This document shows positions 1-64,000 of a stretch of DNA of 64,000 nucleotides, one piece after another; within the stretch, counting starts at the first letter, position 1; each line of letters opens with the position of its first letter. Origin of the DNA: Camelus ferus (taxonomy: Eukaryota). The translations under genes were made by a program, and so were the position numbers. The DNA lies in NCBI RefSeq assembly GCF_009834535.1, contig NC_045707.1, positions 19,902,001 through 19,966,000 on the forward strand. The letters are read 5' to 3'. Under the pieces are notes generated by a model that had not been told where the DNA came from, made no database searches, and saw nothing but the letters and a program-made list of their open reading frames with translations.

Positions 1-790
1 AAAATGGATGAAAGACCTAAATGTAAGACCAGATTACTATTAAACTTCTAGAGGAAAACACAGACAGAACACTCTGACATAAATCACAGCAATATTTTTT
101 TTAAACCAGCTCCTAGAGTAATAGAAATAAAAGCAAAATTAAACAAATGGGACCTAATTAAACACAAAAGCTTTTGCACATTTAAGGATACCATAAACAA
201 AACAAAAAAATCTTACAGAATGGGAGAAAATATTTACAAATGATACAACTGACAAGGGACTGATTTCTAAAATATACAAACAGCTCATACAGCTTAATAT
301 TTTAAAAAAAAGCAACCCAATCAAAAAATGGGCAGAGACCTAAACAGACATCTCTCCANNNNNNNNNNNNNNNNNNNNNNNNNNNNNNNNNNNNNNNNNN
401 NNNNNNNNNNNNNNNNNNNNNNNNNNNNNNNNNNNNNNNNNNNNNNNNNNNNNNNNNNNNNNNNNNNNNNNNNNNNNNNNNNNNNNNNNNNNNNNNCAAA
501 NNNNNNNNNNNNNNNNNNNNNNNNNNNNNNNNNNNNNNNNNNNNNNNNNNNNNNNNNNNNNNNNNNNNNNNNNNNNNNNNNNNNNNNNNNNNNNNNNNNN
601 NNNNNNNNNNNNNNNNNNNNNNNNNNNNNNNNNNNNNNNNNNNNNNNNNNNNNNNNNNNNNNAGAGAAAACTGTAATTTGAAAAAACACATGCACCCCAA
701 TGTTCATAGCAGCACTATTTACAATAGCCAACATGGAAATAACCTAAGTGTCCATCGACAGATGACTGGGTAAAGAAGATGTGATTTATA
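1..790 (+). mobile_element. LINE-1 ORF2 3' region fragment (interrupted by Ns)
   Basis: Typical L1 ORF2 end sequence (aaatgggacctaattaaa...aaaagcttttgcaca; atgcaccccaatgttcatagcagcactatttacaatagcc). Boundaries approximate. Confidence 0.9.
359..662. other. N-run (359-496 and 501-662) with a 4-nt island caaa
   Basis: Seen directly; lies inside the L1 fragment. Confidence 0.99.
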
Positions 791-1784
791 TATAATATAA
801 ACGTATCATAGTTATTAAAATTCATAAGTTCATAATAGTTTTTAAAACTCTAACTGATCAACTTTGGAGGACATTACAGAACCGACTTATTATTCTAAAA
901 ATTATCGAGTAAAGAGAAACAAGTCAAATATATAGCCATATGAACTGTATCTCTGAATAACCAAATAGCTGATGAAGCAAAGTCCTTCTATATAGAAGAA
1001 TTCAAAATAATAAAGAATGAAGGAATGATGGAATGGCACCAGTTTGTAACCTCTAGTGAAACAGCTGATCCAGGCAATGATTATCAAAGGTTACTAAAAA
1101 TCATTAGGTTAAAAACTGATTGGGTATCATAAGGAAAAAAAACTAAATACAAATATCCCTTATGAATATAGATGTGAAAAACCTTAACAAAATATTAGTA
1201 AACTGAATTCAGAAACATACAAAAAAAGGTTTGTACACCATGAGCAACTGCGATTAACTCCATGAACCCATTGGGTTAAATGTTCAAAAACCAAGTAATG
1301 TTATATGGCATATTAATAGAATAAAGGACAAAATGGACATGATTATCTCAGTAAATGCAGGATTTGACAAAATCCAATACCTATTCATGATAAAATCTCT
1401 CAACTGACTAATAGAAAGAAATGTCTTCATTTTGATAATAAAGAAGTTATGAAAACCCTACAGCTAATTTCATACTTAATGCTGAAAGATTGAATGCATT
1501 CCCCTGAAAATCAGAACAAGGCAAGGGTGCCTATGCTCACCATTTCTATTCAACATTATGCTGGAAGTTCTAGACAATGCCCTAAGAAAAAGCAACAACC
1601 ACAAAACCAAATAGCTTAACTGCATCCAGACTGGAAATGAAGAAGTAAAACTGTCCTTATTCACAAACATGATTGTCTATGTAGAAAATCCTACGGAACC
1701 CACAATAAAACTACTAGAATTAATAAGTGAGTCCAGCGAGGTCACAGGATACAAGATCAATATGTAAAAATCAACAGAATGAAG

Positions 1785-1952
1785 TGAAATATATACAAGA
1801 TCTTGTGGTAGCTCACAGCGAAAAAAAAATGTGACAATGAATATAAGTATGTTCATCTATAACTGAAAAATTGTGCTCTACACTGGAATTTGACACAACA
1901 TTGTACAATGACTGTAACTCAATAAAAAATGTTAAAAAAAATAAAAATAAAA
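1785..1952 (+). mobile_element. Short young L1 3'-end insertion with A-rich tail
   Basis: tcttgtggtagctcacagcgaaaaaaaaatgtgacaatgaatata...gtaactcaataaaaaaatgttaaaaaaa; candidate 7-bp TSD aatgaag at 1778-1784 and 1953-1959. Confidence 0.7.
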
Positions 1953-2975
1953 AATGAAGCCAGTTTAAAAAAAGACTGAAGTGAAATTAAAAAAACAATT
2001 CCACTCATAATATCAAAAGGAATTAAATATTCAGAAATAAATTTACAAATATAAGATTTATACACTGAAAATTTTAAAACATTGCTGAGAGAAATTAAAG
2101 AAATAATTGTTAAGATGGTAGTTTCCCCCAAACTGATACACAGTTTCAATGCAATTCCTATCAAAATCCTAGTAGGCTTCTTTGTAGAAGCTGACAAACT
2201 AACAGAAGTGCAAAGGACCTAGAAGAACCAAAACAATTTTGAAAAAGAACAAGTTGAAAGATTTACACTAATTGATTTCAAAACTTACTAGAAAGCAAAA
2301 GTAATCAAGATAATTTGGTGTTGTTATAAAGATGTGAATGCAGATCAATGGAACAGAACTGAGAGACCAGAAAGAAATCCTTAAATTTATGACCAATTAA
2401 TTTTCAACAAAGGTGCCAAGACAATTCAAGCTGGGATAACTGGATATCCATATGCAAAAAAGATAAACCTTATCTCATACCATACACAAAAATTAATTCA
2501 AAATGGATCACAGAATTAAATGTAAAAGCTAAAACTACAGTCTTTTAGAAGAAAACACAGGAGGAAATCTTCATGACTCTGGGCTACCAGAGTTCTTAGA
2601 CACAACACAAAAGTATGAGCTGTAGAAGAAAAGTACAATAAATTGGACTTCATTAAAATATAAAACTTTTAACTTTCAAAAGATACCACTAAGAAAGTGA
2701 AAAAACAAGCCACTGGCTGGAAGAAAATACTGCAAATCACACATCTGATGAAAGACTTGTATCTAGGATAAACAAAGAACTCTATCCAATTAAGACAATA
2801 CCCCAATTTAAAAATTTGCAAAGGACTTGAATAGACATTTCACCAAAGACATCCAAATGATTAATAAGTACATGAAAAGGTGCTAAGAATCATTAGGTTT
2901 TAGGGAAATGCAAATTAAACACACAATAAGATACTACTATACACCCGTTAGAATGGCTATAGTAAAAAAGACAGA

Positions 2976-3356
2976 CAAATGGATCTAGAGATTATCACAC
3001 TAAGAGAAGTCAGAGAAAGACAATTATATGAAATCACTTATATGTGGGGTCTAAAAAGGTGATACAAATGAATTTACTTACAAACAGAAAGAGACTCAGA
3101 TATAGAAAACAAATGTATGGTTACTAAAGGGGAATGTGGGAGGGGACAAATTAGGAGTTTAGGATTAACAGATACACACTACTATATATAAAATAGATAA
3201 TAAAGACCTACTGTATAGCACAGGGAACTATACTCAGTATCTTGTAATAACCTACAATGGAAAAGAATCTGAAAAAAATATATACACAGATGTATCTGAA
3301 TCACTTTGCTGTACAGCAGAAACACATTATAAATCAACTACACTTCAATTTTAAAA
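2976..3356 (+). mobile_element. L1 3'UTR fragment inserted in the older L1
   Basis: atggatctagagattatcacactaag...gacctactgtatagcacagggaactatactcagtatcttgtaataacc...aaatcaactacacttcaatttt; same family as the 33497-34161 copy. Confidence 0.8.
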
Positions 3357-3685
3357 ACGGGTAATAATAAGTATTGATGACAATGTAGAGAAACTAAAAT
3401 GCTCAGACATTGCTGGTAGGAATGTAACATGGTACAGTCACTTTGGAAAACAGTTTGGCAGTTGCTTTAATAAAAAGTTTTAATATCCTGTAGAGAAGTC
3501 CAGACCCTTCCTCATTATTTTTCAAAATCATCTTGGGTTCTCTGTTTTGTCTGCTACTAAAATTTTTAGGATTCAAGAAAATTCTGTGCAAAACCTGTTG
3601 AGATTTTGATTGGAACTGTGTTAAGTTTATAAATTACTTTGGAAAGAGCCTCTGTATTTTTGATAGTTTCCCTCCATTTAACACA

Positions 3686-4135
3686 GTATATTAGTTATCA
3701 ATTGCTGCATAAAATTACCGTAAAGTTAGTGGTATAAAATAACAGATATTTATTATCTCACAATTTCTATGAGTCAATTGCTACAGTCTAAGTGTTGGCC
3801 AGGGCTGAGTTCTCATCTATGGCACAAGCTGGGAAGGACTCACTTCTGTCACACGAGTTTTGGCAGCATTCAGTTCCTTGCAGGCTGTTGGATGAGAAAC
3901 ATACTTTCTTACTGGGTGTTAGCTGGGGTCTGCCTTATATTCTTTATCATGTGGTCTTCTTAGGACAGCTTATAACATGACAACTAGTTTCTTGAAAGCC
4001 AACAAGAGACAGTAACTTTTGCCATATTCTATTTGCTAGAAGCAAATCAAAGGTCCCATTCATACTCAAGAGAAGGGGATTACACAAGGGCATTAATATC
4101 AGGAGGCAGGGATTATGGGAGGCAGCTTACAATTT
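3686..4135. mobile_element. MaLR LTR (MLT1-like)
   Basis: MLT1-like ends: gtatattagttatcaattgctgcataaaattacc...tttattatctcacaatttct and aaggggattacacaagggc...ggaggcagggattatgggaggcagctta. Confidence 0.7.
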
Positions 4136-4239
4136 GCAATATATGGTATACATTTCCACTTACTAATCTCTCTGTAAAATTCTTACGCATCTTACATTAG
4201 GTTAACTCATGTGTACTTCTCAGTTTTTAAAACTGAGAA

Positions 4240-4830
4240 ACAGGCATAATTATTACTTCAATATAGGAACACCATTGCATTTCGGATACTGATCTTTCAT
4301 TTGGCAACCTTGCTGAACTCTTATTAGCCCCAACAATTTACCTGCCACTTGGATTTTCCTAATATCATTTGTGAATAATGACAATTTTGCTTCTTCTCTT
4401 GTAATCTTTATATCATTTTTTTTTGTCTTTTTGGACAATAATAAGACCTCCAATAAAATATTTAACGGAAGTTGTGATACCAGGCCTGTTCCCTAATAAA
4501 CCCTTTGTTAGGTTTAATAGGATACTCCTTTTCTTGTCCAGCTTGCTAAGAGCTTTAAGGATGAATAGGCACTTAATTTTATCAAATACTTCTGCAATGA
4601 CCAGGAAGATCAAATATATTTTCTCTCTTCATCTGTTGATTTTGTAAATTATGCAAGTTTTCTAATGTTAAACCAGTCTTGCATCCTTGGAATAAATATT
4701 CCTTGGTCATGAAATGTATATTTTGTGACTTTTGTATCTTTGTCTTTATAATTACCTTTCCTAAACTGTCTTGGTCTGGTTTTGGTTTCAAAGTTTATAC
4801 TAATTAACAAAACAAATTATGAAGTTTTTC
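4240..4830 (-). mobile_element. Degraded antisense L1 fragment
   Basis: Antisense L1 ORF2-like text (ttgtgaataatgacaattttgcttcttctc; aaccagtcttgcatccttggaataaat). Confidence 0.65.
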
Positions 4831-5589
4831 TTCTTTTCCTATTTCGTGGAACAAAGTACGTAAGATTGGGATTATCTATCCTTGAAAGTTTCATAGCACT
4901 CCCACATAAAACTTTTCTTTTTCTGTGTAAATGTTTAAACTACAAAACTTCTCATCTCAGCAGTAGGTAACACCTTCTGTTAGTCTCTGTGACAGCTATT
5001 CTAAATATTTACCATTCTTGGGCTTTCTACCTCACTTTTTCTCCCTATAGTCTTAGCATATAATACTTACCTGCTATCAAACTTTTCATCTCTACTGGCC
5101 TTCCTCTTCAGCATACTGAGATGATGATTTTCTTAAAAAGACAAAGCAAAAACACACATGCCAAACAAACAAAAGCCCCTCCCCTGAACTCTAGATTCTT
5201 CCATAGCTATTTTTGTTCTTTTCATTTTCCCCATAGTCAAGAGTTGTCGACAATTCCTAAGTGTCTTCATCTCTTACTTGTTTTTTTCCCCATTCATTTT
5301 CTTTACTATAAGTTATGTTAGATTTGGGAAATCATTCATGGGTTATATAAAAACACAACATAATCAGATTTGCATTTCTGAAAGATCACTTGTGACTATA
5401 CTGTAAGAAGAGATTGGAAGTGAGTGAAACTGATGGGAGGGAGACCTAAATCAAGAAGCTTAACTAGGATATTAGCGATGGTAGCAGTGCGAATGGGGAG
5501 AAGCGGATGGATTTGAAACCTATTATATTATAGGATCTGAAGGATGAGGAAATCAAAGATTAAATGTGTATCCAGCTGAATAATGGGTT

Positions 5590-6640
5590 TGATATTCACT
5601 AAACAGAAAATACAAATTAAGAAATCTGACTACATAAAGATAAAAAATTCCTACACGGCAAAAACTGTAAAAGGAAAATCAAAAGTCAAATGATAAACCA
5701 AGAGGGGGAAGGAATGTATGCAACTCATTTCACAAAGGACTAAACAGCAAAACTTTAATAGCCAACAAAAATGTGGGAAAATACATGAATAATTCATAAA
5801 AAAGGAAACACAAATGGTTCTTAAACATATAAAAAGATGCTCAACCTCATTCATAATTTTTAAAAAGTAAAATAAAAACAACACTGAGATACCATTTTAT
5901 ACCTCTTGGAAAGACAGACATTAAAAAAAAGTGATAATGAACTGAGGTGAGGGTAGAAAAACAAGTACTCTAATTGCTGGTGATACTGTAAAATGGTATG
6001 ACCAAATATGGAACGCAACATGGAAACATCTATCAAAGTTATGAATGTATATACCTTTTGACTCAGCAATTCTAGGAATTTAACCTACCGTTATATTTGC
6101 AAACCTGCAAAATAAAATGATATATAATCTTATTCACTGCAGCATTGTAATAGCTAGAGTAACCATAAAGCACATTGTTTTGTCCAAATTGGGACACTTT
6201 TATAAGAGGAAGAGGGCATTATTAATATTTAAGCTGGGACAACTGGCATAGCTGAGACTGTCCCAAGCAAACCAGGAAAATAATATAAATATTCACCAAC
6301 AGGAGACTTTTAAAATAATAACGATACATCCAGACTTGGAATACTGCATAGCCACAAAAGGTAGCACATTGTATACTGTTGTGGAAGGTTCTCCAAGATG
6401 TACAGTTTAAAAAAAAATTAAGGAAAAAAACCCAAAACAGTTCTTACAGTATGTTACCATTTGTGTAAAAGAGGGAAAAATATAACTGCTTAGATATGAA
6501 TAAAATATATCTGGAAGGATAGATAGAAAACCAATAACAATGTTTGCCTCTGGGGAGGGAAAGTGGGTAACAAGGAAACAGAAACAAGAAGGTGACTTCA
6601 CTATATGTCCTTTGTACCTTTTGAATTGCGAACCAGATGA
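5590..6640 (+). mobile_element. Ancient L1ME-type 3' fragments
   Basis: catataaaaagatgctcaacctcattcataat; atataccttttgactcagcaattctaggaattta; gttgcctctggggagggg-type terminal segment. Confidence 0.6.
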
Positions 6641-8249
6641 ATAAGTAAAATTTTAAAAGAAAACTGTCCTAGTAGTGAGTTGGCTAATTGATAACTTTTA
6701 TGATGTTTATTTTTCCCCTGCTTGAGCCTATATGCTGAATAATGAAAATTCTCTTAAACACTGTAATCCTACAGAGTTCCTTAAATAGTTTTAAAATATT
6801 TTAATTCTGCTATAAATATAAGAATAAGAATTATGCAAATCAAAACTAAGATAATACTTCATAAAAATCTGAAATCAAGTACCAGTATTATTAGTGACTA
6901 TCACAGAAAATTTATATGTAGTATTACTTTTTTCCAATTCCTGTGTTTAAAATTTCTCACAAAACAGCAATTATTTTAGTAATCACTTTCATACATCATA
7001 AACTTACTTGGCACCTTCTGTACTTTTTACTGTGATCTAATTAAACTGGACTGGAATAATAAATGCCAATCAGTGAGTAAATACACTTAGCTCTGAAAAT
7101 CTCTTACCTAAGTGGTAGTTACTATATAAAATATCTGATAATTTTAAATTGTTTTATCTAAAAATTTCTCAAAGATCAGAGAGCTGTAACCGTAGCTTTT
7201 AACAAATTGACAGGCAAAGGTGGATGATGTAAAAAATTTCAAATTACACAAGATCTTGAGAAATTATGACTTATGGAGTGTTCAAATAGATAAGTGTGGT
7301 TAAAAATTAATGTTACCTAGTCTTTTAGAAAATGGCTTTGTTCACTATATCTTTCATATTCTTCAGGTTAAAAGAAAATGAGTATTAATATGCTATCAAC
7401 CACATTCTGAAGGTTTTTTTTTTTCTGCTGTTTCAAATTCTTTCAAATTAGGTTTAGTCTACAATAAGCTTTTAAAAATCTTTTTTAGGGACTCAAGCAA
7501 AATCTACATTCTCTTAGCATCTTATAATGATTCAGACTTGCTACAATCTATTCTTAAGGCCATCAGAAACCAGATTACAGGAGACATTATTTGGCAAAAT
7601 AGAGAAAATGTACATTAGGCTTCATAAATCTGCCCAGTGTAACGAAATATTGTGATTTTTTTTAACATGCTTATGATTATACTTTTTCAGTCCTATAAAA
7701 TTTGGTTTTGTAATTGCTAAACCAAAGAGGAATTAGGAAAGCATATTGGAATAGATTATAGATATATGTGAATTTATATGAAATTTCATTTATTCCATAA
7801 AGGTCTAACATCAAGTTAAAATATGTGCGCCAGCACCGTAGTGCTCTAGCTAGAATCTAAATCTTATTCAAATTCATTCAAACTCATTAGTAATGATGTC
7901 TTAGCAGTTTTTAAACATATTAACCTATTTGGTGGCCTTGATTAATATTATTTAAACTTTCAACTCCAAAAAATCCCTCAGAAGCCCATAAGACCAAAGC
8001 AACACAAAGGCAACATAAGATTAGTTTCATCACTATCAGGAAATATGAAGTGAGGACAAAAGAGTGGTAAGTGTAATGACTTCTTCAAAAAACTCAGTGG
8101 TGGAAGGAATACAGATGCAAGCAAAAACTACATCAATTACATCTCAAATTTTTTAAAAAGGAGAAAAAAGAGCAATACTGATGGAGTATCTGAATTGCAT
8201 AAAGCTGTTTAACTGAAATATACTTTAATCACACATACACAGAGTCAAA

Positions 8250-9030
8250 ATATAGGCACTGTTTCTTAAGATGGCAGAGATTTGAGCATTATTTAAATGC
8301 TGAATGATGGAGTCTTTAAAGAGGAAGAAGTTGAAAAACAGAGCAAAGTAAGTAGAGAGATTAACCTGAGAGTGGAGGAAGGATTCCTCTTCAACAGCAT
8401 CTGGAGGGACTGACGTGGGTTATAAGGGTAACCGGCAGGAAATCGGGGGCTTTTTGTGAAGCAGTGCGGTGGTGAGTTTAAGTGAAATAGAGAAGCTTTG
8501 AAAGGTTTACTATGGAGTTTCCTTTAGGCTGTGGCTAAATACTCTTATCATAGTATTCAGAACTCTTCATAATGCAGCCCCCACATACATCCTCAGCTTC
8601 ACTGGTCCATGCATTCTCACATCCAACCAAATTTTCACTCCAACCAAGTTCATCCAGAGTCCCTGAAATGTTCCTCTTCATGCTGTTTGTTCTGGCAGAG
8701 CCCTCTGCCTGGAACACCTTTCTCCTCACTTCCCTGGGAACATCTCTCATCCTTTAAGAGTTGGCTCCAACCGCCCAGCATCCCTTAAGGTCCCTGTTCT
8801 TTATCTCAGCTACCCTTCACCCAGAGCCTAGTTAGGCACCCTTCTTTATACTTCCTTCTGCACATCTCTTCATCTCAGCATTTTTCATTAGAAATTTTAA
8901 ACACTGGCTTTCCCTTTTCTTCCAATAATCAGAAACTGGGTTTGTTTGTTTTTTTAATTTGTTTCTGGATTTCCTAGCACTGGGCCTGGTGCAATTTAGG
9001 CCAATGAATAAATATTCATTGAATGATATG
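8250..9030. mobile_element. L2 LINE fragments
   Basis: ctctgcctggaacacctttctcctcac...gcactgggcctggtgcaatttaggccaatgaataaatattcattgaatga is an L2 3'-end-like signature. Confidence 0.6.
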
Positions 9031-9224
9031 GGTATGTCAGAGCTCCAAATACTTATATTTCACCCAGTAGAAGACAAGATTATCATTCACAAATGAAGAA
9101 ACTAAGGTAGGAAGGAGTGCGCACCAATAATAACATTAGCAGAACAAAGACTAATGAAAAAAATGTGAACTAATCTTTCACTTAAGCTAATTAAGATTCT
9201 AGCTACAGTCTAAAGAGTAGAACA

Positions 9225-9408
9225 GGGGGAAGGGTATACAGCTCAAGTGGCAGAGCACACGCTTAGCATGCACGAGGTCCTGGGCTCAATCCCCAGTACC
9301 TCCTCTAAAAATAAACAAACCTGATTACCTCCCCCCCCAAAGTAAAATAATTAGATAATACAGTAATAAGTAAAATTTTTTAAGTGGTTAAGATAATACA
9401 TTAAAAAA
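9225..9408 (+). mobile_element. tRNA-Ala-derived SINE (camelid Vic-1-like)
   Basis: A-box/B-box head (agctcaagtggcagagcacacgcttagcatgcacgaggtcctgggctcaatcccc), A-rich tail, exact 14-bp TSD taaagagtagaaca at 9211-9224 and 9409-9422. Confidence 0.9.
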
Positions 9409-10629
9409 TAAAGAGTAGAACAAATGAGTATCCAAATCACAACAAATAAACATCCTCCAAACATAAGCATTGAGTTTCCAGTTTTGTACCACAGAAGACA
9501 CAGCTCTTCTGATTTAAGGATTCAAAATCATTCGGATCAATCCTCCCCCATACAGCACAAAACTCTAGCACAAACAGGGACTGACCTAAAAACTTACAAT
9601 TAGAGATATCTGAGTTTTCCTTCACTTATGAAAAGTCTCATGTCTAGCTGCCCATGTCACATGTGGCTAGTACTTTTGCACAGATTTAACTAGATTGGGT
9701 CCTTTTCAAATCAGAAACAACAAAAATAAAGGACTTGACGTTGCCAAGACTTAACCACCTAGGATGACAAACTTGTTCTTCTTGAATATCTTATACTTTA
9801 CACAATGCTGTGGGCCTCCCACGTCACCTGTTCTTGCTCCAACCTCATGCAAAGGCAGCCGTATTTAGTGGAAGAAGAATTACTCTAAAGGTCAAAGTCC
9901 AGCTGGTGGTAGTTCTCTATGCAAAGAATCTCCTCTTCTACAGGTAGATTTTCTTCACCATGCAATCAGTTTCTACTATCAGAGAGAACTGGGGAGAAAT
10001 AGAGTGAGGAACTCATGACTGATTATAATTAAAGCTAATTCAAAACAGCAGGGGTTAGGAAATACCTTCTAGGTAATATTTAGAAATTCCCTAACATATG
10101 TCATCTTTCTCTTAACAGCTCAAAAAGCTTCAGAGAAATAACATTCTTATGAAACCAGATAAGAATAGCCTGCTACATTTGGAAGAACTAATGCTGGCTG
10201 GAGTTTATACTAAGACCCAGAACTTTCTTAAGGTTCTGGTTAATGAGGCAGCCCAGGGCAAACCGGAGTCCCTGAATTAGGGTCCCACCAATTCGAGAAC
10301 TAGGGCAGATAAGGAAAGGCTACAGAAGGGGAAAACAAACAAAAAGAAAAGAAAGGTCACTCCACTGGTTTCAAACCAAATAAACCCTCCAACCCTAACC
10401 AAGCCAAATGAGAACTGCCTCTCCACAGAACAAACCAGAATATGGTTTCGATATTTTTTTCCCACGGTTACCCCCGATACTCATTTCAATCCAAAAATAA
10501 AAAGAAAAGCAAGTGGCCTTTTGTGACACAGCCAGCCCCTAGACAACTCTCTGTATCATACTGCTTCCAGATACATGCTTTCTTTAGAACGAGGTCATTT
10601 CCTGGGATAATTCAATGGCTGGTTTTGGG

Positions 10630-10850
10630 AAGAGCTTCATGATGGAGAGAGCCTTATAGTGAGAGACTTGGGTCCTGGCTCTGGTACTTATTAGCTGGAT
10701 TATCTTAGATAAAGAAGTCTTCATTTCTGAGTCTTAGTTTCCTCATCTTCAAAATGGGACTAATAATAACTACTCTGTAGGTCTCTGGTAAGAGAAAGCT
10801 AGACTAAAGTGGTTGGCACACCTTAAGTCCTAGATAATAGCTATTATTTA
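10630..10850 (+). mobile_element. MIR SINE
   Basis: MIR core: ctgagtcttagtttcctcatcttcaaaatgggactaataataac. Confidence 0.75.
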
Positions 10851-11189
10851 CATGTGCTCCTAACAAATACAGACGCTTTTAGGCGCTGCGAAGATACAGG
10901 AGAATGTTCTAGTTGAAAATGATAAAATTCCTGAATCTGCCTAGTTTTCAAAATTCTTTTTGTACATCTTTTCTGCTCATAAGGAAGAGACAAGCAATTA
11001 AAACATTTAATATTCTGGGAGCACCTAACGGCTTTTAAAATGTTTAAGAGCTCAGAGTTAAGAACACTTAAGTCCTGAACAGCCACCAAATAATTGGTGG
11101 AGCTAAAACGAGAACCCAGCACCCCAGCAACCCTGGGTGACCTTTTTTCGTCGCCTCGTGATCTCACTGAAGTATCCAGGGGCTGTTTC

Positions 11190-12450
11190 TGGTCGGGGTA
11201 ATCTCCGGCCAGCTGACTCCTCATTCACCAACACCCCGTGCTGGAGACTAGGTGTTCCTTTGGCCTCAACGCCGCACTATGAGGCCGGTTACTGAGGGCG
11301 GGCCTGGCCTTCGAATGTCGAAGGTCACTAAGTGACCTCTTGAACAGGGCTCATTCTTATTTGAGTGTAGAGCGGTACCGCTCTCTTCTCTCTCCGGGAA
11401 TTCCATCGCTCCAACCCGCCGCCTCCTCCGGGAGCTCAGCCGGCTTCGCAACCGCCCCACCTCAGCTTTCCCGCCCTCTGCGCCTGCACGCACCGCCCGC
11501 CGCAGCGGCCCGGGGCGCGGAGGAATCCGCAGGCTCTGGCGGACGGCCCACCGCCTTGCTCTCATTGGATAGCTTCGTCTTTTCTCCGCCCCAAAATTTA
11601 TGCTTCCTCAATAATTGGACCTGAGCGTTGTCCATCCCAACCCTCAGGCACCGCCCACTTACCTTCCGCGAGCCCCTCGCCTCTCGGCTTTCTCTTCTAT
11701 CGAGTTCGCTCTTCACGGTTCCCCTGTCTAGGGGCGATTGGGTGCACCTGGCGGGGCCCGCGCGTCACAGGGACTGGCCCGTCCTCCAGCTCCAACCCCA
11801 CCCACTGGGCCCCTCCTCTCTACTTCCCAGGCCCCGCACTTTCCCATGGAGCTCCCCCAACCTTGCCTCCGCCCCTCCCTCCAGCCACCGCTCAGACGCC
11901 TTGGGCGCTCTGGCCGAGCGGACGGCACCCTGGGGGGATGCGCTCCATGAAGGCTCTGCAGAAAGCGCTGAGCGGGGCCGGCAGTCACTGCCGGCGGGGA
12001 GGCTGGGGTCACCTGAGCCGGAGCCCTCTCCTTGGCGGGGGCGTCCGGCACCAACTCAGTGAGGCCGCTGCGCAGGGCCGGGAGACGCCGCACAGCCACC
12101 AGCTGCAGTTCCTGGATCAGTAAGGCTCGCGGGGCTGGGGTAGGGACAGGCTCGCTCCCACCCCCACTGTCGTTCTCACCAGCTTCCGAGTCCCCTACTC
12201 CCAGGAGCACGTCGCAACTCCCTTCTCCTCTCCTCGCTTACTGGCCTGCAATGCCCTTTCCTTTAGATTTGGGGCTTTGGGTCTGCCGTGCTCGAGCGGT
12301 AACGTGCCGTCCGCCCGGGAGGGCGTTTGGGCAGGTCGGTGTTCGGGATGGTGCCTGTCCAAGGTGCGTACTTAACTGGGAACGCAGGTGGGCGCGGAGT
12401 GTTGCTAGATGCACGTGTCTGAGTGCAGGGCGGTGTGTGCACCGCCCATC
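11190..12450 (+). promoter_or_regulatory. GLS2: GLS2 CpG-island promoter spanning exon 1
   Basis: Sharp rise in GC and CpG; inverted CCAAT boxes (ATTGG at 11564, 11614, 11737), GC boxes; no obvious TATA. Confidence 0.85.
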
Positions 12451-15400
12451 CTCACCCTCCTCTCCTCCCTGGTCCTCGTATGTATTTTAGAAGATGCGTG
12501 GGTATGGAACATCCTGCCTAGTCCTAGTGTACTAGGGTCTATCTATTTCGGCGTGTAATGTGTGATGCATTATTGGTGCGCAGGTACATGCCTGTGTCGT
12601 TTGCGAATGACTTGGGGTGTATGCGTTATCAGGGCTCCCTAATCTGTAGAATAAGGGTGGTGATCCGACTGGTTGTTGAATGAGGAAAATATAATAGGGG
12701 GGAAAATCACAAGACTCTGATCTCCCAGACCAGAGCCAGTCAGAGCCCTTATAGTGCTGCTCAGGCTCCCTGATTTAAAGGGTTGGCTTCCCTGGGGTTC
12801 TTACTCTGCCCAAGAGGCTGCACCTCTCTCCCCTACCACCCAGGAATACTTGGTCTCTTCGAGGTGCAGACAGAGCTGAGCAGGAAATTTTGTCCTCCCC
12901 AGAAGCCGACATAGACACCGTCAAAGTAGCCCCTGCTCTAATATAGTAGGAACAGGAAATGGATCACCTCCTCTGTCATTGGTATCTGTTGATGACATTC
13001 AGAAAGACATAATTAAGGTAGCCAGACAGACACAGCACTACCTTACCACCACTGGAGTCCTTGTCCTGACAGGTAACAGATCAATAAGGTATTATTTATT
13101 TGTAATTAATAATAATTGTTATTATGCTGCACCTTTCCATCAGCCTCTTCTCAAGGAGACACAGACATTTAAACTCAAAAAAAAAAAAAAAAAAAAGGCC
13201 TCTCTCCTGTTCTACTCTCCACTCCAACTTTTCCCAAATAATCACCTTGAGAGAAATGGTAGGATAGAGCAAAGGTTTAACCTCCCTCACCCTTACACAT
13301 TCTGTGGGATGGGGAGCAAGAGATGTCCCTGGTTCCTCCACACACACACACTTCCTTATCAAGTGGAGTCAGGTGATGGAAGTGTTTTCAGGGACCTTGA
13401 TCCTCCTGCCTATTGTGCCTGTGCTCCCAGGGACTTCTTGGTAAAGACCTTGGACTGATATTCCCTTGGGCAGAAGGAATTGAGAGCACTGGAGGGGGAT
13501 GGGCTCTGGGAGTGTGACATCATGAGGAGGAGGTGTTCTTGGTGGAGAAGGAGGGCAGTAAGGAGGAAATGCTCTATTATTTAGGTTATTGTTTTTTTTA
13601 ATATTTAGTTTTATTCTGTTTCTGATTATGAAAAACAAGGTAAATAAAGTATCAAGAATATAAAAAATCCCACTACTAGAGGTAACCAGTTAATATGATT
13701 TATATCTATATATATCCTATATATGTATATAAAATTTAACAAAAATAGGATCATAGTATTCTTTCTTTTTTTGGAAGCCTATCTTTTCCATTTGTGAACA
13801 GCTTTTAATATCATTGAATGTGTGCATGCATGATGGTGTCATCCTAATGGCTGCCATTTTGCCATTTTAAGATTCCATTGTATGAAGTATCAATTTATTT
13901 AACCAGTCTTCAATTAGGTTACTATATATTCTTATGCACTTGTTCAATTATTTCTTAGAGTAAATTTCTAGAAAGTTTTGCTCCCCAAGAAATCTTTCAT
14001 TGATATGTTGATACCTTCTAGAGATATTTTTGCATATATCAGCAAATACATGTTGCTATTACATCCCTTTTTTATACAAATATTATCATACTTTATACAT
14101 TGTTCTGCAGCTTGTTTCCCACCCCCCAACATTATATTGCAGATCAATCCATATCTGGATCGAAAGGTATACAGTTTTTTTTAAGGCTTGCAGTACATTC
14201 AGTGGCGAGGCATTATTTCCTGTCTTCCTTCATCTTCCAGGCGCAGAGACCTGCCCTCAAGTGTTCCTACATACTTTTCTTCTTGCGTTATTCCTCAGAT
14301 AGCTTTTTCCTCCCTTCTGTCATGACATGGATCCTTTTCTCTAAAGCACTAGCCTCACTGTGACAACTGGATTTCTTCAGAAAAGGAAAACGCCCCCCTT
14401 TCCTGGTATTCCTCCTGGCCCAAAACATACAGATGTCTAGTCTATGCCAAGCTTCTTTAGAGACTTTTTATTTTTTAATGCATTGTTTCAATAGATAATA
14501 TACTCATAGTCTATATATCACATTCAGTAGATAAAATATACATGGTTTAACATTCAAAGTATGCAAGAGGGGAGGGTATAGCTCAAGTGGTAGAGCACAT
14601 GCTTAGCATGCATGAGGTTCTGGGTTCAATCCCCAATAACTCCTCTTTAAAAAAAAATAAGCCTAATTATCCCCCACCAAAAATTGACCAAAGTATATAA
14701 AAATATATATAGTGAGAAGTATCCCTCCCACTCCTCTTGCCCAGCACCTGCTTCCTGTCCCTAGAGGGAGACAAATCAGTCTTATCTGTCTCTTATACAT
14801 TCTTCCAGAAATATTTTTTACCTGAGAAAGCAAACATATATTTTTCCCTTTTAAGCATAAAAATTACCATACTATAAACACTGTCCACAGCTTGCTTCTT
14901 TTAGCTAATACTACATCTTAAAGATCATTACCTGTCAATCTTTAAAGCATGCTCTCATTTCTTTTTTTAACATTGCATAATATTCCATCATACGAATATA
15001 CCTAATTTACCTAACTAGTTCCCTGTTGATGCACATTTAGGTTGCTTCCAGTGTTACTACTACTAACAGTGCAGTGAATAACTGAATGTTACCTTGTAGG
15101 TATGTGAACACACTTATATGATAAATATCTGGAAGTCAAATTGTTGGGACTAAGGATTTTGAAGGGTCTTAATCTCAAATAGTTGTCATACTTGGAAGGA
15201 TTTGATAAAGTAATTCCTCTAAATCTGTTAACATATTAATAGGAGAACTCTTGAAGACCAAGAAGTCCTTAGTATGTGGTTTTTTAGGTGCTAAAAGCCA
15301 ATAAGAGATACTCTGGGGAAAAGGAACTTTGTAGAAAGGCAACTTGGTAATTCTTTATAGAAGATCCACTATGTGCGAGGGACTTTGCTCAATGCTAGGA

Positions 15401-18400
15401 AGACAAAGATACATGAAACACAAAGACGTAACAGTGAAGCAGAGGAGACTGTCTTCTGTCAAGAAGACAGTATGTTGTGTCATACCAGCAGCATAAGCAA
15501 AATCTGGAGGTTTGGGAAAGCCTTTACGGAATTAGTAACATTTGATCTGGGATCTTGAAGGATGAGCAGGACTGTGCAGGTGAAGGAGAAAAAGGTCTTT
15601 CCATGTGGAAGCTTCAGCATAAGCAAAAGCCAGGAAGCCTGGCAATGCCTGGCCCATTTGGGGAGCCAACTTCTACCTGGCATAACTAGAGTATGGAGGC
15701 ATGGTGGAGAATAGGAAAGGAATGTTGGCAGGTTTTAAGGATCCTTAAATGCTATACCAAGAAGTAAGGACTTATTTTGAAGGCACTGGGGAACTAGCAA
15801 AGGTTTTTGAGTAGAGAGATGATACTTGGGTTTTAGAAAGATAACTGGCACATTGTAGAATATGGGTTGCAAGTCAAGATACTGTAATAGCAGTTAGGTA
15901 ACAGACGAAAAGGAGCTAACGGTAAAGAAGCATGATTTACTGAGCACCTACTTTGTGAAAGTTTTTCATAAAATGTCATTTAAATTAAGCCTCACATCAC
16001 CCATGTGAAGCAGACTTTACTACCCTTATTTTACAGATACTTCAGCACTATTAAATAACCTGACACATTAAGATCACACATCTATTAAGGGGCAAACTGG
16101 TTCTTTCTATTACACCATGTTGGCACAGGGGAAGAGAAGAAAAGAGGTGGATTCGAGAGACATTATGGAGATAGATTTATCTGATGTTGGTTATACGTAT
16201 AAGGTATGGGAATTATCCAAATGATTCCACGTTTCCAGCTTGGCCCCTGGGTGAGTGGTAATGCTATTAAACGGGAAACACAAGAGAAGGAGCAGACAGA
16301 AGGAGGTAAGATGACCTCAGGCTTGGACATGTTGAGTTTGCAGTGCCTATGGGACATCTAGAGATGGAAGCATCTAGAAGGCAAGTAGAAATAAATGCCT
16401 GAAGTTTAGGAACAAAAGAAAGCTAGAGAGTAAGATTTAAGACTTCTCAGGACAGATGTGAAGGTTGGAATTACAGGGATAGATCAGATGGTTCAGGGAG
16501 GAGGCGTAGACTGAGGACACCTACCTACTGATAAGCCCATGTTCAAGGAAGAGGACTAGTTCTCAGTTCTCAGGTTCCTTTCCTCCTTCCCTGTTTCTGC
16601 CCCCAAACAGTGATTCTTCAGAGAGTGGTATGCTGTCCCGCCTGGGTGATCTGCTCTTCTACACTATTGCTGAGGGACAGGAACGAATCCCTATCCACAA
16701 GTTCACCACTGTGAGTTCCTCTCTACTTGCTCAGAACGCTAATCCCTTAGGATCTCTGGAGACTGGGAAAGGGAAGCTAGACCAGAGCAGGGCAGCTAAC
16801 GGGTTGCTTCATGAAGAACAGCAAATGATAACACATGCCTAGGCTGATGAGGCAAGCCCATCCCTGCCCCACGTGGGATGGCTCAACCCTGTGACTCAAC
16901 CCTCCTTCTTGGTTTGCAACTTTGACCCAGGGGGTTCAGAAACTAGCTGTCTTGATGAAAAAGGGCAGGAAACCCCTATTGGCCCTCAGAGCTGTTACAT
17001 TCCCTCCTTTCTTAGTCTGCAAACCCATTGTTCCACCTGTTGTAGTAGTTGGGAAAGATGACTGGGATTGGATTCTTGTCCTTGTAGCTGACCTTACCAA
17101 GCTTCTTTCCCCTGAAGGCACTGAAGGCCACTGGACTGCAGACGTCGGATCCCCGGCTCCGGGACTGCATGAGCCAGATGCGCCACATGGTTCGAGAGTC
17201 CAGCAGTGGTGGCCTCTTGGACCGAGATCTCTTCCGAAAGTGAGGGCCCCAGAAACAAAGGCACCACTCTCAAAACCGTTCTGTGGACTTAGACTCTAAA
17301 AGCAGGGAGGGATCGTGGGGATTGGATAATTTAACCCCTTATTTCATTTTATTACTTATTTATTACACAAATAATATATGAATATGCATATACTCCTTAT
17401 AAAAGTTTAAATAATAGAGAAATACATGTCCTCCTTTCCCTCTCTCCCTAGTCCCAGCCCCCTTTCCCAGAAGTAAACATTGTTAATAGATTAGTGGGTA
17501 TCTTCTAGAGAATGTCCTATGCATTTACATACACATAGGAATAGATGTAAGTATACATTAGATGTAAGTATAATTTAGGATTTTTTAAATATAAAAATGA
17601 CCTACTGTACATATTATTCAGGTATTATTTTTTGTCCTATTCCAAGACACTGTGTCTTGGGGTATCTTTCCATGTCACTACAACCCCTCATTTTAGAGAC
17701 AAAGAAACTTAAGACCCAGAAAGATCAAGTGATGGGCCAGAGGTCACACAGCTGGTGGCCCCAAATCTGATGACCACTCACACCTTCTTTATTCCCAACT
17801 TCCATGGCTCCAGAGTGAGTCACAGCTGCATCTCTCCAGCCCCCTAACCCAATCGTGTCTGGGATCCAGGTGTGTGAGCAGCAACATTGTGCTCCTGACC
17901 CAGGCATTCCGAAAGAAGTTTGTCATTCCTGATTTTGAGGAGTTCACGAGCCATGTGGACCGCATCTTTGAAGATGCCAAAGAGCTCACTGGAGGCAAAG
18001 TGAGGGCCAGGGGACTGAGGGAGGGGCAAGGGCTCTGGGCCAGGTACACCTTGCTTCTCGGAGATTTCCTGGGGCTGGGAATCCAATGGATGTGAGATGA
18101 GAAGCAGGACCTCCAACAATGGGGATGAGGGCTTTATGTATTTTATGTGTCTAGAGCAGGTGAGGGAATCTGAAGTTTTTATTGAGACAACTGATACAAG
18201 GATTCAGTAGAACTTTGAGACCCATGGGGTAATTGAGCCTCAGAACAGAAAAGGGAAGCTGACTTCAGAATTCTCTTTGTACCTTTCATAGGCTTTACTG
18301 CCATCTCTGTAGGAGTGGGGTTACAGAAGATAAGGCCTTCTAGGACTTAAGGCTTGGATGTCTCTAAGAACAACAGGAAGGAGGGAACTCTGTTGTCCTG

Positions 18401-21400
18401 CAGAAGACAGAATATTAGTTTTTATCTAAAAGATTCTCCTGAGCCTGATCCTCAGCACTGTTCCCTCCCTCCACATCCATATCTCCATTCTGTCTATTTC
18501 TCTCCCTACTTGTACCCAGGTGGCGGCCTACATCCCTCAGCTGGCCAAGTCAAATCCAGACCTGTGGGGCGTCTCTCTGTGCACTGTGGATGGTCAGCGG
18601 TGAGATGCTGGGTGAGGAAGGGGAGGCAGGGCCCAGGTGCAGAGCACAGTCTGACCCCTTCCATGGCACCTGTCTGCCTCTAGGCACTCCGTGGGCCACA
18701 CAAAGATCCCCTTCTGCCTGCAGTCCTGTGTGAAGCCTCTCACCTATGCCATCTCCGTAAGTACCCTGGGCACAGACTACGTGCACAAGTTTGTGGGCAA
18801 GGAGCCCAGCGGCCTGCGCTACAACAAGCTCTCCCTCAACGAGGAAGGTGAGTGCTCGCAGAGCCCAGACCAGACTCACGGACAGACGCCCTCTTCTTAC
18901 CCCACCCTGCCCCCCAGCCTTTTTCGTGTGTTTGTTTCTCTGCCCTCCCCATCAGCTCTGTCATTCCATCCTCCCCAGCAAAGAAATCTTTCCCGTCTAC
19001 CTTGCAGAGTGGGCAGGCTGTAAAGGAGGTTTTGCTCAGTGGCTGATAAGACTCTGGGGGGTTTGTATTTCCCCAGGGATCCCCCATAACCCCATGGTCA
19101 ATGCTGGTGCCATTGTTGTGAGCTCCCTGATCAAGGTCAGTGCTTCCAGAAGGTACTGTTCTCTGAACCCCCTCTTTGCTATATCCCTCATGTCTGCCCA
19201 TCTCTCTCGGCAGATTGTTCTGAGGGTGCCCAGGAGGTAGTGAGGGCACAGCAGGGACCCACAAATTATGCTGAGGTTGTTAGTAAAAGGAACTGTACCC
19301 CTGCTCCCTCCCATGAGTCTGGAGCCCAGAACTTCCTGGCCTTTAGGGAAGCGAGCAGGTCCTGACCTCTGCCTGGGACCAAGGGCCAAATGCCAGACAC
19401 AGGGGGAGGACAGCTCTATTAGGTACCGATTGGCCACTTCTGGGTGTGGAACACATGGAAAGAAGGGTGAATGGCCAGACAGGGTAACTATTCACGTCAC
19501 CTGGAACTGTGAGCTGGCCTTGAGCAAGGATGTCAGGCCAGCCTGTCAGCTGTAGGTCTCCCAGGGCTTGAGCAAGAACCTGAGAGCAGTGTGGGCAGCA
19601 ACACCCCAGAGCCAATCACAGCCCCTCCTGGGGAAGGTGGTGTTAGGAACCCTCCCCACAAGGGACTCAGGTGTCAGAGTCCCTGTGGTGTCAACACTAT
19701 AGCTGACATGTACCGGAAGCAACTGGGGAGTAGGGAAGAGCAGGCTCAGGCTCCCCTCTGGCTCTGGGATAGCTCTGTCTACAGCCCCGTATCTGGGACC
19801 TGCCTCATCCCATTCCCATCGAAACAGGCCCTACTGACTTGACTCTCAGCTAAAATCTTTAGCTTTATTTCAGTGGTCAGTATAATTGCACAGTATACTG
19901 TATGCAACACATACCCTCCTCTCATTCCCATCACTCATGCTAGTCTTGGAGACAGCTATGGGAATCAGGGATAGGACAGAGTAAGGCTCCAGCCTGGGGT
20001 GTAAGGAATGGGGATGGGAGTCAGGGATACGGGTGGGGCTTGGGGACAGGACTGGAATTAGGCAAGTGAAAGTGGAAGTCAGGGATGAGGACTGGCATTG
20101 AGAATGGGAATAGGAGTGAGACTCAGGGGTGGGTGAGACTCACAGATGGGATGAGCTTATCTATACTCATTAATTGATAATAAAATCTAAGTGGTTTAGT
20201 TTTGAAGATCACTAGGTATGCAAAGATATTTAAAAAAAAAAAAGTCTCAGCTGTGAAAAAAAAATCATTGTAAAATGCAACACATGCCCAAACACTTTAA
20301 CTCCACAAGGTCCTTCTAACTGACTCTGCCACCTCCTAGGCCTAGAATACTGATATCTCTTTCTCTGTCTCTGCAGATGGACTGTAACAAAGCAGAGAAG
20401 TTTGATTTTGTAAGTTCCCTTGCTGCTCAGCCCCTGGCTGTCTTTCTCCATGGCATGTTATCCACTCCAGCTGCCCCAGTGCCTGGCTCTAACCCCACTT
20501 TGATGGTGCACCAGCCCACACCAGAAGCCTTATTTCTAGAGGTGTGGGAGCCTGCTGGCTTCAGAGAGGAAAGCCTCCTGAAGTCCTTGCTGGGATCAGG
20601 ACTGAGGAGTTCAGAAGGGTTAGTCAGCCTGTATGTGTTTAGGAGGGGTCCTCACGCACGAGGTGCCTCCCATGCCCCTTTTTCTCTTCCAGGTTTTGCA
20701 ATATCTGAACAAAATGGCTGGGAATGAATACATGGGTTTCAGCAATGCCACGTAAGGCCCTGTTCACAGGATCGGCTGAATGCACCTTGGGGCGTGTGTG
20801 TGTGTATGTGGAGAATGGAGGAGGAGGAGGTGGACGATAGAGGAAGTCTTAGGAGGAAAAATTCCCAGGGGAATTTTGGCCTCCCAGCTTCCTCTGAGCC
20901 CCTTCATTGACATTTGTCTACTTTGTAAAAAGAATTTGTTCCATTTCTATTTAGTACTTAATGAGAGAGATGGTGTAAGAGTTTGCACTGGGCCCTTTCT
21001 TAACCAAGCCTCTCAAAGCCAAAAACCTCACGTTTTCCTAGACTAGGTGACTAGACTATTTTGGGTTTGGTTTTGTTTTTCACACTTTACAATAAAGCTG
21101 GGCCCAGTGCTTGCTCGGGTTCAGAAGTCTCCTCCAGCATCACCGTGACAATTTATAAAGGGGCCGATTTAGTTTGACATGTGTGATCTAGTCCCTCTCA
21201 GGGAAGATATTTCCCCCCTTCTCCTCACACTCACCTCTCAAATGTCAATTACTAAACCGGGTGTTTGCTTCAGATTCCAGTCAGAGAAGGAAACAGGGGA
21301 TCGGAATTATGCCATCGGCTATTATCTAAAGGAAAAGAAGGTAACTGGGAGAGGCCGGTAGAGAAAGTACCCTGGAGATCCTGCGGCTGGTGGAGGGCAG

Positions 21401-24400
21401 TTGGGTGTGGGGACTTTGGCTGAAATCCTGACACTGTGACAGGGACTGCTGATGGCCTGGAGAGAAACGCTCTCCCCTCTTCTTCCTTGCAGTGCTTTCC
21501 TAAAGGGGTGGACATGATGGCTGCCCTCGATCTCTACTTCCAGGTAAGCAAGCGCTGCTGTTTAGCCCAGGGTCAAGGGAACAGGACAGACTGCCCTCTT
21601 GCTCCGACCCACGAGAGGGATGCTTGTCTCCCATGGTCTGGTGTCCTTCAGAAACGCCAGGGGAACTTGTCGAAGGATTAGGGTGCCAAGAACATTGCTC
21701 TGCCCGCAAGAGCACAGCGTTCACGCCCACACCACACCCTCACCTGCACCTTGTCTCCACAGCTGTGCTCCGTGGAGGTGACCTGTGAATCAGGCAGTGT
21801 CATGGCAGCCACCCTGGCCAACGGCGGGATCTGCCCCATCACAGGCGAGAGCGTGCTGAGCGCTGAAGCAGTGCGCAACACCCTCAGCCTCATGCACTCC
21901 TGCGGCATGTACGACTTCTCGGGCCAGTTTGCCTTCCACGTGAGTGCTTCTGGCCCTGCCATCCGTTTGCAACGAGCCCAGAGCCCAGAGCCAAGAGAGG
22001 ACACTGTCTCTGAAGTGGGAGAGGTGGAAGCTTGTTCCTGCCTCTCATGCACTTACTTCCAGCCAGGCAATTAGGGGAGTTTGTCAAACACACTAAGTCC
22101 CCAAACACGTAAACACATGACAGTGCAGCTTCAGAACCACTCCTCTGTGCCCTTCACTGGGCTGACGAGTCTCCTCCAGGTCTCATCCAGGATGTCACTG
22201 CCAAAGAGAGGTCTTTTTGGTCTTCCTCTCTCCCCCTCCCACATCATTCTCAGTCACAGCACCTTGCTTTTTTTATGACGTGTTATTATCAGTTGTGATT
22301 ATTCCTGTTTGTTTCCCTGTTGATTGTCTATCTCCTACCAGCAGAACGTAAGTTAACAGGGCCTCTCCTAGGGCTTGCACAGCGTCAGGCACATAGTAGA
22401 TAATACATACTTCCTTACTGAGTTATAAATTCAAGAGGGGGCAGGGAAGGATAGGAGTAAGAAAAACTAATCAACAAACCCAGAGGTTGAGAAGGGTGTG
22501 GCCTTGCCCACACAGTTATTTGGGACAGACTGCCTTGTTAACCTGGACGTGGGGCACCTCTAGCTCATCCTGTGTCACCTCTGTCCCCAAGGTGGGTCTG
22601 CCAGCCAAGTCAGCGGTGTCAGGAGCCATCCTCCTGGTGGTGCCCAATGTCATGGGAATGATGTGTCTGTCACCTCCACTGGACAAGCTGGGGAACAGCT
22701 ATAGGGGCGTCAGCTTCTGCCAGGTGAGTCACTTTGCATACAGTATTTAACATTTTTGAATGAGTAAATCAATTTTGAGTTCCTCCTGGGAGCAAGGAGG
22801 AAGTAAACAATCTCTATGGCTTATAATTCTAGAAGTTGGTGTCTCTCTTCAATTTCCACAACTATGACAACCTGAAGCACTGTGCTCGGAAGTTAGACCC
22901 ACGGCGTGAAGGGGGAGAAGTTCGGGTAAGGAAAACCCCAGGTGGCCTGCAAGACTATTTCAGGATAGAACATGCAGTAACACTTCAGGAAAACCCTTGG
23001 CTAAGCGTCCGTGGAGGGGGGTGACGGGGCAGAGCTGGGCATGGGTGGATTAAAAGTCACAGTTAACCTCAGGTAGGTATGATATGTTTTCCAGAACAAG
23101 ACTGTGGTGAACCTGTTATTTGCTGCCTCTAGTGGAGATGTCTCAGCTCTTCGAAGGTACTTCTACTGTGACCAAATAGACCCAATAAAATACTCCTGGT
23201 CAGAGATCTCATTAGCAGTCAACAAAGCAAAATTGTTAAGTGTTTCAGCTTTAGAGTCAGAGTTGACAGAGTTGACATTTAAATGAGGTGCTTTTTTTTT
23301 TTAAGTACAATCACTGCCATGTGGTAAGAGCTTAATTAATGGTAACCATTGTTATGATTAACCTGGGTGTTGAAAGCAGAGTCCTAGAAGGGAGGTAGGA
23401 CTACCTGCCTCAAATGGATCACCAACATCAACAAGTATGTCCCGGACACCTACCACAGGTAGGCAGTGATGTTTCTGGAACCACCACACTCCCACCTCTC
23501 TGACATAGGAGAACAGTCTCATCTGGGTAGAGAACATAGATTGTACAGGGTCTACAGATGTTAGCATAAGCTCTGTTTTACTTTTGCTGGAACCCATTCA
23601 GTCTGACCCCATTTCAGGAAGGATACCAGTGATTCTCGGCTGCTCAGGGTAACTCCAGCTACTTTGCACTTCCCCCAGGTTTGCCTTGTCAGCCATGGAC
23701 ATGGAACAGAAAGACTATGACTCCCGCACAGCTCTGCATGTTGCTGCAGCTGAAGGTATGTGAGGGTTAAATAAGAGGGGAAGCAGATCTTAAAGCCCAT
23801 CTTTTCTACCAAGAGTACCCCACCTCACGTGGGCCCTCAAGGTTCCAAGGGCAGCAACTAGTTTTGTCCAGATACCCTTCAGTTGTAGGCTGACTACTGT
23901 TGGGTGCCGCAAGAGCGAAAATGGGAGGCCTTTCTCCCTCCCCTCTTAGTTCGGACTCCAGCCACCAAGGGTCTACACTGATGTTAACACCGAAAGAATC
24001 AGGATCTATACCCTCTCATTTTCCTTCTGCCCATATTCTTAGGACACACTGAAGTCGTTAAATTCCTGATTGAGGCTTGCAAAGTGAATCCTTTTGTTAA
24101 GGACAGGTGAGTAGGATTAAGCTAAAAGGCGGGGATGGGAGGTGGGCAGCAGCTTCCCCACCACTGCGCTCCAGCCACCACAGTTATGTATATAACCGGG
24201 GCACTCTCGATATCTTCTTTGCCTAATCATGGTCTTTGTTCCTCCTCTTAGGTGGGGCAACATCCCCCTGGATGATGCTGTGCAGTTCAACCACCTGGAG
24301 GTGGTGAAACTGCTCCAAGATTACCAGGACTCATACACACCATCTGAGACTCAGGCTGAAGCAGCAGCTGAGGTCCTGTCCAAAGAGAACTTAGAGAGCA

Positions 24401-24408
24401 TGGTGTGA
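11938..24408 (+). CDS. GLS2: Glutaminase 2 (liver-type, mitochondrial), GAB form, 602 aa
   Basis: join(11938..12119,16611..16710,17118..17239,17870..17999,18520..18599,18684..18847,19077..19135,20377..20409,20693..20751,21274..21340,21493..21543,21763..21939,22592..22723,22833..22925,23095..23156,23679..23755,24043..24106,24252..24408) = 1809 nt. All introns GT-AG, phases consistent. N-term [11 protein letters not shown], catalytic QSCVK and GMYDFSG intact, C-terminal ankyrin repeats, ends KENLESMV*. Confidence 0.98.
14567..14688 (+). mobile_element. tRNA-Ala-derived SINE in GLS2 intron 1
   Basis: ggggagggtatagctcaagtggtagagcacatgcttagcatgcatgaggttctgggttcaatcccc; imperfect TSD caaagtatgcaa/caaagtatataa. 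Confidence 0.9.
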
Positions 24409-24906
24409 GCATGGGGCATGCGCAGTCCCTGTGTAAGAAAAAGCACGAGCTGGCCACACACTTTAACATGTAACCACTGGACATGCTATGGAGAGCCACA
24501 CTGTTTCAGTGTGGACCAAGACTTAGGCCAGTGCTTTCTGTGAGAGTCAAAATACCCCGTTCCCTTAGCAGACAGAGTACAGAGAAGTGCCTTGATGGAC
24601 ACCGGCAGTAGAGCTATCCATGGAGTTTGGGGGCTTCTTCAAGGGACAGCCTGATGGCTTAGGCCACTCAAAATCATCCCAGGTCTTCACCTAGGTCCCC
24701 TCTTCCTCTCCTTGAAGAAACCATTATGAGAGAGACTCTGGTGAAGGGGCTCTAGATACCAAGCACGCGCATACATCCACAGAGGAAGTGGGGAGCTATG
24801 TACCGGGCTTCAGTTGTCTGGAAAGATCTGCCACCCACGTTGGCCAGGACGTGCTGCTGCTACTGCTAACAGCAATTTCATAGACAGAAAAAGTATTTTG
24901 TGCTCA

Positions 24907-24912
24907 AATAAA
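24907..24912 (+). terminator. GLS2: GLS2 proximal poly(A) signal AATAAA
   Basis: First AATAAA after the stop codon (~500-nt 3'UTR); further AATAAA at 25235 and 25636. Confidence 0.7.
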
Positions 24913-25972
24913 CTTTAATTACACAAATTATTTTTACTGGACCCAGTCCTTCTCTTTCTCCCCTAGCAGCATCTAGCTGCATCACCATCATAAAGGGAGA
25001 ATAAGATGGAACCACAGAGTCAGACAGAGCCCAAGCAACACATATTTCACACACATACTCACTCACCCCACTAGGTTTTCCTCAGCTACCAATACTGCTT
25101 TAGGTTACGTGTATTCTGACAGGGGAGGCAAATGGGTCTGAGCAGGTCTCAAAATGGACTGTGTAAGACCTCAGGCCTCCCTCCTCCTTCTAGAAGTCAC
25201 AACTGTAGCAAAAATGAAGATGGAACTTCCCAAGAATAAAGTTTCTAACACCAATTCCCTCAGTAAGCCCCAAATGTCTCTTCCCCTTTGGTCATGGTTG
25301 TAACTGGGTCCAATGAGTCCAACAGATTGACCAGGTGTCAGAGGTGTGCAGATTAAGGCAGATGAGCTCAGGTTTAGGAGAGCTGCAGCTGTATGGGACT
25401 GAGTCTGTAACACTAAGGTATTGGGGAAGGATGGCTGTTACTCTGATAGTCAGCAAAACACTTCCTGAGGGAGCCAGAGCCCAGACTGTAAATGCTGTAC
25501 AGAAAGGGCCAAATCATTCACTGCACCACTCCTCCAGCCAGAGGTAGAAAAGATTTACTCTGGAGAGATTCGGTAGAGTCCCCAAAACAAACAAGTTACA
25601 TGTGGGCAAAAGGAGGGAGAGGTAGCACAGTGAAGAATAAATTCAAACATAGCTGGAAATTAAGCCCCCAGGACTGAATACAGTCTGTGAAAGACCAGGG
25701 TACAGGGAGGCAGAGAGACTGAAGGAAGCAAGTCAGAGAAAGTACATTCATGACAGCCTAGGAAACTAGCAGTAGTGTGGGGGTGGAGAGAGGGTGGCTG
25801 TATGCCTAGCTTTCACAGGGTAAGGGAGTGGAAGATGACTAAGATATTGCACAGAAGACCCGACACTGAATTGTGGGAGCTAGCGGTTGCTTGGGGAACA
25901 GTTAAAAGGTTTCGGACACTTAGAGCGGAAGACTGGCCAAGAGCATGATTAGGTACTTCAGCAATGGACATA

Positions 25973-26967
25973 CTAGAGGCCTTCAGGCACCTCAAGCCCT
26001 GAGTGGGTCAGCAGCTCTCCATCCCAAAGGGCAAAGGCAGGCACCACTGGACCCCGGAAATCTGTCTGTAGTGTGTGGACCACAGCAACCCGGCTCACAT
26101 CCACCAGGCTCAGCTTCTGGGCCTCATACTCCAGCAGCAGCCCCACCTTCTCTGGCTGCCCAATGCCCTCAATAGGGGCTTTCTCTTTGGCGAACATGGT
26201 GTGCCACTTGCGCTGGGCATAGGTGAACACCCAGGAACGATCGTCAACACCAATGCAGCTATCCCGGGACATGTCCACATCTGCCACTCCTATTCGGAAT
26301 TGCTGGGAGCGCTTCACTGTCACCTCCCAGTAGTGCCTGCCACTGGTGACCGCTGTGTCTGCCAGCACCACTGCCCACTCCCGGAATCGCTCCACATTCA
26401 GGGCCAATTTTGTGGGCTCCAATCCCACCATGCCATATTTGACACCTGTGTCACCTCTGAAGAGTACCAGGCTGCTGTGAGCGGTCTTTTCTTCCAGTTT
26501 GAAACTGATGCCTGCGGGCAAAGCAAAGAGACGGGATAATGACGTGGGCTGAATCTCCGGAAATAGGGACAAATACATATCCCGATGTGAAACATTCACT
26601 CATGAGATTACAAGGAAACACGGGAAAGTGAGAATGTCAAGCCGGCGAGAGTGGGAGCGCTTCAGTATGCACAGCCCAAGGAGCCGAAAAGCTCGGACTG
26701 GGGAAGCCCTGGTATTTAAAGAAACCAGAGAGTGTCCTAGGTTTGGAATCTTAAGACCAACGCCGATGGGGGAAGGAGAATGAGTCGAAGGGGCTGGAGT
26801 TGTTTCTCCGAGCGGACTCCAGCCAGAATAACAGACGGGAACTATTTTGAAAGCAAAAGAGATTAAAAGGATCTAATCCTACCTCTGCGGGCTTCCGCGG
26901 CGGCAACTCCCAATCGTTTGGCTCCCCAGCGGCACACGCACAGCGAGCGTGCAAAGGGCAGCGCCAT
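25973..26967 (-). CDS. SPRYD4: SPRY domain-containing protein 4, 207 aa
   Basis: complement(join(25973..26511,26883..26967)) = 624 nt. Exon 1 MALPFARSLCVCRWGAKRLGVAAAEARR(G), donor GTAGGA. Exon 2 GISFKLEEKTAHSS...GRHYWEVTVKRSQQFRIGVAD...LEVPEGL*. Confidence 0.97.
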
Positions 26968-27130
26968 CTTGCAGCACGGATGAACAGGGCCCGCCCCCCG
27001 GCCGAGACCCCGCCGTCTGCCCGCCTGCTCCCCTCACACGTGGTGCGCAAGAGGCTGCCGCGCAGTGTGATGACGTGAGGGAGCAGCACCCCCGCAGGGA
27101 GCCGCCATTTTCGTGAATTCTGTTCTGACT
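26640..27130 (-). promoter_or_regulatory. SPRYD4: SPRYD4 CpG-island promoter
   Basis: CpG-rich; E-box CACGTG 27037-27042, CRE-like TGACGTGA 27071-27078, YY1 motif GCCGCCATTTT 27101-27111. Confidence 0.75.
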
Positions 27131-27829
27131 CCACCCGCAGTTGACAATTTATTCAATTTTTGTGCAAAGAGGAATGCTGCCCACATTTTAACTAAATAGG
27201 ACGTTTAAAGAGATGGTGTAGCAAGACAGTTGAAAGTATAGATTTGAGTTAAATAATAATTGGATTCGAACCCTGCACCTCTGTGTGACTTTGGGCAAAA
27301 TCAGTTCTCTGAGGCTGCGTGTTCTCATTTGTAAAACAGAAAAATGTCTAGCGGTCAGACTTAAGTAAAAGTTAAACGAGAGAATAACCCGAATACATAG
27401 GCAGTTAGCAACCACTGGGTAAATGGCAGTTCTAATAAATATTAAAATGCGCAAATACTATAAATGTTTGTTTTCTGTTTTCAGGGCCAGCAATGGAAGG
27501 TTTGACTCAATATTTGGTTTTCTCAGTTTACTCTCCAAATAACACTATTTTGGTTCAGTTCAGAATGGAACAGTTATGAGGTGGGTGGTTATGGAGGGCC
27601 TACATTTTTAACATTTTGATTTGCTTGAGGCTCTGTATCCTTGCTTTCTAAGTTTTTCAAACTATCCACTTCTCAAGGCTCTGCTGGCCAGCCCAGTATC
27701 AGCATCCCCTCTCCGTCCTCCCCTCCCTCGAAAAAGTGATCTCAGGACTTTAATAGCCTAAAATATTAACCAAAAATTCTTCCCTTACTGGAGAACTCCA
27801 ACCACTGGTCCTGTGGAGATGTCCCTAGT

Positions 27830-28830
27830 TAAGGCCACTGTCATCCTTGACCTGAATTGGGGCTTTCCTGTTTTAAATGTGGTAATGTGGTCACTTCTAC
27901 AATGGACACCCAACTTCCATTTGTCTGCTTTAAATCCAATGTCCACACTACAGTCAGAGTGATATTTTTAAAATCACAAATCTGATCATGCCACTCCTCT
28001 ACTTAAATCTTTTAATGTGCCTAGAATATGTATATATGCATATATGTAGGTATCACTGAATCATTTTGCTTTACATCTGAAACTAACACAACATTGTAAA
28101 TCAACTATACTTAAATTAAAATTTTTTTTAATCTTTTAATGTACCTGCATCAAATTCCCTTGCATTGTCATAAGACTACATAATATGACTGCTGCCTACC
28201 ATCTTCATTCTTTCTCACAAAACACAGCCCCTCTTTCAAAGTGGGAGGAGATAGATGAGAATATTGGCAGCTGCATTATGATGCACTACATGCTATGACT
28301 GAAGTGATGACAGGATACTCAGGAAGCAAAGGAGAATCCTCTGATTGAGTACTATATGAGGGAGTGTTAGAGACTTCCCAGATGCCATAGCTATGGCTTG
28401 CAAAGTGAAAATGGTTAAGTAGATGAGGGAACCCCAGTTTGCTCAAGATCTTGGCCAATGTCTTCTCCTTGAATATACGTATTTTCTCTTGACTATCCCA
28501 TTTACACTGGTGGAGTCCACAATCACCTATTGGAGAAGAATTCTCAAAATCTCTACCCCGTATTTCTTTCCTGAGTTCCAGATCTGTATATCCAACAGCC
28601 TAGTGACATTTCTACCTGGATGTACCCCAGTCACCTCAAATGTAACATATCTAAAGCTAATTTTGCCTTCTTACACAAACTTCCTCCTCCTGCGCCTACA
28701 TTACCTGACTTGAACTGCAACACATAACTAGACATTTGCCCAGCCAGGAACTTGGAAGTCCCTGACTTCTTTGTCTCCCTCACTACACGTATGTGATTGT
28801 CATTAAACCCCTATCACATTATTTCTCCCT
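27830..28830. mobile_element. L2 fragments
   Basis: ttttaaaatcacaaatctgatcatgccactcctct and ctgtatatccaacagcctagtgacatttctacctggatgtacc...cacctcaaatgtaacatatctaaagc are L2-like. Confidence 0.65.
28023..28129 (+). mobile_element. Very short L1 3' tail inserted into the L2
   Basis: actgaatcattttgctttacatctgaaactaacacaacattgtaaatcaactatac flanked by ~17-bp TSD aatcttttaatgt(g/a)cct. Confidence 0.8.
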
Positions 28831-29449
28831 TGGACTGCTGCATTGGCCTTCTAACTGGTCTCCCATTCTCCCCAGTGCTGCTGAGGGAACACTTAAAGAG
28901 GCAACATTTAAAGAGGCAACTATCTCACCCACTAAGTTGTGAATTCTCAAGAATGGGGATAAAGTACATTGTCCTCTGTGCTTCAGGGCCTCGGTGTTCC
29001 CCTTAGTACAGAGTAAGTGTTCACTGCTTTTGAATGACTAATGAGTGAGTAAAAAGGGAGTTTTATACCATCATTCTGGGCATGCAATGGCTCATTCCTT
29101 CCACCAGGAGTCAGCCTGTCCCAGCCTTTTCATCCCACTTAGTATGTGAGAAGAGAGGTTTCTACTCTTTTCAAGCCTAGGAGCAAAGTCATGAAGGCGA
29201 CGTTTCCTTCAGAAAAGTCCAGCTTTGTCGGTACTTTGCATTTTGGTAGTAATGAGAGAAAAGTTTCAGGTTTATGCTTCTGTAGGGTTTCTCCTTAGGT
29301 TCCACCTTGGTCCTGAGAGCTGGAACAATCACTGGTTCCAGCTTTTACAGACTGAATATCCATCTGATAAGTCAATCTTCATTCTGATGATTTATCTGCC
29401 TCGCTGCTAGTGAACAAGTAATTAACTCTTAACATTTCCAGGCATAGTA

Positions 29450-30200
29450 ATTAGGAAATTATAGAATTTTACTTGACAGACAAAAGAGGAAAAGACATTA
29501 AAGGTATAGGGAACAGCTTAGGCTAAAGCACTGGGTTATGAAACAGAGTGGGTGTTTCCGGAACAACAAGAAGCATAATATTGCCAGAGTCTCATGCTAA
29601 AGAGATAAGGAGAGCAATTGGAAAAGCTGAGGCTGGATTATGAAGAGTTGTGTATCCCATGGTAAGAATGTCTTTCAGGCATTCAGGAGCTATTGAAGGG
29701 AATACAGAGAAATGACAAATTACAGGTACTTTTATAAAGATAAAGCTGGCAGCAACATAGAGAATGAATTGGAGGGGATGAAACTAGAAACAGGGTCAAG
29801 CAGCTTCCGAGGCCACTAGAGTTCTCACATGAGACATGGTGTGGGCTCAGCTATCTAAGAGGTAGAATTGATGGAACTTTGGTGACTGGTTAGATGGGAG
29901 TGAGAGGAAGCTGGAAGGAAAGTTGATTCATAGGTTTCTCACTTAATGAGGGGATACAGAAGAAAAAGCATATTTGGATGGGGAAAGATAATTAGTACAG
30001 TTTTGGACAGGCTGAAGTTGAAGTCTATGGAACATTCAGGCGAAAATGTTCTATAGATACATGGATAAAAATTTCAAGGGAGAGGTAGATGTAGGTGAAG
30101 TTATCCAAGGAGAGGGTGTAAACTAGAGTAAGTAGGGAATAAACTGAAGGTGCAATCCTAGGGAATATCAGTATCTGAGATAACACATATCAGGTGCTTA
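29450..30200. mobile_element. L2 fragment
   Basis: ttagtacagttttggacaggctgaagttgaagtctatggaacattcagg and gaattgatggaactttggtgactggttagatggg are L2-like. Confidence 0.6.
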
Positions 30201-32538
30201 GAACAGGACCTGACCCATAGGGAGCACTGGTCTGCTGGCTTGGGGTTGTATCTGACTCCACAGGAAAGAAAGTGGAGAAGGAGGCTAGGACAGGATGGGC
30301 CAGTCTATTTACTCTGTTTCTTGGATTAGCCCATTTCTACCATGTGGGGGCCTGGATCTGATCCAAGTGCTAACTGGAGCCCTTAACTATGAGTGGGAGA
30401 GGGATGATGCACTCAGAGCTTGGTGATTGTTCTGGACTTTGCCAGGAGTCAGCAGTCAGCAAAGCATAACCAGAGAAAGGGAGAGAAGGGGGGCCCTCAG
30501 GAGCTAGCCAAAGGGGCTGCTAGGCTAGCTTGTGCTATGCTGGGGCCTTTGTCCTACTGAAACTGTCCACACAATGGAGCTGGGTTACATGCTGACCTAG
30601 CATTCTGGGTACGGGGCTGGGATAGAGGTTCCACGTGGTGAAAACAGAGATGGATGGTCACCCAGCCCCTCAGGACCATGTTGCTATTCAACCACATTGT
30701 AATTTCTATAGAGGGTGTTCAATACTTAATAATCATAAATTATGTTTATGTCTGATTAATTCATGAATCCGTTCATTTACATGTTGATTTAAGGCAGCTA
30801 ACTTAACATGTGTGTATTGCTAGGGCATATTATCTCATCTGATCCTCGTACAATCCTGTACGATCAGCAAGAGAGCTATTTTCATGGAACTCAAATCTGA
30901 GGTATTCTTTAGGTCCTAGTGCTATGGGCTGGCTAGGGAATAGCTTCAGAAAGGTAGTGAGCTGGTCCTGGACACCCTCACAAATGGCTGTACTATTTGG
31001 GACCCACTGTGGAGAAATGAAGCAAGATGAAGAGCTCTGCCTAAAGATTCCCTAAGCTTTGTAGACTCACTTGCTCCCTAGTATTATGGATTATGCTTCC
31101 TAATGGCACCTCTCTGGGACACAGAGGGGGCCTTCTCTATTGAAGGGGGTAGTAAACGTAGGATCACTAGCCCCAGGAATATAAATAGGTTGAAATGTTG
31201 ATGGTTAGTAAACCAAGAGAACACTCAAGTGTAGAGATAGATGAGACTCCAGGATGACCGCTACTACAAGCCATTAAGACTTATGATAAATTTGTAACTA
31301 CCCCAAGTTTGTTATTTTACAGATCCCTTTTCTCCATTTCCATAGTTCCTAGTGGAAAAAAAAACTTCAAAAATTTCTGTATGTTTACTTAAGGCCAGAG
31401 GAGAGAAAGGTGGAGAATCTAAAACTAAACTTTGTTGGCAACCTCTGAAAAGAACCCCCAAGTACAAGAACGGAGTCAAGTGATAGCAAAAAAAAAAAAA
31501 AAAAAAAGTGAACAAACTAGTCAGAAAAGACAAAGATGAAATGGGGTGTGTTCTGGGTGATCCCAGGAGTGCTGACCTCAGGAATCCCCTGCACTCCCAG
31601 GCAATTCCTCAAAGGCACTTTCCTTTGCCAGTTCCAGGGGTCCAGATGCCAGTTCGGCACTGGTACCTTCCCGCTGGTTGACTCAGTTTCTGGTGAGGGA
31701 TGGGAATGACCTTACCTTGCCTTCCCTGGAATTCTTCTCATTATCTTCCAGATAGATCCTCACTTTGGCTTTCCTCTTTACCTCTCTGGCTCCTGAAACC
31801 CAGGTTCATAAAAGATGATTAGGAAGTGAAAGAATGAGTCTCTCCCTTCACTGTGAGCACCTCTGGTTGACAGAAGATGTTATAAGCTCCTTCTCCTCAT
31901 TCAGCAGGCCTGGGGCCAAAGGGCTAAAGAGGGAGAGAAAAGGGACACAGCTGGAGAGAGTGGATACCTAGGTGTGAGGATGTGTGAGTACAAATGTCCA
32001 GGGCTCCCTTGAGGAGAGCACTGCCTAGGGGACGGGGTGGCAGGTTGAGGAATGAGGCTCCTCTACTGGCTGAAGGAAGGAGACGAGGGTTGTTCCCTGA
32101 CACAAGAGTGTAGCTCTCATCTCTGGCTGCCTCTTTCTCTAGGGTAGGTGCCTGAAACACTTGCTCCTCACCTCCCAACCCCACTCACCTAGACCTGATC
32201 TGGGAGATGAGAGTCCTGCAGAGAGGGACTTTTATCTATAGACTCCACCCTTCTCCCACTGAAGCCAAGCCCTTTCCCCTTCTCCACTGTTGAATCCCAG
32301 TCCAACCAAGTGAGGCCTTATTCTCTGACTGCCCCCTTATTCTGTCCCTCAGTTGTTCTTCCTTCCTTTCACTTCAGGTGCTTGGGGGTCAGCGGGTAAA
32401 GAATGAAGAGTCTGAGGCCTGGTGGGGAGAGTTTGTTAAAGGGGAGGGGAACAGAGAGAGGGTGGGGAGGAGGGAGTAGGAGAGCAGAGGAGAGGAGACA
32501 GCCTGATCTTTCCTTCCCTTCCCCACCCTCTCTCCCAG

Positions 32539-32889
32539 GACTTGAAGAGCCAGTGGTTTTGGAGACAGGTGCTGGCTGAAGGTCTGGACACCCTGAATTT
32601 TGTGGGGTTTGTCCTTAGGGCATCGTGCCTCAGTGGGAGCTCCGTGTCAGGCACAGTCCCTCACCCCCATGCCTGGAGAGCTGCTGGTGGAGAGCCTGGC
32701 ACTGGTTTTTGATGAGGTCAGTGAGGCCCAGACAAATCCGGCCCTGACTGTGGCACTATTCTCTGCCCATTGGCTTGACCCTCTCCAGGGGTAGCCTATA
32801 TCCTGGCCCAGAGCATGGCAGCCATCCTGGCCTCACTCTTCTTCTACCTGGCTCTGCCCTGGGCGGCTGCAGCCTAACTGGTCACCCAG
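32539..32889 (+). pseudogene. AQP14: AQP14-like aquaporin pseudogene, large exon (TM1-TM3 with first NPA)
   Basis: Polypyrimidine acceptor ending cccag at 32538, donor GTAGGC at 32890. Spliced across two frameshifts: DLKSQWFWRQVLAEGLDTLNFVGFVLRAS / LLVESLALVFDEVSEAQTNPALTVALFSAHWLDPLQG / VAYILAQSMAAILASLFFYLALPWAAAA*LVTQ. Collinear with MIP exon 1 in this window. Aquaporin identity is clear; the subfamily call rests on recalled AQP14 motifs and synteny. Confidence 0.85.
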
Positions 32890-33196
32890 GTAGGCAGAAG
32901 GCCCCCTCCCTGAGTAGGGTGACACTACGTAGGTAATGAGGGTGGATGACTGATATGGCATTAAGGAATGAACAAAAGAGGGGCTAGCCCTGCTCTGTGT
33001 ATCCTGTCATTATGCCACTTTCAATATGATTGAAATAGGCCAATGAGTTAGGCTCAGCAACTCAGGAATTTGGGTGACTCGTTGCAGATCCTTTGCTCAA
33101 ATCTTCCTTGGTAGCTAGATGATGGGGTCTGTGGGCCAACGGGAGGGATGCATGTGTTCTCTCACCCCTTGTCCTAGCATCACTTGTCCCTTCTAG

Positions 33197-33348
33197 GCGA
33201 GCAGGAAGAGTTATGTAGGTCAGGGCCTGGGCATGGAGTTTTTCTCCACTTTCTAGTTGGTACTCACCATGTTTGCTGGGCTTCGCTGGCGGGTGGACCA
33301 GGTGGCCTGGCAGTGGGTTTCTCAGTGACCTGAAGCACTGGTATGAAT
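33197..33348 (+). pseudogene. AQP14: AQP14-like pseudogene, next exon (TM4 to start of TM5)
   Basis: Acceptor cacttgtcccttctag. ASRKSYVGQGLGMEFFSTF*LVLTMFA, then after a ~13-nt deletion GPGGLAVGFSVT*. Aligns with MIP exon 2 ([21 protein letters not shown]...LAVGFSLT). TAG at 33254-33256 sits at the conserved Gln position. Confidence 0.8.
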
Positions 33349-33496
33349 NNNNNNNNNNNNNNNNNNNNNNNNNNNNNNNNNNNNNNNNNNNNNNNNNNNN
33401 NNNNNNNNNNNNNNNNNNNNNNNNNNNNNNNNNNNNNNNNNNNNNNNNNNNNNNNNNNNNNNNNNNNNNNNNNNNNNNNNNNNNNNNNNNNNNNNN
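33349..33496. other. N-run (148 nt)
   Basis: Seen directly; lies between the pseudo-exon and an L1 3' fragment. Confidence 0.99.
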
Positions 33497-34161
33497 AGAC
33501 TCTAATTCAAAAAGACATGTGCACCCCAATGTTCATAGCAGCATGACTTACAACAGTCAAGACATGGAAACAACCTAAATGTTCGTTGACAGATGACTGG
33601 ATAAAGAAGATGTGAGATACACACACACAGACATACACACACACAATGAAATACTACTCAACCATAAAAAAGAATGAAATAATGCCATTTGCAGCAACGT
33701 GGATGGACTTAGAGTTTATCATACTAAGTGAAGGAAGTCAGACAGAGAAAGACAAATATCATGATATCACATATGTGGAATCTAAAAAAATTACACAACT
33801 GAACTTATTTACAAAACAGAAAGAGACTAACAGACATAGAAAACAAACTTATGGTTACCAAAAGTGAAGGAGGGGAGGGATAAATTTGGAGTTTGGGATT
33901 AGATACAAACTACCATATATTAAATAGATAACCAGCAAGGGCCTACTGTACAGCACAGGGAACTATATTCAATATCTTGTAATATGTCTAATGGAAAAGA
34001 ATCTGAAAAAGAATAAATTTATATATATATAAAAAACTGAATCATTTTGCTGTACACCTGACATTAACACAACATTTTAAATCAACTATACTTCAATTGA
34101 AAAAGAAGAAAGAGTTGAAAAAAATAAGCAAAAAAAAAAAAAAGAAAGAAAGAAAGAAAGA
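33497..34161 (+). mobile_element. 5'-truncated L1 3' end with poly(A)/(AAAG)n tail
   Basis: gacatgtgcaccccaatgttcatagcagc...aagaatgaaataatgccatttgcagcaacgtggatggacttagag...aatcaactatacttcaatt, then A-run and (aaag)n. Confidence 0.92.
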
Positions 34162-34929
34162 ACGCACCCGTACAAAGCAGCAGGCTTGGGGAAGGCTGGA
34201 TTCCACTCCTCAAGGGGAAACACAGCTTTTTTTTTTCCTTTCAAGAGTCTAGGCTATCAGAAAATATTGTGTATGCTAATTATATGTAAATATATGTAAA
34301 ATCTCAGGTTTTGAGAGCTCACCTCTAATTTGAAAGTTTGGTGTTTACCTAAGTGGGGAGGCTGCTGTGAAAGAAAATGGGCTGGGGTTCGGTTCTCCAT
34401 AAGGTTCTTATCAACATTTGATAAGGAGTAAAGGGGAAAGGTTGGTAGCTTCAAATAAGGAAATCTGTTCATTGGTGTCTCCGAGGGCACGACATTAGCT
34501 GCTCTTTGCTCCTTATTCTAAGAGGCCATGGGGTCTATGGTTAGGGAAAATCCCTTCCGATTGACACAGCCCTCATCAAATGGCTCCTATTTGTTAAGTG
34601 CTTTATTCTGTGCCAGGCACCATACTAGCCCTGTACCTACTTTTTCTTTGATCCAGAGTAAACTGAGGCTCAGAGAGCTTACATTAATTTATTCAACAAA
34701 TACTCATTTACTGCCCACTGTGTGTCAAGCACAGGGTTTGCAGTGGTGGACAAATCGACAAATCCCTGCCCTCCTGGAGTTTATATCTAGTGGGGATAAT
34801 GTCCCCGCCTAGAAGATGGGAAAGCCAGGGCTGGGTTGCTGCTGTTCGTTATGGATTTCAAGTGCAGAGAATATTCCTTTGTTCATGACATCCCCCTCTC
34901 ATTGGCCTATATATGGCTCCAACTAATTT

Positions 34930-35490
34930 TTTTTAAATAATTAAGCGTCATTATTAACCATCTACCCAACAGAAAAACTAGAACCTTGAGAAGCACTTAC
35001 AGAAATCTGTACTTATGTATGTAAATATCCCGCTTCATCCCCTCGTCTCCCCTAACCTAAGGTAAACACCATCCTGAGTCCTGTGTTTATCATTCTTTGT
35101 TTTCTTTTTTGTGTAGTTGCATGTCATATATATGTGTTTTGAAAAGCATATTTTTATTTTAGATGTTTTTTTTTTTTACTTTATGAAAAGATTTTCATGC
35201 TATGTATAATCTTCTGGGGCTTTTTAAATGACATTTTATTGCTAAAATTTATCCCTACTATTGAGTGTCACTGTGGTGGTACCTCGTTTTGACTGCTGAA
35301 TAATTTTCTGTTGTGTGAATATACCATCGTTTATTCATCCATTCTCCTGTCGATGGGCATTTGGGTTGCTTCAAGATTTTGCTATTGTGAACAATGCTGC
35401 TGTAAACAATCTTGTAACTGTCTCCTGGTGTAAGTATAGGAAAGTTTCCCTTGGGTATGTATGTAAGTGAGAAGTGAAATTCCTGGGTCA
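34930..35490 (-). mobile_element. Antisense L1ME-type fragment
   Basis: ttattcatccattctcctgtcgatgggcatttgggttgcttcaagattttgctattgtgaacaatgctgc. Confidence 0.7.
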
Positions 35491-35899
35491 GACACCCCCA
35501 CCTCCAGACCTTTCCCTAGGGATAGAGGTTTAGGACTCCAGTGTCCTGATAATGGCCATATCAGGAGGCATCAGACCCTCCCATTGCTTCATAGCCATGA
35601 CTCAGTTTCCATCCTTTCAGTATTTTTGCTAGCACCTTGTGAGTTAGGAAAGACGAAGTACAAGCTGATTCTGAGATTTAACTACTAACCCCTCTTCCCC
35701 TGCCCAGCTCCCTGACCCCACTTCCAGGCTATCCATGGAAGACACTTTTTCCTGCTCTGTCTTTGTGGTTTAAAAGGCCAGGCTGAGGGCTTGGAAAGGG
35801 AGGTGCTGGCATGGGGTAGGGGTAGGGAACCCAGGCTCAGAGAAAGCCAGACGCAGCAGATCTATTCTGTCCCAGAGCTGCAGGGTCCACAGATTCCAG

Positions 35900-39162
<3,263 letters not shown>

Positions 39163-39930
39163 AAGCTCCAGTGGGATAGAGGGAGTAGGAAGCTTCTGGG
39201 TTTACATGCAGGGGCTGAGCCAGCCCCTGGATGAAGAGACTGTGGGGAGGGGCATGTACTTCTTTATTTTTAAATTTACGTTTTTTTTTTTTTTTGGCCT
39301 TTTGCCGTGTGAAATCTTTCAAGTTGCATTCATGAGCTGGTTGGTGCAAACTTCCCTTCCTCCCCCTCCCACCCTTCTTCGCCGATGTGTGTGCAAGATT
39401 GTGATTGTGCGTATGAATGTGTGAATGTGGCTGTGTCTGAGTTTTGGGGCATGGCATGAGAGGTAGGGAAGTGAAAAGAGGCGTTACCCTATACCTTCCT
39501 CTCCCAACCCAGTGTGGTAAGTTCAGGGCACCAAGACCTTGTTTCTGGCCTCTGCCCTGCTGCCAGTCAGGTGTATGGCTCTGACTTTCAGACAGGGCAG
39601 GGGAGCAGTAGTTACTCCTCAGAGGCAAGGCATTCCAAGGGTTGGGAGAAGCAGTTGGGTGTCAGGGAGGAAATGGAGGCATTAGCCCAGATCAGGATGC
39701 AATTGTACCAAAAAGTTTTGGAGAAGTTAACAGGAGAGTGTAGCCTACTTATCTCAGGGATGCTTGCCCCAGGGACTTGGGTGGGGAAGTAGCTCTGAGA
39801 AAAATGAACACTGGGGTTTGAACTGTTCTGTAAATCCACATCAACCTGTCTACATTCACTGCCTGGGTTTTGTGTTCATTCTGGCAGGATGGATCTCTTT
39901 GGAGGCTCTGGGCCATTAGCTCCCAACCTA

Positions 39931-39936
39931 AATAAA
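39931..39936 (+). terminator. MIP: MIP candidate poly(A) signal AATAAA
   Basis: First AATAAA after the stop codon; another at 40536-40541. Confidence 0.6.
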
Positions 39937-40719
39937 GGGTGGGTGAGCCTAGAATCTACAAAAATTAAGTAGCTTAACTATTCTGCCCAACAGCCACCCA
40001 GTGCAGCCTCTAGGCAGACAGTACTTGAGCCCAGAAAAGCTCCCTAAGGCCAAAACAGGAAATCTGATGCCTGGAGCAAATGCAGAAATGACGATGGGGA
40101 CACAGGAGGGAGAGGATGTGATGCTCAGAGTTTTAATTTAGATCAGACCAAAACACTCTTCCAATGGCCTCTTTCTGCTTTTATTATTATTTCTTCGGTC
40201 TTCTTTATTTTCCTTTTTGTTGTCTGTCTTTTCAACTTTAGCAAACCTCTTCTAACTCTCCACCTGTCCCAGAAATTGATTCTTTCTATTCAAATGCTTA
40301 ATAATTTTCGAGATATTCGTTTGATCCCTATCTTCTTTCGTTGTTGGCAAAATACACTCATCTCAGCAGAGGTCAGAGGAGACCTTGAACAGACCAATGA
40401 ATACTTACTGTTGATCTCTTCCTTTTAGGAGCCTCCTGCATACTTCGCAAGCTTTAAACCTATACCTATAGTAAGAAAGACACCCCAGCCCCGCAAAAGA
40501 CCACTCTCCGCGTAGCTCAACTCCACTTCCTCACAAATAAAGCCTAACTTTTCTAACTAACCTTGTAAGACTTTGGAATAATCCACTTGATTAGGAGATG
40601 GGGACGAATGTCTGTAAATTCACTTCTAATCGGACTTAGATCCCTATTATCTTAAGTCTGCACGAAATTTATAGCGCTGTGATTTTTGGCTCATGTAAGG
40701 GATTCGACTCAAATACTTC

Positions 40720-52545: not shown

Positions 52546-55500
52546 ATGAACTGTGAACTCCTAGCCACGTGTAGTGCCCTTGGGTACTTGGAGGGGGACA
52601 CATACCACAAGGAGCCGGATTGCTTGGGTAAATACCTTTTTGAGGAAACAGGTTTTTTAAAAAAAAAAAAAAAAAAAAAAACTTTCTTGAGTCGAGGTGT
52701 TTTGAATTTCTCAAGCCATGGGTGTGAAAAGCACGTGGGCTTGGGTGGGGCTCCTTCTAGGGTTCCGTGTAAGTGTTTATCCTGTCCCCGAAGAGAGTGT
52801 GAAGGATTTGATCCGCTACTTGAAGCACGAGGACGAGACGCGAGATGTGCGGCAGCAGCTGGGGGCCGCGCAGATCCTGCAGAGCGACCTTCTGCCCATC
52901 CTTACCCAGCACCGCCAGGACAAGCCTCTCTTTGATGCCGTTATCAGGTTGACTCCCCAGCTTTTTAACTTTTACCACATTCCAGCCTTTGGCGTTTGTG
53001 CCTGGTGAGAAAACTTAACAACATCTCCCTCCTTCGTTGCCTCCCCAGGCTGACGGTGAACTTGACGCAGCCAGCCCTGCTCTGTTTTGGCAGTGTGCCC
53101 AAGGAGCCCAGCTTCCGGCACCACTTTCTGCAGGTGCTCGCGTACCTGCAGGCCTACAAAGAGGTGCGGTTTTCCTTCAGAGTCCCCGGGGCAGCACCTG
53201 GGGGTGGTGGGGAAGGGGTGGGTGGGGACTACTTAAGGCCCATCCCCCTACTTCATAGGCCTTTGCCAGTGAGAAGGCTTTTGGAGTCCTCAGTGAAACC
53301 TTGTATGAGCTGCTGCAGCTGGTGAGTCTCCACCCAACAGGACCCCAGCGGACAGAGCCCCAGGCCGGGCACTGTCAGGACATACTGAGTTTGCAGATAT
53401 GGTCCCAGGCCTTGGAGATAACATTGTCCAATCCATTGTCTCTGCTGCCTCAGGACAGCTAGAACTCTACTTTCTTAATTCTGATTCTCCTCTGTGCCTC
53501 TGTCCCCCAGTCAGGGTAGATGGCGCCCGCCTTCCGTAGGGAGCCTCTTCCTCTAACTCTTCCTCTGACTAGGGCTGGGAGGAACGGCAGGAGGAGGACA
53601 ACTTGCTGATTGAGCGGATCCTGCTGCTGGTCAGAAATATTCTCCATGTCCCAGCTGACCTCGATCAGGAGAAGGTGATCTTGGGTTGTCCGAGTTCTTG
53701 TACTTGGTTAGGTCCAGCTGCCCCTTTTTCTCCGTTCTGTCCTCTGACAAGTCTGGGAGAACTTTGATCAAGGAATGTGTTGGAGAACTTCATGGAAGGC
53801 CGTAGAACTGAATGACCTCCCTCTTTCCCCTCACCCCTCACCGCTCAGAGGATCGATGATGATGCCAGTGTCCACGATCGGCTTCTCTGGGCAGTCCACC
53901 TCAGTGGCCTGGACGACCTGCTCCTCTTCCTGGCCAGCTCACCTGCGGAGCAGCAGTGGAGCCTACATGTGCTGGAGGTCATCTCCCTTATGTTCCGTGA
54001 TCAGGTGAGACCCTGTCCTGTTGGCTCCAGTCCCTTCCCCTATGTCGTTTTCTGCTACGCATCCAGAATTGCTCTTGTGTCATGATTGAATTATCTGGGG
54101 AAGGCAGGTGACAGGTAGAGTTGCCATGTCTTAAGTACAGTGTCCCATCAACAGTGCTATTTTGTTCACTCTTCCTGTCCCCACTAGGAATGAACTCACA
54201 ATAAGGAATGACTGTCCTTCTGACTCTCCCCTCCTTGTCCCACATGTAGCACCCTGAGCAGCTGGCAGGGGTAGGGCAGGGACGCTTAGCTCAGGAGCGG
54301 AGCACAGATGTGGCAGAACTGGAGGTGCTGCGCCAGCGTGAAATGGCAGAGAAGAGGACTCGGGCCCTTCAGCGAGGCAACAGGTGAGCGGCGGGGAGCT
54401 GCTCTACCAGTGTTCCCATTCCTGCGCTACTGGGAGTGCTGGGGCTTGGGCCAAGTGCAGACAGTGGTGGCCGGAGACCATTCTGCAGTTACAGCGTGCT
54501 CTGATGTGTTGGTGAAAGAGAGTAGGGATGGAGCTTCAAGAACATTGAGGAATCACTCTGGACCTTTTTTTCTCTGCAGGCATTCTCGATTTGGGGGCTC
54601 CTACATTGTCCAGGGCTTGAAGTCCATTGGGGAGAGGGACCTCATCTTTCACAAAGGTCTCCACAATGTAAGTATGTGCCCGTCGGGGGTGGGAACATTG
54701 TGGAGTGGGGGCCCTATGAAAGGTAAGCATCTCTGGAGTAAAGCTTCTCTGTTCTTGGGCTTAGAAAGCTGGAGACTAGGAGAAATAGAGCCTTTGGCAT
54801 TATTGTCTTTACCTATATCTTCAGCTTAGTACCAGAGGGCAGAGGGAGAGCACCTTCTGTGAGTTTCTTCTGAGAAAACTGCAGTACCAGAGACGTGGGA
54901 AGAGCTGCAGGGGAGGGTGGTGGTTAGGAGTAATTCTAATCCCCTCAACCCACACCCCCCAGCTCCAAAACTATAGTTCTGATCTGGGAAAGCAGCCCCG
55001 ACGGGTGCCCAAACGTCGCCAGGCTGCCCGGGAGCTGTCTGTCCAGCGCCGCTCTGCCCTCAACGTGAGACTCTTCCTCAAAGACTTCTGCTCTGAGTTC
55101 CTGGAGAACTGTTATAACCGGCTCATGGGCTCAGTGAAGGTGAGAGCCTAGGGAGGATGGAGTAGGGAGGGGATGGGGCCAGGCTGTGGGTAAGAGGGGC
55201 AAGCTGCGGAGGGGCCGACAGGAAGCTGACCGTGGAGTGTGGACTAGTAGGTGGGAAGGGCACCCCTGAGAGATGCTGTCGGGGTCAGGATGGAGTGGGT
55301 TATTGGTAATGAAAAAAGGGCTCTAGAGAAATTGCTCCAGAGGAAGGGGAAGGGGATGGGGGGAGAACAAGAGAAGGATGGAAATTGTGGGTCCTAGAAT
55401 ATTGTTACTGTGGTGTCCGGGGTCCACCTGGTCATCATAGGACAGCGGGAAGTTGGAAGCCCTGAGGTCATAGAATGGTCTGTTTTTCCTGGACGTTAGG

Positions 55501-58500
55501 ACCACCTGCTTCGGGAAAAGGCCCAGCAGCACGACGAGACCTACTACATGTGNNNNNNNNNNNNNNNNNNNNNNNNNNNNNNNNNNNNNNNNNNNNNNNN
55601 NNNNNNNNNNNNNNNNNNNNNNNNNNNNNNNNNNNNNNNNNNNNNNNNNNNNNNNNNNNNNNNNNNNNNNNNNNNNNNNNNNNNNNNNNNNNNNNNNNNN
55701 NNNNNNNNNNNNNNNNNNNNNNNNGGAGGAGAACTGGGGTTAGAGCGGATGTCTTGGCCAGGCTGGGAATCTGAATACCTGAATTTTGGATGGTACTGCC
55801 TTTCCTCTTTCAGGTTGAAGGTGGTCAGGCTGGGGAGCGAGGACTGGCTGAGTCATTCAGTTTTTGATGAAACAGTTTGAGGAGGGGAAGGTGCAGAAGG
55901 ATGATGCTGTTTCCATGAGCCAAGGTCCTAAGTTGTCTTCATTTCACCTCTGTCCCTCTCGCAGGATGCACCTGGCTCTGAAGGCCTATCAGGAGCTGCT
56001 GGCCACAGTGAATGAGATGGACGTGTCCCCAGACGAGGCTGTGAGGGAGAGCAGCCGCATCCTCAAGAGTGAGGTCCCAGCCTGGCCTCTAATCCACCTC
56101 CCCCGCTTCTCCACCCGAATCCCACTCTTCCCAGCCCCAGCTTCGCCCATCTCTCCTTTGCCCAAACTTTCCAGGCCAGTCCTTCCATTCCTTTCTCTTT
56201 CCCATTTCTAGACAACATTTTCTATGTGATGGAGTACCGAGAACTCTTCCTGGCACTCTTTCGAAAGTTTGATGAGAGATACCAGCCCCGCTCTTTCCTT
56301 TGTGACCTGGTGGAAACCACCCACCTCTTCCTCAAGATGCTGGAGCGGTTCTGTCGGAGCCGTGGGAACCTGATGGTGCAGGTACTGGGCAGCCCAGGGT
56401 GTGGAAAGAGCTGGGAGGAAAGGGTCCAGGACGGGGGTTCTCACATTTTCTGTAGCTTAAGCTGATCTGTGAGAACTACCCTGAACTGAGGGCAAGCGTT
56501 TCCGTGGTGTTGCCAGTGTGAGTCTGCCTTGTGAGTTTCCTTCTCCCGTTAGGCGAATCCCTGATCTACCATAAATATCTTAATTCATTCAGGAACATTT
56601 ATTAAACACCTGCTCTGTGCTAAGCACATAGACTCTGAGGGTTCATAATTTTAGAATTTAGTAATTAAGCTGTGATATTTCTTGATTATACTTCAGAAGT
56701 ACTGTAGTGAGATGGAAAGAGCCTTAAATTAAAAGTCAGAAGGTCTGGGATCTCGCCCTGTGTCAGTTATTATTAGAATAACTCAAGCTGCTTGGGTCAG
56801 CCTCCAGATCTTTTAAGTTGGTTGCAATATCTATCCATGAGCCTGAAATGAAATAATAAATGAAAAGTCTGGGGCCACCTCAAGGAATTTGTATCCTGGA
56901 GACACAGGGACTCTGCTTTGTGAAAATATTCCTATAATTCTATTTGCTACAGCTTAAAATCCGGTCAGAGCTGGACTTGAAAAGGGCTGTAGTACCAATG
57001 AGACTTTGCTAAAAGTTCTTTTTACATTCAGGGCTCTGTTGTATTATCAGTACTAATGGATGCTGTCATTTATTGAGTGTTTACTTTGTCACAGGTGTTA
57101 TGCTAAGGTTTTCCTGTAAGTCTCACCACACTAGGACACATACATGGAGTGGTTAAGCAACTTGTCCAGGGTCTTACTGGTAAATAGCTAGCGTCAGCAC
57201 GTACATCCTGATCTGCCTGACTCTGGAGTTCATGCTCCTGATCTTTGGTGTGTTTATAAGTTCCTTGAATTGAGCATGAAGCTTATTAAGGGCCTGATAG
57301 CCCATGCTGTTTGCTCACAGAGAAGACTGGTTCACAGCCTTGGCTTAGGGGAGCAGGGCTGGAGTATCGACTCATTCTCCTGTTTTTCAGGAGAAAAAAT
57401 TATAGTTTACATTTGCAGAGTGCTTTGCATTTTACAAAGCCTTTTCACGTAGAATTTCTTGTCCTCCTAGTAGATCTGTTCATTCTGTAGACTTTTGCTT
57501 AAGATATCACTGCTTTGGGGAAAACTCTGGCCCCCAGGAAATGAGCCAAGTGCTTTTCCTTTTAGGCTCAGCCACGTTCTCGGTCTTATCCACACTGCAG
57601 TGTCATTTGCTTGTGTGCTTACCTGTCTCTCCCCTAGTAGACCACAAGCACCTCAAGGGCAAGGAAATGTGTGTTCACCGTTGCCTTCCTGCTGCCATCG
57701 AGCAGAACATAGCGGTCACACTGTGAATGTCTAGTTAATTCAGAGGTCTAGTTAATTAATTAATAGAGAAGACATGGATAGGAAAAAGGCCTCTCTAGCT
57801 CTCCTGCCATCCCAACACAGCTCTTTCTCCATAGAACAAGAGAAAGAAGAGAAAGAAGAAAAAGAAAGTCCCAGACCAGTCCGTTGCTTCTGGTACGGTC
57901 CCCTGCAGCCCAGGGGAGCTGGAGGCTGTGTGGCCGTCCCTGGCCGAGCAGCTACAGTGCTGTGCCCAGGTACGTAGCTGCGGAAACCCTGTCTTTCTCA
58001 AGGGTAGTGCTCTGGGCAGGCTGTCTGGGTCCCCCCAAGCCCCTCCTCGCACTGTTCCCACAGCTTTAGTAATCCCTCTCTAGGATCCTGAGCTCAGTTT
58101 GGACTCTATGGTTCCCTTTGATGCGGCCTCAGAGGTGCCAGTGGAAGAGCAGCGGGCAGAAGCCATGGTGCGGATCCAAGACTGTCTCCTGGCTGGCCAG
58201 GCCCCCCAGGCCCTGGGCCTCCTTAGGTCTGCCCGGTAAGAACCCTGCTTACCCATCCTCCTGGATCCAGCCCCGGGGCTTTTAGGGGCAGGGGGAGGCT
58301 TTCTCTGAGGTACCAGGTTCTCAGTCTTCAAAAGGGAAGTTCCATCAGAAGTCCTGGGGCCCTGTACTGAGTCAAGTCCTGGCGAGTTTTGATTGGTTTA
58401 TTGGGGAGGTTTATTGTTTGTTTTCATTTTACTTTTGAGAAATACCAGAAAGTACAGCTAATTGGGGGAAAAAATAAAGATAATTCTACAAGCCAAATAT

Positions 58501-61500
58501 AGCCATCATTAACGTTGTTTTTGAGTTATCGTCCATAGTTTTTTTCCCCTCTGTGTTATATATACAGACACATATACCTTCTTTCACAAAATCAAAATAT
58601 TGCAATACTGATTAATTTTTTCACTTCTTAAACATTGTGAGCATCATTTCACATCAGATATAATTCTGCAATTGTTAATGCTTTTGAAACACCATCGTGT
58701 TGAGGGGAGGATATAGCTCAAGTGGTAGAGCACATGCTTAGTGTGCACAAGGTCCTGGGTTCAATCCCTGATACCTCCTCTAGAAAGATAAGTAAATAAA
58801 TAAACCTAAATAAAACACCATTGTGTGACTATGTACATCTGTTCAACTAAACATCAAGCATTTAGATTGTTTGCATTTTGTTCCTATATGGTTTTGATTG
58901 CAATGTGGCTTCTGAGGGAAAGTTTCCCTCCAGTCTTTTTCATCTTTGAGATAACCGTTCATATCCTCTTTCTGGCTAGAAAATAAAATAAGTCTAAATT
59001 TCTTCTCCCACTTCAAATTGTAACTCAGATTCCCTCTGGTGAAAGCCTTTTTCTCTCTGTGCCCCAGGGAGGTGTGGCCAGAAGAAGATGTGTTTGGTTC
59101 TCAAGACATTTCCCCAGAGGAGGAGATCCAACTGCTGAAACAGATCTTCTGGGCCCAGCTTCCCCGTGAGTCTCCATTTCCTTCATGTCTCTCTCCATCC
59201 AGCTCCTGTCTAGCCCTCGTCGCAGAGACCCAGTGAGCCCCATTCTTTCTGTAGGGCAGCAGGGCCTGGAGGAACGAGGGGTGGAGGAAGAAGAGGAGGA
59301 GGAGGAGGAGGACGAGGAAGAGTTGCAAGTGGTCCAGGTGTCAGAGAAAGAATTTAATTTTCTGGACTACCTGAAACGGTGCGGCCCGAGAGGACTGAGA
59401 TGGTGCCCGGATGGAGACTGGGGCGGTGAGGGCGAGCAGTGTCTTTCTCATGCCGACGTCCCCTCCCTCCCTGCCTTGGTGCAGCTTTGCAAACTCAACT
59501 GTCGTCCGAGCCTACGTGCTGCTGCTGCGCAGCTACCAGCAGAACAGCGCCCACACCAACCACTGTGTCGTCAAGATGCTGCACCGGCTAGCCCACGATC
59601 TCAAAATGGAAGCCCTGCTTTTCCAGCTTTCCCTCTTCTGCCTCTTCAATCGTTTGCTTAACGACCCTGCTGCCGGGGCCTACAAAGTGAGGGGATACAA
59701 GGAATGGGGGTCTGGAGGTGTTGGGGGGCCTGGGATAAAGGGATAGTCTTCAGGAGATAAAGTGCACTGAGCGGTGCAAGGCTGAGAGATGAGCGTGGTG
59801 AGGAGGTGGGCAGGAGGGTTGAGGGGGCTGCAGGGGGAAGGGTAGAAGATCCTGAGCCAGGAAGGGGCGTGTAGGAACAGGTGTAGAGAAAATACCTGGA
59901 GGGCTGTGTTTATATTTAGGCCCCAGGCCTCACAGGCAGCGTCCCTCCCCTACAGGAGCTAGTGACTTTCGCCAAATACATCCTGGGCAAGTTCTTTGCA
60001 TTGGCTGCCGTCAACCAGAAAGCCTTTGTGGAGCTGCTGTTCTGGAAGAACACGGCTGTGGTTCGAGAGATGACTGAGGGCTATGGCTCCTTGGATGGCG
60101 GGTGAGCTTGGGGATGGGGAAGGCTGGGGGGTGAGGGGGGTGGATGTGACAGTCCCAGAGTGTCAGAGCTGGAAGAGCTTGCAGATCAGTTAGTGTAACC
60201 TTTCTCTCCCTTTCACAGGTGAGAAAACAAGCCCTGAAGGTGAAATGCTTTACCTAAGGTCACGCAGGAGGGGAACTGGGATTGAGCCTACGTCTCCTGT
60301 CTACCCTTGTTTCCTTCTCCTTCATCAGCCTCCATGGGGTGGGGGTCAGTGGGGAGTGGGGTGGCCCCCTAGAGACAGAGTGTATGTACCCTGTCCCATG
60401 ATGTGCTGGGAAACTGTAAGGATGCACAGACATGTTTGTCATCTCTTCCTGAGCATCTCACTCCTCTCCTTCCACTCTTCTCTCTTTCCCATAACACTCC
60501 CAGTCCCTGCAGCGGTCAGGTTCCATAGGCCCAACCTGGAAAATCTTAGTTTGACTTTTGGGTGCTTAAGTGGAAGAGGAGTGAGAGGAAGGAAACACAC
60601 CTTAGGCCTCTGCTAACGGGCTCCTTTGCAGTACCTGCATCATCCTTATTCCTTTTGGAACTGACCAGAGGGCACCTTTGATCTCCTCTTTTGGGGCCAA
60701 CAGCCTACATGCTGCCCTCCTCCTTTCCCTGTTTAGATCCTCCAGTCGCAGACCCCCTGTGTGGAGCCCAGAGGAGGAGGCCCAGCTTCAGGAACTGTAC
60801 CTTGCCCATAAGGATGTGGAAGGTGTGAGGCCTTGAGGTCTGAAGAGTAAGGAGGGCAGCCTGAGCTCTGGGACCCCCCTTCACTGCCTTACTCCTCCCC
60901 CCCAGGACAGGATGTGGTGGACACCATCTTGGCACACCTGAAAACCGCTCCTCGGACACGCAAGCAGGTCATCCACCATCTGGTACGGCTGGGCCTGGCT
61001 GACAGCATCAAGGACTTCCAAAGGTACAGGCCTGTGCCCTGGAAGGAACTGAGATGGGGAATCCACCGTTCAGTCCCTGATTCCCCTCTTCCCTGGACAC
61101 ATCCCTAAACAGGAAAGGTACCCAGATTGTGCTGTGGACGGAAGATCAGGAGCTGGAGCTGCAGCGGCTCTTTGAGGAGTTCCAGGACTCTGATGGTAGG
61201 TGAGGTGGAAGCTCAGGGGGCTTCCGAGATGAGGGCCAGACTGTGCGTTTCTTCTGCTGCTTCCTGTTCCCAAGGAAGGCTTGTCCTGTCCCTTCTGCCC
61301 ACTTGCTCTATTTGTGATGTCGTTTTTGAGTGAACTGAGCCAGCCTTTCTCCACAGACCTCCGATTTCCTTTATTAATCCCTTTCCCCTGCTGCTCTTGG
61401 GCATTCGCACTTCCCCTCTCTTTAGACGTCCTGGGTAATATCATGAGGAACATCACAGCCAAACGCTCACGGGCTCGAATCGTGGATAAACTGCTGGCTC

Positions 61501-64000
61501 TGGGGCTGGTGGCTGAGCGGCGGGAGCTGTACAAGAAACGCCGGAAGAAGTTGGCGCCCTCAAACTTGGTAACAGTCTTACCCTGGGTCTGCCGGCTGGG
61601 CCCACCCCTACTGAAGTGATCCTTACAAGTAGCCCACCCAGTTCTTCCTGCCTCAGGATGCTCTGACCAGGTCTCCCAAGTGGGGCGGTCAGGAACCAGA
61701 GGACTCCACCAAGTTCCTCATCTGGTCTCCTTTATTTATTTTACTCTCAATGAAATTTAGCCTAATGAAGAGGAGTCCCTGCACAATTTTTGCCAGGAAG
61801 ATCTAGAAGAAGAGGAGAACCTGCCAGAGGAAGAGAGTGAAGAGGATGAAGAGAGATGGAGGAGCTCAGAAGCAGAACAAGCTCATGGTACCTCCAGCCT
61901 TTCAACTCAAAACCTCGGGCAAAGCCTGCATCTGGAAGGTGAGGAGGGAAGTCAGGAAGGTTGGGAGAGACATCTCTGGTGGCGGAGCTGGAAGTATGGG
62001 CCAGATACAGGTTTCCCTCTTTCCCATAGGCTTTTCTGCTCCCCTCCTGTGGCTCCAGAATTGCCTGATTCGAGCAGCAGATGATCGGGAGGAGGTTGGT
62101 AAGTGGATAAATGACGGTTTCAGGAGGACTGGAGGCTCCTGGAGACCTGGTTGTGAAATGGAGGACCAGTTCTTTCTTCACAGCTTCACCATATGATTGT
62201 TGACCCCGTCCTAGGCTGCTCCCAGGCAATTCCACTGGTGCCACTGACGGCAGAAAATGAGGAAGCAATGGAAAATGAACAGTTTCAGCAGCTGCTGCGA
62301 AAGCTAGGGGTTCGGCCTCCTGCCTCTGGGCAGGTAAATACACCAGTTATTGCATCAGCCAAGCCCCGCTGGTGCTACTTCAAGATACACCTCCCACTCC
62401 TCCTCCTCTTTTCCTGTCATCTCTGACCGTGACTCCTATAACAGCCGTCCTGCAAGTCTTCCTCCCTCCTGTCTTCCACTCTGCCCCCTGAGTTGTCTTT
62501 CTAAAATACAGCCTTGATTATATCACTCTCCCGTCCAGAGCACTTGCTGGTCCCCCACTGTTTGCAGAGCAGAATTCACAGCCTCCAAGGGGCATGCCTG
62601 GCCTTGGCCGACCTTTGCAGCCTCACAGCCATGCCACCCGCTCTCCTGCCTTACTCTGTAGTCATCCTGGGCTAATTTCCATCCTCCAAACAGTAGGCCT
62701 TTTCATACCATCAAACGTTGGCCTTTTCATACTATCAAACAGTTGATCGTGCCAGTCCCTCAGCTGGAAGGCTCCAACTGCAGACACGCGGTGACATGCA
62801 CGTCACCTGTCTTCCTGATGAACTTGCACCGAGTCAGTTCAAGAGTCAATTCAAGAGTCAGTTCAGTCGTCACCTCCTCAGAGAAGCGGTTTCTATTACT
62901 CTTTCAACCCCTGAAGCGGAAGTACAGTTGCCTCTGGGTTTCCAAGGAGGGGATTGGTTCCAAGACCCACTGCAAATACTGAAATTCACAGATGCTCATC
63001 TCTTTTATAAAATGACATAATATTTGCATATAACCTATGCGTATCATCTGTAGATTATTTATAATGCCTAACACAATGTAAATGCTATGTAAATAGCTGC
63101 CAGTGTACAGCAAATTCAAGTTTTGCTTTTTGGAACTTTTTGGAATGGTTTTTTTGTGAATATTTTTGAATCACTTGGTTGAATCCGTGGGTGTGGAACC
63201 CATGGATATGGAGGACCGACTGTAGTCACTTTGGTGGCTGGAATTTGTTCATTCCCATAGTATAGCCCCAATCCTGTGGTCTTACAGTACATTGGTTCTT
63301 TCTCCCATTAGATTGTGAGTTCCTTGAGAGCAAGGATCAAATCTGACTTAGGAGATCCCCAGGGGCCATTATTCATTTACTTACATAATTGACAACTATA
63401 TTTACTGGGAACCTCCTGATGTATCAGACACTGTGCTCAACACTGGGCATATGCTGGAAAAATAAGCAATAAGTAGAGTTCACAACCCTTGTGGAGCTTC
63501 ACCAGTGTAAGCTCCACATGTAAGCTCATGTTTATTCAGTGAGTAATATCAAAATCTGGTGAACCAGAGGCTGCTCCTTTCCCACCACTCTCATTTTCAA
63601 CTTCTTTGCCCCCGTAGGAAACCTTCTGGCGAATTCCAGCCAAGCTGAGTCCCACCCAGCTCCGGAGGGTGGCAGCTTCTTTGAGACAGCCAGAGGAGGA
63701 GGAAACGCTTCAGCCTGTACTAGAACCCAAGGTCCCTGGAGAGCAAGGCCCGGAGGAGGAGCACCAACAGGAGCACCGAGCACAAGCTCTGCGGGCCCTC
63801 CTGTTAGCCCGGAAAAAGAAAGCAGGCCTGGTGTCCCCGGAGGGTAATAGCAGGACCACTCTTGTATTGAGTGCTTACTACGTGCCAGCCGTGTGAATCA
63901 AGAGGGCTGATAGAGTATTTTGAGTCTATGAGGACCTAGTTCCCTAATTTTATTCCTCCTGTGGTCATTTCAGAGGAAGGGACTGATGAAGGGAAAGAGC
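52546..64000 (+). CDS. TIMELESS: Protein timeless homolog (3'-partial; exon 11 partly under Ns)
   Basis: Exon 2 starts 52469 (UTR). CDS join(52546..52627,52794..52947,53049..53163,53259..53321,53573..53674,53849..54004,54250..54383,54580..54667,54963..55139,55500..~55717,55965..56068,56212..56381,57835..57969,58084..58235,59068..59165,59255..59378,59485..59686,59956..60101,60737..60822,60906..61023,61113..61195,61426..61568,61761..61938,62030..62098,62215..62333,63618..63843,63974..>64000). All visible introns GT-AG; phases consistent if exon 11 is 218 nt. [37 protein letters not shown]...[17 protein letters not shown]. Confidence 0.97.
55553..55724. other. N-run (172 nt) covering most of TIMELESS exon 11 and its donor
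   Basis: Reading stops at ...ETYYM(W); the next visible sequence is intronic. Confidence 0.98.
58701..58812 (+). mobile_element. tRNA-Ala-derived SINE in TIMELESS intron 15
   Basis: ggggaggatatagctcaagtggtagagcacatgcttagtgtgcacaaggtcctgggttcaatccc; 14-bp TSD aaacaccat(c/t)gtgt at 58687-58700 and 58813-58826. Confidence 0.9.
62925..63222. mobile_element. MER2-like (Tigger-family) MITE in TIMELESS intron 26
   Basis: TA|cagttg...cgactg|TA with TA target duplication; internal gattggttccaagaccc and aatgtaaatgctatgtaaatagctg. Confidence 0.8.

What the first reader, a model, noticed from the sequence alone, without database searches (positions are those of the whole stretch)
32509..32895. Unannotated aquaporin fossil upstream of MIP: AQP14-type exon with first NPA motif
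Seen: a 351-nt AG...GT-bounded exon that translates, across two frameshifts, into an aquaporin N-terminal half collinear with MIP exon 1 (DLKSQWFWRQVLAE vs [14 protein letters not shown]; EVSEAQTNPALTVAL vs [15 protein letters not shown]; AYILAQSMAAIL vs [12 protein letters not shown]). Lesions: a frameshift at ~32612-32656, a 1-nt deletion at ~32790 and TAA at 32875-32877. Knowledge (recalled): Aqp14 sits in tandem with Aqp0 in fishes, sauropsids and monotremes, has Gln in place of His before NPA1 (SGAQxNPA), and was reported as pseudogenised in therian mammals. Inference: this is the camelid AQP14 relic. The ORF track shows only a 64-aa piece.
Basis: partly seen in the sequence, partly recalled or inferred. 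Interest (0 to 1): 0.85.

Follow-up and report, generated by a model that had tools for sequence, protein, structure and literature searches.

The report
Dead AQP14 water-channel gene beside MIP
Just upstream of the lens aquaporin gene MIP lie two decayed exons of aquaporin-14, a water-channel gene that placental mammals are already known to have lost, so this is a well-supported but ordinary gene fossil.

Summary
Window 32539-32889 (+) is a 351-nt exon that keeps its AG and GT splice sites. Read across two frameshifts and one TAA, it gives the N-terminal half of an aquaporin.

It is AQP14, not a MIP/AQP0/2/5/6 copy:
- The corrected peptide is 63% identical to marsupial AQP14 and about 28% identical to AQP0.
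- In a tree it nests inside the AQP14 clade (100/100), sister to marsupial AQP14.
- It carries the AQP14 signature residues: Gln before NPA1 and Gly at the first pore-filter position.
- It lies 3.9 kb upstream of MIP on the same strand, as intact AQP14 does in echidna, tortoise and sugar glider.

A second relic exon (exon 3) lies at 33197-33346. Exons 4-5 are missing through a deletion of about 0.83 kb at about 35492.

Several lesions are shared with whale, horse, cat and bat relics, so these are not assembly errors. dN/dS among the relics is 0.6-0.8, against about 0.2 between working orthologues.

- The first frameshift is an 11-nt deletion at 32668/32669.
- Marsupials keep the gene; only eutherians lost it.

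Eutherian AQP14 fragments, including cetartiodactyl ones, were published in 2014 and 2019. This is a new member of a known kind, of low to moderate interest. The scan's own note s1-149309 had already flagged exon 3.

The parts
32539..32889 (+). AQP14 pseudo-exon 2 (351 nt). It encodes TM1, TM2, loop B with NPA1 (32735-32743) and TM3. The acceptor AG (32537-32538) and donor GT (32890-32891) are intact.
   Evidence: It is 63% identical (75/119) to sugar-glider AQP14 across the frameshifts.
32668..32669 (+). Junction of an 11-nt deletion, which is the first frameshift. Whale, horse, cat and bat have an 11-13-nt deletion at the same site. Rabbit, marsupial, monotreme and tortoise do not.
   Evidence: DNA alignments.
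32786..32794 (+). 1-nt deletion in a G-rich run, which is the second frameshift and restores frame 1. Whale and horse share it; cat and bat do not.
32875..32877 (+). In-frame TAA. The whale has TAG at the same codon. Horse, cat, marsupial and monotreme have CAG.
33197..33346 (+). AQP14 pseudo-exon 3 (TM4 region). The acceptor AG at 33195-33196 is kept. Lesions: TAG at 33254-33256, a 16-nt deletion after 33292 with the same boundaries as in the whale, a 2-nt deletion at 33329|33330, and the donor GT changed to AT at 33347-33348 (also in whale and horse).
   Evidence: It is 61-65% identical to monotreme and marsupial AQP14 over the first 26 codons.
33347..34194 (.). Insertion specific to the window's lineage, directly after exon 3. 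It holds the N run 33349-33496, an ORF resembling a LINE-1 ORF2 tail at 33646-33867, and an A-rich tail at about 34128-34165. It is absent from the horse, cat, bat and whale loci.
   Evidence: blastn block breaks; sequence. The LINE-1 identity is my recall and was not tested; Pfam found nothing.
35489..35495 (.). Junction of a deletion of about 0.83 kb that removed AQP14 exons 4 (NPA2) and 5. The matching stretch is present in horse L007 8183-9019, bat L011 8189-9016, cat L009 19599-20641 and sloth L004 8198-9009.
   Evidence: No exon 4 or 5 match was found anywhere in 33300-36460, even at E = 50.
36460..36819 (+). Exon 1 of the intact neighbour MIP/AQP0 (Pfam MIP, E = 1.9e-41). Further MIP exons lie at about 37321-37464, 37898-37975 and from 38977 on.

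Best explanation
This is the decayed remainder of the ancestral vertebrate aquaporin-14 gene. It is unprocessed and sits at its original position, directly upstream of MIP/AQP0 on the same strand. Only exons 2 and 3 survive. Both are broken by frameshifting deletions, two stop codons and a lost splice donor. The exons for the second half of the pore (NPA2) and the C-terminus have been deleted. It cannot encode a water channel and has been drifting close to neutrally. Part of the damage arose before the window's lineage split from whales, and one deletion arose before the split of bats, carnivores, horses and cetartiodactyls. What is shown: homology, orthology, synteny, the lesions and which species share them. 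What is inferred: that it has no function.
For: - Best matches: all three reading-frame pieces match the aquaporin gene upstream of MIP in echidna and tortoise at 54-61% identity and in order. They match MIP itself at only 37-45%.
- Identity of the reference genes: those upstream genes and their relatives are named aquaporin 14 by their sources.
- Peptide identity: the frame-corrected exon-2 peptide is 63% identical to Petaurus AQP14. blastp gives E = 3e-34 against AQP14 and about 1e-5 at 28% identity against AQP0.
- Alignment scores: frameshift-tolerant scores are 166-264 with AQP14 guides and 75-95 with AQP0/1/2/4/5/6 guides. Shuffles give 36 +/- 6.
- Trees: the AQP14 clade has support 100/100. 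The eutherian relics form a clade (100/98) that is sister to marsupial AQP14 (100/98). The window pairs with the whale (96/89).
- Signature residues: Gln before xNPA1 occurs in 28/30 AQP14 rows and 5/105 other rows. A, G or V at the first ar/R pore-filter position occurs in 27/30 AQP14 rows, while 74/105 other rows have Phe. The window has Gln and Gly.
- Synteny: intact AQP14 lies 1-3.6 kb upstream of MIP on the same strand in echidna, tortoise and sugar glider.
- Lesions shared with independent assemblies.
- Exons 4-5 are absent.
- dN/dS is 0.6-0.8 among relics and 0.18-0.35 among working orthologues.
- The exons are no better conserved than the flanks or the intron.
- Literature: AQP14 lies upstream of aqp0 in vertebrates and is fragmented into pseudogenes in eutherians (PMC6906440; PMC4245216).
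Against: - Pfam's MIP model did not hit the raw, uncorrected ORF pieces. They are short and partly out of frame.
- dN/dS of 0.6-0.8 is below 1, so some past constraint cannot be excluded. The simple counting method also tends to bias this ratio downward.
- Both splice sites of exon 2 and the NPA1 codons are still intact.
- Only this window was searched, so a second AQP14 copy elsewhere in the genome is not excluded.
Confidence: 0.95

Rival explanations
1. The relic is still a dead AQP14 gene, but it has been reused as non-coding sequence. It might be part of an upstream MIP or SPRYD4-side transcript, or a lens enhancer. That would explain why it has survived for tens of millions of years in many orders.
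For: - Exons 2 and 3 are still alignable in whale, horse, cat, bat and rabbit.
- In felids the called MIP gene range starts 11.6 kb upstream of the MIP ATG, next to SPRYD4, and spans the relic.
- Both splice sites of exon 2 are intact in the window.
Against: - The exons are no more conserved than the adjacent intron and upstream DNA: exon 2 is 76-84% identical and intron 2 is 83-84%.
- Different lineages have deleted different parts: deer lost exons 2-3, the window lost exons 4-5, and no relic was found in the tenrec.
- The splice sites are lost in whale, cat and one horse assembly.
Confidence: 0.05
2. AQP14 is still a working gene in this animal, and the apparent lesions are sequencing or assembly errors.
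For: - The AG and GT of exon 2 and the NPA1 motif are intact.
- The exon length is a multiple of three.
- An N run starts 2 nt after exon 3.
Against: - The 11-13-nt deletion, the stop-creating C-to-T change, the 16-nt deletion and the GT-to-AT donor change recur in independent assemblies of other species.
- There are two in-frame stops.
- Exons 4-5 are absent, and the DNA on both sides of the deletion junction aligns continuously to the other species.
- dN/dS shows relaxed constraint.
Confidence: 0.01
3. The exon is a decayed tandem copy of MIP exon 1, or of another AQP0/2/5/6-type gene, and not AQP14.
For: It lies next to MIP and runs in the same order as MIP exon 1.
Against: - It is only 28-45% identical to AQP0, against 47-63% to mammalian and turtle AQP14.
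- It falls on the opposite side of a 100/100 split from AQP0/1/2/4/5/6.
- Its signature residues are those of AQP14.
- The same relic lies at the same place in other orders, and intact AQP14 lies there in non-eutherians.
Confidence: 0.005

Closest known systems
Eutherian AQP14 pseudogene fragments (Finn et al. 2014, PMC4245216; Chauvigne et al. 2019, PMC6906440)
   Same: The same gene, the same position upstream of AQP0, and the same state: isolated exon fragments with stops. Cetartiodactyla (ruminants, cetaceans), bats, carnivores and a sloth are listed in their accession table.
   Different: - That table lists camelids for AQP0 and AQP1 but not for AQP14. It also has no horse, felid or rabbit AQP14 entry.
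- The only eutherian fragment the paper's text describes is a C-terminal dolphin one. Here the N-terminal exons 2-3 survive and the C-terminal exons are gone.
Intact marsupial AQP14 (Petaurus breviceps P0160, labelled 'aquaporin-2-like'; Vombatus ursinus P0278, labelled 'aquaporin-4-like')
   Same: - It is the closest protein: 63% identity over exon 2.
- Exon 2 and 3 boundaries and phase are the same.
- It has the same SGAQTNPA motif.
- The gene lies about 1 kb upstream of MIP.
   Different: The marsupial gene has an open reading frame through exons 2-5. The window copy has frameshifts and stops and lacks exons 4-5.
MIP / AQP0, the neighbouring intact gene at 36460 onward
   Same: Same superfamily (Pfam PF00230), same strand, and equivalent exon content (the first hemipore).
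   Different: It is a different subfamily: His rather than Gln before NPA1, Phe rather than Gly at the first pore-filter position, and about 28-45% identity. It falls in a separate clade.
AQP4, reported in the literature as the classical aquaporin subfamily nearest to AQP14
   Same: Classical aquaporin grade. Many databases label AQP14 proteins 'aquaporin-4-like'.
   Different: AQP4 representatives fall outside the AQP14 clade. The alignment score with an AQP4 guide is 94, against 264 for AQP14.

Membership tests
AQP14 subfamily (by descent) | Falls inside the AQP14 clade in a tree that also holds AQP0, 1, 2, 4, 5 and 6 | tested here: met
   The AQP14 clade has support 100/100, and the relic sits within it as sister to marsupial AQP14 (100/98).
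AQP14 subfamily (by descent) | Lies directly upstream of AQP0/MIP in the same orientation | tested here: met
   The relic is at 32539-33346 (+) and the MIP ATG at 36460 (+). Intact AQP14 has the same arrangement in echidna, tortoise and sugar glider. PMC6906440 states the same rule.
AQP14 subfamily (by descent) | Signature residues: Gln in place of His before xNPA1, and a non-aromatic residue at the ar/R pore-filter position on TM2 | tested here: met
   The window has Gln and Gly. Gln occurs in 28/30 AQP14 rows and 5/105 others. A, G or V occurs in 27/30 AQP14 rows, while 74/105 others have Phe. Table 1 of PMC4245216 lists Gly at this position for Metatheria.
AQP14 subfamily (by descent) | Conserved exon boundaries of the five-exon sarcopterygian gene | tested here: met
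   The exon 2 and 3 acceptor and donor positions align with those of sugar glider, echidna and tortoise. Exon 1, which encodes only 3-7 codons, was not located.
AQP14 subfamily (as a working channel) | Open reading frame with both hemipores (NPA1 and NPA2/NPAR) and the C-terminal regulatory sites | tested here: not met
   There are two stops, four frameshifting deletions and a lost donor. Exons 4-5 are absent. It is therefore a pseudogene, not a functional member.
MIP superfamily (Pfam PF00230) | A match to the Pfam MIP profile | tested here: inconclusive
   The raw ORF pieces gave no hit at E <= 10. They are short and include out-of-frame residues. Its blastp matches (E = 3e-34) are all PF00230 proteins.
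   separates them by a 100/100 split. Alignment scores are 75-95, against 166-264 for AQP14.
Unitary (unprocessed) pseudogene | Ancestral position and introns are kept, the lesions are disabling, and the genome has no working copy | tested here: inconclusive
   Position, the intron between exons 2 and 3, and the lesions are all shown. Absence of another copy cannot be tested from a single window. The literature reports none in eutherians (PMC6906440).

The most novel reading that the evidence does not exclude
AQP14 may not have died once in the eutherian stem. It may have been lost several times independently after the placental orders began to diverge.
- I found no disabling lesion shared by all the relics examined.
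- The rabbit lacks the 11-13-nt exon-2 deletion common to whale, horse, cat, bat and the window.
- Horse exon 5 is still an open 54-codon frame.
- Each lineage has deleted different exons.
- dN/dS among the relics is 0.6-0.8 rather than 1.
Probability: 0.15. Interest if true: 0.45.

Novelty: new member of a known kind. Interest (0 to 1): 0.27.

Why it matters
The finding adds a clean, well-anchored example to the record of aquaporin-14 loss in placental mammals. The lineage is a cetartiodactyl outside ruminants and whales, probably a camelid, and the published accession table has no AQP14 entry for camelids.

It shows that the N-terminal exons can outlast the C-terminal ones. Together with the horse, cat, bat, whale, rabbit, sloth and deer loci fetched here, it gives a set of shared and private lesions. 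These date part of the decay to before the camelid-whale split and one deletion to the early history of Laurasiatheria.

In practice it is an annotation point. The two exons should be marked as an AQP14 pseudogene, so that gene finders do not report them as a novel aquaporin. It does not change what is known about aquaporin biology.

Tried and rejected
- Pfam on the raw ORF pieces gave no hit. I did not treat this as evidence against homology, because the pieces are short and partly out of frame.
- The first DNA tree of the MIP region put the window outside all other laurasiatherians, and an AU test rejected a cetartiodactyl grouping. Site counts by block pointed to poorly filled alignment columns in the 3' part as the cause. 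With complete columns only, the window is sister to deer+whale at 98/98. I rejected the first tree as an artefact.
- The search for exons 4 and 5 in 33300-36460, by tblastn at E up to 50 and by blastn with the sloth and deer relic DNA, found nothing.
- The tenrec locus had no AQP14 remnant within 10 kb upstream of MIP.
- The look-up of the MIP protein P0005 was withheld by the tool.
- I did not search for exon 1. It encodes only 3-7 variable codons and cannot be recognised by similarity.
- I did not fill in or look up the N run at 33349-33496. By alignment, exon 3 ends 2 nt before it.
- The 11-13-nt deletion cannot serve as proof of an ancestral frameshift. Its size differs between lineages (11, 12 or 13 nt), so the original deletion may have been in frame.

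Full report
**What is in the sequence.**
Frame 1 gives DLKSQWFWRQVLAEGLDTLNFVGFVLRASCLSGSSVSGTVPHP. Frame 2 gives MPGELLVESLALVFDEVSEAQTNPALTVALFSAHWLDPLQG. Frame 1 again gives AYILAQSMAAILASLFFYLALPWAAAA*LVTQ.
- The stretch is bounded by CAG|G at 32536-32539 and CAG|GT at 32887-32891, so the exon is 32539-32889, 351 nt.
- MIP/AQP0 exon 1 starts at 36460 on the same strand (Pfam MIP, E = 1.9e-41). Its NPA2 exon is near 37916.

**Reference genes.**
- I searched with the open frame around MIP exon 1 and obtained MIP orthologues from many vertebrates. I then fetched their genomic surroundings.
- In echidna, Galapagos tortoise and sugar glider a second MIP-family gene lies 1-3.6 kb upstream of MIP on the same strand.
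- A search with the tortoise exon returned proteins that their sources name 'Aquaporin 14'. These include the platypus, painted turtle, shark and teleost entries.

**Is it AQP14?**
- The three window pieces match that upstream gene in order at 54-61% identity. They match MIP itself at 37-45%.
- A frameshift-tolerant alignment to sugar-glider AQP14 gives 75/119 identities (63%) over the whole exon.
- The corrected peptide, with X at each break, finds only AQP14 proteins at the top of a blastp search of all proteins collected. The best are sugar glider (E = 3e-34) and wombat, then turtles, squamates, monotremes and fishes. AQP0 appears at about 28% identity and E about 1e-5.
- Alignment scores are 166-264 with AQP14 guides and 75-95 with AQP0, 1, 2, 4, 5 and 6 guides. 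Shuffled exons score 36 +/- 6.
- For a tree I added representatives from an exhaustive profile search. Their names were checked (AQP1, AQP2, AQP4, AQP5, AQP6, wombat AQP14).
- Both a 136-row quick tree and a 58-row careful tree put the window peptide inside AQP14 (100/100). It sits in a clade of eutherian relics (100/98) that is sister to marsupial AQP14 (100/98). Monotremes come next, so the tree follows the species tree.
- The window keeps two AQP14 signatures. One is Gln before xNPA1 (28/30 AQP14 rows, 5/105 others). The other is a small residue at the first ar/R pore-filter position, where most other aquaporins have Phe. PMC4245216 describes the same non-aromatic filter.

**The rest of the gene.**
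- tblastn of AQP14 proteins against the window found a second relic, exon 3, at 33197-33346. The scan's note s1-149309 had flagged the same stretch.
- Nothing resembling exon 4 (NPA2) or exon 5 is present.
- Comparison with horse, bat, cat and sloth shows that the roughly 0.83 kb holding those exons is missing at window position about 35492.
- About 850 bp directly after exon 3 (33347-34194) is absent from the other species. It contains the N run and an A-rich tail. It looks like a retroposon insertion, but that identification is from my recall only.

**Relics in other mammals and shared lesions.**
- I fetched the MIP upstream region from deer, sloth, tenrec, pygmy sperm whale, two equids, two felids, a horseshoe bat and rabbit.
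- The relic is widespread:

| Species | What survives |
|---|---|
| Horse | Exons 2-5 |
| Cat, bat | Exons 2, 3 and 5 |
| Whale | Exons 2 and 3 and a scrap of exon 5 |
| Sloth | Exons 4-5 |
| Deer | Only a scrap of exon 5; exons 2-3 deleted |
| Rabbit | A core of exon 2 and a scrap of exon 5 |
| Tenrec | Nothing found |

- The DNA alignments show the following for the window's lesions:

| Lesion in the window | Where else it is seen |
|---|---|
| 11-nt deletion at 32668/9 | Whale, horse, cat and bat have an 11-13-nt deletion at the same site. Rabbit and the non-eutherians have none. |
| 1-nt deletion near 32792 | Whale and horse |
| TAA at 32875 | Whale has TAG; all others have CAG |
| 16-nt deletion in exon 3 | Whale, with identical boundaries |
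| Exon 3 donor GT changed to AT | Whale and horse |
| TAG at 33254 | Private to the window |
| 2-nt deletion at 33329/30 | Private to the window |
| Gly to Glu in SGAQ | Private to the window |

- Because the shared lesions occur in independent assemblies, they are not sequencing errors.
- They place part of the decay before the split of the window's lineage from whales. They place one deletion before the split of cetartiodactyls, perissodactyls, carnivores and bats.

**Constraint.**
- Pairwise dN/dS over the codons of exons 2-3 is 0.6-0.8 among the relics and 0.18-0.35 between marsupial, monotreme and tortoise genes.
- Exon identity to whale, horse and cat (75-84%) is no higher than that of the intron between the exons or the upstream DNA.
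- This fits near-neutral drift.

**Which animal?**
- On well-aligned, complete columns of the MIP region, the window is sister to deer+whale (98/98).
- That is the position expected of a camelid. It also fits a pig. An earlier contrary tree was an alignment artefact.

**What is already known.**
- PMC6906440 states that aqp14 lies upstream of aqp0 in vertebrates. [quoted passage not shown]
- PMC4245216 reports eutherian exon fragments in Xenarthra, Cetartiodactyla, Chiroptera and Carnivora.
- Its accession table lists bats, bovids, cetaceans, ferret, seal and sloth for AQP14. It has no AQP14 entry for camelid, horse, felid or rabbit, although camelids are listed for other aquaporins.

**Verdict.**
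- The object is a new lineage-level example of a published phenomenon.

Noticed in passing
L007 5860-8911 and L008 5857-8911 (Equus loci): The horse and donkey relic is the most complete one seen. Exons 2, 3, 4 and 5 are all recognisable, and exon 5 is an uninterrupted 54-codon frame. Perissodactyla are not in the published list of eutherian AQP14 fragments.
   Followed up: partly
L013 6346-6550 and 8874-9029 (rabbit): The rabbit (Euarchontoglires) keeps a core of AQP14 exon 2, flanked by what look like repeat insertions, and a scrap of exon 5 with a stop. It lacks the 11-13-nt exon-2 deletion seen in the laurasiatherians examined.
   Followed up: partly
L009 10001-26037 and L010 10001-25250 (felids): The called MIP gene range starts about 11.6 kb upstream of the MIP start codon, only about 170 bp from SPRYD4 on the other strand. 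It spans the AQP14 relic. This hints at upstream transcript variants that may start at a shared promoter.
   Followed up: no
L003 8171-8181 (red deer), equivalent to window 31876-34666: The deer has deleted the whole stretch holding AQP14 exons 2-3 and keeps only a C-terminal scrap at L003 8436-8543. Deer and whale also both lack the equivalent of window 34920-35489.
   Followed up: partly
window 33347-34194: This is a lineage-specific insertion directly after pseudo-exon 3. It contains the N run 33349-33496, an ORF (33646-33867) whose peptide resembles the C-terminal end of LINE-1 ORF2 (my recall; no Pfam hit), and an A-rich tail near 34128-34165.
   Followed up: partly
window 25973-26599 (-): A 208-codon ORF with PRY and SPRY domains (Pfam SPRY, E = 3.4e-12). 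It is presumably the main exon of SPRYD4, the gene on the far side of the AQP14 relic, as in the whale, horse and cat loci.
   Followed up: partly
window 36912-36931: A (TG)10 microsatellite in MIP intron 1.
   Followed up: no
databases: Intact AQP14 proteins carry many conflicting automatic names, including aquaporin-4-like, aquaporin-2-like, AQPAe.a-like, lens fiber MIP-like and even 'alcohol dehydrogenase'. Name-based screens would therefore miss the family.
   Followed up: no

Follow-up and report, generated by a model that had tools for sequence, protein, structure and literature searches.

We identify positions 33197-33346 of the window, i.e., the whole 64-kb stretch of DNA analyzed here, as a remnant of exon 3 of the aquaporin gene AQP14, and we consider it almost certain that this exon is non-functional and belongs to a unitary pseudogene that is decaying neutrally in its original place (Table 1). 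The remnant is a well-supported, ordinary gene fossil, of a known kind and at a known place. Published descriptions class AQP14 as a classical aquaporin related to AQP4, located upstream of AQP0 in every vertebrate that possesses it, and made up of five exons in sarcopterygians (PMC4245216, PMC6906440). An AQP14 pseudogene has already been described for placental mammals by Finn et al. 2014 (PMC4245216) and Chauvigne et al. 2019 (PMC6906440), with Cetartiodactyla named among the orders keeping AQP14 fragments (PMC4245216, PMC6906440), and with contigs for seven ruminants and five cetaceans given in the 2014 supplement (PMC4245216), a set that would not cover a suid, camelid, or hippo. Monotremes, marsupials, sauropsids, amphibians, and fishes have an intact copy of the gene. 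What our analysis adds is a precise description of exon 3, together with the observation that its 13-nt deletion, and not its TAG codon, is shared with Cetacea.

Table 1. Features of the AQP14-MIP region. Positions are those of the window, except for the echidna exons, which are given in locus L001.
Feature	Positions	Strand	Basis
SPRYD4	25973-26967	-	open frame of 208 codons in main coding exon
AQP14 exon 2 relic (TM1-TM3; first NPA 32735-32743; frameshifts; TAA 32875-32877)	~32539-32889	+	tblastn; alignment A4
Retained AQP14 intron 2, 307 nt	32890-33196	+	CAG/gtaggc and ttctag/G at echidna/turtle splice sites
Pyrimidine tract and acceptor AG (33195-33196) at the 3' end of AQP14 intron 2	33181-33196	+	aligned to echidna/turtle acceptor
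AQP14 exon 3 relic (TM4 to TM5)	33197-33346	+	alignments A1-A3; tblastn against whole window
Nonsense TAG for Gln (CAG) of TFQL	33254-33256	+	CAG in horse, echidna, turtle
Site of 13-nt frameshifting deletion	33289-33293	+	13-column gap against horse, meerkat, echidna, turtle
2-nt deletion between 33329 and 33330, creating TGA 33331-33333	33329-33333	+	alignment
Codon GCA (Ala) at TM5 aromatic/arginine filter position	33335-33337	+	codon projection on echidna AQP14; alignment A1
TGA last codon 33344-33346; ancestral donor GT now AT 33347-33348	33344-33348	+	alignment
Lineage-specific insertion of ~0.8 kb right after exon 3	33347-34157	+	horse and dolphin run straight to window ~34160-34195
Scar of ~0.8-kb deletion removing AQP14 exon 4 and exon 5 relics	35476-35494	+	comparison with horse
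Intact MIP/AQP0 gene	36460-36819, 37306-37470, 37892-37972, 38977-39162	+	exon model
Echidna AQP14 exons (L001)	exon 2: 6865-7224 (360 nt); exon 3: 7428-7592 (165 nt); exon 4: 8022-8102 (81 nt); exon 5: 8559-8777		curated

A Pfam search with 5 stop-free pieces from the two relic exons gave no family, even with the cutoff at E 10, and a search of PDB sequences, for which only the 65-aa piece of exon 2 was used, gave no chain at E 10; these pieces are too short and too decayed. Intact AQP14 genes were therefore reached by synteny, using MIP exon 1 as a query that found the MIP proteins of many vertebrates, and our evidence is the comparison with those genes. In the MIP loci of echidna (L001) and tortoise (L008), a second, intact MIP-family gene is present directly upstream of MIP. 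All introns of the echidna gene are phase 0, and its exon 2, which shares 93% identity with platypus “Aquaporin 14,” also matches turtle, lizard, marsupial, coelacanth, teleost, and lamprey AQP14. When searched against the whole 64-kb window using tblastn, echidna AQP14 exon 3 (55 aa) matches positions 33200-33292 with an E-value of 3e-6, with a collinear second piece at 33292-33330; outside this exon and the upstream exon 2 relic, the echidna AQP14 exons match nothing in the window except MIP itself. The DNA comparison of the window exon with echidna using blastn gave an E-value of 7e-10, and wombat AQP14 matches the relic with an E-value of 3e-8. Judged on these sequence comparisons, the resemblance of the relic to AQP14 lies far beyond chance.

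DNA alignments with echidna and turtle AQP14 demonstrated that the relic aligns base for base with intact exon 3 and that the exon boundaries agree. The acceptor AG at 33195-33196 is the same base as the exon-3 acceptor in echidna (L001:7426-7427) and turtle, the homologous exon end falls at window position 33346, and the length of the relic, 150 nt, equals 165 - 13 - 2. The earlier note on this DNA had placed the feature at 33181-33348; the exon proper lies within that span, but 33181-33196 is intron. The same note had compared the feature with MIP exon 2 starting in phase 0, and this comparison holds, with intact AQP14 exon 3 equal to MIP exon 2 in both length (165 nt) and phase (0), and with the MIP exon 2 acceptor coinciding with that of the relic (alignments A1-A3). 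Retranslation reproduced exactly the reported strings and the AG acceptor following a pyrimidine tract: the frame from 33197 reads ASRKSYVGQGLGMEFFSTF, a stop (TAG at 33254-33256), and LVLTMFA, and the frame from 33196 ends in GPGGLAVGFSVT and a stop (TGA at 33331-33333).

Five lesions are present within or at the edge of this exon. Our alignments place the TAG at the conserved Gln of the TFQL motif, as had been claimed; the cetaceans (gray whale and three delphinid loci) keep the C of this CAG codon and, just downstream of it, carry a 15-nt deletion of their own. The 13-nt deletion that the earlier note had postulated is real, and appears as a gap of 13 columns against horse, meerkat, echidna, and turtle, with a placement that is ambiguous by 3 nt (CAG/CGG microhomology). 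The stop reported after GFSVT is present as a TGA, but its cause is a second deletion, of 2 nt, that had been missed: the window reads GTGAC--CTGAAG at this site, versus GTGACTTCTGGAG in the whales and GTGACTGCTAGAG in horse. This second deletion returns reading to the original frame (13 + 2 = 15 nt). At the 3' end, the stop in the last codon is also seen in whales, and the donor column contains GT in echidna, turtle, and meerkat, and AT in the window, whales, and horse. A gtatga at 33342 resembles a donor but is off the ancestral donor position (33347-33348). Taken as a whole, the AQP14 copy in the window does not have what a functional channel has, i.e., an open reading frame, both NPA motifs, and six transmembrane segments.

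Our analysis of the surrounding region identified the rest of the locus. The AQP14 relic (32539-33346) is located 3.1 kb upstream of MIP and on the same strand. The lens aquaporin gene MIP contains four exons with GT-AG introns that are all phase 0, and in exon 1 it is almost the same as the AQP0 structures from sheep and cattle. SPRYD4 also appears intact: over the SPRY domain, its main coding exon shares 96% identity with the hyena protein. The upstream relic exon, i.e., exon 2, is matched by wombat AQP14 at 77 bits (E 1e-22, tblastn), and echidna AQP14 exon 2 matches window positions 32542-32892 (E 8e-8, tblastn against the whole window); both the acceptor and donor positions of this exon are conserved (alignment A4). 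The intron between the two relic exons can be aligned with the horse and cetacean intron at 82-85%. Since this 307-nt intron is kept, with conserved splice-site positions, the relic is a genomic tandem gene upstream of MIP and not a retrocopy, in line with what the earlier note had concluded.

Downstream of exon 3, both an insertion and a deletion have altered the locus. The insertion contains a masked run of N at 33349-33496 (148 nt), which covers the start of the insertion, and a frame from 33499 reads an L1 ORF2-like peptide, which we take to be an L1 ORF2 3' fragment. This fragment, with its A-rich tail, occupies 33497-34157 on the forward strand and is missing from the horse, gray whale, and dolphin loci. 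The horse segment containing the exon 4 and exon 5 relics (L004:8184-9018) has no counterpart in the window, and we found no exon 4 or exon 5 relic in the window using tblastn with echidna exons or sensitive blastn in which the relics of horse, whale, dolphin, and bat served as queries. The window copy is therefore without exons 4-5, and hence without the second NPA motif. This deletion is private to the lineage of the window, because cetaceans keep an exon 5 relic.

Several lines of evidence assign the relic to AQP14, as had been proposed, rather than to MIP or AQP4. Over exon columns, relic exon 3 is 66.7% identical to echidna and 66.0% identical to turtle AQP14 exon 3, and 78% identical to the horse relic, but its identity to the window's own MIP exon 2 is only 49.3%. 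In a tblastn ranking of 405 aquaporins on the relic, marsupial AQP14 comes first, followed by monotreme and sauropsid AQP14. The marsupial proteins score 37 and 35 bits on exon 3 and 75 and 77 bits on the upstream exon, and MIP proteins score at most 21.6 and 30.8 bits, respectively. We also built a tree of 82 rows, for which the relic peptide was written out one codon at a time with the echidna exons as template, and with X in place of each broken codon. In this tree, a single clade (SH-aLRT 99) unites the relics of the window, gray whale, delphinid, horse, and meerkat, and its sister is marsupial AQP14 (98), a placement which the echidna template could bias slightly towards AQP14, although the relics nevertheless group with the marsupials and not with echidna. 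This clade lies inside the tetrapod, and then the all-vertebrate, AQP14 clade (100), with MIP (100) and AQP4 elsewhere, the gnathostome AQP4/1/2/5/6 being present in the comparison set only as unnamed representatives together with a named lamprey AQP4. The orthologue database names of the platypus and turtle genes (“Aquaporin 14”) agree with this assignment. At the TM5 filter position, the Ala of the relic is aligned with Ala in echidna, Thr in marsupials, and His in MIP; AQP4 also has His. According to Table 1 of the 2014 study, AQP14 is characterized by A/V/L/I/T at this position (PMC4245216). The relic therefore has the position upstream of MIP in the same orientation, the exon structure, the sequence and clade, and the non-aromatic TM5 residue of an AQP14 gene.

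Among intact genes, the closest to the relic are the monotreme and marsupial AQP14 genes (platypus P0140, wombat P0154, sugar glider P0146, and echidna L001:6865-8777). These genes are orthologous to the relic, with the same neighbor and the same exon boundaries, and a TM5 filter residue that is likewise non-aromatic. Amino-acid identity is 62-65% over the first 26 codons of exon 3 and 73-75% over the LAVGFSVT segment. The intact genes have open reading frames and both NPA motifs, whereas the window copy contains stops and frameshifts and is without exons 4-5.

We weighed other origins for this stretch of DNA. It could be non-coding DNA that resembles an aquaporin by chance, or it could derive from an aquaporin mRNA as a processed retrocopy, and the single stop-free pieces without a Pfam or PDB match would fit such an origin; we nevertheless regard it as so improbable as to be negligible. 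Chance is contradicted by E-values of 1e-6 to 1e-10 against real AQP14, by orthologous copies that whale, dolphins, horse, and meerkat have at this same position, and by splice sites at the AQP14 positions, and a retrocopy is contradicted by the presence of the intron and by the ancestral locus. The relic could also be a decayed tandem duplicate of MIP itself that arose within mammals, rather than the old paralogue AQP14. Both are classical aquaporins that share the conserved GQ...E.F.T.Q and AVGFS motifs, the relic adjoins MIP on the same strand with the exon length and phase of MIP exon 2 (165 nt, phase 0), and MIP proteins match the relic weakly using tblastn. A MIP duplicate would be expected to show its top similarity to MIP and His at the TM5 filter, and the relic shows neither: it is 49% identical to the window MIP exon 2 versus 67% to monotreme and turtle AQP14, its filter codon encodes Ala, and in the tree it falls, with full support, within AQP14 and well away from the MIP clade, which is itself separate and fully supported. 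On exon identity, hit ranking, and tree we reject this origin, which we hold to be extremely improbable.

A different question is whether the relic, although no longer coding, has been co-opted for a non-coding role, e.g., as an upstream exon or UTR of MIP transcripts, as a long non-coding RNA, or as a lens enhancer. The cattle MIP gene model (L002:10001-22896) extends over 12.9 kb and starts 13 nt from SPRYD4; in the annotation, MIP isoforms thus include upstream exons that cross the former AQP14 region. The persistence of exon 2-3 relics in several orders would also be consistent with a retained role. We consider co-option very improbable, since exon 3 of the window is 78-80% identical to dolphin, whale, and horse with the adjoining intron at 82-85%, so the exon is no better conserved than its neighboring intron; ruminants, a phyllostomid bat, and sloth are without exons 2-3 altogether; the indels differ between lineages; and an Rfam search of the 31.5-36.5 kb region of the window found no match. 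Open reading frames that extend over the relic region were discarded as artefacts running across the N mask. Exon 3 is best explained as a silent unitary pseudogene exon, a reading under which its sequence would be in neutral decay.

The distribution of these lesions among placental mammals dates some of them relative to each other. We compared the orthologous relics of horse (L004), meerkat (L006), gray whale (L009), and three delphinid loci (L010-L012). The cetacean loci were reached via a gray-whale MIP contig and the neighbor SPRYD4, as the ruminants and the phyllostomid bat are without an exon 2/3 relic: searches of cattle, sheep, deer, and phyllostomid bat using blastn and tblastn found none, with only exon 5 or exons 4-5 kept. 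The earlier note had proposed asking whether the TAG and the deletion are shared with other Cetartiodactyla, and the answer differs for the two lesions. The 13-nt deletion is common to the window, gray whale, and all three delphinid loci, and is absent in horse, meerkat, echidna, and turtle, but the TAG at 33254-33256, together with the 2-nt deletion at 33329/33330, is private to the window among the loci compared. The stop in exon 2 (32875-32877) is TAA in the window, TAG in gray whale (L009) and a delphinid (L011), and CAG in horse, meerkat, echidna, and turtle, and is a second inactivating lesion common to the lineage of the window and Cetacea. In our tree, the cetacean relics form the sister group of the window relic (92). 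The sharing of the 13-nt deletion and the exon-2 stop with cetaceans shows that AQP14 was already broken in the common ancestor with whales, which agrees with the cetartiodactyl origin supposed in the earlier note.

The surviving exons also differ between lineages, with exons 2-3 kept in the window, exons 2, 3, and 5 in cetaceans, exons 2-5 in horse, exons 4-5 in phyllostomid bat and sloth, and exon 5 in cattle. In pangolin, no AQP14 relic was found in the locus within 10 kb of SPRYD4. Such a patchwork of exons across lineages is termed “fractionation” in the literature, in its treatment of this gene. The published eutherian pseudogene and the relic in our window are alike in their location directly upstream of AQP0/MIP, in exon structure, and in consisting of scattered exon fragments with premature stops; they differ in that the individual exon 3 lesions and their sharing are not described in the text of the papers where it treats the pseudogene (PMC4245216, PMC6906440).

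Together, these observations are consistent with the following order of events. AQP14 would have become a unitary pseudogene that decays neutrally at its original place, and of which only exons 2 and 3 are left, with the intron between them. The 13-nt frameshifting deletion was probably inherited from an ancestor that the window's lineage shared with whales and dolphins, with the CAG>TAG change and the 2-nt deletion probably gained later, in the window's own lineage. A later deletion would have taken out exons 4-5, and an L1 element would have inserted just after exon 3. We infer that the exon 3 relic encodes nothing, and we would expect no activity from it. The lesion pattern places the breakage of AQP14 before the split between the window lineage and whales, with placental lineages since having kept different exons, in agreement with the published fractionated pseudogene.

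We also asked what the lesions say about the number of times that AQP14 was lost. In exons 2-3 of the five placental relics, no clearly disabling lesion common to all was found. The only change that we saw in all five is the absence of ~12 nt in exon 2, i.e., the LQPA codons of TM2, at about 32660-32672 of the window (A4 columns 161-173). These codons are present in echidna, turtle, and marsupial AQP14, and the placental gap, which is possibly in-frame, measures 11, 12, or 13 nt depending on the species. The exon-3 relics of horse (L004:6502-6666) and meerkat (L006:6419-6583) share a TGA at the DQRRRE/DQQQQRE stretch, which falls inside the stretch deleted in the window and whales, and also share a 2-nt deletion near the exon start that the window and the cetaceans are without. 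It is conceivable, though we think it unlikely, that AQP14 was still functional in early Laurasiatheria and was then independently inactivated in several orders, rather than dying once in the placental ancestor. If such multiple losses did occur, the lesions would be rare genomic markers, joining the lineage of the window with Cetacea, and horse with the carnivore. The TGA and 2-nt deletion shared by horse and meerkat are, in this sense, a possible rare genomic change grouping Perissodactyla with Carnivora.

Our findings are of little importance beyond annotation. The stretch should carry the label of an AQP14 pseudogene exon, which would keep gene predictors from joining it to MIP. The public annotation of intact AQP14 is already confused, and includes fused AQP14-MIP models. 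For example, the names given to intact AQP14 genes (P0261, P0540, P0541, P0147, P0146, and P0260) are inconsistent and include “aquaporin-4-like,” “aquaporin-2-like,” “AQPAe.a-like,” and “alcohol dehydrogenase.” Poison-frog isoforms of 346-376 aa that are named “lens fiber major intrinsic protein” share 58% identity with platypus AQP14, and because of this identity they are likely to be fused AQP14-MIP gene models.
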